From: Candidatus Nomurabacteria bacterium
GTDB taxonomy: Bacteria; Patescibacteriota; Patescibacteriia; UBA1558; GWA2-36-10
Assembly: GCA_020632415.1 (NCBI GenBank)
Contig: JACKFO010000002.1
Location: 185,947-226,604, forward strand
Length of the DNA stretch: 40,658 nucleotides
Direction of reading: 5' to 3'
Shown: positions 1 to 40,658 of the stretch, piece by piece
Position numbering within the stretch: the stretch's first letter is position 1
Layout: the number at the start of each line of letters is the position of its first letter
Translations under genes and position numbers: made by a program
The notes under the pieces: model-generated
The model's database searches: none
Told to the model about the DNA's origin: nothing
The model's input: only the letters and a program-made list of their open reading frames with translations

Positions 1-2
1 AC

Positions 3-260
3 GGTTTTAGTAAAGCTTTTTGTCCTGATGTGACCGGGCCTCAAGGCGTTGAAGATGGGTTAGTGAATTTTGAAGACATGATTTATCTTTCTATGGGAAC
101 TAATTCATGTGCTGATGACCCAGAGTCTTGGTTTGAGCCTTTTTATAAGGCAGATTTTAATAATGATTGTTGTATTGATTCCGCTGATTTTGCTTGTTTC
201 AATTTATATTATGGCACAGCAGTAGACTGTGCAACGTTTACTGGGACTTGTCCAAGTTAA
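3..260 (+). CDS. C-terminal fragment of a secreted or surface protein with a dockerin/EF-hand-like motif; the 5' end lies outside the window
   Basis: The reading frame is open from base 3 with no stop before the listed GTG at 30. It contains a D-x-N-x-D-x-x-I-D-x-x-D pattern (DFNNDCCIDSADF) and is Cys-rich. A hairpin plus T-run follows. Confidence 0.5.
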   Translation, partial: GFSKAFCPDVTGPQGVEDGLVNFEDMIYLSMGTNSCADDPESWFEPFYKADFNNDCCIDSADFACFNLYYGTAVDCATFTGTCPS

Positions 261-274
261 AATAATTTTTTAAA

Positions 275-300
275 CACCCTGCGTTATTGGGGTGCTTTTT
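275..300 (+). terminator. Rho-independent terminator
   Basis: CACCC(T) at 275-280 pairs with (G)GGGTG at 289-294 around an 8-nt loop. CTTTTT follows. Confidence 0.6.
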
Positions 301-362
301 GTTACCTATTTTGATCAAATAGGCGTATAATTAAAATAGATTTAATCATTAACATTAAATTT

Positions 363-548
363 ATGAACTTATTTAAAGACACCACTTGGAAATGGTGGGA
401 GTTAAAGATTGTTGCTTGGGGCGCTTTGATGCTTGGTTTAGCTTTAGGCACTTATTTTAATGCTTGGCTCACTGATTGGTTAACTTTGGTTTGGGTACTA
501 TTTATTGTTTCCTGGTTATACGTGATTGTTGCTTGGTCTAAAAAATAA
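363..548 (+). CDS. Small Trp-rich membrane protein with two predicted TM helices, hypothetical
   Basis: 61-aa ORF with host-like AT-rich composition and two hydrophobic segments. The strong hairpin at 573-592 follows it. Confidence 0.5.
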   Translation: MNLFKDTTWKWWELKIVAWGALMLGLALGTYFNAWLTDWLTLVWVLFIVSWLYVIVAWSKK

Positions 549-564
549 AAATTATTTTTAGCAA

Positions 565-596
565 GAAAAAAACCGACGCCTCGTGGTGTCGGTTTT
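565..596. terminator. Bidirectional rho-independent terminator shared by convergent transcription units
   Basis: 8-bp stem CCGACGCC/GGTGTCGG (573-580/585-592) with a TCGT loop. An A-run lies on the left and a T-run on the right. A second hairpin, GCTCG-tgaag-CGAGC, sits at 597-611. Confidence 0.7.
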
Positions 597-622
597 GCTC
601 GTGAAGCGAGCAATGGTTGCGT

Positions 623-928
623 TCATTCTCGACGCATCTGTTCGGCCGGAATGAAGTCGGGTAGCGGAAGTGAGGCCTCGCAGTCGATGTTGATGTCGGC
701 GGCCTTCAGTTCTTCGATGATTTGTCTGATTTCATCCTTTTTTGTCGAGCTGATCCCGATGCAAGGCATGGGAGTGCGTTTGCCATCGCAGGAAATCGGG
801 CAAGACCATGGTCCGTGCCAAGTGATGACAGCATCATCTTGTAGACCCAGCGTCATCATTACGGCCTCTATGATCGGAATTAGATTGTGATAGGTCCGTT
901 GGTCGACGTACAAATGGATGTTCGGCAT
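623..928 (-). CDS. Hypothetical 101-aa protein starting MPNIHLYV, second gene of the G+C-rich island operon
   Basis: AGGAGG lies 5 nt upstream of the ATG at 928 (minus strand: ccAGGAGGcaatcATG). The listed 123-aa ORF is an in-frame upstream extension that would overlap the preceding gene. The 661-720 segment counts about 57% G+C by hand. Confidence 0.6.
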   Translation of the reverse strand: MPNIHLYVDQRTYHNLIPIIEAVMMTLGLQDDAVITWHGPWSCPISCDGKRTPMPCIGISSTKKDEIRQIIEELKAADINIDCEASLPLPDFIPAEQMRRE

Positions 929-945
929 GATTGCCTCCTGGTTTT

Positions 946-1215
946 TTATCTGATCCAAACAGCAATTTGCAGAATAGTCATTAAGATCATCCATAGCGCG
1001 TAGAGCAATTTCATTCGCCAGTTGCCCTTTTCCAGGAGATTGTAAGCCGCAATGTTAGCGATAACAAAAATCCACCACTGACCAGCCTCAACAGCCTTAC
1101 CGCCGCCTTCACCAAAAACAGTGATCCACCAAGTCGGCAGAAAGCCGAATATTGGGAGGTAGGCGATTATCATTAGGAGGTTTTTACGGTTGAATATCTG
1201 CGTGGCTGCAATCAT
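946..1215 (-). CDS. Hypothetical 89-aa membrane protein with three predicted TM helices, first gene of the G+C-rich island operon
   Basis: GAGGA lies upstream of the ATG (gcGAGGAAgaaATG). There are three hydrophobic segments. The stop is 17 nt before the next start, and the downstream SD sits in that gap. Confidence 0.6.
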   Translation of the reverse strand: MIAATQIFNRKNLLMIIAYLPIFGFLPTWWITVFGEGGGKAVEAGQWWIFVIANIAAYNLLEKGNWRMKLLYALWMILMTILQIAVWIR

Positions 1216-1314
1216 TTTCTTCCTCGCATTTTTAATTGTAATGTTCGTTTAGTTTTTAATTTTTTCATAAATAACGATTTTTGTCAATAGTTAATGAGAA
1301 AAAACTTCTTTATC

Positions 1315-1343
1315 TTGACAAAAAACTAATTTTAGTCTATAAT
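1315..1343 (+). promoter_or_regulatory. Sigma70-type promoter for typA
   Basis: TTGACA (1315-1320), a 17-nt spacer, then TATAAT (1338-1343). Confidence 0.6.
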
Positions 1344-1360
1344 TTTGGACTGTAAACCAT

Positions 1361-1386
1361 CCGCGTTTCGGCGCGGCTTTTATTTA
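1361..1386 (+). promoter_or_regulatory. Terminator-like hairpin plus U-tract in the short typA leader; a possible attenuator or a 5'-stabilising hairpin
   Basis: CCGCG (1361-1365) pairs with CGCGG (1372-1376). CTTTTATTTA follows. The structure lies between the predicted transcription start (about 1350) and the ATG at 1399. Confidence 0.4.
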
Positions 1387-1398
1387 TAAGATATATTT

Positions 1399-3180
1399 AT
1401 GGAAATTCGGAATATTGCGATTATTGCTCACGTTGATCACGGCAAAACTGCGATTACTGATGCTTTGTTGCGTCAAACTGGCATGATCAATGAGCAAAAC
1501 AAAAGCATGGATTCTAACGCCTTGGAACAAGAACGTGGAATTACTATTTATGCTAAAAATGCCTCTTTTGTTTATCGAGATACAAAAATCAATATCGTTG
1601 ACACTCCTGGTCATGCTGATTTTGGTTCGGAAGTAGAGCGTGTTTTACGTAGCATTGATTCTGTGATTTTGGTTGTTGATGCGCAAGAAGGTCCGATGCC
1701 CCAAACTAAATTTGTTTTGAAAAAATCTTTGGATTTAGGTCTGAAGCCAATTGTGGTGATTAATAAAATTGATAAACCAGCTGCTCGGGTCAGTGAAGTT
1801 GAAGAGATGATTTTAGAATTATTCATGGATTTGGGCGCTAACGATGAGCAATTAAATTTTACAACTGTTTATTCTATTGGGATTAAAGGCATTGCCAAAA
1901 AGAAGATGACTGATCAGTCTGATAATCTCGATCCTTTGCTTGATGCTATTTTGGAACATGTTATACCAGCACCACAAGATACGAGTAAAGCTTTGCGAAT
2001 GCAGCCTTTTAATTTGGCTTATGATGATTATTTAGGACGACTTGCTATTGGTCGAATTTACGAAGGAGTAATCAAAAAAAATCAAAAAGTTTTTGTCAAA
2101 GATAATTCGGGCGCTGTGCGTAGTGGAGTAATTACTAAAATTTATACTTTTTCTGGTTTTGAACGACAAGAAATTGAGCAAGCAGAAGCAGGAGATCTTG
2201 TGATGATCGCGGGTATTGCGGATATCGACATTGGCGAAACTATTTGTCAGTCAGAGGACCAAGAAGCTCTACCGGCTATTGAAGTTGATGAGCCAACTAT
2301 TGCTATGCATTTGTTGGTCAATAGCTCTCCTTTTGCAGGTCAAGATGGAAAGTTGGTTACCAATAGTCAAATCAAAGAGCGTTTAGAAAAAGAATTGGAA
2401 ATCAATGTTGGTTTGAAGATCGATTTTTCTTCTTCTGATTATTATCGAATTTATGGTCGTGGTGAAATGCACATTTCTATTTTATTAGAAACTATGCGTC
2501 GTGAAGGTTATGAATTTCAAGTTTCTCAACCCCATGCGATCATTAAAGAAATTGATGGTAAAAAACACGAGCCTTTTGAAGAAGTGACTGTTGATATTCC
2601 AAATGAGATGTCTGGAACAGTAATTGAAAAATTATCTCGTCGCAAAGGGATCATGACTAATATTCATAGCGAAACGACGACTCGTTTAATTTTTGAAATT
2701 CCAACTCGTGGCTTATTGGGTTACAGAGGAGAATTTATTGTTGATACTCGTGGTGAGGGCATTATGTCTTCGCAGACTTTGGGTTTTCGTCCACACGTTG
2801 GCCTTATTGATCATAAAAATACCGGCTCGATGGTTTCTATGGCCACTGGGAAAGCCTTGGCTTTTTCTTTGTTCAATTTACAAACTCGTGGTCAACTGTA
2901 CATTGGGCCAAACGTTGAAGTCTACGAGGGTATGGTGATCGGTAATACAGCCAAAGGTGAAGAAATGGTAGTTAATCCAATCAAAGGTAAACAGCTAAGC
3001 AATATGCGTTCTTCGGGAGCTGATGAGGCGATTAATTTAGTTGCGCCAATCGAGCTGACAATTGAACGTGGTTTAGAAATTATTTCTGATGATGAATATT
3101 TAGAGATTACTCCTCATAATGTTCGTTTACGCAAACAAGCTTTACGGGAAGTTGATCGAGTAAAAAGCAAAAGAAAATAA
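1399..3180 (+). CDS. typA: Translational GTPase TypA/BipA
   Basis: 593 aa with GTPase motifs AHVDHGKT, DTPGHADF and NKID. The full-length domain order is typical of TypA/BipA. Confidence 0.95.
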   Translation: MEIRNIAIIAHVDHGKTAITDALLRQTGMINEQNKSMDSNALEQERGITIYAKNASFVYRDTKINIVDTPGHADFGSEVERVLRSIDSVILVVDAQEGPMPQTKFVLKKSLDLGLKPIVVINKIDKPAARVSEVEEMILELFMDLGANDEQLNFTTVYSIGIKGIAKKKMTDQSDNLDPLLDAILEHVIPAPQDTSKALRMQPFNLAYDDYLGRLAIGRIYEGVIKKNQKVFVKDNSGAVRSGVITKIYTFSGFERQEIEQAEAGDLVMIAGIADIDIGETICQSEDQEALPAIEVDEPTIAMHLLVNSSPFAGQDGKLVTNSQIKERLEKELEINVGLKIDFSSSDYYRIYGRGEMHISILLETMRREGYEFQVSQPHAIIKEIDGKKHEPFEEVTVDIPNEMSGTVIEKLSRRKGIMTNIHSETTTRLIFEIPTRGLLGYRGEFIVDTRGEGIMSSQTLGFRPHVGLIDHKNTGSMVSMATGKALAFSLFNLQTRGQLYIGPNVEVYEGMVIGNTAKGEEMVVNPIKGKQLSNMRSSGADEAINLVAPIELTIERGLEIISDDEYLEITPHNVRLRKQALREVDRVKSKRK

Positions 3181-3188
3181 TCTTTAAT

Positions 3189-4199
3189 ATGGATTTTGAT
3201 CACTTATATAAAACTTTAGCAGATCAACCCAAGTACCGAGTCAAACAAGCTAAGGAGGCTATTTTTAAGCAACTGGTAAGCGATTGGAGTCAGTCGACTA
3301 CTTTACCAAAAGAACTCAAAGAACAATTAAATCAAAATTGTTCTTTAGAAATTAAAGGACAAATTTTTTCTGCGCAAAAATCTAAAACAACCAAAGCTTT
3401 GTTGACTTTGTCAGACGGCTTGAAGATTGAAACAGTTTTGATGGGTCACAAAGACGGCCGTCAAACAGTTTGTGTTTCTTCGCAAGTTGGCTGTGCAATG
3501 GCTTGCAAGTTTTGTGCTACCGGAAAATTAGGTTTGAGTCGCAATTTAACTTACAATGAAATCATTGAACAAGTTTTGTTTTTTGATCGTTATCTAAAAG
3601 AACAAAACAGTCGTGTCTCCAATATTGTTTTTATGGGCATGGGTGAACCTTTTGCAAATTACGATGCAGTTTTAAAGGCTATTAAGTATTTCAATGACTC
3701 TGAGGCATTTAATATCGGTGCGCGACATATTTCTATTTCTACCAGCGGTATTATTCCTGGTATTGAAAAATTGACAGCAGAAAAAATTCAAGTTAATTTA
3801 GCTATTTCTTTGCACGCGGCAAATAATAAATTGCGTTCTGAATTAATGAGGATTAATGATCGTTTTCCTTTGGAAAAATTATTAAAAGCAGTAGATAAAT
3901 ATATTCAAAAAACTGGTCGTAAAGTAATGTTTGAATATTTAATGATCAAAGGTGTCAATGACAGTTTAAAGCACGCTGAAGAATTAAGTCGCTTGATGGC
4001 CAAACCTTTGCACATGGTTAACTTGATTCCTTATAATCCAACCGGAGTTTATCTACCAAGCTCTCAGCATACCATTGATCAATTCAAAAATTATTTACGT
4101 AAGCGTCAAGTAGAGGTTAGTCAGCGTTATACTTTTGGACAAGAAATTGACGCTGCCTGTGGACAATTAGCAAATAAAGCAAAAAAAGTCGCCAAATAG
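3189..4199 (+). CDS. rlmN: Radical-SAM 23S rRNA/tRNA adenine-C2 methyltransferase RlmN
   Basis: 336 aa with the CxxxCxxC cluster CAMACKFCATG, a GMGEP motif and the conserved C-terminal Cys (DAACGQL). Confidence 0.93.
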   Translation: MDFDHLYKTLADQPKYRVKQAKEAIFKQLVSDWSQSTTLPKELKEQLNQNCSLEIKGQIFSAQKSKTTKALLTLSDGLKIETVLMGHKDGRQTVCVSSQVGCAMACKFCATGKLGLSRNLTYNEIIEQVLFFDRYLKEQNSRVSNIVFMGMGEPFANYDAVLKAIKYFNDSEAFNIGARHISISTSGIIPGIEKLTAEKIQVNLAISLHAANNKLRSELMRINDRFPLEKLLKAVDKYIQKTGRKVMFEYLMIKGVNDSLKHAEELSRLMAKPLHMVNLIPYNPTGVYLPSSQHTIDQFKNYLRKRQVEVSQRYTFGQEIDAACGQLANKAKKVAK

Positions 4200-4209
4200 G
4201 CGATTTTTT
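4189..4209 (+). terminator. Rho-independent terminator overlapping the rlmN stop codon
   Basis: TCGCC (4189-4193) pairs with GGCGA (4199-4203). TTTTTT follows. Confidence 0.6.
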
Positions 4210-4217
4210 GTTATAAT
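4209..4217 (+). promoter_or_regulatory. Extended -10 promoter (TGtTATAAT) placed 6 nt before the ATG, predicting a leaderless mRNA
   Basis: TGTTATAAT ends at 4217 and the ATG is at 4224. There is no SD. Confidence 0.6.
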
Positions 4218-4223
4218 AGAAAC

Positions 4224-4979
4224 ATGAAAGCTATCATTTTTTCATTTTTCCTTTTTGTTTTCTGGATGCCACCGCTTGTTTTAGCTAGCGATCAAGGCTG
4301 TCTTTACAATGAATGCGATTCAGATAATGATGGCTTGACTAATGCTCAGGAGATTAATATTTATTTTAGCGATCCTTATTTAGCAGACACTGATGGCGAT
4401 GGTTATTCTGATGGCGAGGAAGTAGCTTCTAGCACTTCTCCGCTCAATATTGAAGATAAAAAAAACATTGATCTTGATACTGACCAAGATGGTTTGAATG
4501 ATGCTTGGGAGCTGATTTTGGGGACAAATTTAAACAAAGCAGACACTGATGGCGATGGTTATTCTGATGGTGAAGAAGTAAATAATTCTTATGATCCTTT
4601 AAGTGTCTTACCAATTCAGAGAGATAAGTTGATCAAAGTAGACTTAGCTACTCAGACTTTGGAATATTATTTTAATCAAAAGCTTTTGGATAGTTTTTTA
4701 ATTTCTGGTGGCTTACCTCGCACACCAACCGTCAAAGGAGAATTTACGGTTTTAGATAAAATTCCGGTTAAACGTTATGTTGGGGCAGGATATGATTTGC
4801 CAAATACTAAGTGGAATCTTTTGTTTACTAGACGAACTTTGGGCTATTATATTCATGGTGCCTATTGGCATGATAATTTTGGTCAACCAATGAGCCATGG
4901 TTGCGTTAATGTTGCTTACAAAGATATGGAACGTTTGTATGATTGGGCTCAAGTTGGTACAAAAATAGAAATTCAATAA
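4224..4979 (+). CDS. Secreted L,D-transpeptidase (YkuD domain) with thrombospondin type-3-like Ca-binding repeats
   Basis: A signal peptide is followed by two DTDGDGYSDGEEV repeats and additional DxDxDG motifs. The C-terminal region carries the YkuD catalytic motif (HG...SHGCVN). Confidence 0.85.
   Translation: MKAIIFSFFLFVFWMPPLVLASDQGCLYNECDSDNDGLTNAQEINIYFSDPYLADTDGDGYSDGEEVASSTSPLNIEDKKNIDLDTDQDGLNDAWELILGTNLNKADTDGDGYSDGEEVNNSYDPLSVLPIQRDKLIKVDLATQTLEYYFNQKLLDSFLISGGLPRTPTVKGEFTVLDKIPVKRYVGAGYDLPNTKWNLLFTRRTLGYYIHGAYWHDNFGQPMSHGCVNVAYKDMERLYDWAQVGTKIEIQ
4383..4580 (+). repeat. Two 42-nt direct repeat copies inside the L,D-transpeptidase gene
   Basis: 4383-4424 and 4539-4580 match at 40 of 42 positions (gcagacactgatggcgatggttattctgatgg[c/t]ga[g/a]gaagta). 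Both encode ADTDGDGYSDGEEV. Confidence 0.85.
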
Positions 4980-5618
4980 TTATAAATTAAATTTTAAATA
5001 ATAGATTGTCTGACCGGCGATCTGTTTTTTTTCGTAAGTAGTTTTTATGGCTAGCAGAGGATTATCGCTTCCTTCTTCAGCTTGATATTTTTCGGATTCT
5101 AATATTTTAGCTCCAAAATTTTTGATGCTAGCTTGGGAAAATAAAAATAAATTTTGATCATCAGTTTTTAAATGGACATTAGCCTGAGCTTTTAAGATTT
5201 TTTGGTAAATTTCTAAAAAGCGGGGAGCAGTCAATCTTTTTTTGGCTCTTCCTTTTTTTGCTTGAGGATCAGGAAATGTTAGCCAAATTTGTTTGACGGA
5301 TTTTTCGGGAATAAAATCTAGTAATTTTTCAATCTCTACTCTTAAAAATAAAACATTATTCAGATTATTTTTCAAAGCTGTTGTGGCTCCAGACCACAGT
5401 CTTTCTCCTTGCAAGTCGATGCCTACAAATAATTCTCTTGGATTTTTTTCGGCCAAAGCTAGAGTGTACTCTCCTTTGCCACAAGCTAATTCTAAATTAA
5501 GACCCTGGTAATTTTCTAGAGTTTTTTCTAGTCTTTGTTTTAAATTCTCCTGATCAAATTCCCAGACATTGTCTAAGTTTTTGATTTCAGTAAAACGTTG
5601 TAGTTTCTTTCTTGGCAT
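4980..5618 (-). CDS. trmB: tRNA (guanine46-N7)-methyltransferase TrmB
   Basis: 212 aa with a SAM-binding LELACGKGE motif and the TrmB-type FPDPQAKKGRAKKRL motif. A minus-strand TAAAAT box (5626-5631) lies 7 nt before the ATG. Confidence 0.9.
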   Translation of the reverse strand: MPRKKLQRFTEIKNLDNVWEFDQENLKQRLEKTLENYQGLNLELACGKGEYTLALAEKNPRELFVGIDLQGERLWSGATTALKNNLNNVLFLRVEIEKLLDFIPEKSVKQIWLTFPDPQAKKGRAKKRLTAPRFLEIYQKILKAQANVHLKTDDQNLFLFSQASIKNFGAKILESEKYQAEEGSDNPLLAIKTTYEKKQIAGQTIYYLKFNL

Positions 5619-5688
5619 ATCTGCTATTTTAACCTAAATGGGCAAAAAAGCAAAAATATGCTAATTTTTTAGTAGCTAGGCTTATCTA

Positions 5689-5717
5689 TTGACAATTTTA
5701 TATTTTTGTAGTATAAT
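5689..5717 (+). promoter_or_regulatory. Sigma70-type promoter
   Basis: TTGACA (5689-5694), a 17-nt spacer, then TATAAT (5712-5717). Confidence 0.6.
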
Positions 5718-5748
5718 TCAATATTAAATAAGTATTAATTAAGCCATT

Positions 5749-7308
5749 ATGTTATCAAAATTTGCTAATTTTAGGCAAAAAGTAGTGATTTGGAACTTAG
5801 TTGTTAAGCTAGTATTATTGACTGGTTTAGGCTTATTTTTGCCAATGCAGGCTTTGGGTGTGGAAAATTTAGAGATCCGTAATATTGAAATTGATCTTAG
5901 CAGTAATCATGCTGAAATTACTTGGTACACCAATCTTGATGCTAGTACTCGTCTTGATTATGGTCAAAATACCGATTATGGTTCTTATCTTAATGATACT
6001 TCAGCTGATTCTAGATATCATTCAGCAACTTTAAATAACTTAGAAGGTGATCAAACTTATCATTTTAAAATTTCTGCTACTTCTGTTTCTGGTCAAACAG
6101 TTTCTACTTTTGATATGATTTTTGAAACCGACGATTACAATGATGGTATTGCGCCAAAATTTGAAAATTTTCACGAACGTTATATTACTGGTCAAACTGC
6201 CACTTTGCAATGGGAGAGCGATGAAAAAGCTAGTGCCAAAATTTATTATGGCACTAGTGAAGATTATAATAAAAATAAAAGCATTAGCGGCAAAAAAACT
6301 GCCTTTGAGATTACTTTAAAGTCTTTAGATTTTAATACAATTTATTATTACAAAATTGAATTAAAAGACGAAGACGGTAACATTCGTGTTCGTACTGGAG
6401 ATTTTCAGACTTTAGTTGATAATGAATTGGATACTAAAATTTTAGAGATTTCTCGTGTCAAACCAGTGACTAATAATGACGAAGCGATTTCTTACACTGC
6501 TGCAACTGTTTCTTGGCATGCCAACAAATTAGCCGATGGCGCAGTGCGTTATGGTACCAATCCAAATAGATTAAATAAAAAAGTTAACACTAACAGTTTA
6601 TTTCAAGATTTTGATCAAACAGCTCATCTTAGTGGTTTGAAATCAAATACTTTATATTATTTTCAAGTCGAAGTAAAAGATGTTTTTGGCAAAACTGCTA
6701 AATCAAATATTTTTTCTTTTCAGACCAAGTATTTAGCAGAAAATATTCAACAAGCTAGTGTCACAACAAAGCTTAAAGATTTACGTAAATTATTTACTGC
6801 AGCTACAAATTTATATAAAGAAGCAAGCTCTGGTAAAATCTATGCGATTGTAAACAATCAAAAGCATTTGATTTTCAACTCTAACTTTTTTGAGCGCTAT
6901 GGATATTCTTTTAAAAAAGTCCAGACCGTTTCTAGTGGCGTTTTGAATAACATTGCTTCAATTCGCTTAGTTAAAGATCCAACTACTGATAAAATTTATT
7001 ATCTGGCAAAAAAAGGTAATGATCGTTGGTTAAAAATCGACTTACCGACTCCATCGGTTTTTAGCTCTTATTCAGCTAATCAGTGGAATCAAGTGGTGAC
7101 AATCGATAAAGAAGAATTAGATAATTATCCTGATGTTAATTTAGTCAAAGCTCAAGGAGCTAAAACGGTTTATTTGCTTGATAGCGGCATCAAAAGACCG
7201 ATTGCTTCAGCTCAGGTTTTTGAAGATAATAATTTTAAATGGTCAGATATTCTAGAAATTAGTCAGAGCCATTTAGATGCTTATTTTACCGGTTCAGCTT
7301 TACGTTAA
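5749..7308 (+). CDS. Secreted or anchored hypothetical protein with three Fn3/purple-acid-phosphatase-N-like modules and a C-terminal repeat region
   Basis: 519 aa with an N-terminal hydrophobic anchor. Three modules share the pattern A.I.W.T...A......YG......Y.........H...L..L...T.Y.F. Confidence 0.7.
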   Translation: MLSKFANFRQKVVIWNLVVKLVLLTGLGLFLPMQALGVENLEIRNIEIDLSSNHAEITWYTNLDASTRLDYGQNTDYGSYLNDTSADSRYHSATLNNLEGDQTYHFKISATSVSGQTVSTFDMIFETDDYNDGIAPKFENFHERYITGQTATLQWESDEKASAKIYYGTSEDYNKNKSISGKKTAFEITLKSLDFNTIYYYKIELKDEDGNIRVRTGDFQTLVDNELDTKILEISRVKPVTNNDEAISYTAATVSWHANKLADGAVRYGTNPNRLNKKVNTNSLFQDFDQTAHLSGLKSNTLYYFQVEVKDVFGKTAKSNIFSFQTKYLAENIQQASVTTKLKDLRKLFTAATNLYKEASSGKIYAIVNNQKHLIFNSNFFERYGYSFKKVQTVSSGVLNNIASIRLVKDPTTDKIYYLAKKGNDRWLKIDLPTPSVFSSYSANQWNQVVTIDKEELDNYPDVNLVKAQGAKTVYLLDSGIKRPIASAQVFEDNNFKWSDILEISQSHLDAYFTGSALR

Positions 7309-7320
7309 TTTTCAACAAAA

Positions 7321-7348
7321 AACTCCCTAAAAATAACGGGAGTTTTTT
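7321..7348 (+). terminator. Rho-independent terminator
   Basis: AACTCCC (7321-7327) pairs with GGGAGTT (7338-7344). A T-run follows. Confidence 0.7.
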
Positions 7349-7353
7349 GTTAC

Positions 7354-7382
7354 TTGAAAAGCAAAAAAATCTTTGTTATATT
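7354..7382 (+). promoter_or_regulatory. Sigma70-type promoter
   Basis: TTGAAA (7354-7359), a 17-nt spacer, then TATATT (7377-7382). Confidence 0.5.
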
Positions 7383-7403
7383 TAAAAGACCTAAAGATAT
7401 TTT

Positions 7404-8144
7404 ATGAAAAGTAAAGAAGATTTGAAAATTTTATTACTCCAAATTAGAGAAGACGAGATTACTTTGCAAGAAGAGTATGAAAATTTTTTATTGAGAGCTA
7501 ATTTAAAAGCTGAGCAATTAGTGGCTTATAATATTTTTTTTCTTCAATCTTTTGATCAAGAAATAGTTAATGATTTTGACGCAGTTTTTATTGGTGGTTC
7601 TTCAGATGTGACAGTGACTGATCCAGAAAAATTTCCTTTTTTAAGCAGTGCTTATCAGCTCTTACAAAAATGTGCAGAAACTAATATTCCAGTTTTCGCT
7701 TCTTGTTTTGGCATTCAGATGCTTAGCGAAGCCTTTGGCGGAAAAGTGATCATTGATAAAGATAATAAAGAATTAGGAACTTTTAGAATTTATTTAGAGC
7801 CAGAAGCAAGAGAAGATCATTTATTGAGTCATTTGCCAGAAACTTTTTTAGCAGTTTTAGGACACAAAGAACGAATTGAACGATTACCAGAAAATTTTGT
7901 AGTTTTAGCCAAGAGCAAAAAATGTCCCTATCAAATTATCAGAATGCAAGATAAACCAATCTATGGTTTTCAGTTTCATCCAGAAATGAACAAAAAAGAT
8001 TTTGTTAATCGTTTAGAACGTTATCAAACGGTTTATGTTGATGATCAAAATAGTTTACAAAATATCATTGATCAAGCAGAGGATACGCCGGAGGCTAATC
8101 AGCTTTTAAAGATTTTTTTAGAAAAAATAGTAATTAACGGATGA
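7404..8144 (+). CDS. Class I glutamine amidotransferase (GATase1) domain protein
   Basis: 246 aa with the nucleophile-elbow motif SCFGIQML and the His/Glu motif FQFHPE. Confidence 0.8.
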   Translation: MKSKEDLKILLLQIREDEITLQEEYENFLLRANLKAEQLVAYNIFFLQSFDQEIVNDFDAVFIGGSSDVTVTDPEKFPFLSSAYQLLQKCAETNIPVFASCFGIQMLSEAFGGKVIIDKDNKELGTFRIYLEPEAREDHLLSHLPETFLAVLGHKERIERLPENFVVLAKSKKCPYQIIRMQDKPIYGFQFHPEMNKKDFVNRLERYQTVYVDDQNSLQNIIDQAEDTPEANQLLKIFLEKIVING

Positions 8145-8148
8145 TTAT

Positions 8149-8176
8149 TTGACAGTTTTTATAGATTTGCTAATAT
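8149..8176 (+). promoter_or_regulatory. Sigma70-type promoter of a tiny transcription unit
   Basis: TTGACA (8149-8154), a 16-nt spacer, then TAATAT (8171-8176). Confidence 0.6.
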
Positions 8177-8183
8177 TTATTTT

Positions 8184-8264
8184 ATGGATTTACTAAATAA
8201 ACAAATCAGCCAGAGTTTAGCTATTATTTTTAGCTTTATTTTGTTGCCAACTTGGCGGCTCTGA
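8184..8264 (+). other. 26-codon leaderless ORF (MDLLNKQISQSLAIIFSFILLPTWRL), or the core of a small structured RNA
   Basis: The ATG sits 7 nt after the -10 box with no SD. A long imperfect inverted repeat (8188-8210 against 8261-8289) encloses the ORF. A terminator lies at 8301-8324. Confidence 0.35.
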
Positions 8265-8300
8265 TTTTGTTTACTAGTCTAAGTAAATTAAACACTGAAG

Positions 8301-8324
8301 TCGCCTAAAATTGGCGATTTTTTT
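8301..8324 (+). terminator. Rho-independent terminator
   Basis: TCGCC (8301-8305) pairs with GGCGA (8313-8317). TTTTTTT follows. Confidence 0.65.
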
Positions 8325-8388
8325 GTTAACTTGTTCTTTTCACAATCAAATAAGTCAAAACAAGAAACAGCAGCGAAAGGATCAGAAA

Positions 8389-9633
8389 ATGAACGCCACT
8401 CGTTCTTTGCACATTCATGATGTGGTTCCCTCTTTTCCTCTGGAAAGTGTCGAGGGTATCGAGGCTTACAATTGGCGGGCTTTGTTGCTCAAGGGCGATA
8501 AAGTAGTTGGCGAGCATCCTTGTTTGTATGATTACCTTACTTGGTTAAAAGAAATCGGCATCGGTAACAATGGTGATGTGTTCCCAGTGCCTAGCAACGC
8601 TCTTTATGAGTGCATTCAAGATGATCCTAATCTTCAGAGGCAATTGCGTCAGTGGATTGGTGCTAGGGGATTGCACGTTCGTTTGTTTGCCCGTGGTTTG
8701 GCTGATCAGCTTTTTTTGGAACATGTTGGCTTGTTGTCTCAGGCAGAAGGCTTCAATCCGCATTTGGATTTGGCTGACCAAGCCAATGATAAGGCTTTTT
8801 TGAGAAAAGTCTTAGATGAGCACTTTGATCCTCGTTGGGCGCCTTTTAATCTGATTGTCAACAGGCAGTCAGAAATCATGTCCGCAATCAAGAAGATCGC
8901 TAAGCATGATTGCGATTTTATCGTGGTTAAGGCGCCACATTTGGCTTCTGGAGAAGGAATGGATTTTTTTCCTCTGGAGCAACAAATGTCTGCGGCTCAT
9001 TTTGCAGCTAAGCTTTGGGCCAAGGGTAATCGGACAATCATCATTGAGGCTGGCTATCGTCACGATAGTTTCAGTACGCAGTGGGAGATTCGCCCTAGTG
9101 AGTTGAGGTTTATCGGCTTTTCTCAACAGATTATTAGCCAGGGCAGAATCTATCAAGGTAGTATTATTTCTTCTGACTCTTTGCTAAATTTGAGCCTAGC
9201 AGAAGCGACTTTGGCGCAAGAGCGTTGTCATGATTTAGCTTTGTGGTACCAGAGCCGCGGATATGTTGGCACCTTTGGTATTGATTTCATTGTTGTGCGT
9301 AGGCCAGGTCAAAAGCACGACGGAGAGCTTTTTTTACTTGAGATCAACGGTCGAGTGACTGGCGCTACTTATCCATTTTCGGTTGGTCGGCAGTTGGCAG
9401 ATCAGGGAATCTTTGAACACGCAATTGCTACTTCTAGTTGTCATCCAAAGAGAGTGGAAGATTGGCGAACTTTAGTCAAAAAACTTGGTTCAAAGATTTT
9501 CAATGGTCGTTATGGCGTGATTCCTTTTTTGCCAAATCTACTGCCCAGCAAAATCGCTTTGATGGCTGTGGATTCCGATGTTCGAGCAGCAAACTTTCGC
9601 TTGGAAGAGGCACAAGAGTTGCTTGGGAACTGA
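8389..9633 (+). CDS. ATP-grasp fold ligase-like protein; possibly a peptide or amino-acid ligase family with a pre-ATP-grasp N-domain
   Basis: ATG at 8389 with AAAGGA 7 nt upstream. The listed TTG start at 8311 lies inside the upstream terminator. ATP-grasp-like C-terminal motifs are present (GTFGIDFIV, FLLEINGRVTGATYP). The 8401-8460 segment counts about 47% G+C by hand. Confidence 0.65.
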   Translation: MNATRSLHIHDVVPSFPLESVEGIEAYNWRALLLKGDKVVGEHPCLYDYLTWLKEIGIGNNGDVFPVPSNALYECIQDDPNLQRQLRQWIGARGLHVRLFARGLADQLFLEHVGLLSQAEGFNPHLDLADQANDKAFLRKVLDEHFDPRWAPFNLIVNRQSEIMSAIKKIAKHDCDFIVVKAPHLASGEGMDFFPLEQQMSAAHFAAKLWAKGNRTIIIEAGYRHDSFSTQWEIRPSELRFIGFSQQIISQGRIYQGSIISSDSLLNLSLAEATLAQERCHDLALWYQSRGYVGTFGIDFIVVRRPGQKHDGELFLLEINGRVTGATYPFSVGRQLADQGIFEHAIATSSCHPKRVEDWRTLVKKLGSKIFNGRYGVIPFLPNLLPSKIALMAVDSDVRAANFRLEEAQELLGN

Positions 9634-9650
9634 TCTTGGATTTGACTTTT

Positions 9651-9683
9651 TGCCCCGGGTGTGTATCGCTCGGGGCTTTTTTT
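9651..9683 (+). terminator. Rho-independent terminator
   Basis: GCCCCGGG (9651-9658) pairs with CTCGGGGC (9668-9675). TTTTTTTT follows. Confidence 0.75.
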
Positions 9684-9766
9684 TCTTGATTAATATTCAC
9701 AAACTTTGACAAATGTGCTAGTATTCCTAAGTAAAATTAATAATTAACAGGTTAAAGTCAAAAGAT

Positions 9767-10048
9767 ATGGCAAAAATGACTAAAACAGAAATGCTTTCAG
9801 CCTTAGCTGACGCTACAGGTTTAAGCAAAAAAGATGTAAAAAACTTCTTAGACGTCATGACAGAAATGGCTTACAAAGAAGTTAAGAAAAACGGAGAATT
9901 CTCTTTGTCTGGCTTAGGTAAGCTAGTTAGAGTAGACCGTAAAGCTCGCGAAGGTCGCAATCCAGCTACCGGCGAGTCCATCCACATTCCAGCAAAAACC
10001 GTGGTTAAATTCCGCGTTGCTAAAGCTGCCAAAGAAGCAGTATTGTAA
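9767..10048 (+). CDS. hup: HU/IHF-family nucleoid DNA-binding protein
   Basis: 93 aa with the HU fold pattern, including the beta-arm sequence RKAREGRNPATGESIHIPA. Confidence 0.9.
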   Translation: MAKMTKTEMLSALADATGLSKKDVKNFLDVMTEMAYKEVKKNGEFSLSGLGKLVRVDRKAREGRNPATGESIHIPAKTVVKFRVAKAAKEAVL

Positions 10049-10067
10049 GAATCTTTCTTATTCAAAA

Positions 10068-10100
10068 AACTACTCAGCATTAATTTGCTAGTAGTTTTTT
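10068..10100. terminator. Bidirectional terminator between convergent genes
   Basis: AACTACT (10068-10074) pairs with AGTAGTT (10090-10096). An A-run and a T-run flank the stem. Confidence 0.6.
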
Positions 10101-10120
10101 GTTTATTTATTTTTGGAAAT

Positions 10121-12223
10121 TTATCTTTGATAAACAAAGATTTGATTTTTGCCAACTAGAAAATAATTGTCAGCAGAATCTTTGGCTTGTTCAATGGCAG
10201 TTTTGGCAGAGTGCCAGTAATTGTTGACTACAAAATAAAGTTTATCAACACCTGCTTTATCCATGGCTAGATTTGCTTCTTCTTTACTGGCTTTATTTTC
10301 GATCATTTGAATAAAATTACGATAGATATTATCACTGCCCAGAGGCATAGAGTAAAAGAAGTTTCCTTGATAATAATTTTTAAAGCCAAAAGTATTAATT
10401 GCTGCAGCGCCTACCATTTGGTTCGCTAAAACAATATAAGCTTCTCCCTGAGCCGATTCTTCAATCAAGTGGACCGTTTCTAGATCGTCTTGGCTGATAT
10501 TAAAACTTTTGCTATTTAAATGACGGTCATAGAGTGGATAGCTAAAATAAGTGGCGCTTGCCAAAATGATAATGCTCAAGCAAATAATCCAGAGTTTATA
10601 GATGCTCAAGCGGGATTTTTGTAAGTATTTTTCCCACCAAAAATACCAGGCAGTCAAGAAGATTGGTAATAAAACCAAAGCCATTAAATAAATAATTCTG
10701 AGTAAATAAGCATTTTGTTCATAGTCAATTTGTTTGTTAAAAGAGATGAAAATTCGGGCCAAAAGATAATTAATCAAAAGAATAATTAATAAAACTAAAT
10801 GTTTATTAAAAAATAAATATTTATGTTTTTTGACGATTAAGATCCAAGAAAAAATGACCAGAACAATAAAAATATAAGTTCTATTTTGACCAATATTATG
10901 AATCAAGTCTAAAGGAAAATTAAAGTCATGATAAAAAACAAATTTTGGCAATTCAAATAAAGGCCATGGTTTCCAAGTAATGATTTGTTGCCAAGTTTGT
11001 TGATTTAGTTTCTGATAAATAATCAGTAAAATTGGTAGACTTAAGCCAGATAAAATAAAGATCAAAGTAAATAATATTTTTTTAAAGCTTTTTTTGAGCG
11101 GCAGTGTTTGGCTCAAGTAGAGGACAGAAAAATAAATCACTGGTATGCCACCCAGAGGATGAATTGTGGAGATTGCTAAACCAAAGATTAAAGATAGGCT
11201 TAAGTTTGTTTTATCTTTTTTGATAATTGGTAATAAGAAAATAAAAATAGCAATTAGTAAAAAAGCTAAATTTTGCGGGGTGGTCATAATCGCAAAATTA
11301 AAGCCCAAAAATAGACTCAAGAGCACAAAGATCAAACTTATTCTGCTTGGCCATTTAAAGCCGTATTTTAAGCCATAGAAGAGGCTTTTTGGCCATAAAA
11401 TACTGAAGGCTAGAGGCATTATTAGTTTGTTGATTGTTGCCAGGTCAATTTGCCAAAGATCATGAAACCAAAAAGTCCAAGCGTATTGTCCAAGATAAAA
11501 AAATAAGCGAGGTTTAATTGTGCCAGTTTCTTCAATGACTTTCATTGCCGCCTGGTGCAAAAATGGATCGTAGCCAAAGCCTAAGTGATAAATAATCAAA
11601 GCTAGACTAGAGATTAAGAAAAAATAACAGGAAATTAAAAATAGCGCGGTATTATTGGATTTACTTTTGATTAAATAAATAATTAAAATTGCACTTAAAA
11701 AGACAAATAAAATCCAGAATTTTAATCCTAGGAGCTCCCAAGGAGAACGAATGATTTCTGAGCTTGCTTTACGGAAGATTAAAATAAAAGTTAAAATTTC
11801 AGTCAAAATAAAAATACCAGGCAAGATGATATTTTTTATGTTAGCTAAGCGGATGCTAGGCAAGTCAAGATTTGAAAAAAAATAATGCTGAGCTCCTTTT
11901 TTCCAAGAAACAAACTCAACGATGCTAGTGATAGAAATCAGAGAAAATAAAAAAGTTAGGGTGTTTATTTGATAAACGTGGTAAAATAAAGTGTAGACCA
12001 AACTAAGATAAGAGAGGATGGTCAGAAGGCCAAGTGTATTTTTGAAAGAATTTTTAATTTTAAAAAAGAAAAGATCACCAATTTTTTTGCTATTTAAGCT
12101 CAAATAAAAAAGACCAACAAAGATTCCCAAAATTGGCCAATGTAAATAAAATAAATTACCAATGATAATGGCAATCGAAAGGCCCTGCAATGCAAGATGT
12201 TGTTTTCTTCGGAGGCTAATCAT
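10121..12223 (-). CDS. Large polytopic membrane protein with a C-terminal extracytoplasmic domain. Function unknown; possibly a GT-C-like glycosyltransferase.
   Basis: 700-aa uninterrupted ORF with more than 15 hydrophobic segments, followed by a soluble tail of about 130 aa. Confidence 0.7.
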   Translation of the reverse strand: MISLRRKQHLALQGLSIAIIIGNLFYLHWPILGIFVGLFYLSLNSKKIGDLFFFKIKNSFKNTLGLLTILSYLSLVYTLFYHVYQINTLTFLFSLISITSIVEFVSWKKGAQHYFFSNLDLPSIRLANIKNIILPGIFILTEILTFILIFRKASSEIIRSPWELLGLKFWILFVFLSAILIIYLIKSKSNNTALFLISCYFFLISSLALIIYHLGFGYDPFLHQAAMKVIEETGTIKPRLFFYLGQYAWTFWFHDLWQIDLATINKLIMPLAFSILWPKSLFYGLKYGFKWPSRISLIFVLLSLFLGFNFAIMTTPQNLAFLLIAIFIFLLPIIKKDKTNLSLSLIFGLAISTIHPLGGIPVIYFSVLYLSQTLPLKKSFKKILFTLIFILSGLSLPILLIIYQKLNQQTWQQIITWKPWPLFELPKFVFYHDFNFPLDLIHNIGQNRTYIFIVLVIFSWILIVKKHKYLFFNKHLVLLIILLINYLLARIFISFNKQIDYEQNAYLLRIIYLMALVLLPIFLTAWYFWWEKYLQKSRLSIYKLWIICLSIIILASATYFSYPLYDRHLNSKSFNISQDDLETVHLIEESAQGEAYIVLANQMVGAAAINTFGFKNYYQGNFFYSMPLGSDNIYRNFIQMIENKASKEEANLAMDKAGVDKLYFVVNNYWHSAKTAIEQAKDSADNYFLVGKNQIFVYQR

Positions 12224-12269
12224 CGCCTATAAGTTTAACACAAGTTTAGTTTTTTGTTAAAATTAGTTT

Positions 12270-12770
12270 ATGATTTTTAATTCTCGTCAAATTATTTTGT
12301 TTTTTCGTTATTTATGGCTAATTTTAGCCTTAGTCGTAATTTTGTATTTGATTAATCAAAACATTATTCAAGAGCGGACACTGACTTATCATTTAGATTT
12401 TGCTCAGGCTATTACCAGAGATTTAGAGGGTTTGTATCCTCGAGAAAGAACTAGTTATCTTAAAGACTCGGCAAAATTGCAGATTTTAGCCGAGCCATTG
12501 TACTTGCAAGCTTATTTACCGACAAAATTTAAAACTTTAAAAATTCAGAGTTTTTGGCATTTAGATCAAAATAATTTAAAAATTGCTTTAAAGCAAAAAG
12601 ACTCTTCTTGGCTTTGGAAAAATGTAGAGGCCGAAAATTTTTCTCTTGATTTTGATTTACAGCAAGCAAGTTTGGTCAATAATAAAATAGAGCTAATTTT
12701 TTCTTTGCCAGATTTAAAGCCTGAAAATCAAGTTTTACTTGATAATTTAGATTTAGTTTTAGAAAAATAA
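12270..12770 (+). CDS. Hypothetical protein with an N-terminal TM anchor
   Basis: 166-aa ORF. TGTTAAAAT ends at 12263, 6 nt before the ATG, which fits the leaderless pattern. Confidence 0.6.
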   Translation: MIFNSRQIILFFRYLWLILALVVILYLINQNIIQERTLTYHLDFAQAITRDLEGLYPRERTSYLKDSAKLQILAEPLYLQAYLPTKFKTLKIQSFWHLDQNNLKIALKQKDSSWLWKNVEAENFSLDFDLQQASLVNNKIELIFSLPDLKPENQVLLDNLDLVLEK

Positions 12771-12771
12771 A

Positions 12772-12963
12772 ATGAGTATTTTAAGAACAACTAGAAAAAT
12801 ATATCGAGATTTTTTTACGGTCGCTCTTTGCACTTGGCTATTGCTAGTGATTGTCGAGTTTATTGATCGGGGTTCAGTTCATCGTTTTATTAACTTGGAG
12901 TACTGGTTTTATTTTTTGCTACTTGCTAGTTTGGTTTTTGTTTTTTTTCCAAATAAACGTTAA
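12772..12963 (+). CDS. Small membrane protein with two TM helices, hypothetical
   Basis: 63-aa ORF that starts 1 nt after the previous stop. It has two hydrophobic segments. Confidence 0.5.
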   Translation: MSILRTTRKIYRDFFTVALCTWLLLVIVEFIDRGSVHRFINLEYWFYFLLLASLVFVFFPNKR

Positions 12964-12993
12964 TTTGTGTTATAATAAAAGCAAAGCAAAGCC

Positions 12994-13074
12994 ATGAACA
13001 AAAAGAAAAAAATAGCACGAAAAAAACATCGTCGAAACAAAGGCAAAGAAGTTGCCAATGTTCGTCATCGTTAA
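12994..13074 (+). CDS. Candidate 26-aa highly basic peptide (MNKKKKIARKKHRRNKGKEVANVRHR)
   Basis: TGtTATAAT (12968-12976) lies 17 nt upstream. 14 of the 26 residues are K, R or H. The ORF ends 3 nt before the next gene. It is too short to call with confidence. Confidence 0.3.
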   Translation: MNKKKKIARKKHRRNKGKEVANVRHR

Positions 13075-13077
13075 GTT

Positions 13078-14403
13078 ATGAAAAACAAAAATAAAAAAAT
13101 GCACGTGGTAGCTGTCGATATGGGCTACGGTCATCAACGAGCAGCTTATCCTTTGCTAGGCTCTTCTTATAACGGCATTGTCAATGCTAATCATTACCAG
13201 GGAATTTCTAAAAAAGAGGAGTTGTCTTGGCAAGAAGGGCGTCGCTGGTATGAAATCATTTCTCGTTTCAAAAAAGTGCCAATTTTAGGTAGCTTGGCCT
13301 TTGCTATTATGGATAATTTTCAGAAGATTGAGCCATTTTATCCGCGTCGTGATTTATCTAAAAATTCTTCTCAACAGAAATACTTTTATCAGAAAGTCAA
13401 AAGAGGTTTAGGTAAAGATTTGATCAAAGATTTAAATCAAAATCCCTTACCTTTGGTGACTTCTTTTTTTGTGCCAGCTTATTTTGCAGAACATAATAAT
13501 TATCAAGGGCCGATTTATTGTATTGTTTGTGATGCTGACATTGCTCGAGCTTGGGCTCCGCCAGAACCAAAAAATAGTCGGATTATTTATTTGGCGCCAA
13601 ACAAAAGAGTAAGGGAGCGTTTATTGCTCTATGGTGTAAAACCAAAAAATATTTTAGTGACCGGTTTTCCATTGCCAAAAGAAAATATCGGAGGTTTACA
13701 GCAAACTATTTTAAAATCAGATTTAAAATCAAGGATCTACAATCTTGATCCCAAAGGAATTTATCGCAAAAAATACGCTAAATTAATCGAAGATTATTTG
13801 TGTCCAGTCAAAGAAATTAAAAAGAACAAACATCCTTTGACGATTACTTTTGCTGTTGGTGGCGCTGGCGCTCAGAGAGAATTAGGAGCTTTGATTTTGG
13901 AAAAATTAAAAAAGCATTTAAAAGCTGACAAAGTAAGATTAAATTTAGTTGCTGGCGTTCGTAATGATGTTTATCTTTTTTTTCAAGAAGTTTTAAAAAA
14001 ATGCGCCCTGACTTCTTCAGATAGCGTTCGAATCATCTATGCTGAAGACAAGCTTAGTTATTTTAGAGAGTTTAACAAAATTTTGAGAAAAACCGATGTT
14101 CTTTGGACCAAGCCAAGTGAGCTGACTTTTTATAGTGGCTTGGGAATTCCGATTATTATGTCTAAGCCAATCGGTTCGCAAGAAGAATACAATCGTAACT
14201 GGTTACTAGCTATTGGCGCTGGCATTGATTCTCAAGATCCAAATTATGTTGATGAATGGCTTTTTGATTGGCTTAATTCTGGCTGGCTGGCCGAGGCAGC
14301 AATGCAAGGCTTTTTGGATGCGCCAAAAATGGGAACTTATCATATTGAAAATATTGTTTTACACAACAAAGTTCAAGAGATTAAAGATATTCAATTGTTA
14401 TAA
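13078..14403 (+). CDS. GT-B fold glycosyltransferase-like protein, resembling the MGDG-synthase/MurG-like family
   Basis: 441 aa with an N-terminal VDMGYGHQRAA motif, a central FAVGGAGAQ motif and a C-terminal PSELTFYSGLGIPII...GSQEEYN pattern typical of GT28-like enzymes. The assignment is made from memory only. Confidence 0.55.
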   Translation: MKNKNKKMHVVAVDMGYGHQRAAYPLLGSSYNGIVNANHYQGISKKEELSWQEGRRWYEIISRFKKVPILGSLAFAIMDNFQKIEPFYPRRDLSKNSSQQKYFYQKVKRGLGKDLIKDLNQNPLPLVTSFFVPAYFAEHNNYQGPIYCIVCDADIARAWAPPEPKNSRIIYLAPNKRVRERLLLYGVKPKNILVTGFPLPKENIGGLQQTILKSDLKSRIYNLDPKGIYRKKYAKLIEDYLCPVKEIKKNKHPLTITFAVGGAGAQRELGALILEKLKKHLKADKVRLNLVAGVRNDVYLFFQEVLKKCALTSSDSVRIIYAEDKLSYFREFNKILRKTDVLWTKPSELTFYSGLGIPIIMSKPIGSQEEYNRNWLLAIGAGIDSQDPNYVDEWLFDWLNSGWLAEAAMQGFLDAPKMGTYHIENIVLHNKVQEIKDIQLL

Positions 14404-15740
14404 TGAAAATCAACACGCTGCATATCAATTTATATAAGAGCATCAAAAAACCATTGCAATTTGAAATTTTGCCGGTTAATATTTTAATTGGTCAAAACAA
14501 TTGTGGTAAAAGTAATATTTTGTATGCAATTGATTATTTGTTTGACGTTAAAGGAGTCAGTGAAATTTTAGATTATCCGGAAGCAGATATTGAAGCAGAA
14601 TTAGAATTTTCTGAAGCAGAGCAAGAAGAATGGGGCTTGCCAGAAAGACGGGCGAGCTTAAGTATCAAAAATGGTGTCAGAAAATTACATTTTCCAAAAA
14701 CAATTGTTAATTATCAAGGAGAATGGCAAAAGATTTTTTCGAAAAATGTTAAGCATTTAAATTATGAAATTTTTAATGACTTTGAACAGATCAAAGAAGA
14801 TTGGCGCAGTTTTCAAAAATACAAAACGCAATTAGCAAAATTTAGAGAAAGTTTAAAAGTCCATTTTCCTAAAGTAGTGACCAAAGAAAATGCTTTGGAC
14901 ATCAATTATGATCATGCGGGAATTAAAGAGGGTCAACGTCGAGCAACAATTGATCATTTGGGCTCTGGTTTTCGGCGAATTTTTACAACTTTGCTTTATA
15001 TTTATCATCCAGAGTATCAAATTGTGATTATTGATGAGCCGGAGACTCATTTGCATCCAGTGATGATCAAAAAGCTTTTGTGGGCCATGCAAAATGCCGC
15101 TAGTGGCCAAGTGCTATTTACTACTCACTCACCATTGTTTATTAATTCAGTGACCTTGCCTCAAGTTTTGCGAGTAGTTAAAGACAGAGTTAGTACAACA
15201 GCCTTTGGTTTGCCGATTAAAAAACAACATTATAGCTACAAGCGTTTAATGCAAGAACTTGATGCTGATAATGTAGAAATGTTTTTTGCAGATAAAGTTG
15301 TTTTGGTTGAGGGAGTTTCTGATCGAATTTTATTAAGAGGTTTAATTGATCGTTTCTATCAAGGAGACAAAGACATTAAAGTTGTTCAGACCCATGGTAA
15401 GGGCAACTTTAATATTTATTTAGATTTGTTAAATATTTTTCAAATTGAATATCTATTGGTAGCAGATAAAGATTTGATCAAATATCAGTTAGATCGAGTT
15501 TTGAATGATCTGCAGATAAAGATTAATTTACGTCAAGATAATCAGAGTATCATCAATGAATTAAAAAATTATCATATTTTTGTTTTTCCTAATGGCTCAA
15601 TTGAAAAACATTACCCACAAAAATATCAGCGAGATGACAAAAAACCGATTAATGCTTTATATGCGGCAACGGCAATTACGCAAATTGATTTTAATTCAAA
15701 TCAGATGAGGCCACTAAAAGAGATTATTAACAGTTTATAA
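14403..15740 (+). CDS. OLD-family nuclease: an ABC-type ATPase fused to a C-terminal Toprim domain
   Basis: Walker A GQNNCGKSN, ABC signature LGSGFRR, Walker B IVIIDEPETHLHP and H-loop TTHSP are all present. Toprim motifs are VVLVEGVSDRILL (Glu) and LLVADKD (DxD). The start overlaps the upstream stop (TAATG). Confidence 0.8.
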   Translation: MKINTLHINLYKSIKKPLQFEILPVNILIGQNNCGKSNILYAIDYLFDVKGVSEILDYPEADIEAELEFSEAEQEEWGLPERRASLSIKNGVRKLHFPKTIVNYQGEWQKIFSKNVKHLNYEIFNDFEQIKEDWRSFQKYKTQLAKFRESLKVHFPKVVTKENALDINYDHAGIKEGQRRATIDHLGSGFRRIFTTLLYIYHPEYQIVIIDEPETHLHPVMIKKLLWAMQNAASGQVLFTTHSPLFINSVTLPQVLRVVKDRVSTTAFGLPIKKQHYSYKRLMQELDADNVEMFFADKVVLVEGVSDRILLRGLIDRFYQGDKDIKVVQTHGKGNFNIYLDLLNIFQIEYLLVADKDLIKYQLDRVLNDLQIKINLRQDNQSIINELKNYHIFVFPNGSIEKHYPQKYQRDDKKPINALYAATAITQIDFNSNQMRPLKEIINSL

Positions 15741-15785
15741 TTTTTTTGTTATAATAATAAAAATTAATTATTAACTTACACAAAT

Positions 15786-15833
15786 ATGGAACCATGTCCA
15801 AATTGCGGTGATGATCCATGCACTTGCGAATAA
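15786..15833 (+). CDS. Candidate 15-aa Cys-rich micropeptide (MEPCPNCGDDPCTCE) with its own promoter and terminator
   Basis: TGtTATAAT sits at 15747-15755 and the ATG at 15786. The peptide has a CPxCG knuckle plus a CxC pair. A strong terminator lies at 15844-15873. The unit could instead be a small RNA. Confidence 0.3.
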   Translation: MEPCPNCGDDPCTCE

Positions 15834-15843
15834 TTTTAAAAAA

Positions 15844-15873
15844 TAGCCCTGGTTAATTCAGGGCTATTTTTTT
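15844..15873. terminator. Bidirectional rho-independent terminator
   Basis: TAGCCCTG (15844-15851) pairs with CAGGGCTA (15859-15866). AAAAAA lies on the left and TTTTTTT on the right. Confidence 0.7.
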
Positions 15874-15887
15874 GTTATTTTTTGGAT

Positions 15888-16274
15888 AAAAAAATGCCGC
15901 CCCAAGGAAGCCGAGGGGCGGCGAGGTTTTGTTGTGTGCGCGGGTTTTGGGCCACGCTACGGAGGGATTTTCTGGCGACGTGTCCTCATGAGAGTCCTCT
16001 GAGGTTTCGGATTGGGCATCGAGAGAGAGGGGTCTCTCGATTTAGGTTGTGCCCGTTGATGTGTCTGTCAGTGGAGGTGCTACTATTGCCTTACCTAAGG
16101 ACAATAGTAGCTAGATGGATCGAGGATGTTCGTGACGAAGGTCGATGTCCCCAATCGTCGAAACGACGGGGTAGTTGACCTTGTGGTCACGGCATCCAGG
16201 AACCAGCATCCGAGTCAAAAACCAATTGATGGTCGGCATGCATGCTCCTTTGGATTCCGTAGTTGAAGAACGAA
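15888..16274 (-). ncRNA. Candidate structured RNA A, about 385 nt and G+C-rich, bounded by a promoter and a terminator. Family not recognised. It may carry a 42-codon ORF at its 5' end.
   Basis: The minus-strand promoter is TTGACA (16304-16309), a 17-nt spacer, then TAATAT (16281-16286). The minus-strand terminator stem is GCCGCCCC/GGGGCGGC (15896-15922) followed by a 7-nt T-run. Internal near-perfect hairpins lie at 15984-16004, 16018-16041, 16080-16110 and 16149-16171. G+C is 55-65% by hand count over 15901-16020. Confidence 0.55.
16111..16239 (-). CDS. Possible 42-aa ORF (MPTINWFLTRMLVPGCRDHKVNYPVVSTIGDIDLRHEHPRSI) inside RNA A
   Basis: aaAGGAGcatgcATG gives 5-nt SD spacing. Third codon positions are G+C-rich. 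The stop codon abuts the 16080-16110 hairpin. No family was recognised. Confidence 0.3.
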   Translation of the reverse strand: MPTINWFLTRMLVPGCRDHKVNYPVVSTIGDIDLRHEHPRSI

Positions 16275-16370
16275 TGTTGTATATTAGCATACTATTCTAA
16301 TCTTGTCAAGCATTTTTAGCGTATTGCGATATTTTTAGCTAACATTAGTTAAATTATGTATTTTTTAAAT

Positions 16371-16620
16371 AAAAAATGAGCTCTCCCAGGGGAAGAGCTC
16401 GTGGCGGGTTGTCGTGGATCTTCGGTTCTTGGTGTTCATCCAAGGTGCCTAGGTCAGCCTAGGTCAGCCTAGACGATGACCCGATGCAAGCATCTTGTGT
16501 GAACAGAACGTCAATCCAATAACCCTTGAACACTGAAAGTGTCCATCGTGTTGCCGAGGCAACTGGCCAACATGTAAGGAGTTGTAGGCCGTCAAAGAAC
16601 GTCCACAGACACGTCCGTGG
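16371..16620 (-). ncRNA. Candidate structured RNA B, about 250 nt and G+C-rich, bounded by a promoter and a terminator. Family not recognised.
   Basis: The minus-strand promoter is TTGACA (16650-16655), a 17-nt spacer, then TAAAGT (16627-16632). The terminator hairpin lies at 16378-16400 and is followed by a T-run on the minus strand. Local hairpins include GUUGC-cucg-GCAAC, GGACAC-uuuca-GUGUUC, CCACGG/CUGUGG and CUUGG/CCAAG. No SD-led ORF is present. Confidence 0.5.
16447..16472. repeat. Tandem repeat with a 10-nt unit, 2.6 copies (gcctaggtca), inside RNA B
   Basis: gcctaggtca gcctaggtca gcctag creates two palindromic CCTAGG sites 10 nt apart. Confidence 0.8.
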
Positions 16621-16626
16621 ATATTT

Positions 16627-16677
16627 ACTTTATAACAAGCTTTTTCTTTTGTCAAGATGCTTAAAAAATTGTATAAT
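16627..16677. promoter_or_regulatory. Back-to-back divergent promoters sharing one -35 region, TTGTCAA
   Basis: Plus strand: TTGTCA (16649-16654), 17 nt, TATAAT (16672-16677), serving the EamA gene. Minus strand: TTGACA (16650-16655), 17 nt, TAAAGT (16627-16632), serving RNA B. Confidence 0.55.
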
Positions 16678-16708
16678 ATAGGCAAGATTATTTTTGAAAA
16701 TAAAAAAT

Positions 16709-17641
16709 ATGGATTGGATCATTATTGCGATTGCAGCTTATTTAATTTTGGCTATCGTTAATTTGGCAGATAAGTTTCTTTTGGAAAATTTAGTACCCAG
16801 TACCAAGACCTATGCCTTCTTAGTCGGAGTACTAGGAGCGATTGTCGTAGTTTTAGCACCTTGGTTTTTAGAGTGGCCGGGTTTCTTTTTACTTTTAGGA
16901 AATTTAATTGTTGGCGCTTTGTTTCCAATTGCTTTATTGCTTTTGTATCACGCTTTAAAAATTGGCGATGCTTCAAAAATTATTCCTTTGATTGGCGGCA
17001 TGATGCCAGTCTTTACTATTTTATTAGCCTTGTTATTTTTGGGTGAAGTTTTTACTGGCCTTCAATGGCTAGCTTTATTCCTCTTGTTGTTAGGTACCGT
17101 GCTTTTAGCTTGGTTGCCAAGTGGGCATAGTTTATGGACCAAAGTTTTGATTTGGTTTGGCTTAGTTAAACAAAAAAACGCCATCGCCATTTTGACTGCT
17201 TTGGGTGCTAGCTTTATTTTTGCTGTATTTTTTGTCGGCACAAAGTATTTGTATCTAGATCAGTCTTTTTTTAGTGCTTTTATTTGGATTAGATTTGGAA
17301 CTTTATTATTTTCTTTGAGCTTGTTAATTCCAAAAAAGATTCGAGCAGAAATTTTTAAAGGTTTAAAGAGATTGAAAAATAAAAAAAGTATTTTGTTTTT
17401 TGGTAATCAAGGATTGGCTGCCGTAGGATTTTTGTTACAAAATTATGCGGTATTTTTAGGATCCGTAGCTTTAGTTTCTGCTCTGCAGGGAGTCCAGTAT
17501 TCATTTTTGTTAATTTTAGGAGGATTAATTTCTGTTTTTTATCCAAAGTTACTGCAGGAGGATATTTCAAAAGGAGTGATTATTCAAAAAATAGTAGCGG
17601 TTTCTTTAATTAGTCTGGGTTTATATTTTATTGTTAGCTAA
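16709..17641 (+). CDS. EamA/DMT-superfamily transporter
   Basis: About 10 TM helices arranged in two EamA-like halves. The ATG at 16709 is preferred over the listed TTG at 16694, but the start is uncertain. Confidence 0.8.
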   Translation: MDWIIIAIAAYLILAIVNLADKFLLENLVPSTKTYAFLVGVLGAIVVVLAPWFLEWPGFFLLLGNLIVGALFPIALLLLYHALKIGDASKIIPLIGGMMPVFTILLALLFLGEVFTGLQWLALFLLLLGTVLLAWLPSGHSLWTKVLIWFGLVKQKNAIAILTALGASFIFAVFFVGTKYLYLDQSFFSAFIWIRFGTLLFSLSLLIPKKIRAEIFKGLKRLKNKKSILFFGNQGLAAVGFLLQNYAVFLGSVALVSALQGVQYSFLLILGGLISVFYPKLLQEDISKGVIIQKIVAVSLISLGLYFIVS

Positions 17642-18654
17642 TGATTTTAAAGATCTTAAAAATGTGGAAAATTCTTCTTGTCTTCTTGATTTTGTTTTGG
17701 TTGGTTTGGTTTTTAAAATTTGCTAAGCATTATCCAAACACGGAAAATATCGAAGCAAACCGAGATTTTTGGGGACTTACTTTTTCTACAAAATTTGCCA
17801 AGAGCATTGATTTGGATTGGGAGGCAGCTTATCTGGCTATTTTGGATGATTTGCAAGTTTCTTATATTCGTTTACCGATCTACTGGGATGAGGTGGAAAA
17901 AATTCGAGGAGAGTTTGATTTTAAGGATTATGATTTTATTTTAAATGAAGGTCAAAAAAGAGGAGTGAAGTTTGTTGTTAATATCGGGGCTCGTTTACCT
18001 CGTTGGCCAGAATGTCATTTACCCGCTTGGTTAGAGTCAAGTAGTCAGGAAATAAAAAAGGCAGAAACTTTACAGATGTTGGAAATGTTTGTCGAGCGTT
18101 ATAAAGGCAGAGAAGAAATAATTTCTTGGCAAATTGAAAATGAGCCATTAGTTGATTGGTTTGGTACTTGTCCCAAAAGTGATGAAGAGTTTTTAAAGAA
18201 AGAAGTCGCTTTAGTAAAAAGTCTTGACCAAAGACCAGTGATTATTTCAGCTTCTGGTGAATTATCTTTGTGGAGCAGAGAAGCAAAAATTACTGACATT
18301 TTAGCTAACACTGTTTATCGAGTAGTTTGGAATCCAGTATTTAAATATTTTCGTTATCCACTGCCAGCTTGGTTTTATCAATTTAAGGCTAATCGAGTCA
18401 ACAAAACTGGTGAACAGATGATCGTCAGCGAGTTACAAGCCGAACCTTGGGTTCCTTATGGAAAAATGACAGATTTAAGTCTAGAGGAAATTAATAAATC
18501 TTTTAGCTTAGAACAATTTAAAGCAAATTTAGCTTTTGCTCAAAAAATTAATTTTGATCAAACTTATCTTTGGGGAGTTGAGTGGTGGTATTGGCAAAAA
18601 CTTTATGGCGATGATCAATATTGGCGTTTAGCAAAAACTCTTTGGCAAAACTAA
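17641..18654 (+). CDS. Membrane-anchored clan GH-A (GH5/GH42-like) glycoside hydrolase
   Basis: N-terminal TM anchor. WQIENEP carries the acid/base Glu in an NEP motif, and SELQAEPW is a candidate nucleophile. The start overlaps the upstream stop (TAATG). Confidence 0.7.
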   Translation: MILKILKMWKILLVFLILFWLVWFLKFAKHYPNTENIEANRDFWGLTFSTKFAKSIDLDWEAAYLAILDDLQVSYIRLPIYWDEVEKIRGEFDFKDYDFILNEGQKRGVKFVVNIGARLPRWPECHLPAWLESSSQEIKKAETLQMLEMFVERYKGREEIISWQIENEPLVDWFGTCPKSDEEFLKKEVALVKSLDQRPVIISASGELSLWSREAKITDILANTVYRVVWNPVFKYFRYPLPAWFYQFKANRVNKTGEQMIVSELQAEPWVPYGKMTDLSLEEINKSFSLEQFKANLAFAQKINFDQTYLWGVEWWYWQKLYGDDQYWRLAKTLWQN

Positions 18655-18669
18655 TTAATTTTATCTAAA

Positions 18670-18707
18670 ATCCCGTCCCGAGATGAACTCGGGGCGGGAT
18701 TGTTTTT
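18670..18707 (+). terminator. Rho-independent terminator
   Basis: ATCCCGTCCCGAG pairs with CTCGGGGCGGGAT (18670-18700). GTTTTT follows. Confidence 0.75.
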
Positions 18708-18720
18708 ATTTGGGCTTTTG

Positions 18721-18729
18721 TGTTATAAT
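18721..18729 (+). promoter_or_regulatory. Extended -10 promoter (TGTTATAAT)
   Basis: TGTTATAAT at 18721-18729, upstream of the GTG start at 18766. Confidence 0.55.
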
Positions 18730-18765
18730 TTAGTCAAGAAATCTTAAAATTAAGCAATTTTTCAA

Positions 18766-20790
18766 GTGATTAAGAAAATTTTTATTTTTAGTCTTTTCCT
18801 TGTTTTTTTAGGCCTTGCTTTTCCAAAAATATCGCAGGCTTGGCAACAAGACTATACGCCACGAGATCCAGATCTTCATTATCAAACTTATTTTGATTTG
18901 ATTAATATAAAGCCTAGTTGGTCTTATCAGCTGCAATTAAACAAAGAAGTGGTTGTGGCGGTTTTGGATTCTGGAGTTGACTTAAATCATCCAGATTTAG
19001 AAAATAATTTATGGCATAATCAAGGTGAGATATTTGGAAACAGTTTAGACGATGATCAAAATAGCTACATTGATGATTATTATGGTTGGGACTTTATTGA
19101 TAGTGACAACTGGCCGGAGCCTGTTTTGAATAATAATTATGACCGTACAGCCATTAATCACGGCACAGTAATCGCAGGAATTTTAGGAGCAATTAAAAAT
19201 AGCATTGGCGTTGTTGGTGTAGCGCCGCAAATTAAAATTATGCCTTTGAGAATTTTGGATTCTCGCGGTCAAGGAAACACCTTGGTTTTATCACAAGCGA
19301 TTAATTATGCTGTAGAGAACGGAGCAGATATTATTAATCTTAGTTTAGTTGGTACTTCTTATGACGAAACTTTAAAACAAGCGATTAAAAATGCTTATGA
19401 TCAAGGAGTAATGATTGTCGCTGCTTCTGGCAACGAAGAAAATCTGGGAGTTGATTTAGATGAGTATCCGCATTATCCAATTTGTGATTTTGATGGAATA
19501 AACAGAGTTTTAGGAGTTGCTGCTGTGGATCAAAATAAAAAACTTACTGCTTTTTCTAATTTTGGTGAAACTTGTATTGATATTTCAGCGCCGGGCTCTA
19601 ATTTTTATTCTACTGCTTATCAAAGTGATCAAGACACGGCCTTTCGTAGTTATTATAGCGGCGGTTGGTCTGGCACCTCAGTTGCCACGCCGGTGGTTTC
19701 AGCGGCAGCTGCTTTGATCAAAATGAATTATCCGCAGTTTAGACCAAATGATATTTACCAAATTATTAAAAATAGCGCGGCAAGTTTGAGATTTTCTAAT
19801 CCAAATAATTTTCAAGATCTAGGAAGTGGTTTACTTGATATTGGCGCAGCCTTGGATTTGGCAGAAAGTGTTTTTAATCAAAAAATATTTATTGTTTTAG
19901 CTCCAGACAAGGGTCTTGAGCCAAGAATAACTTTATTAAATGACCAAGGAGCAGAGGCTTCTAGTTTTTTGGCTTACAACGCTAAGTTTACTGGCGGGGT
20001 AAATATTGCTGTCGGCGATGTTAACGGTGATGGCTCAAAAGAAATCATCACCGCCCCAAAAGCTGGCGGCGGACCACATGTTAGAATTTTTGATGAAAGT
20101 GGTAATGTCTTGTCAGAATTTATGGCTTATGATCCATATTTTACCGGCGGGGTAAATGTTGAAGTGGGCGATATCAATGGCGATGGTCAACTAGAAATCA
20201 TCACCGCTCCAATGTCAGCTGGTGGACCACATGTTAGAATTTTTGACTGGCAAGGAAATTTAAGGCGACAATTTTTTGCTTATGATGACACTTATTTTGG
20301 CGGGGTAAATATTGCTGTTGGCGATGTTAACAATGACGATCAAGATGAGATCATCACTGCTCCTGCTGCTCGTTGGCAGCCAGAGCTTAGAGTTTTTGAC
20401 TGGGAACACAGAGTTATTAGTAAATTTTTAGCTTACGACGCAGAAATGAAAAGTGGCGTAAATGTCACCGTTGGTGATGTTAATGACGATGGTTGGGCGG
20501 AGATTATCACTGTTCCACAAAAAGATCAGATTGCTCACGTCAGAGAATTTAGCTTAAAAGGGAGAGAAAAAAATCAATTCGTGGCTTTTAATAGTCAGCT
20601 AAAAACAGGAGCTTCTATTATTGCTGCTGATTTATCAGGCGATACTTTGCCAGAGATTTTAGTCTTACCAAACAAAGGTTCAGCGGCTTTATTAAAATCT
20701 TATGATGCGACTGGCTTAGAAAAACAAAGTTTTTATTTGCGAGATGCAGCTGATAAAAACGGTTATCAAATTAGAATATTAAAATATTAG
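18766..20790 (+). CDS. Secreted subtilisin-like (S8) serine protease with a C-terminal FG-GAP/VCBS-type repeat region
   Basis: A signal peptide is followed by catalytic triad motifs VAVLDSGVD, HGTVIAGIL and GTSVATPVVS. Five repeats of about 51 aa then follow (F.AY....GGVN..VGDVNGDG..EIITAP...G.PHVR.F), spanning about 19966-20730. Confidence 0.88.
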   Translation: MIKKIFIFSLFLVFLGLAFPKISQAWQQDYTPRDPDLHYQTYFDLINIKPSWSYQLQLNKEVVVAVLDSGVDLNHPDLENNLWHNQGEIFGNSLDDDQNSYIDDYYGWDFIDSDNWPEPVLNNNYDRTAINHGTVIAGILGAIKNSIGVVGVAPQIKIMPLRILDSRGQGNTLVLSQAINYAVENGADIINLSLVGTSYDETLKQAIKNAYDQGVMIVAASGNEENLGVDLDEYPHYPICDFDGINRVLGVAAVDQNKKLTAFSNFGETCIDISAPGSNFYSTAYQSDQDTAFRSYYSGGWSGTSVATPVVSAAAALIKMNYPQFRPNDIYQIIKNSAASLRFSNPNNFQDLGSGLLDIGAALDLAESVFNQKIFIVLAPDKGLEPRITLLNDQGAEASSFLAYNAKFTGGVNIAVGDVNGDGSKEIITAPKAGGGPHVRIFDESGNVLSEFMAYDPYFTGGVNVEVGDINGDGQLEIITAPMSAGGPHVRIFDWQGNLRRQFFAYDDTYFGGVNIAVGDVNNDDQDEIITAPAARWQPELRVFDWEHRVISKFLAYDAEMKSGVNVTVGDVNDDGWAEIITVPQKDQIAHVREFSLKGREKNQFVAFNSQLKTGASIIAADLSGDTLPEILVLPNKGSAALLKSYDATGLEKQSFYLRDAADKNGYQIRILKY

Positions 20791-20791
20791 G

Positions 20792-21217
20792 ATGAAGTGG
20801 TTTGATGATTCTTTTGTGCTTAATTTTATTAGAAAAAATCCAGTTTTAGAACAGTTTATCAAGTTTGGTTTGATTGGTGCGTTTAATACTTTGGTAGATT
20901 TTGTTGGCTATTTGTTTTTTACTAGAGTTTTATTTTGGCATTATTTGCTTGCTGCTATTTTGGCTTTTGTTATTTCAGCTAGCTCTAGTTTTTTATTGAA
21001 TCGTTATTGGACCTTTAAAGTTACTGGGCTAAATTTTTTAAAAGAGTATTTTAAATTTTTTATTGTAGCACTTGGCGGTTTATTTTGGACTTTGATTTTG
21101 CTCTATGTCTTAGTCGATCATTTTTATTGGCATGATTTATGGGCAAAAATATTGACAACGGTCGTGGTAGTAAACTGGAATTTTTTCTTACAAAAATACT
21201 GGACCTTTAAAAAATAA
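20792..21217 (+). CDS. GtrA-family membrane protein, a candidate polyprenol-linked sugar translocase
   Basis: 141 aa with 4 TM helices and a GtrA-like pattern (FIKFGLIGAFNTLVDF...NRYWTFK). Confidence 0.85.
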   Translation: MKWFDDSFVLNFIRKNPVLEQFIKFGLIGAFNTLVDFVGYLFFTRVLFWHYLLAAILAFVISASSSFLLNRYWTFKVTGLNFLKEYFKFFIVALGGLFWTLILLYVLVDHFYWHDLWAKILTTVVVVNWNFFLQKYWTFKK

Positions 21218-21223
21218 ATTTTT

Positions 21224-21925
21224 ATGGAAATTAGTGTTGTGATTCCAGCTTTTAATGAAGAAAAAGTAATTTTACAAACTTTAACAGAAGTAAAATTTTT
21301 TTTATTAAAAAATTATCAAAGTTTTGAAATTATCGTTGTTGATGACAAGTCAACTGATCGCACCTTAGATTTATTAGAAAATTTTTCTGAAATTAAATTA
21401 TTAAAAAATCAAAAAAATCACGGCAAAGGTTACTCGGTCGCTAAAGGAGTGAAGGCAGCAAAGGGCGAATGGATTTTATTCATGGATGCTGATAATTCCA
21501 CTAAAATTAAAGAATTAAATAATTTTAAACCAGATTTAGAAGAAAATGATTTACTAATTGCCTCTCGAGCAGTTGCGGGGGCAAAGATTATTGACTCGCA
21601 AGCAAAATGGAAAGTTATTTTTGGGCGTTTAGGTAATAAATTAATTCAAATTTTGTTGTTACCAGGAATTCAAGATACACAATGTGGTTTTAAATTATTT
21701 CGTTCAGAATTAAAAGGTATTTTTGAACAATTAACAATTGAAGATTGGGGTTTTGATTTCGAGCTATTATTTTTAGCGAGAAAGAAAAATTTTAAAATTA
21801 AAGAATTGCCAGTAGAGTGGTTAAATAATCAAGATTCAAAAGTAAAATTTTCTACTTATTTCAAAACTATCTTGCAAGTTTTGAAAGTAAGAGTGAATTA
21901 TTTTTTAAATAAATATCAAATCTAA
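21224..21925 (+). CDS. GT2 polyprenol-phosphate glycosyltransferase (DPM1/GtrB-like)
   Basis: VVIPAFNEE, VVDDKSTD and a FMDADNS DxD motif. The short 233-aa soluble form is typical of the family. Confidence 0.88.
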   Translation: MEISVVIPAFNEEKVILQTLTEVKFFLLKNYQSFEIIVVDDKSTDRTLDLLENFSEIKLLKNQKNHGKGYSVAKGVKAAKGEWILFMDADNSTKIKELNNFKPDLEENDLLIASRAVAGAKIIDSQAKWKVIFGRLGNKLIQILLLPGIQDTQCGFKLFRSELKGIFEQLTIEDWGFDFELLFLARKKNFKIKELPVEWLNNQDSKVKFSTYFKTILQVLKVRVNYFLNKYQI

Positions 21926-21935
21926 TCAAAAATTT

Positions 21936-22979
21936 ATGTTTAACAAAGCAACAAAAGGAAATAAAAATATTTTGGTTCTAGGAGGCGCTGGGTTTATTGG
22001 CTCACATTTGTGTGAAGTTTTAGTAGAAAGGGGAGATAATGTTGTTTGTGTAGATAATTTTGTTTCTTCTGACGTTGAAAACATTAAGAGTTTACTAGAA
22101 TATCCAAATTTTGAATTTGTCAGACACGATGTTTCAGAGGATATTGATTTGGATTCACTTCCTGATTTACAAAAATTTAGAGTTGAGGTTTATGGTTTTC
22201 AAGAAATTTATAATTTTGCTTGTCCAACTTCTGCTCGAGAGTATACAAAATTACCAGTAGAAACAGCTAAGGCAAATTCTTTAGGTGTAATTAATAGTTT
22301 GGAATTAGCTCAAAAATACAAAGCAAAGTATTTGCTTGCCTCTACGGCCGCCGTTTATGGCCAGCCACCTCAAGACGATTCAAAAGTAAAAGAGGATTAT
22401 TATGGCTTATTAGATTTTTTGGGACCACGCGCTTGTTATAACGAAGGTAAAAGATTTGCCGAAACTTTAGTTACTACTTATCGTGATTTTTATCATTTGG
22501 ACACTAAGATTGCGCGTATTTTTTCTACTTATGGTCCAAGAATGTTAGAGCACGCTGGCCGTCGGATTCCTGACTATATTCAAGAAGCAATTTCACAAAA
22601 AGAAGTTGTCATTGCTGGCGCTAAAGATTTAAGCTACAGTTTTTGTTATGTCAAAGATGTAGTTGAAGGTTTATTAGCTTTGATGAATTCAGAAATTAAA
22701 GAGCCAGTTAATCTAGGCGCCGAACAAGCTTATACTTTGACCTCTATTGTTGAAAAAATCATTGAGCTGACATCTTCACAGGCAGAAATTAAATATCGAG
22801 AAAATTTTGAGTATATTAATAAACCAGCAATTCCTGATATCTCTAAAGCAAAAACAGAATTAAATTGGTTTCCAATTGTTTCTTTGGAGGATGGTTTAAA
22901 GCATACTATTGATTATTTACAATCACGCTCTCGTTTGTATCAGCCATTTTTTAAACAAGAAAATCAAGAGAATCAATAA
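21936..22979 (+). CDS. SDR-family NAD-dependent sugar-nucleotide decarboxylase/dehydratase, UDP-glucuronate decarboxylase-like
   Basis: GGAGFIGSHL Rossmann motif, YNEGKR (YxxxK) and the UXS-like motif ARIFSTYGPRM. Confidence 0.78.
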   Translation: MFNKATKGNKNILVLGGAGFIGSHLCEVLVERGDNVVCVDNFVSSDVENIKSLLEYPNFEFVRHDVSEDIDLDSLPDLQKFRVEVYGFQEIYNFACPTSAREYTKLPVETAKANSLGVINSLELAQKYKAKYLLASTAAVYGQPPQDDSKVKEDYYGLLDFLGPRACYNEGKRFAETLVTTYRDFYHLDTKIARIFSTYGPRMLEHAGRRIPDYIQEAISQKEVVIAGAKDLSYSFCYVKDVVEGLLALMNSEIKEPVNLGAEQAYTLTSIVEKIIELTSSQAEIKYRENFEYINKPAIPDISKAKTELNWFPIVSLEDGLKHTIDYLQSRSRLYQPFFKQENQENQ

Positions 22980-23028
22980 GCTTTGGCTTATTACTTGGTG
23001 ATATTAATAAGTTAAATTTTTTTAGAGA

Positions 23029-23946
23029 ATGAAAATATTAGTTAGCGGTGGAGCAGGTTTTATCGGGTCACACTTAGTTGATTCTTTGATAAAAAATAAT
23101 CATCAGGTTTTGATTGTTGATGATTTAAGTACTGGTTTAGAAAAAAATTTAAACCCAAGCGCCAAGTTTGAAAAAATAAGTATTATTTCTCCAGATCTGG
23201 ATCAAGCTGTCAAAAATTTTCAGCCAGAAGCCATCTATCATCTAGCAGCTCAAAAAAATGTCCGTACTTCTTTGGAAAATCCAAAGCTTGACGCAGAAAT
23301 AAATATTTTAGGCTCCTTAAATCTTCTACAAGCAGCACTAAATAATCAAGTTAAAAAGTTTATTTTCATTTCTACTGGCGGGGCAATTTATGGAGAAACA
23401 GAAATCATCCCTACTCCAGAAAATCATTTAGAGCAGCCACTTTCTCCTTATGGTTTGGCGAAACTTACTTTTGAAAAATATCTAAAAATTTTGAGCCAGG
23501 ACAAAATGTCTTGGAATGTTTTGCGTTTAGCAAATGTTTATGGACCAAGACAAGATCCGCAGGGCGAGGCGGGTGTGATTGCAATTTTTCTAGATAATAT
23601 TTTAAAAAACTTGCCTTTAAAAATAAATGGCGATGGTTTGCAAACTAGGGACTACGTTTATGTCTTAGATGTCGTTTCAGCAGCTGTCAAAGTTTTGGAT
23701 AGTGATAAAAATAATATCTATAATATTGGTACTGGTCTAGAAAAAACTTTGTTAGATTTAGTTAGCGCTTTAAATCAGGCTAGTCAAAAAAAAGCTGAAG
23801 TAATTCATCGGACAGCAGTTATCGGAGAAGTGCGTCGTAGTTGTTTGTCGGCCGAAGCTTTTCAGCGAGATTTTGCTTGGCAAGCAGAACATGATTTGGA
23901 GCAAGGCTTGGCTTTGACTTATCAGTGGTTTCAAGCTAGGGTATGA
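23029..23946 (+). CDS. NAD-dependent sugar-nucleotide epimerase, GalE-like
   Basis: GGAGFIGSHL and YGLAK (YxxxK). 305 aa. Confidence 0.8.
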   Translation: MKILVSGGAGFIGSHLVDSLIKNNHQVLIVDDLSTGLEKNLNPSAKFEKISIISPDLDQAVKNFQPEAIYHLAAQKNVRTSLENPKLDAEINILGSLNLLQAALNNQVKKFIFISTGGAIYGETEIIPTPENHLEQPLSPYGLAKLTFEKYLKILSQDKMSWNVLRLANVYGPRQDPQGEAGVIAIFLDNILKNLPLKINGDGLQTRDYVYVLDVVSAAVKVLDSDKNNIYNIGTGLEKTLLDLVSALNQASQKKAEVIHRTAVIGEVRRSCLSAEAFQRDFAWQAEHDLEQGLALTYQWFQARV

Positions 23947-24632
23947 ACATGAAAATTTTCGTTATTATTCCCAGTTTTAATGAGGCGGAGAGAATCGGGA
24001 GAGTTCTAGAAGAACTGTCTATTTTACCATATCAAGTGGTAGTGGTTGACGATGGATCATCTGATCAAACAGCAGAAGTTTTAAAAAACTATTCAGTTGA
24101 TTATCTGAGGCACAAAATTAATCGTGGTCAAGGAGCAGCGTTAAGAACCGGCACAGATTATGCTTTGGAGCAGGGCGCAGATATCATTGTTCATTTTGAT
24201 GCTGACGGACAATTTTTGACAACAGAAATAGAGAAAATTATTTATCCTTTAAAAAATCAAGAAATAGAAATAGTTTTTGGTTCACGTTTTTTAGGAATAA
24301 AATCAGAAATTAATTTTTTAAAGAAATTTTTTATTTTGCCTTTTGCCCATTTAGTTAATTTTTTATTTTTTGGCATCAGAACAACTGATCCGCAAAATGG
24401 TTTTCGAGCTTTTAAGTCTTCGGTTGCCAAAAAAATTCAGATCGAACAAGATGGCGGCGCTCATTGTAGTGAAATTTTAGCCAAAGCTTTTCAGAATAAA
24501 TTAAAATGGAAAGAAGTCCCAGTGACTGTTTTGTATAATCGTTTTGGTCAATCCGTTTTTGCTAGTCGAGGTAGAGGACAGAGCGGTTTGCAAATTTTAA
24601 GAGATTTATTATTTAGTAAAATTATAAAATAA
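23943..24632 (+). CDS. GT2 family glycosyltransferase
   Basis: IIPSFNEAERI, VVDDGSSD and a HFDADGQ DxD motif. An ATGA sequence overlaps the upstream stop. Confidence 0.85.
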   Translation: MNMKIFVIIPSFNEAERIGRVLEELSILPYQVVVVDDGSSDQTAEVLKNYSVDYLRHKINRGQGAALRTGTDYALEQGADIIVHFDADGQFLTTEIEKIIYPLKNQEIEIVFGSRFLGIKSEINFLKKFFILPFAHLVNFLFFGIRTTDPQNGFRAFKSSVAKKIQIEQDGGAHCSEILAKAFQNKLKWKEVPVTVLYNRFGQSVFASRGRGQSGLQILRDLLFSKIIK

Positions 24633-24961
24633 TGTGGTTACAAATTTTAATTACAATTTTTATTGTTTTGATTTTAGCTAAAGTTTTTAGACAATGGCGA
24701 CAAGAAAGAACGACTTTATTTGTTTTTCTGTCCTGGTCTTTTCTGTGGTTGGCAATTCTTTTGGTTTTCTGGGTGCCGGAGATTACTTCTTATTTAGCAA
24801 ATTTTTTAGGAGTTGGTCGTGGCGCAGATTTGATCATTTATCTTTCGATTGTTGTTATTTTTTATTTGATTTTTAAAATTTTTATTCGTTTAAACAAAAC
24901 TGATCGCCAAATTACTAAATTAGTCAGAGAAGATGCAATTAACAATGCAGAAAAAAGATAA
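24632..24961 (+). CDS. DUF2304-like small membrane protein, a common GT2 partner
   Basis: 109 aa with 3 TM helices and a GVGRGADLIIY motif. It is coupled directly to the preceding GT2 gene. Confidence 0.7.
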   Translation: MWLQILITIFIVLILAKVFRQWRQERTTLFVFLSWSFLWLAILLVFWVPEITSYLANFLGVGRGADLIIYLSIVVIFYLIFKIFIRLNKTDRQITKLVREDAINNAEKR

Positions 24962-25997
24962 AATAATTTTAGTTATTCCAAGCTATAACGGAGTAGATTA
25001 TTTACGTAGTTTATTGCCACAACTGGCAGAAGAAAATTACGTGGATTTTGATTTAGAAGTCGTGATTGTTGATAATGCTTCTACTGATGATTCAGTAGAT
25101 TTTATTAAAAATAATTTTTCCCAGTTTACTTTGTTAGAAAACAAAGAAAATACCGGTTATGTTGGTGCAAATAATTTAGCTTATGATTATGCCAAAAAAA
25201 ATGATGCTAAATATTTATACTTATTAAACCAAGATACAGAAATTACTCCGAGTTTTTTGGATCCGCTTTATGCTTTTGCTAAAAACAATAAGTTTGGTAG
25301 TCTACAATCAAAACTAAAATTATTTCCAGAAACAGACAAGATCAATACTTTGGGCAATGTGATTCACTATTTAGGTTTTGGCTACGGAAGTTTTAATGGA
25401 GATCTTGACTTAGGTCAACAAAAAATCGCTCAAATTAACTATGCTTCTGGTGCTGGGGTTTTGTTAAGCATGGAAGCTCTGAATAATTTGGGCTATTTAT
25501 TTGATGAAACAATGTTTGCTTATTTGGAAGATTTAGATTTAGGTTGGTCTTTGAATTTATTAGGTTTCGAAAACTATCTTATTCCAACTAGCGTGGTTTA
25601 TCATAAGTATCAATTTCAAAGAAGCATGAAACAGGCCTATTGGTTTGAGCGTAATCGTTTGTGGGTGATCTTGAAGAATTATAAAATTGCTACTTTGGTA
25701 TTTTTGTTTCCGGCTTGGTTATTGATGGAGTTGGGGCAAATTTATTTTGCTTGGCGTAATGATTATTTAAAAAAGAAAATTAAAGCTTATTCTTTTTTGT
25801 TTTCCGCTAAAGAGTGGAAGATTTTGTTGAAAAAAAGAAAAAATATTCAAGACAAGAGAGTTATTAATGATCGCAAGATTTTGCAGACTTTTTCTGGAAA
25901 TATTTTATTTCAGCCTTTGCATTCAACAATTTTGAATATTGCTAATTTTATTTTTGATTTATATTTTCAGATTTTAAGATTATTTATTGTTTGGTAG
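24933..25997 (+). CDS. GT2 family glycosyltransferase, rhamnosyltransferase-like
   Basis: VIPSYNG, VDNASTDDS and a LEDLD motif, with C-terminal TM segments. The start may instead be the ATG at 24945. Confidence 0.8.
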   Translation: MQLTMQKKDKIILVIPSYNGVDYLRSLLPQLAEENYVDFDLEVVIVDNASTDDSVDFIKNNFSQFTLLENKENTGYVGANNLAYDYAKKNDAKYLYLLNQDTEITPSFLDPLYAFAKNNKFGSLQSKLKLFPETDKINTLGNVIHYLGFGYGSFNGDLDLGQQKIAQINYASGAGVLLSMEALNNLGYLFDETMFAYLEDLDLGWSLNLLGFENYLIPTSVVYHKYQFQRSMKQAYWFERNRLWVILKNYKIATLVFLFPAWLLMELGQIYFAWRNDYLKKKIKAYSFLFSAKEWKILLKKRKNIQDKRVINDRKILQTFSGNILFQPLHSTILNIANFIFDLYFQILRLFIVW

Positions 25998-26000
25998 TTT

Positions 26001-27149
26001 ATGAAAATTGCGGAAGTGACATCTACTTTTCCACCATACAAAGGAGGCATGGGCAACGTGGCTTATTACAATGCTTGGTCTTTGGCTACTTTGGGACACG
26101 AAGTAACTGTTTTTACTCCGAAGTATTATAAGATTAAAAAAGACGAAGAATTACCTTTTGCGGTCAAACGCTTACGTCCTTGGTTTAAGTATGGTAATGC
26201 TGGAATTTTGCCACAGCTATGGTGGCATTTACCAAAATTTGATGTCGTGCATCTGCATTATCCATTTTTTGGTGGTGCAGAGACAATTTATTTTTTGGAC
26301 AAAATCAAAGATATCAAGTTAGTCGTCACTTATCACATGGATGTAGTAGGAACTGGTTTGATGGCTAAATTTTTTAAATGGCATACACAGTATGTTTTGC
26401 CAAAAATTTTGGATCGAGCTGATAAAATTATTGTTACTTCCAAAGATTATGCTAATTTTTCGAATTTAAGCGGCAGACTAAAAACCGAATCAGAAAAATT
26501 TGTTGAAATTCCTTGTGGCGTTAATCATCTTTTGTATAAGCCTCGACCAAAAGATACAGAGTTATTAAAAAAATATGATCTTTATGATAAAAAAGTTATT
26601 TTGTTTGTCGGCGGTCTAGATAAAGCGCACTATTTCAAGGGAATCAATGTTTTGATTCAAGCGATGCAAGCTTTTTCTGATAGTGACGATGTTCGTTGTT
26701 TGATTGTCGGTGATGGAGAGTTAAGATCTAGTTATCAAAGTATGGTTGATAGTTTTGGTTTAGCTAAAAAAATTATCTTTACTGGATTTATCGGTGATAA
26801 CATGCTACCAAAATTTTACAATTTAGCAGATATTTTTGTCTTACCTTCGATTGATAAATCCGAAGCTTTTGGAATCGTTGCTTTAGAGGCGATGGCTTCA
26901 GCAAAACCAGTAATTGCCTCTGATTTACCCGGTGTTAGATCGGTAGTTGATAAACAAAAAACCGGCTTGTTAGTCAAGCCAGGTAGCGTTGATAATCTAG
27001 TTGCGATGTTGAAAACTTTACTTGTCAAAAATCAGTTAAGGACAGATTACGGTTTAGCTGGCCGAGAGAAAGTTTTGCAGAAATACACTTGGGAAAAAGT
27101 TGGCTATAAATTAGACAATGTCTTTAAGGACTGTCTAGAGAAAAAATAA
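26001..27149 (+). CDS. GT4 family glycosyltransferase
   Basis: GT-B fold with the E-x7-E region (SEAFGIVALEAMASAKPVIASDLPG). Confidence 0.85.
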   Translation: MKIAEVTSTFPPYKGGMGNVAYYNAWSLATLGHEVTVFTPKYYKIKKDEELPFAVKRLRPWFKYGNAGILPQLWWHLPKFDVVHLHYPFFGGAETIYFLDKIKDIKLVVTYHMDVVGTGLMAKFFKWHTQYVLPKILDRADKIIVTSKDYANFSNLSGRLKTESEKFVEIPCGVNHLLYKPRPKDTELLKKYDLYDKKVILFVGGLDKAHYFKGINVLIQAMQAFSDSDDVRCLIVGDGELRSSYQSMVDSFGLAKKIIFTGFIGDNMLPKFYNLADIFVLPSIDKSEAFGIVALEAMASAKPVIASDLPGVRSVVDKQKTGLLVKPGSVDNLVAMLKTLLVKNQLRTDYGLAGREKVLQKYTWEKVGYKLDNVFKDCLEKK

Positions 27150-27181
27150 AATTCGTTTAATGATAATAAATTGCTAATAGG

Positions 27182-28390
27182 ATGAAGATCGGGATAATTT
27201 CCAATTTATACCCACCATTTATTCGTGGTGGTGCAGAAGTAATCGCAGCACTAGAGGCCGAAGGCTTAAAAGAAGCTTGGCAACATGTTTTTGTGATTAG
27301 CTCTCGACCATTTAAAGGTGGGCATGCTTTTCGGACCTCGAAAGATGCAAATGAAAATTTAGAAATTTATCGTTTTTTCCCCTTGAATTTTTATTATTAT
27401 TTAAATGATTTTAAGTTTCCAGCTTTGATTAGGTTATTTTGGCATCTTTTTGATATTTTTAATATTTTTTCTTATTTTAAAATTAAAAAAATATTATTAG
27501 CTGAAAAACCAGACTTAGTCATTACGCATAATTTAATGGGTTTGGGTTTTTTGATTCCATATCTTTTGCGTCGTTTAAAAATTAGACATTTTCATACTCT
27601 GCATGATGTGCAGTTGAGTGTTCCTTCGGGATTAATTTTAAAAGGTCAAGAAAATTCTTGGCAGATTCGTTTTTTTAAAATTCTCGGCTATCCAAAATTA
27701 ATGCGTCGTTTGTTTGCTTCTCCGGAGTTGGTGATTTCTCCTTCAAAATTTTTATTAAATTATTATCAAGAACAAGGATTTTTTACCAAATCAAAGAAAG
27801 TAGTAATTCCTAATCCAATTAAAAATACGATTAATTTACCAAAAAAAGCTAGTTATAATTTGGAGTTATTGTTTTTAGGACAAATTCATAAAGCTAAAGG
27901 AATTTTAGATTTAATTGAAGTTTTTAAGACTATAGATTTTCCGGCGTTGAATTTACAAGTAGTCGGAGTTGGCGCTGATCTAGAAGAAGCAAAGAGACTT
28001 GCTAAAGATGATCAAAGAATCAAATTTCACGGCTGGATGTCACATCAAGAAATGCTACCAATTATTCAAAAAGCCGATATTTTAGTTGTTCCTTCTTTAT
28101 GTTATGAAAATTCACCAACAGTGATTTATGAAATGTTAGCCTTGGGTACGCCAATTTTAGCTAGCGAAATTGGCGGTGTAGCAGAGTTAATCAGTGAAGG
28201 AAAAAATGGTTGGACTTATCCAGCGGGGGATCAGGAAATTTTAAAGAAAAAAATTATCAATTTATACCAACAAAGAGAAAAAATTCATTTATTGAGTGAA
28301 AATTGTCGAAAAAGTGTGCAAGCTTATTTGTTGGAGCAATACATTAAAAAAATACTAGATTTGGCAGATGAAAAAAATATTGAAAAATAA
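27182..28390 (+). CDS. GT4 family glycosyltransferase
   Basis: GT-B fold with the C-terminal motif YENSPTVIYEMLALGTPILASEIGG. Confidence 0.85.
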   Translation: MKIGIISNLYPPFIRGGAEVIAALEAEGLKEAWQHVFVISSRPFKGGHAFRTSKDANENLEIYRFFPLNFYYYLNDFKFPALIRLFWHLFDIFNIFSYFKIKKILLAEKPDLVITHNLMGLGFLIPYLLRRLKIRHFHTLHDVQLSVPSGLILKGQENSWQIRFFKILGYPKLMRRLFASPELVISPSKFLLNYYQEQGFFTKSKKVVIPNPIKNTINLPKKASYNLELLFLGQIHKAKGILDLIEVFKTIDFPALNLQVVGVGADLEEAKRLAKDDQRIKFHGWMSHQEMLPIIQKADILVVPSLCYENSPTVIYEMLALGTPILASEIGGVAELISEGKNGWTYPAGDQEILKKKIINLYQQREKIHLLSENCRKSVQAYLLEQYIKKILDLADEKNIEK

Positions 28391-29987
28391 ATTTGATTTT
28401 TTAATTTTGGCTTTAGTTGTTTTATCTTTTTTTATTTACAGCTTTAGTAGTTTTTTTGTTTGGTTGCCAAATTGGCATGATTTTGGCCATTTGATTTTTA
28501 ATTGGCCGGATGCTAATGCAAATTATTTTTTTGTTAATCTTTTTGCCAAAAATAATTCTTTAAGTTTTTTTGAACCATTAAATCTTTTGACTGATAATTT
28601 ACTGCATACCAGAAGCATTAATGTTTGGCAGGGAAATTTAGTGCCAATGACTTTTTTGTTGCCGCTAATCATTTTTGGGATTTTTGCTAAAGTTTTTGGT
28701 AGTCTGGCAGTATTATTTTTAACACCACTACTTGCTAGTATCAGTCTTTACTTCTTTTATCAAATAATTGCCAAAGTTTTTGCTTCAGAAAATTTAGCTT
28801 TTGTAGCAACTGTATTGTTAGCTTTTTTTGCGCCTTGGTTATTTTTTGCTAACGTCGTAATGCTAACAAACGTTTTCTTTATTTTTTGTTTATTAGCCTT
28901 TCTTTATTTTTTCTTAGTTCAGCAAACAAAATATTCTTTTGTTTTAAGTTTCTTATTTTTTGCCCTAGCTTTATTTTCTCGACCAAATGAATTAATCTGG
29001 TTATTTATATTTTTACTGTTTATCTATTTTTATCAGAAAGAAAAAATTACTCTAAAAAAAATAAGCATCTTTTTTGCAATTAATTTATTTTTTTTAGTTT
29101 TAGTTTTAGTTTTAAATAAATTAGTTTACGGTGGAGTATTTAATTTTGGCTATCTAAATTTACAAAACAAGGCCTTGTCAGGAGAATTAGGAAATTCTCA
29201 CTTTTCTTTGTTTAGTTTTATTAAGTTGTTATTCTTGCCTTTTGCTTGGCAAACTAAAGTTTTTTTAAGTAGCATTTATCATTATTTATTTTTATTAATT
29301 TGGCCGTACTATATTTTGATATTTTTTGCTTTATTTTCTCTAAGAAAAAAATTATTCCAAAAAAAAGAAATTTGGTCAAAGTATCTTATTTTTAGCTTAA
29401 CGATTTCTTTATTGTTATTAATTTATTACGCTAATTGGGATTTTGCTGATGCTTTGGTAAAAAATTATAACACAATTAGTATTTCTTATGTTCGTTACTT
29501 TTTGCCAATTTATCTTTTGCTTTTACCTTTTGTTGCGCAAGGAATTTTATTTTTAAGTCGTGTTAAAAAATGGAAAAATTTTTTAACAATTTTTTTAGTT
29601 TTGCTTTTAACAATTTTTTCTTTGCGTTTGGCTTTTTTTGCTCCTAATGACGGTTTGTTAAAAAATAAAGAGAATATTGATTTATATTATCAGCAATTTG
29701 CTAAAGTAAAACAAATCATTCCAGCGGATGCGGTCATTATTACTGAGCGTAGTGATAAAATATTTTTTCCAGAATTTAAAGTTGTGGTGCCACAAGGCGA
29801 TTTGCCACTTTGGCCTAGAATTGCTAGTTTAATGGAGGAAAGAGAAGTTTTTTATTTTAGTGATTTATCAGAGCAAAGAATCTTAGAATTAAATTTTCAA
29901 GCCAAGCTTTTTGGCTTGGAATTAGTAGAAATGAGTAAAATTGATCAAAATTTTAAACTTTTTATTGTGATAAAAACTAAAGAATAA
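28368..29987 (+). CDS. Polytopic membrane protein, a candidate GT-C (ArnT/PMT-like) glycosyltransferase or polymerase
   Basis: 539 aa with about 12-13 TM segments and a C-terminal soluble domain. It overlaps the GT4 gene by 23 nt. The function is inferred from context only. Confidence 0.55.
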   Translation: MKKILKNKFDFLILALVVLSFFIYSFSSFFVWLPNWHDFGHLIFNWPDANANYFFVNLFAKNNSLSFFEPLNLLTDNLLHTRSINVWQGNLVPMTFLLPLIIFGIFAKVFGSLAVLFLTPLLASISLYFFYQIIAKVFASENLAFVATVLLAFFAPWLFFANVVMLTNVFFIFCLLAFLYFFLVQQTKYSFVLSFLFFALALFSRPNELIWLFIFLLFIYFYQKEKITLKKISIFFAINLFFLVLVLVLNKLVYGGVFNFGYLNLQNKALSGELGNSHFSLFSFIKLLFLPFAWQTKVFLSSIYHYLFLLIWPYYILIFFALFSLRKKLFQKKEIWSKYLIFSLTISLLLLIYYANWDFADALVKNYNTISISYVRYFLPIYLLLLPFVAQGILFLSRVKKWKNFLTIFLVLLLTIFSLRLAFFAPNDGLLKNKENIDLYYQQFAKVKQIIPADAVIITERSDKIFFPEFKVVVPQGDLPLWPRIASLMEEREVFYFSDLSEQRILELNFQAKLFGLELVEMSKIDQNFKLFIVIKTKE

Positions 29988-29991
29988 AAAT

Positions 29992-30402
29992 ATGGAAGAT
30001 TGTATTTTTTGTAAAATTGTCAGAGGAGAAATTCCAGCTAAAAAGATTTATGAAGATCAGGATTATTTAGCTTTTTTAAATATCGCTCCCAATACCAAAG
30101 GACACAGTTTGGTGATCCCCAAAAAACATAGTGATCTTTTTGTTGATTTGAGTTCTGAAGAAGTCGGCGCGCTTAATCAAGTGGTTCAAAAAGTAGCTAA
30201 AGAACTGACGCTTGTTTTGGAAACCAAAAGTTTTAATCTTGGCCTAAACAACGGTGAACTTTCTGGGCAATCAATTAATCACGTTCATTGGCACATTATT
30301 CCTCGTTATCAAGGCGACGGTTTGTTGCATTGGGAAAAAAGTCCACAAGCCGAAGCTGATATTGATCAAGTTTTTAAGATTTTAAAAGACAAAATAAAAT
30401 AA
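29992..30402 (+). CDS. HIT-family nucleotide hydrolase/transferase
   Basis: 136 aa with an N-terminal CIFCKI motif and the histidine triad HVHWHIIPR. Confidence 0.9.
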   Translation: MEDCIFCKIVRGEIPAKKIYEDQDYLAFLNIAPNTKGHSLVIPKKHSDLFVDLSSEEVGALNQVVQKVAKELTLVLETKSFNLGLNNGELSGQSINHVHWHIIPRYQGDGLLHWEKSPQAEADIDQVFKILKDKIK

Positions 30403-31370
30403 TGAATATTTTAGTTACCGGTGGAGCTGGTTTTATCGGCTCAAATTTTATTCACTATATTTTAAATAAATATCCAGATTATCAAGTTTTTAATTTGGAT
30501 CTTTTAACTTACGCTGGTAATCTTGATAATTTAAAAAATTTAGAAAATCAAAAAAACTATACTTTTATTCAAGGTGATATTATTGATTATGATTTAGTTT
30601 CGCAAATTATCAAAAAATATCAAATTAATTTAATTATTAATTTTGCCGCCGAAACTCACGTTGATCGTTCGATTGCTAGTCCTGATGTTTTTTTGCAAAC
30701 TAATGTTTTGGGTACACATAATCTGTTGCGTGCGGCTTTAGATTGTGGCAAGATTCGTTTTCATCAAGTTAGTACTGATGAGGTTTTTGGTTCTTTAGGT
30801 GACTCTGGTTATTTCACCGAAGATTCAAGTTATCAACCACGTAGTCCTTATAGTGCCTCCAAGGCCGCTGCTGATCATTTGGTTAGGGCTTATCATCATA
30901 CTTATGATTTACCGATTACGATCAGTAATTGCTCTAATAATTATGGACCTTATCAATTTCCAGAAAAAATGATTCCTTTGTTTATTACCAATCTGATGAC
31001 AAATCAAAAAGTTCCTTTATATGGAACTGGAGATAATATCAGAGATTGGCTACATGTCGAGGATCATTGCCGAGCAATTGATTTGATTATTCATTCTGAC
31101 AAAATAGGCGAAACTTACTTGATCGGCAGCAATAATGAAAAGACAAATAAAGAAATCACAGCTTTGTTATTAAAGGCTTTTGGTCAAGATCAGAAAATGA
31201 TTGAATACGTAGCTGATCGAAAAGGTCATGATTATCGCTATGCTATTGATTCTTCAAAAATTAAACGTGAATTATCTTGGCAAGCAGAAATAGATTTTTC
31301 AACTGGTTTAGAAAAAACTATTCAGTGGTATCAAAGCAATCAAGATTGGTGGAAAAAATTATTAAAATAA
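30402..31370 (+). CDS. rfbB: dTDP-glucose 4,6-dehydratase
   Basis: TGGAGFIGSNF, YSASKAAADHL (YxxxK) and the RfbB-typical LTYAGNLDNL. Confidence 0.92.
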   Translation: MNILVTGGAGFIGSNFIHYILNKYPDYQVFNLDLLTYAGNLDNLKNLENQKNYTFIQGDIIDYDLVSQIIKKYQINLIINFAAETHVDRSIASPDVFLQTNVLGTHNLLRAALDCGKIRFHQVSTDEVFGSLGDSGYFTEDSSYQPRSPYSASKAAADHLVRAYHHTYDLPITISNCSNNYGPYQFPEKMIPLFITNLMTNQKVPLYGTGDNIRDWLHVEDHCRAIDLIIHSDKIGETYLIGSNNEKTNKEITALLLKAFGQDQKMIEYVADRKGHDYRYAIDSSKIKRELSWQAEIDFSTGLEKTIQWYQSNQDWWKKLLK

Positions 31371-31374
31371 GTTT

Positions 31375-32097
31375 ATGAAAGGAATTATTTTAGCAGGTGG
31401 CGCAGGCACGAGGCTGTCTCCTTTGACCGATGTGACTAGCAAACAACTATTGCCGGTTTATGACCGACCAATGGTTTATTATCCTTTGCAAACTTTGATT
31501 GACGCTGGCGTAAAAGAAGTTTTGATTATTTCTGATCCAGTTAATATTGGCAATTTTGTTAGATTGTTAGGCAGCGGTAGCCAATTTGGCATCAAAATAG
31601 TTTATGACATTCAAAATAAGCCAGAAGGTTTGGCTCAAGCTTTTTTGATCGGCGAAAGTTTCATTGGTTCTGATAATGTGATCATGATTTTGGGCGACAA
31701 TCTTTTTTTAGGAGATTCAGATATTTTTAGCCACTCTATTGCATCTTTTGATGCCGGGGCAAATATTTTTGTCAAAGAAGTTACTGATCCAAAAAGATTT
31801 GGTGTGGCTGAATTTGACCAAGAGCAAAAAGTTATTAGCATAGAAGAAAAACCAGAATCACCAAAAAGTAATTTTGCTGTTACCGGACTTTATATTTATG
31901 ATAATAGCGTTGTTGCCAAAGCACATAGTTTAAAACCTTCAAAAAGAGGAGAGTTAGAGATTACTGATTTAAATAATTTATATCTTAAAGAAAAAAAATT
32001 AAAAGTTACAGTTTATCAAGGAGAATGGTTAGACATGGGAACATTTGATACTTTATTGAAAGCAGCAAATCTAGCAGCTGATTTAAGAAAAAAATAA
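31375..32097 (+). CDS. rfbA: Sugar-1-phosphate nucleotidyltransferase, short form resembling glucose-1-phosphate thymidylyltransferase
   Basis: The GGAGTRLSPLT (GxGTRL) and KPEGLAQAF motifs are present. The protein is 240 aa. Confidence 0.82.
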   Translation: MKGIILAGGAGTRLSPLTDVTSKQLLPVYDRPMVYYPLQTLIDAGVKEVLIISDPVNIGNFVRLLGSGSQFGIKIVYDIQNKPEGLAQAFLIGESFIGSDNVIMILGDNLFLGDSDIFSHSIASFDAGANIFVKEVTDPKRFGVAEFDQEQKVISIEEKPESPKSNFAVTGLYIYDNSVVAKAHSLKPSKRGELEITDLNNLYLKEKKLKVTVYQGEWLDMGTFDTLLKAANLAADLRKK

Positions 32098-32101
32098 GTT
32101 T

Positions 32102-32323
32102 ATGGAAAAATTAGAAAAAATTATCGAAGATTTGAAGCCAGCTCTACAGTCAGATGGTGGCGATATTGAATTAGTCAAATACGATCAAGAGGCGGGCGTG
32201 GTCGAGGTAAGTCTAAAAGGCGCTTGTGCTCATTGCCCAATTGCTGATTTTACTTTAAAAAATTTAGTGGAACAAGAAATCAAAAGTCAGTTGCCAGAAG
32301 TCAAGGAAGTTAGGGCAGTCTAG
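32102..32323 (+). CDS. NifU-like (Nfu C-terminal domain) Fe-S cluster protein
   Basis: 73 aa with a DGGDIELV motif and the CAHCP CxxC motif. Confidence 0.8.
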   Translation: MEKLEKIIEDLKPALQSDGGDIELVKYDQEAGVVEVSLKGACAHCPIADFTLKNLVEQEIKSQLPEVKEVRAV

Positions 32324-32362
32324 GAGATTTTTTTTATAATTTGTGTTAGAATATAAGAAAAT

Positions 32363-32722
32363 ATGTCATATTTTTCCAAGGTCAAAGTTTTTTATAAAGA
32401 CAAATTAAATTTTTGGTTATTAAATTTAGCCGGCCTTTTGGTGCTTTCTACTTGGTTTTTGTTTTTATTTAAACCGATCAAAACTAGCTCTTTAGCAATT
32501 TTGCATTATAATATTTATTTTGGTTTTGATATTTTAGGTAATTGGTCTTGGTTGTTTTTTATTCCGGGCTTAGTCTCGTTGTTTTCTTTATTGGATTTAT
32601 ATTTGGCTATTTATTTATGGAACAAACAAGCGATTTGGAGTCAATTTTTATTGCTCTTAATTTTGTTAATTAATTTAATGTCTTTTGTTTTTCTTTTTAA
32701 TATTTTAAATTACAACTTATGA
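32363..32722 (+). CDS. Hypothetical membrane protein with 3-4 TM helices
   Basis: 119-aa ORF. TGtTAGAAT (32344-32352) lies 10 nt upstream. An ATGA sequence overlaps the mraY start. Confidence 0.5.
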   Translation: MSYFSKVKVFYKDKLNFWLLNLAGLLVLSTWFLFLFKPIKTSSLAILHYNIYFGFDILGNWSWLFFIPGLVSLFSLLDLYLAIYLWNKQAIWSQFLLLLILLINLMSFVFLFNILNYNL

Positions 32723-33777
32723 TCAGTGTCAATTTTGCCGTGATTAAAATTTTGAGTCTCACTTCCTTGGCCTTTATTATTGCTATGCTTTGGACGCCAG
32801 CTTTGACCCATTTTTTATATAAATATCGTTTAGGCAAAAGCATTCGCTCTGGTGGTGATACGCCAGTGTTTTCTAAAATGCACCAAAAAAAATCAGGTAC
32901 ACCAACCATGGGCGGAGTTTTGATTTGGGTTACAGTTTTTGTCTTAGCTTTAGCCTTTTTTTGGATTTCCAAATTATGGCCAGAATCATTTTTGGCACAG
33001 TTTAATTTTTTAACCAGACCAGAGACTTATTTGCCATTAGGCGCTTTGGTTGCCTCGGCTTTAGTTGGCTTACTTGATGATTGGTTCAATGTAAATCGCC
33101 AAGGCGGAGGAAAGGGCGGTGGTTTGATGGTTAGACATAGATTATTAATTTATACCTTGATCGCTTTGTTTGGTGCTTGGTGGTTTTATTTTAAATTGGA
33201 TTGGGACGTGGTTAGAGTGCCTTTTTTAGGCTTGTTTGAGCTGGGTTGGTGGTTTATTCCTTTTTTTGTTTTTGTGATCGTAGCAACTGCTTTTTCGGTC
33301 AACGAAGCTGATGGCCTAGATGGTTTAGCTGGTGGTGTAGTTTTAGCTGCTTTTGCTAGCTACGGAACCATCGCTTTTATGCAATCAAATTATAATTTAG
33401 CTGCTTTTTGTGGAGTGATTATCGGTGGTTTATTAGCCTTTTTGTGGTTTAATATTAATCCAGCTAGGTTTTTTATGGGTGACACCGGCGCGATGTCTCT
33501 GGGTGTAGCTTTAGGCATTGTCGCAATGTTGACTGGTTATCCTTTGTTATTGCCTATCATTGGTTTTATTTTACTGATCGAATCATTGTCAGTGATCATT
33601 CAAGTACTTTCTAAAAAAATTAGAAAGAAAAAAGTTTTTTTATCAGCACCAATTCATCATCATTTAGAAGCCAAAGGTTGGTCTGAACCAAAAATAGTCA
33701 TGCGTTTTTGGGTTGTTGCTGGGGTGACAGCAGTGATGGGTCTGATTATTGCGATTATTGATCTAGCTTTATGGTAA
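32719..33777 (+). CDS. mraY: Phospho-N-acetylmuramoyl-pentapeptide transferase
   Basis: The NEADGLDGLAG, FMGDTGAMSLG and PIHHHLE motifs are present. The protein is a polytopic membrane protein. Confidence 0.93.
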   Translation: MISVNFAVIKILSLTSLAFIIAMLWTPALTHFLYKYRLGKSIRSGGDTPVFSKMHQKKSGTPTMGGVLIWVTVFVLALAFFWISKLWPESFLAQFNFLTRPETYLPLGALVASALVGLLDDWFNVNRQGGGKGGGLMVRHRLLIYTLIALFGAWWFYFKLDWDVVRVPFLGLFELGWWFIPFFVFVIVATAFSVNEADGLDGLAGGVVLAAFASYGTIAFMQSNYNLAAFCGVIIGGLLAFLWFNINPARFFMGDTGAMSLGVALGIVAMLTGYPLLLPIIGFILLIESLSVIIQVLSKKIRKKKVFLSAPIHHHLEAKGWSEPKIVMRFWVVAGVTAVMGLIIAIIDLALW

Positions 33778-35177
33778 AAAGTTGGGAAAAGAAAAAAGTT
33801 TTGATTATGGGTTTGGGTTTGCAAGGCGGAGCTTTGCAAGTTGCTTTGTGGTTATTAAAACAAGGAGCTCAAATCACGATTACTGATTTAAAAAATTCTC
33901 AACAATTAAAATCAAGTTTAGATCAACTCAAAAAACATCAAGATTTTAAAAAAATTAAATTTACTTTAGGAAAACATTTGGAAAGTGATTTTGTTCAACA
34001 AGATTTGATTATCAAAAATCCTGGCGTTCCCAGAGAGTCAAAATTTTTAAAAATAGCCAAAGATAATAATATTCCAATTATCAATGAAGCGGTAATGTTT
34101 TTTGGTCTGTATCCTGGAAAAATTATCGGTGTGACTGGCACTCGCGGTAAATCTACGACCAGTACTTTGTTGCATCAAATTTTGAAAACTGAAATCAAGG
34201 ACAATGTTGTGGCTGGAAATATTGCAACCGTGCCAATGTTTTCGATTTTAGATAAAATTTCAAAAGATTCAAAACCAGTTTTAGAATTGTCTAGTTGGCA
34301 TTTGGAAGACTTGGCAGAATACAAAAGATCTCCATATTTAGCGATTGTGACCAACGTCTTAATTGATCATCTAAATCGTTATCAAAATTTCGCTGCTTAC
34401 AAACAAGCTAAAATGGCGATTGTTAAAAATCAAAAGAAAACTGATTTAGCAATTTTAAATTATGATAATTTAACAACTAAATCTTTTGCAAAATTTACCA
34501 AAGCCAAAGTGTATTATTTTTCAGTAAAACAAAAAGTACCGCGCGGAGTTTATCTCAAAGAAAATTCTTTTTATTTTTGTGATCATAAAAAAGAGACTTG
34601 TATCACTGCAGTTAAAGATTGGCATATTTTTGGAGAAGCAAATTTATCCAATGCTGCCGCCGCAATTTGTGCCGCTTATTTATTAAAAATAAGTAAACAA
34701 AACATTGCCAAAGCTTGCCGTAATTTCAAAGGCGTAGAATATCGTTTTCAGCCTCTTGGCAAATTAAAAAATGTAGAAGTTTTTAATGATGCTACAGCCT
34801 CTACACCTGACGCAACTATTGCTGCAATCAGCGCCTTGGAAAATAAAAAAATATTATTAATCGCTGGCGGAGAGGACAAAGAATTAGTTTATCGTGATTT
34901 AGCTTTATTAATCAAAAAAAGAAAAGTCAGAGTTGTTCTTTTGGCCGGAAGCGCTAGCAAAAAGTTATTAATTGAGCTAAAGAAAATTAAGTATCCAGAA
35001 GAAAATCTCGATCTAAATCTCCCAAGTTTAAAAACAGCTTTTCAAAAAGCAAAAAAATATTTAAATCAAGCGGATGTTTTATTATTTTCACCAGCAGCAG
35101 CAAGTTTTAATATGTTTGCCAATGAATTTGAGCGAGCAAAACAATTTTCACAATTAGTAAAAAATGATCAGAAATAA
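33771..35177 (+). CDS. murD: UDP-N-acetylmuramoylalanine--D-glutamate ligase
   Basis: N-terminal Rossmann-like motif GLGLQGG, the Mur ligase P-loop GVTGTRGKSTT, and its position after mraY. Confidence 0.9.
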   Translation: MVKSWEKKKVLIMGLGLQGGALQVALWLLKQGAQITITDLKNSQQLKSSLDQLKKHQDFKKIKFTLGKHLESDFVQQDLIIKNPGVPRESKFLKIAKDNNIPIINEAVMFFGLYPGKIIGVTGTRGKSTTSTLLHQILKTEIKDNVVAGNIATVPMFSILDKISKDSKPVLELSSWHLEDLAEYKRSPYLAIVTNVLIDHLNRYQNFAAYKQAKMAIVKNQKKTDLAILNYDNLTTKSFAKFTKAKVYYFSVKQKVPRGVYLKENSFYFCDHKKETCITAVKDWHIFGEANLSNAAAAICAAYLLKISKQNIAKACRNFKGVEYRFQPLGKLKNVEVFNDATASTPDATIAAISALENKKILLIAGGEDKELVYRDLALLIKKRKVRVVLLAGSASKKLLIELKKIKYPEENLDLNLPSLKTAFQKAKKYLNQADVLLFSPAAASFNMFANEFERAKQFSQLVKNDQK

Positions 35178-36378
35178 AAAACAATCAAACAGTCGTTTTG
35201 AAACCAGATCGAGCAAAGGCTTGAGTAACAAGATTAAATCCTGGTTTTTAGAGCCATTTTCAAATACTCGTCTTGGGCATCAACCAGATTTTGTTTTGTT
35301 AAGTGTTGTAGCTTTACTGTTATTTTTTGGCTTATTATTTTTGTCTTCTACTTCATCATCTTTGGCTTTTGAACAAAGGAATCAAGATGTCTATTTTTTT
35401 GTGAGACAGCAAATTACACATGGTTTGTTACCAGGTCTATTATTTTTTTATTTAGCTTTACGAATTAACTATAAAGTTTATCAAAAATTTTATTTTGCTT
35501 TTTTTGCTTTTTCAATAGTTTTGTTGTTATTAGTTTTTGTGCCTAGTTTACAACTGACAAATGCTACGGCAAAGTCTTGGATTAATTTGGGATTTTTTTC
35601 TTTTCAGACTAGTGAAATAGTAAAATTAGCCTTTATTTTATTTTTAGCAGCTTGGTTGGACAAAATTGGACCAAAAATAAAATATTGGAAAGAAAGCTTG
35701 TTGCCATTTTTGATTTTTCTAGGTCTTATTTCGGTTCTGATTATCTTACAACCAGACCTAGGAACTTTGAGTATTATCATCCTTAGTTCGATTGCAATGT
35801 ATTTTGTCGCTGGCGCTAATTGGAAACAATTATTGTCTATTATTTCTTTAGGCTTGATTTCTCTGGCTGTGATGGTCAAAGCTGCTCCTTATCGGATCAA
35901 TAGATTTTTAGCTTTCTTGGATCCAGAAAAAGATCCCTTGGGGATTAGTTATCAAATTAGACAAGCTTTGATTGCCGTTGGTTCTGGCGGTTGGTTTGGT
36001 TTAGGGCTTGGCTACTCTCGACAAAAATTTAATTATTTACCAGAGCCAGCAGGCGATAGTATTTTTGCTATTATCGCTGAGGAAATTGGTTTTATTTTTT
36101 CAGTGCTTTTTATTTTATTATTTGTCGTTTTAATGATTCGTGGTTTTAAAATTGTCAGAGAAGCACCTGATAATTTTGCAAAATTAGTAGCTTTAGGGAT
36201 TATAATTTGGTTGTCTAGTCAAATTTTTATTAATATCGCTTCAATCATTGGACTTTTACCGCTTACCGGCGTTCCTTTGCCACTCGTTTCTTTGGGTGGT
36301 ACAAATTTGTTAGTTACTCTACTGGGCATTGGCATTTTGGCAAATATCTCTAAATTTACTACAATAAATAGTAGATAA
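35164..36378 (+). CDS. ftsW: SEDS-family peptidoglycan glycosyltransferase FtsW/RodA
   Basis: About 10 TM helices. SEDS motifs are present (QTSEIVKL, QPDLGT, LPEPAGDSIFA, PLTGVPLPLVSLGGT). Confidence 0.88.
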   Translation: MIRNKKQSNSRFETRSSKGLSNKIKSWFLEPFSNTRLGHQPDFVLLSVVALLLFFGLLFLSSTSSSLAFEQRNQDVYFFVRQQITHGLLPGLLFFYLALRINYKVYQKFYFAFFAFSIVLLLLVFVPSLQLTNATAKSWINLGFFSFQTSEIVKLAFILFLAAWLDKIGPKIKYWKESLLPFLIFLGLISVLIILQPDLGTLSIIILSSIAMYFVAGANWKQLLSIISLGLISLAVMVKAAPYRINRFLAFLDPEKDPLGISYQIRQALIAVGSGGWFGLGLGYSRQKFNYLPEPAGDSIFAIIAEEIGFIFSVLFILLFVVLMIRGFKIVREAPDNFAKLVALGIIIWLSSQIFINIASIIGLLPLTGVPLPLVSLGGTNLLVTLLGIGILANISKFTTINSR

Positions 36379-36386
36379 ATAAAAAT

Positions 36387-37397
36387 ATGAAAAATAAAAT
36401 CAAAAATTTCTTTAAAAATATCGATAAAGATAAGCTCGGTTTTACTTTGGTGGAAATTTTAATCGTTGTAGCAGTAGTTGGAATTTTAAGTGTCATTTCT
36501 TATGTCGGCGTTTCTGATATTAGAAAATCCATTCGTGATAACAGAAGAAGAGCAGATTTACAGACTTTAGCTAGAGCTCTAGAAGCTTTTAAGTCTGATT
36601 ATGGGCAATATTTACCGCAAAATTTTTACAGCACAAGTAATTATAACACAGCTGATGGTTGGTCTGCCGAGGCTGATGAAACAATGATGCCAATTTTGAA
36701 AGAAGGCGGAGATATAACAGTGGTTTATCAGGGAGAAGGTGAGCCGGTAGTTAGAAATAAAACAATTGAAGGTGGTTACTTAGCTGAATATATTAAAGAT
36801 CCAATTAATGATACTAGTGATTGGGATGATTCCTATGCTTATATTTATTGGGGCGCGGCTTTTGCTCAAACTTTTGATTTAAATAGTTTTCTTTGGGATC
36901 CTTTTATTAATTTTCCAATGGCCTGTCCAGAGCCGTCTGTAGATACCTGCGGTACTGCTGGTGGAACAAATACAGAGACTTGGGGGGATTGCTGTAATAC
37001 CGGTTGTTGGGATCAGTATTGTATTTTTAATGCCAATGGCCCTGGCGACGCTGATGACACTCTAACTTGGGTTGTTAATAATAATACAAATTTTGGTCGT
37101 TATTGTTATGGTTCGGATTCTAGTCGTAACATGGCCTTGCTAGGAACTCGTTTAGAAAAAGAAAGTAAACCAGAAGAAAGATTTGAAAATCTTTTTGCCT
37201 TTTGTCCAACAGCCGATGAAGATCATCCTGATCATGATCGGTTTAAGTATCTAAAAGGTTATTTTCCACGCGCAAAAGCTTGTTATGACGGCACTGGTGC
37301 GGATCCTTATAATTGTGACTCTGATGGTTGGTCTTTTTGGGCTTTGAATAATTATAACTATTTTATTCCTTTGACCGGAGAATATAATTTAAACTAA
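36387..37397 (+). CDS. Type IV pilin-like protein with a prepilin N-terminal cleavage/methylation domain and a large Cys-rich globular domain
   Basis: Class III signal KLG|FTLVEILIVVAVVGILS. 336 aa with many Cys in the C-terminal half. Confidence 0.8.
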   Translation: MKNKIKNFFKNIDKDKLGFTLVEILIVVAVVGILSVISYVGVSDIRKSIRDNRRRADLQTLARALEAFKSDYGQYLPQNFYSTSNYNTADGWSAEADETMMPILKEGGDITVVYQGEGEPVVRNKTIEGGYLAEYIKDPINDTSDWDDSYAYIYWGAAFAQTFDLNSFLWDPFINFPMACPEPSVDTCGTAGGTNTETWGDCCNTGCWDQYCIFNANGPGDADDTLTWVVNNNTNFGRYCYGSDSSRNMALLGTRLEKESKPEERFENLFAFCPTADEDHPDHDRFKYLKGYFPRAKACYDGTGADPYNCDSDGWSFWALNNYNYFIPLTGEYNLN

Positions 37398-38417
37398 ATG
37401 TCGGAAATTAAGCGCAAAATTTTATTGGTTGGAGGCGGAACTTTGGGTTCAGTAAGTCCGCTTTTGGCAGTGGCTCAAAAATATTCAGCTGATTATTTAT
37501 TTTTAGGCACAAAAACTGGTCCTGAAAAAAATCTCATTCAGTCAGCGGGTCTAAATTTTCAGGAAATCTCTAGTGGTAAACTGAGACGTTATTGGGCTTG
37601 GTCAAATTTTGTAGATCTTTTTAAAATAAAATTTGCTTTTTGGCAGAGCATAAAGATTTTAAAAAAGTTTAAGCCGGAGCTTGTTTTGACTGCCGGTAGT
37701 TTTGTGGCTGTACCAGTAGCTTGGGGTGCTTGGTTTTTACGGATTCCGGTAATAGTTCATCAACAGGATTTGGAAATCGGATTAGCCAATAGATTAATGG
37801 CTCCGGTAGCTCAAAAAATTACCGTTACTTTTGAAGAACAAAAAAAGTATTTTAAGCAAAAAAAAGTTGTTGTCACTGGCAATCCAGTTCGTCAGTTTTT
37901 AACTAGTGAAAAAAATCAAAGACCAAGTATTTTGATTACCGGCGGAGGATTGGGCGCTAGGGGTTTTAATGATTTTTTGAGAAAGTTTATTCCAAAATTG
38001 AGCAAAAATTTTCAAGTGCACCATATTTTAGGTGAAAAAAATTATGATCAAGCTTTGAGCTTAGAAAATTATCATCCTTACAGATCTCTTAATTCTGGTA
38101 TGGGACAATTGTTGAATCAGGCAGAGATTATTATTTCTCGAGCTGGAATGTCCTTGATCACAGAAGCTGCTTACTTTAGAAAGGCTTTAATATTAATTCC
38201 GATTCCCAATACTCATCAAGAAAAAAACGCTAAGTTTTTCGCCAAACACAACGCTGCCTATTATTGTCGACAAGGCTCAAATCAAATTTTGGAAAGATAT
38301 TTAAATAAATTGACAACAAATAAAGTTTTACGCGATGGTTTAGCTGATAATTTATTTAAATTGTTTCCCACAAAAGCAGTTGACAATTACATCAAAGTAA
38401 TAGAAGATGTGCTTTAA
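37398..38417 (+). CDS. murG: Lipid II synthase (UDP-GlcNAc:undecaprenyl-PP-MurNAc-pentapeptide GlcNAc transferase)
   Basis: GGGTLGSVSPLL glycine loop and a GT28 C-terminal pattern (ITGGGLGA, ISRAGMSLITEA). Its position in the dcw cluster also fits. Confidence 0.9.
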   Translation: MSEIKRKILLVGGGTLGSVSPLLAVAQKYSADYLFLGTKTGPEKNLIQSAGLNFQEISSGKLRRYWAWSNFVDLFKIKFAFWQSIKILKKFKPELVLTAGSFVAVPVAWGAWFLRIPVIVHQQDLEIGLANRLMAPVAQKITVTFEEQKKYFKQKKVVVTGNPVRQFLTSEKNQRPSILITGGGLGARGFNDFLRKFIPKLSKNFQVHHILGEKNYDQALSLENYHPYRSLNSGMGQLLNQAEIIISRAGMSLITEAAYFRKALILIPIPNTHQEKNAKFFAKHNAAYYCRQGSNQILERYLNKLTTNKVLRDGLADNLFKLFPTKAVDNYIKVIEDVL

Positions 38418-38431
38418 GAAGATCAAAATCT

Positions 38432-39799
38432 ATGGATTTAGATTTAGCAAAAGTAAATAAAGTTTATTTAAGCGGTTTAGGCGGCATTGGTTTGTCCGCT
38501 GTTGCTTATTATTTTTTGAGCCAAGGAAAAAGCGTCTCTGGTTCTGATTTGACCAAATCGGAAATTACCAAGCGTTTAGAAAATCAAGGAGTTTTGGTTA
38601 ACTATCAACAAAAAGAAACAAACATTAAAGAGGGTTTTGATTTGTTAGTTTATACTTCAGCTTTACCAGAAGACCATCCGGAGCTTGTCAAAGCTAGGAA
38701 TTTAAAAATTCCTACTTTAAGTTATTTTCAATTTTTGGGAATTTTAAGTAAAGATTACCAAACAATTGCCGTGACTGGTACCAATGGCAAGACAACGACC
38801 ACGGCAATGCTTGGCTTGATCTTGGAAAAAGCCGGACTTGATCCGACGGTCATCGTTGGCTCACTAGTTCCTCAATGGGGGAAAAACTTTCGTTTAGGAA
38901 AATCTGATATTTTAGTTGTTGAAGCTTGCGAATGGAAAGCGCATATGCTTGAGCTTAATCCGAATATTATTGTTTTGACTAATGTCGCTGAAGATCATCT
39001 TGATTTTTATCAAGACCTTGATGATATTAAAAAACATTTTCAAAAATTCGTAAACAAATTACCAAGTGACGGCATTTTGATTAAAAATATCGATGACCAA
39101 AATAGCCAAAATATTGTTAATCAGAATAGAAATTTATTGTTTGGTCAAAATAAAAAAGCAGATTGTTATTTTGCTGATCTAGAAGTTTCGGCTGGCCAAC
39201 AAGAATTTAAAGTTTATCTAGATGAAAAGCTTTTTGGAGATTTTCATTTGACTGTTCCGGGTTTGTATAATGTTTACAATGCTTTGGCAGCAATTACTGT
39301 TGCTAGTCATTTGGGTTTAAATAAACATCAGATTTGGAATGCTTTAAATGAATTTGTTGGTACTTGGCGTCGTTTTGAGCTTTTGGGAAATTTCAAAAGT
39401 AATTTAGTGATTTCTGATTATGCGCATCATCCAGATGCTATCAAGGGATTGTTAAAAGCAGCAAAAGATTTTTATCCCGATCGAAAGCTGATTGCTATTT
39501 TTCAGCCACATCACCACAATCGAACTTTGACCTTGATCAATGATTTTGCCAAGAGCTTTGATTTGGCGGATCAAATAATTATTTCTGAAATTTATCAAGT
39601 CGGCGGTCGTGAAGACAAAGAACATGAAGATGTTTCTAGTCTTGATGTTTTGAAGTTAATCTCTCACTCCAAAAAATATTATGCTGCTGATTTTTCAGAA
39701 GTTAAACAAATTATTAAAAAAATAAATCCAGTTGATTCAGTTTTATTATTTATTGGTGCTGGAGACATTGATAATTTAGCGAGAGAATTAGTAACTTAG
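38432..39799 (+). CDS. murC: UDP-N-acetylmuramate--L-alanine ligase
   Basis: GLGGIGLSAVA, the P-loop AVTGTNGKTTT, and DYAHHP. Confidence 0.92.
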   Translation: MDLDLAKVNKVYLSGLGGIGLSAVAYYFLSQGKSVSGSDLTKSEITKRLENQGVLVNYQQKETNIKEGFDLLVYTSALPEDHPELVKARNLKIPTLSYFQFLGILSKDYQTIAVTGTNGKTTTTAMLGLILEKAGLDPTVIVGSLVPQWGKNFRLGKSDILVVEACEWKAHMLELNPNIIVLTNVAEDHLDFYQDLDDIKKHFQKFVNKLPSDGILIKNIDDQNSQNIVNQNRNLLFGQNKKADCYFADLEVSAGQQEFKVYLDEKLFGDFHLTVPGLYNVYNALAAITVASHLGLNKHQIWNALNEFVGTWRRFELLGNFKSNLVISDYAHHPDAIKGLLKAAKDFYPDRKLIAIFQPHHHNRTLTLINDFAKSFDLADQIIISEIYQVGGREDKEHEDVSSLDVLKLISHSKKYYAADFSEVKQIIKKINPVDSVLLFIGAGDIDNLARELVT

Positions 39800-39802
39800 T
39801 AT

Positions 39803-40658
39803 ATGCAAATACAAAAAAATATTCCACTTGCTCAATATACAACTTTCAAAATTGGCGGACCAGCTGAAAATTTTGTGATTGCCAAAACAATAGAGGAAGT
39901 ACAAGAAGCAGTATCTTGGGCCAAAGAGCATGATCAAGAAATATTTGTTTTTGGAGGCGGTAGTAATCTTTTGATCTCAGATTCCGGCATCAAGGGTCTA
40001 GTAATCAAACTAGATTTGCAAATCTTAGAATTTGAAGAAAACAAGATTAAAGTCGGCTCAGGTGTTTTGTTGTCTTACTTGTTAAATCAAGCCTTAGAAC
40101 ATGAACTGATTGGTTTAGAATTTGCCGCTGGTATTCCAGGTACAGTTGGTGGAGCAGTTAGAGGTAATGCGGGCACCTATGGTCGAGCAATGAGCGATGT
40201 AGTGACTAAGATAAATTATCTAGATGAAAATTATCTTTTACAAGAGATGTCTGTAGGTCAGGCAAATTTTGAGTATCGTCATAGTATTTTTAAAGAAAAA
40301 AAGTATTTAATTTTAAAAGTAGAACTTGAATTAGCAAAAGGCGATTTGGTAGCTGCCAAGAAATTGGTTCAAGAACGTTTGGCCTATCGTCAGGACACGC
40401 AGCCAAATCAGCCTTCGGCCGGTTGTATTTTTAAAAATATTGCTTTTAGCGATCAGGAGACAGAAGATCTAAAATCTCGGGGTATTGAAGTAGAAAAATT
40501 TTTAGAACATCATAAAATACCTGCTGCTTATTTGATTGATCGAGCGGGACTTAAAGGAAAAACTGTTGGTGGTGCTCAAGTTTCTGAAAAACACGCCAAT
40601 TACATTATCAACACCGGAACAGCTAAAGCTGAGGACGTAGTGATTTTAAGCAGCCTAA
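39803..40658 (+). CDS. murB: UDP-N-acetylenolpyruvoylglucosamine reductase; the 3' end lies outside the window
   Basis: ATG at 39803. The frame stays open to the window edge, which is why it is missing from the ORF track. Translation MQIQKNIPLAQYTTFKIGGPAENF...FGGGSNLL matches the MurB FAD-binding N-terminus. Confidence 0.88.
   Translation, partial: MQIQKNIPLAQYTTFKIGGPAENFVIAKTIEEVQEAVSWAKEHDQEIFVFGGGSNLLISDSGIKGLVIKLDLQILEFEENKIKVGSGVLLSYLLNQALEHELIGLEFAAGIPGTVGGAVRGNAGTYGRAMSDVVTKINYLDENYLLQEMSVGQANFEYRHSIFKEKKYLILKVELELAKGDLVAAKKLVQERLAYRQDTQPNQPSAGCIFKNIAFSDQETEDLKSRGIEVEKFLEHHKIPAAYLIDRAGLKGKTVGGAQVSEKHANYIINTGTAKAEDVVILSSL

Follow-up and report, generated by a model that had tools for sequence, protein, structure and literature searches.

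In A+T-rich genomes, G+C-rich intergenic regions have reportedly been used by the Breaker laboratory, in what is called the GC-IGR approach, to discover structured non-coding RNAs. The element described here, referred to as unit A, resembles such a find in being a long G+C-rich intergenic region with a strong predicted structure in a 34% G+C genome; in contrast to such finds, its signal comes from the mRNA of a microprotein and from neighbouring units, not from a conserved non-coding RNA, and it belongs to no Rfam family. Two further groups of small RNAs are close to it in anatomy. In the type I toxin mRNAs of hok and aapA1, the Shine-Dalgarno (SD) sequence is occluded and the 5′ and 3′ parts pair over a long range (PMC5416894, PMC6733600). 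Unit A shares with hok/sok, and with aapA1/isoA1 of Helicobacter pylori, a short ORF on a highly structured mRNA that is some hundreds of nucleotides long and ends in a terminator, a sequestered SD and 5′–3′ long-range pairing (both predicted for unit A), and residence in variable intergenic spots, often as tandem units, over a narrow taxonomic range. It differs from them in that its peptide is without a hydrophobic transmembrane helix, and in that neither a cis-antisense promoter nor significant complementarity to the neighbouring small unit was found. Dual-function RNAs are likewise an established class (reviewed in PMC12310071 and PMC12612679). RNAIII/hld, SgrS/SgrT, SR1/SR1P, AzuCR and VcdRP have in common with unit A an ORF of fewer than 50 codons and a longer structured non-coding part, as well as C-rich motifs that could pair with ribosome-binding sites, but the seed regions of the known examples are conserved, whereas the non-coding part of unit A is its least conserved portion.

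Unit A was found in a stretch of DNA of 40,658 nucleotides that was analysed as a whole (the window). It lies with a second unit, unit B, in the gap between two genes that are read from the opposite strand:

14403–15740, plus strand: gene of an OLD-family ATPase–TOPRIM protein, the left neighbour, preceded by the gene of a DUF6938 protein
15888–16274, minus strand: predicted transcript of unit A, 387 nt, its ends placed by reference to the −10 box (5′ end) and the terminator (3′ end)
15888–15922, minus strand: intrinsic terminator of unit A, from sequence and fold, an 8-bp G+C stem (GCCGCCCC...GGGGCGGC) followed by A and seven T
16281–16309, minus strand: sigma-70-type promoter of unit A, from a scan, TTGACA-17-TAATAT with a TG extension
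16336–16351: candidate operator, from its recurrence, a near-palindrome of 16 bp (TAGCTAACATTAGTTA) that precedes the −35 box by about 30 nt
about 16370–16622, minus strand: unit B, upstream of unit A, with a promoter (TTGACA-17-TAAAGT) at 16655–16627 and a terminator at 16400–16378
16694–17641, plus strand: gene of an EamA-family transporter, the right neighbour, followed by a glycoside-hydrolase-like (GH) gene

The G+C content of unit A is 53%, as compared to 34% for the genome, and in 50-nt steps across 15900–16249 it runs at 64%, 60%, 52%, 50%, 48%, 58% and 50%, against 34% for the window overall. The transcribed (minus) strand is C-rich, with 32% C versus 21% G. An earlier reading of the letters alone, the first-pass annotation, had drawn attention to this jump in G+C, which was borne out (48–64% per 50 nt), and had put the spacers at about 10% G+C, which on measurement proved to be 20–26% on the flanks of unit A. 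The minus-strand borders that it had described were found again: the promoter was recovered by the scan at 16309–16281, and the terminator at 15922–15888 is visible in the sequence, the scan having flagged its inner part alone because of the long loop. It was also correct that the minus strand of the unit has no ORF of 60 aa or more, the longest being 59 aa (16111–16290). In alignments with the homologous units described below, the promoter is conserved in its −35 box, its extended −10 box and some of its spacer, and the GCCGC left arm and the position of the terminator are common to all. Beyond this terminator lie a second, bidirectional terminator and then a convergent gene. The motif TTTT[AG]GCTAA[CT]ATTAG, to which the near-palindrome belongs, recurs upstream of the homologous units in the related loci L018 and L101, beside a unit in L004 and L014, and elsewhere in related CPR genomes, and the near-palindrome is a candidate operator that would be bound by a dimeric regulator. 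A shared 5′ box, GTTCaTTGA, looked conserved by eye, yet it occurs 45 times in 1.9 Mb, which is not significant, and it was set aside.

Known families gave no counterpart. No part of the window reached the gathering threshold of any family in Rfam 15, among them RNase P, SRP, 6S, tmRNA, riboswitches and large ncRNAs, and a permissive search (E ≤ 10) of 15500–17500 returned only terminator-shaped chance matches of at most 27 bits at 15770–15939, on the edge of the unit. ARAGORN called no tRNA or tmRNA, and the absence of RNase P, tmRNA and SRP motifs, which the first-pass annotation had judged by eye, agrees with these results. There was no blastn match of 15860–16680 to phage and plasmid collections, and the translated pseudo-ORFs of units A and B, used as multi-pattern probes, found nothing in viral or metagenome contigs. 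The comparison with relatives by BLASTN and nhmmer, which had been put forward as a route to homologs, also came to nothing for both units in 92 related loci (879 kb); the homologs had diverged too far for nucleotide searches and were found only through a peptide motif. Descent from a larger, decayed gene was considered and is unlikely, the six-frame ORF fragments of the island having no Pfam match. A search of the literature on small proteins and non-coding RNAs of CPR bacteria or Patescibacteria found nothing.

The peptide motif came from a 61-aa ORF in the expanded gap of L018 (...INWFLTR...IDLRYEHPD), whose motifs are the same as those of a short ORF, ORF1, in unit A. A six-frame motif scan then led to a member in L017. 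This member was confirmed as the protein P0121, identical on four contigs from four samples, when 5.8 billion proteins were searched with a profile, which also brought up P0122 in L101. In an exhaustive HMMER search of 1.84 billion representatives, P0121 and P0122 came up again, together with three spurious matches and no further real member. The four homologs, with the unit of the window counted as one of them, are as follows:

16111–16239, minus strand: ORF1 of the window, 42 codons and a stop (MPTINWFLTRMLVPGCRDHKVNYPVVSTIGDIDLRHEHPRSI), an ORF conserved in the homologs
16245–16248, minus strand: SD core GGAG of ORF1 (in AAAGGAG), 5 nt upstream of the ATG
L018/L019: peptide MINWFLTRLFRPTSGCSTHLPGPRPNSKPRIDLRYEHPD
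L017/L102–L105: peptide MIMLMINWLLTRLFCLISLPDTQSGAQYPGNLPRIDLRYEHPN (P0121)
L101: peptide MINWFLTRLFRLASGVRSQAEGRLVIDATENIDLAYEHPD (P0122)

The three other units belong to three other Komeilibacteria-like lineages and are all placed in the gap between the OLD and EamA genes, antisense to the flanking genes. Each of the four ORFs has a very similar promoter (CTTGACAA...ATAGTATGCTAATAT) and a GGAG or GGAGG 5–9 nt ahead of its ATG, and is 39–43 codons long; the SD-led ORF of 42 codons from the ATG at 16239, which had been singled out as the only plausible one in the unit, is thus kept throughout. The proteins consist of a conserved N-terminus (INWFLTR), a variable middle and a conserved C-terminus, IDLR(H/Y)EHP, with the INW-LTR and IDL-EHP motifs invariant in all four. 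The distance between the motifs is 28–30 residues and differs by whole codons, i.e., the indels are in frame. Over the two conserved blocks (18 codons in four sequences), the variable sites fall on codon positions 1, 2 and 3 in the numbers 9, 2 and 15, the changes at position 1 being largely between synonyms for Leu and Arg, and 17 codon columns vary, 11 of them in a purely synonymous manner (e.g., ATC/ATT, AAT/AAC, TTG/CTG, ACT/ACC and CGG/AGG/AGA, as well as GAC/GAT, CTT/TTG/CTC, GAA/GAG, CAT/CAC and CCT/CCG). The synonymous pattern, the in-frame indels and the maintenance of an SD-led ORF argue together that ORF1 is, on this comparative evidence from four distinct homologs and two short blocks flanking a poorly conserved middle, a genuine microprotein gene. 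The gene callers had skipped it in the window’s own genome, and the peptide has no match in Pfam or NCBIfam. AlphaFold modelled an N-terminal helix of 10 residues and nothing else, at low confidence (pLDDT 58.7).

The transcript that carries this ORF is predicted to be unusually stable. The 387-nt RNA folds at −146.4 kcal/mol, compared to −100.2 ± 5.7 kcal/mol for 100 dinucleotide shuffles (z = −8.07), while the opposite (plus) strand reaches z = −5.4; the transcripts of the three other homologs stand at z = −4.96, −4.76 and −8.31 against their shuffles. All of the stems listed by the first-pass annotation (16018–16041, 16080–16112, 16149–16171 and 15985–16006) appear in both the minimum free energy and the centroid folds, the third of them nested within a longer hairpin. 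Two hairpins lie inside or directly behind ORF1:

16125–16197, minus strand: long hairpin inside ORF1, in the predicted fold, pairing the codons of R-H-E-H-P with those of P-G-C-R-D
16080–16112, minus strand: near-perfect 14-bp hairpin right after the stop codon, present in the folds and not conserved in the homologs

The SD core is predicted to pair with UUCC at 16199–16202 (P = 1.00), and the SD is predicted to be paired in the three other homologs as well (P = 0.73–0.99). The pairing partners differ between homologs, and the proposed gating of translation could therefore be a by-product of G+C-rich sequence. The codons for E-H-P, in turn, are predicted to pair in all four homologs (P = 0.73–0.99) with a segment of the ORF about 40–65 nt upstream, which in three of the four exceeds what is obtained with shuffles that keep the motif fixed (fractions reaching the observed value: 0.10, 0, 0 and 0.01). 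Synonymous choices within this motif co-vary with the partner strand, GAA-CAU (in the window and L018) being matched by partners of the AUGUUC type and GAG-CAC (in L101 and L103) by partners of the GUGCUC/GGGGUUC type. The partner strand being in the middle of the ORF, a portion of this “variable” stretch of the protein is thus shaped by the need for pairing, and the mRNA of unit A is, as far as the predicted folds can be relied on, under both coding and structural constraint. A long-range helix between the 5′ and 3′ parts (16256–16261 with 15960–15965 in the window) is also predicted in L101 and L103, i.e., in three of the four.

Within the unit, conservation is lowest in the 3′ UTR, whose lengths are 101–284 nt and whose identities are 32–62%. 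RNAalifold on three 3′ UTRs gave −17.4 kcal/mol with no covariation bonus, and retained, besides the terminator, one positioned hairpin:

16016–16056, minus strand: 3′-UTR hairpin from RNAalifold, GGGC...AUCGAGAGA/UCUCUCGAU...GCCC
15957–15989, minus strand: putative second mini-ORF (low confidence), MRTRRQKIPP-stop, its ATG preceded at 5 nt by GAGGA

This hairpin, which has different sequences in the window, L018 and L101, is the sole 3′-UTR helix that stays in place in all three; with three sequences, the comparison is weak. The mini-ORF aligns with an SD-led MPHTQIPP-stop in L101 and with MPHRKIAP... in L018, where one C puts it out of frame, and other cassettes of the same gap have either MRHLYPP-stop or MPAH(M/T)HPP-stop, the latter differing synonymously between L004 and L014. 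As a putative second coding element in the 3′ part of unit A, it is suggestive but thin.

By its flanking proteins, the genome belongs to the Patescibacteria, near Candidatus Komeilibacteria. The gene order DUF6938–OLD–EamA–GH is conserved in relatives down to 41–47% identity of the OLD protein, and judging by this synteny the four genes appear to behave here as a core block, not as a mobile defence island. It is the gap between OLD and EamA that varies: 0–37 nt in most relatives, about 955 nt in the window and 450–1540 nt in some lineages. Unit A is absent from the closest relatives (L002 and L094–L098, with EamA 80–84% identical, and L016, at about 80%), and it is therefore accessory, not housekeeping. 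This goes against one of the two origins that the first-pass annotation had offered, an unrecognised housekeeping RNA, as does the abutment of the flanking genes in most relatives. The other was a horizontally acquired RNA element. All four homologous units are G+C-rich (46–54%, as compared to 34–37% for their loci) and all four are C-rich and G-poor (C 28–32%, G 18–22%), so that this composition is a family trait and not the mark of a foreign donor in a recent horizontal transfer. An assembly chimera at the G+C boundaries, to which the annotation had also alerted, is ruled out, since the Logan assemblies SRR12358675, SRR12358676 and SRR14234111, which are separate, are 100% identical to the window across both boundaries or as far as the contig end.

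Unit A is accompanied by other small units. Unit B folds with z = −6.1, and has no SD-led ORF and no homolog that could be found; a search for similarity or complementarity between units A and B yielded neither. An ORF-less structured unit adjoins unit A in the window, in L018 and in L103, each time with CUCC(UU) close to the loop of a hairpin. The number of units in the gap is five in L018, four in L103, and one each in L004, L014 and L020/L108. L018 and L020/L108 have in common a second family of ORFs, MKRLLIPPQ... (42 aa), which is conserved at the protein level and whose indels are in frame. A further small ORF was noted on the other strand:

15786–15833, plus strand: Cys-rich microprotein of 15–17 residues (MEPCPNCGDDPCTCE in the window), directly after the OLD gene, conserved in six lineages

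An attenuator of EamA was considered for this mini-ORF and dropped, as in L106 it lies within the operon without a terminator.

Several other explanations of unit A were weighed against these findings. A dual-function RNA, in which the microprotein mRNA would be joined to a C-rich 3′ domain that base-pairs with SD sites of its targets, is unlikely. Its motifs CACCUCC, CCCUCC and CCUC resemble the anti-SD of 16S rRNA, and would act like the C-rich loops of RNAIII-type RNAs; CACCUCC (about 16072–16078) is single-stranded in the centroid fold, the 3′ UTRs of L018 and L103 also contain CACCU(U/C), all members of the family are C-rich and G-poor, and some 220 nt of structured non-coding sequence follow the short 5′ ORF. 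This very part, however, is the one with the lowest identity and the most variable length, and its consensus fold is without a covariation bonus. Moreover, the ACACCUUCC motif of L103 is predicted to pair with the SD of its own unit, which favours gating in cis over regulation in trans. Improbable, too, is a module like the type I toxin–antitoxin systems, with ORF1 as the toxic peptide, its folded mRNA silenced by a small RNA, and unit B as the candidate antitoxin. The small size of the ORF, the predicted occlusion of the SD and the 5′–3′ helix recall hok and aapA1 mRNAs, the intergenic site is hypervariable and multi-copy within a narrow range of lineages, and an ORF-less unit with CUCC(UU) near a loop is found next to unit A in three places. 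Yet the peptides of the family are not hydrophobic (maximum 15-residue Kyte–Doolittle hydropathy 0.2–1.8, versus about 2.7 for Fst and TisB), the scan found no promoter on the opposite strand within unit A, the duplex between the 5′ region of unit A and its neighbour is energetically equal to shuffles in three genomes (fraction at or below the observed value 0.44–0.50), and L101 has unit A without a partner unit.

A purely non-coding structured RNA in which ORF1 is incidental could be argued from the very strong z-scores of the folds, from the fact that some changes in the helix formed by the E-H-P codons are compensatory, and from the lack of a match to any protein family. We consider it very improbable, for it would leave the third-position pattern of substitution, the in-frame indels and the conservation of SD, start and stop in four of four homologs to coincidence, while structure outside the ORF is weakly conserved, Rfam has no match, and nearest relatives do without the unit, against a housekeeping role. 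The smallest chance is given to a regulatory leader or arrest peptide, whose C-terminal EHP beside the stop codon would stall the ribosome and so control a downstream feature. The spacing of the N- and C-terminal motifs (28–30 residues, with a variable middle) is about the length of the exit tunnel, and Pro-Pro-stop mini-ORFs recur in the cassettes, but there is nothing downstream to regulate: unit A ends in a strong terminator, and what follows is the second, bidirectional one and the convergent gene.

Unit A is best described as a new, narrowly distributed microprotein family on a structured mRNA, and not as a new RNA class. The first-pass annotation, which had proposed a novel structured RNA, was right in that the unit is self-contained, strongly structured and outside the Rfam families, and was not borne out in taking it as primarily non-coding, ORF1 being conserved. 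With moderate confidence, we hold unit A to be a microgene of a CPR bacterium akin to Komeilibacteria, accessory and transcribed on its own, with a tightly folded mRNA whose translation would be gated. From the near-consensus promoter, an mRNA of about 387 nt would be made, of which the 5′ third encodes the 42-residue protein, and the promoter may be regulated through the palindrome at 16336–16351 that recurs upstream of homologous units. The mRNA appears to have been selected for tight folding. Its SD would, by the predicted pairing, be occluded by the fold, and the 3′ end of ORF1 would be locked in the long hairpin, with the partner strand inside the “variable” middle of the ORF. Little translation would then probably take place before processing, a trans-acting factor or events during transcription open the fold, and the variable 3′ UTR with its strong terminator would mainly serve stability or gating. 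We infer transcription, gating and any cellular role from these features of sequence and fold. In its setting, unit A would belong to a hypervariable series of such cassettes, very small transcription units antisense to their flanks that have collected between the OLD and EamA genes in some lineages.

A wider and more tentative proposal, which we regard as possible though doubtful, is that the gap between OLD and EamA in Komeilibacteria-like CPR bacteria is a hotspot for an undescribed class of autonomous “micro-cassettes”. These may be 130–450 nt in length, with their own near-consensus promoter and a strong terminator, and lie in the orientation opposite to the surrounding operon; they may be rich in G+C and in C, with strong folds, and most of them may carry a microprotein ORF (of the INWFLTR...EHP or MKRLLIPPQ families) or a Pro-Pro-stop mini-ORF. 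If so, unit A would be one member of a repertoire with a fast turnover, for which toxin-like functions, regulation by dual-function RNAs and host-interaction peptides would be candidate roles, and in which the coding sequence would evolve together with the structure of the mRNA, one codon at a time.

For RNA discovery, the locus carries a caution, as the classic signature of a G+C-rich, hairpin-dense island is here that of an unannotated microprotein gene. The protein family itself is new: it is absent from Pfam and NCBIfam, and two members alone had been called, as “hypothetical protein”, in 5.8 billion database clusters. CPR bacteria have reduced genomes, and still a hypervariable array of minute, self-contained genes has found room at this locus, which offers a tractable place in which to study the accessory content of reduced genomes and the co-evolution of small ORFs with the folding of their mRNAs.

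The DUF6938 protein and the OLD-family ATPase-TOPRIM protein are encoded as a pair at 13078-15740 (+). PADLOC matches the pair to 'Old' (3e-41). Its neighbours are retained throughout the clade, even where identity falls to 41-47%. DUF6938-OLD behaves here as a core syntenic pair and not as a mobile defence island. Immediately 3′ of the OLD gene lies a Cys-rich mini-ORF with its own predicted signals:

15727-15755, predicted promoter
15786-15833 (+), mini-ORF MEPCPNCGDDPCTCE
15838-15872, predicted bidirectional terminator

Counterparts occur in related loci from Komeilibacteria-like/CPR genomes (L-numbers), namely L094 MEPCADCGNDPCSCE, L020/L108 METCPNCGNDPCTCGA, L101 MEPCPNCGNEPCTCGA, L103 MNEPCPSCGNEPCTCGQ and L106 MELCPECGNDPCTCEE, the last lying between OLD and EamA without a terminator. 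The mini-ORF is probably a real four-cysteine microprotein, which may bind metal.

In related genomes, the gap between the OLD and EamA transporter genes holds, at the same intergenic site as in the window, one to five tandem minus-strand cassettes, each with a TTGACA promoter and a strong terminator (both predicted). Gaps with cassettes are:

L018, 7336-8895
L103, 2026-3229
L004/L014, 9499-10015
L020, 7330-7815
L101, 3131-3864

Among these cassettes are members of another conserved family of 42 aa (MKRLLIPPQ...), as well as shorter peptides (MKRLNPPIIT... and MRKLPLIIT...) and mini-ORFs ending in Pro-Pro-stop (MPAH(M/T)HPP, MPHTQIPP and MRHLYPP).

In the window, the strand of unit A, the predicted folded mRNA of the microprotein ORF1, also carries a unit B immediately upstream of A:

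16627-16655 (-), predicted promoter of unit B
16370-16622 (-), unit B, promoter-to-terminator unit of ~253 nt
16447-16470, tandem repeat AGGCTGACCT inside unit B, 2.4 copies

Unit B is G+C-rich and its predicted fold scores z = -6.1 in energy against shuffled controls, with CUCCUU, an anti-SD-like motif, in a hairpin loop. No SD-led ORF was found in it, nor any homolog across all collections searched, and unit B is a better candidate than unit A for a true small non-coding RNA.

Two further regions of the window are G+C-rich:

570-1330 (-), a further island, ~46% G+C
near 1300, its predicted TTGACA promoter
946-1215 (-), membrane-like ORF of 89 aa
623-994 (-), ORF of 123 aa
near 570-600, terminator-like hairpin
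8311-9633 (+), 440-aa ORF, 44-46% G+C

Neither ORF of the island has a Pfam match. The 440-aa ORF, well above the genome average in G+C and with a weak ATP-grasp match as its sole hit, may be a foreign gene.

Two putative regulatory elements also lie in the gap:

16336-16351, palindrome TTTT[AG]GCTAA[CT]ATTAG[CT]
16649-16677 (+), predicted EamA promoter TTGTCA-17-TATAAT

Several Komeilibacteria-like loci carry further copies of the palindrome close to promoters (L018 ~7891, L101 ~3270, L004 ~9961, L014 ~9962, and L009, L010, L021 and L022), and it could be the operator for a clade-wide regulator. The EamA promoter overlaps that of unit B, the two standing back-to-back with a common TTGTCAA/TTGACAA core. 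In L018, L020/L108 and L004, too, the cassette arrays are closed off in this way. The array would thus put a dedicated EamA promoter in place of read-through from the OLD gene.

Follow-up and report, generated by a model that had tools for sequence, protein, structure and literature searches.

What does a short G+C-rich segment between two ordinary protein genes encode, and does it have any counterpart elsewhere? The window (the whole stretch of 40,658 nt analysed here) carries such a segment, unit B, on the minus strand next to a second small unit, A. In the original prediction both were taken for independently transcribed structured RNAs. Here, we examined the transcription signals and fold of B, its occurrence in related genomes, its coding potential, and its resemblance to known RNAs.

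Transcription signals and predicted fold of unit B

The promoter proposed for B, TTGACA-17-TAAAGT on the minus strand, is present at 16655-16627 and matches the consensus at 10 of 12 positions (Table 1). Its -35 hexamer overlaps, in a back-to-back arrangement, that of the divergent EamA promoter (TTGTCA, 16649-16654); in the alignment with relatives, it is part of the conserved flank common to them and not specific to B. The -10 (TAAAGT) is the weakest of the array described below, the sister units having a perfect TATAAT. At the other end, the terminator hairpin and T-run were also recovered, as a 10-bp stem with six G-C pairs (pair probability 0.99) followed by AUUUUUUAUUU. Terminator-like sites are frequent in this region, with nine found within 15000-17500 against 1.9 expected. 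The body of B is G+C-rich, as had been claimed (0.52, vs about 0.33 for the window). With a promoter and a Rho-independent terminator around an ORF-less body, B has the layout of an independent sRNA gene, and the predicted promoter, the terminator, the stable fold and the lack of an SD-led ORF together support its reading as an independent minus-strand transcription unit.

The predicted RNA (252 nt) folds with an MFE of -101 kcal/mol. None of 200 dinucleotide shuffles was as stable (z = -5.8; an independent run gave z = -6.6), whereas 76 other 252-nt windows of the same DNA, taken on both strands, gave a mean z of -0.41 (sd 1.02, minimum -3.67). The value for B lies far outside this background, and the signal must therefore be more than chance. 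The opposite (plus) strand folds more weakly (-91.6 kcal/mol, z -3.7), the minus strand being 9 kcal/mol more stable. Helix probabilities in the ensemble are 0.8-1.0, mostly 0.86-1.0. The structure is thus both exceptional and well defined on the strand that is predicted to be transcribed.

Table 1. Position and properties of the features mapped in units A and B
Feature	Position	Strand	Properties
Promoter of B	16627..16655	-	-35 TTGACA 16655-16650, 17-nt spacer, -10 TAAAGT 16632-16627
Predicted transcript of B	16371..16622	-	~250 nt; start inferred from the -10, ~16622-16620; end in U-run 16376-16371
5'-terminal hairpin of B, UCCACGGA-CGUG-UCUGUGGA	16602..16621	-	8 bp; mean pair probability 0.90
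Hairpin GGCC...GGCC with 10-nt loop ACUCCUUACA	16565..16590, loop 16582-16573	-	Loop unpaired probability 0.97-0.99
Hairpin GUUGC-CUCG-GCAAC	16550..16563	-	MFE and ensemble; pair probability 0.99
Hairpin UGGACACU-UUC-AGUGUUCA	16527..16545	-	MFE and ensemble; pair probability 0.95
Irregular long hairpin domain, 120 nt	16406..16525	-	Closed by GGGUU/AACCC; helix probabilities mostly 0.86-1.0
Perfect tandem repeat, unit of 10 nt x 2.6	16447..16472	-	AGGCUGACCU on the RNA strand; copies 100% identical
Intrinsic terminator of B	16371..16400	-	Stem GAGCUCUUCC/GGGAGAGCUC 16400-16378, 3-nt loop, then AUUUUUU
Palindrome-like motif TAACTAATGTTAGCTAAAAAT upstream of the A promoter	16330..16351	-	Counterpart of GCTAATATTAGC(C) before all A-type units in relatives
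Unit A	15890..16309	-	Promoter 16309-16281; SD AAAGGAG; 42-aa ORF 16239-16111; ~200-nt G+C-rich tail; terminator ~15925-15900

The two short hairpins that had been named in B are present in the MFE structure and in the ensemble, and a further hairpin starts at the predicted 5' end. The internal tandem repeat was confirmed with its perfectly identical copies, and forms the 13-bp tip of the 120-nt hairpin domain. It holds two CCUAGG palindromes, and the UAGG-CUGA-CCUA pairing expected of it is found in a longer form, the repeat pairing with itself as GUCUAGG-CUGA-CCUAGGC together with GGGUCA/UGACCU. Considered as DNA, the CCTAGG sites were also tried as an unusual restriction-site cluster; this idea was dropped, as there are only two exact sites and the count in the window is not unusual. 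The sole long accessible segment of B is the loop ACUCCUUACA, which is anti-SD-like (CUCCU) and contains CUCCUU.

The OLD|EamA junction in related genomes

The genes near B are ordinary ones: typA/bipA, a radical-SAM gene, YkuD, a trmB-like gene, DUF6938, an OLD-family ATPase-TOPRIM nuclease, EamA, a GH42-like gene and an S8 peptidase. The closest named homologs of the EamA transporter are found in Komeilibacteria, and the window is chromosomal DNA of a member of this group (Patescibacteria/CPR). EamA loci of relatives were collected by exact-protein look-ups and one scan of GTDB genomes. Of 40 loci, about two dozen have no unit, and the gene upstream of EamA, in most cases OLD, lies within 25 nt of it. 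None of the relatives closest to the window organism has a unit there, namely L004 (84% EamA identity), L019 (82%), L005 and L009 (both 81%), and L007 (73%).

In about ten genomes, exactly this junction is occupied by one to five compact units that run opposite to OLD and EamA; in each, a near-perfect TTGACA-17-TATAAT promoter precedes a G+C-rich body, and an intrinsic terminator follows it. Four units were counted in L011 (75% EamA identity) and five in the species of L020 and L055 (71%). The species of L012-L018 (72%) and L062 (72%) have one each, as do the distant L026, L040, L046, L053 and L054 (62-45%). Successive units are fused terminator-to-promoter via a stereotyped ...TTTTTTATTGACAAAA..., in which the T-run of one terminator is joined to the next -35. 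The units of an array are not paralogs of each other, and L062 has an apparent gutted unit that consists of a promoter, about 45 nt and a T-run. Two small adjacent units in a gene-dense genome had been described as unusual. Since variable arrays of such units occupy the OLD|EamA junction in several Komeilibacteria and Parcubacteria, the oddity of finding two of them is explained. From these comparisons, the junction is a hot spot that gains and loses units freely.

Unit A belongs to the oldest unit family at the junction, and the eight A-type units compared by nhmmer are all linked to each other. Each opens with the palindrome GCTAATATTAGC(C), which reads TAACTAATGTTAGCTAA in the window; a consensus promoter and then a strong SD with a short ORF follow, and a long G+C-rich tail closes the unit. 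Orthologs of the 42-aa ORF of A were found in L011, L020 and L062 (BLASTP E = 5e-7 for one pair), with synonymous codon replacements inside the conserved blocks INW[FL]LTR and IDL[RA][HY]EHP. Because A carries a real SD-led ORF with orthologs in three relatives, the description of two adjacent structured RNAs is wrong for A, which is at least partly an mRNA and not a purely structured RNA. The A mRNA also contains an element, CCUCCGUAG, able to pair with its own 5' end; the peptide is not clearly hydrophobic.

Small SD-led peptides are also encoded by several other sister units; one of 42 aa (MKRLLIPPQIKMIV...) is found in L020 and L012. The peptides of the sister cassettes range from 8 to 42 aa, one of them starting at UUG, and every sister sORF has a GGAG-type SD. 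Three units have no ORF (L011 u3, L020 u-c and L020 u-d). The A-type units of L062, L026, L040, L046, L053 and L054 have no sRNA-like unit upstream.

B is an extra unit between the A palindrome and the EamA promoter. Homology with relatives extends from EamA through the -35 hexamer of B and resumes right after the U-run of the B terminator, the palindrome-like motif upstream of A marking the boundary. A foreign insertion of A and B together was considered, as the relatives at 84-73% lack both, and was rejected because A-type units occupy the same junction down to 45% EamA identity.

No counterpart of B was found outside its own species. It is absent from every related locus fetched, and nhmmer searches (including --max) of 63 related loci, about 390 kb, returned only B itself or identical copies. 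A covariance model of the 218-nt core of B with its MFE structure, run on the window and 41 representative loci (327 kb), likewise found only B in the window. There was no match for A and B among phages and plasmids (blastn in 'distant' mode), and viral contigs gave nothing with two B patterns, a six-seed translated B query and an A-peptide profile. Within the window there are no further copies of B or A and no similarity between the two. The derivation of B from an A-type unit was rejected on an all-against-all nhmmer comparison, in which B matched none of the eight interlinked A-type units. Short resemblances to B picked out by eye (AUCCAC...AACCC; GAUGCUU...CUAGG) were below significance and were dropped.

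The only copies of B detected elsewhere are in Logan assemblies of SRR12358676 and SRR14234111, two samples of the same species in which the DNA of B is 100% identical. The 63 loci provided just 100%-identical same-species copies and no conservation with compensatory changes. The original prediction had named a lack of conservation and of covariation outside this genome as evidence against a structured RNA, and had suggested a search for co-occurrence of A and B; in the loci searched, B is in this species only, and none of the at least nine other genomes with A-type units has B. On present comparisons, B appears to be an orphan among the syntenic loci, the A-anchored loci and the smaller collections. 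Rather than a conserved RNA family, it is plausibly a small RNA specific to its lineage.

Combining these data with the fold, we propose that B may be a self-contained, lineage-specific ncRNA gene of about 250 nt, one cassette of the variable OLD|EamA array, and possibly a trans-acting sRNA working via the loop ACUCCUUACA. This explanation, which we prefer, is tentative, and could quite possibly be the correct one. Our confidence that B is a functional RNA is moderate.

The most serious alternative is that B is a functionless or decaying cassette, either newly acquired at a recombination hot spot or left over from an sORF unit whose ORF was lost. It would have kept G+C-rich hairpins and ends that look like a promoter and a terminator, but any RNA made from it would have no role. 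The presence of B in one species and its absence from the closest relatives, at 84-81% EamA identity, are consistent with this, as are the free gain and loss of units at the locus and the apparent gutted unit of L062. The -10 of B is the weakest of the array, and the perfect tandem duplication suggests recent slippage. These last two observations are also points against the sRNA reading itself, as a perfect recent repeat could equally mean weak constraint. However, an unconstrained segment with 52% G+C, a z of about -6 and near-certain helices is not expected to persist in a 33% G+C genome. The promoter and the strong terminator are both intact, and B is identical in two independent samples. 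We consider a decaying cassette unlikely, but as an explanation it has to be kept in mind.

Coding potential of unit B

As had been claimed, B contains no SD-led ORF, and inspection of all six frames gave no other result. The 73-aa ORF listed in this region (16685..16464) starts in the promoter region, upstream of the predicted transcription start and even of the -35 hexamer. Its translation, compared by phmmer with 1.84 billion protein representatives, gave only spurious matches to tandem-repeat proteins; these are weak and summed, at about 25 bits per repeat, and some fall on the A+T-rich promoter. Pfam and PADLOC gave no match either, and an ORF with a start signal and homologs, as expected of a protein-coding gene or a pseudogene remnant, was not found.

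B could still be the mRNA of a tiny peptide, encoded either by a 16-codon UUG frame (TFCSHKMLASGHRLG) that begins 8 nt after AAGGG or by a 20-aa frame (MLASCLGNTMDTFSVQGLLD). Both frames are open in B, and the sister cassettes encode peptides of 8-42 aa, with one UUG start. Unlike every sister sORF, however, neither frame is preceded by a GGAG-type SD, and the AAGGG is buried in the GGGUU/AACCC helix. Moreover, no homolog of either peptide was found in any unit or database searched. A coding role for B is therefore improbable, and the ncRNA reading is retained below.

A possible anti-SD-like role and its precedents

SD-like motifs are rare upstream of the genes of the window (1/35 ORFs). By contrast, the sORFs of the array and a conserved 101-aa gene (928..626) have strong, conserved SDs. 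Some Parcubacteria have been reported to be without the anti-SD of 16S rRNA (PMC9297842).

B, L011 u3 and L020 u-d, the three ORF-less units with an A-type unit immediately downstream, all expose CUCC with an unpaired probability above 0.9. In each case the base or bases after CUCC complement those that precede GGAG in the adjacent A unit (window, UU/AA; L011, G/C; L020, U/A). This pattern of CUCC and flanking bases comes from three genomes and was noticed post hoc, with the flanking bases read by eye. An exposed CUCC with matching flanking bases suggests an anti-SD-like riboregulator of the rare SD-led messages, a model for B in which our confidence is low.

According to this model, B would be transcribed and would act in trans as a regulatory sRNA. 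Its loop ACUCCUUACA, which resembles the 3' end of 16S rRNA, could restrict the translation of the few SD-led messages, the A sORF first among them, by pairing with their AAGGAG-type ribosome-binding sites. The 5' hairpin and the 120-nt hairpin with its repeat tip may mainly stabilise the RNA or bind a protein.

The pairing predicted between B and A is of 5-6 bp only. Hybridisation of B to the initiation region of A (-19.3 kcal/mol) equals the shuffle mean, with 50/100 shuffled B sequences as good; the same test gave 49/100 for the L011 pair and 7/100 for the L020 pair. The whole-RNA duplex energy of B and A is no better than that of shuffles, and an 11-nt inverted match between the two is at chance level.

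These results bear on whether B could be an antitoxin, or a dedicated antisense regulator of A, pairing extensively with the A mRNA as in type I toxin-antitoxin systems. Such systems (Ibs/Sib, Ldr/Rdl, hok/sok, AapA/IsoA) form strain-variable tandem copies in intergenic regions, and their antitoxins pair with the toxin mRNA over an extended stretch, of at least about 18 nt. The A/B locus is similar in being a variable intergenic array of patchy distribution, with small SD-led ORFs on tightly folded mRNAs beside ORF-less RNAs. A and B are also neighbours in the same orientation, the small SD-led ORF of A lies on a long, highly structured mRNA in which CCUCCGUAG can pair with the 5' end, and B exposes its CUCCUU loop. 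Against this, there is no extended complementarity, the best duplex being at the shuffle mean and the 11-nt match at chance. In addition, the RNAs are co-directional, the A peptide lacks the typical character of a hydrophobic toxin, and A-type units exist without B in nine genomes. An antitoxin role for B is quite improbable.

Other RNA-based systems were also searched for around B. Type III antitoxins consist of tandem repeats of about 30-40 nt followed by the gene of an endoribonuclease toxin; the repeat of B is made up of 2.6 copies of a 10-nt unit, and there is no protein gene downstream on its strand. No reverse transcriptase, as would be expected next to a retron or another RT-associated ncRNA, was found in the nine ORFs scanned around B, which cover both flanking genes and include DUF6938, the OLD-family ATPase-TOPRIM, EamA, the GH42-like gene and the S8 peptidase.

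A comparison with known RNA families, including the 6S and SRP models, had been recommended and was run. At gathering thresholds, Rfam 15 had no match in the whole window, and a relaxed cutoff (E<=10) gave none in B, whether a 1.1-kb region was scanned or B alone with the laxest filters. The sister arrays gave only a sub-threshold, terminator-like match, and ARAGORN detected no tRNA or tmRNA in the window. B is a member of no curated RNA family. It is hardly credible that B is a diverged housekeeping RNA (6S, SRP, RNase P or tmRNA) or a DNA-level element, e.g., a protein-binding array of CCTAGG sites one helical turn apart: B is in the size range of 6S and SRP RNAs, is similarly G+C-rich relative to its genome and independently transcribed by prediction, and has a 10-bp-period repeat with palindromic hexamers, but it matches no covariance model even with relaxed filters, is multi-hairpin with unpaired ends and not a 6S-like rod with a central bubble, is absent from related loci where a housekeeping RNA would be present, and holds only the two exact CCTAGG sites noted above.

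The closest analogue of B seems to be a stand-alone bacterial sRNA that acts in trans and has a pyrimidine-rich seed loop. RsaE/RoxS of Firmicutes and LhrC1-5 of Listeria are trans-acting sRNAs whose exposed C/U-rich loops mask the SD, and some of their loci are tandem sRNA genes, each with its own promoter and terminator. B shares with them a sigma-70-type promoter and an intrinsic terminator of its own, a multi-hairpin fold, the absence of an ORF, the pyrimidine-rich loop and the placement in a tandem series. It differs in having no Rfam sRNA homology, in its length (250 nt, longer than most), in belonging to an array whose units are not paralogs, and in its host, a CPR bacterium with few SD-led genes. 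B is best classed as an orphan bacterial small RNA gene.

To our knowledge, almost nothing is known of regulatory RNAs in the Candidate Phyla Radiation. If expressed, B would be among the first candidate trans-acting sRNAs in a Komeilibacterium. Alone, it is an orphan that so far cannot be distinguished from a short-lived cassette. The variable array with its SD-led micro-ORFs, in a CPR genome that hardly uses SD, is of wider interest than B itself, and could be used to test how symbionts with tiny genomes evolve accessory small genes and regulate them.

A broader but doubtful possibility is that B is a module of an undescribed CPR accessory locus. Anchored on an old sORF/RNA unit that converges with the OLD nuclease gene, this hot spot would accrete, swap and lose self-contained, highly expressed sRNA and micro-peptide cassettes via shared terminator/-35 junctions. 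Its ORF-less cassettes would be anti-SD-like riboregulators of the SD-led ones, in organisms barely using SD. Each unit has its own promoter and terminator, and no integrase or attC-like site was seen, unlike in integron gene-cassette arrays. The locus does resemble such arrays, by an analogy for the locus only, in its fixed site, its variable number of short unrelated modules and its stereotyped junctions.

Coding capacity of unit A and the adjoining micro-ORF

The original prediction had treated unit A, the promoter-to-terminator unit at 16309-15890 (-), as a structured RNA ("RNA A"). The unit is not purely a structured RNA, as it carries a genuine 42-aa ORF led by a Shine-Dalgarno (SD) sequence, with orthologs in three EamA loci from relatives (L011, L020, and L062) and synonymous changes inside conserved blocks. 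A-type units form a family at the junction between the OLD-family nuclease gene and the EamA transporter gene (OLD|EamA), reaching relatives with EamA identity as low as 45%. Each is built of the palindrome GCTAATATTAGC and a promoter, then a short ORF with its SD, and finally a G+C-rich tail. The element CCUCCGUAG recurs in these units; in the window, it could pair with a 5' CUACGG.

A cysteine-rich 15-aa ORF (MEPCPNCGDDPCTCE), with a promoter and a bidirectional terminator, lies in the stretch that separates the OLD gene from the variable array of promoter-body-terminator units. Its CxxC...CxC pattern gives it the appearance of a true micro-protein gene that gene callers overlook. Counterparts were seen in L004 (MEPCADCGNDPCSCE) and L007 (MELCPECGNDPCTCEE), and the ORF is also kept in L011, L012, and L062; it is absent from L005.

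Features of the window
Feature	Position	Strand	Remarks
101-aa ORF	928-623	-	G+C-rich island
89-aa ORF	1215-946	-	G+C-rich island; predicted membrane protein
440-aa ORF	8311-9633	+	TTG start; weak ATP-grasp match
DUF6938 and short (445-aa) OLD-family ATPase-TOPRIM genes	13078-15740	+	ATGA overlap
Promoter of micro-ORF	15727-15755		
15-aa micro-ORF	15786-15833	+	Cys-rich; between OLD gene and array
Bidirectional terminator of micro-ORF	15838-15872		
42-aa sORF	16239-16111	-	SD-led; within unit A

Translation initiation and other G+C-rich segments

An SD-like motif within 25 nt upstream was found for only 1 of the 35 ORFs of the whole window, whereas strong SDs precede the small G+C-rich genes (the 101-aa gene and the sORFs of the array), that of the 101-aa gene being conserved in relatives. 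This disparity points to a genome with two putative classes of translation initiation. The 101-aa gene is conserved in Komeilibacteria relatives, where it adjoins typA (P0127-P0131); its 89-aa neighbor did not turn up among the genes called in the loci of relatives. These two small ORFs, each led by an SD, lie in a second G+C-rich island (600-1220 (-), 45-52% G+C), which has a terminator of its own and gave no match in Pfam. The G+C content of the 440-aa ORF (44-46%) also clearly exceeds the genome's 33%.

The OLD/DUF6938 neighborhood

The DUF6938 and OLD genes adjoin EamA in most of the relatives fetched, distant ones included. From this gene order, the pair behaves like core genes here and not like a mobile defence island, despite the PADLOC models matching the OLD-family nuclease (Old, GajA, and AriA). 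The OLD|EamA junction of the relative L022 (3340-3470) has no promoter-terminator units; in their place, a REP-like hairpin (CCTCCCGC(G/T)GCGCGGGAGG) occurs three times. Upstream of the DUF6938 gene in L007, a 52-aa fragment (1523-1681) weakly matches an IS200/IS605 Y1 transposase; no counterpart of this fragment was seen in the window. Finally, the S8 peptidase gene contains an internal 153-nt tandem repeat (19992-20363 (+), 2.4 copies, 72% matches), which corresponds to the FG-GAP repeats of the peptidase.
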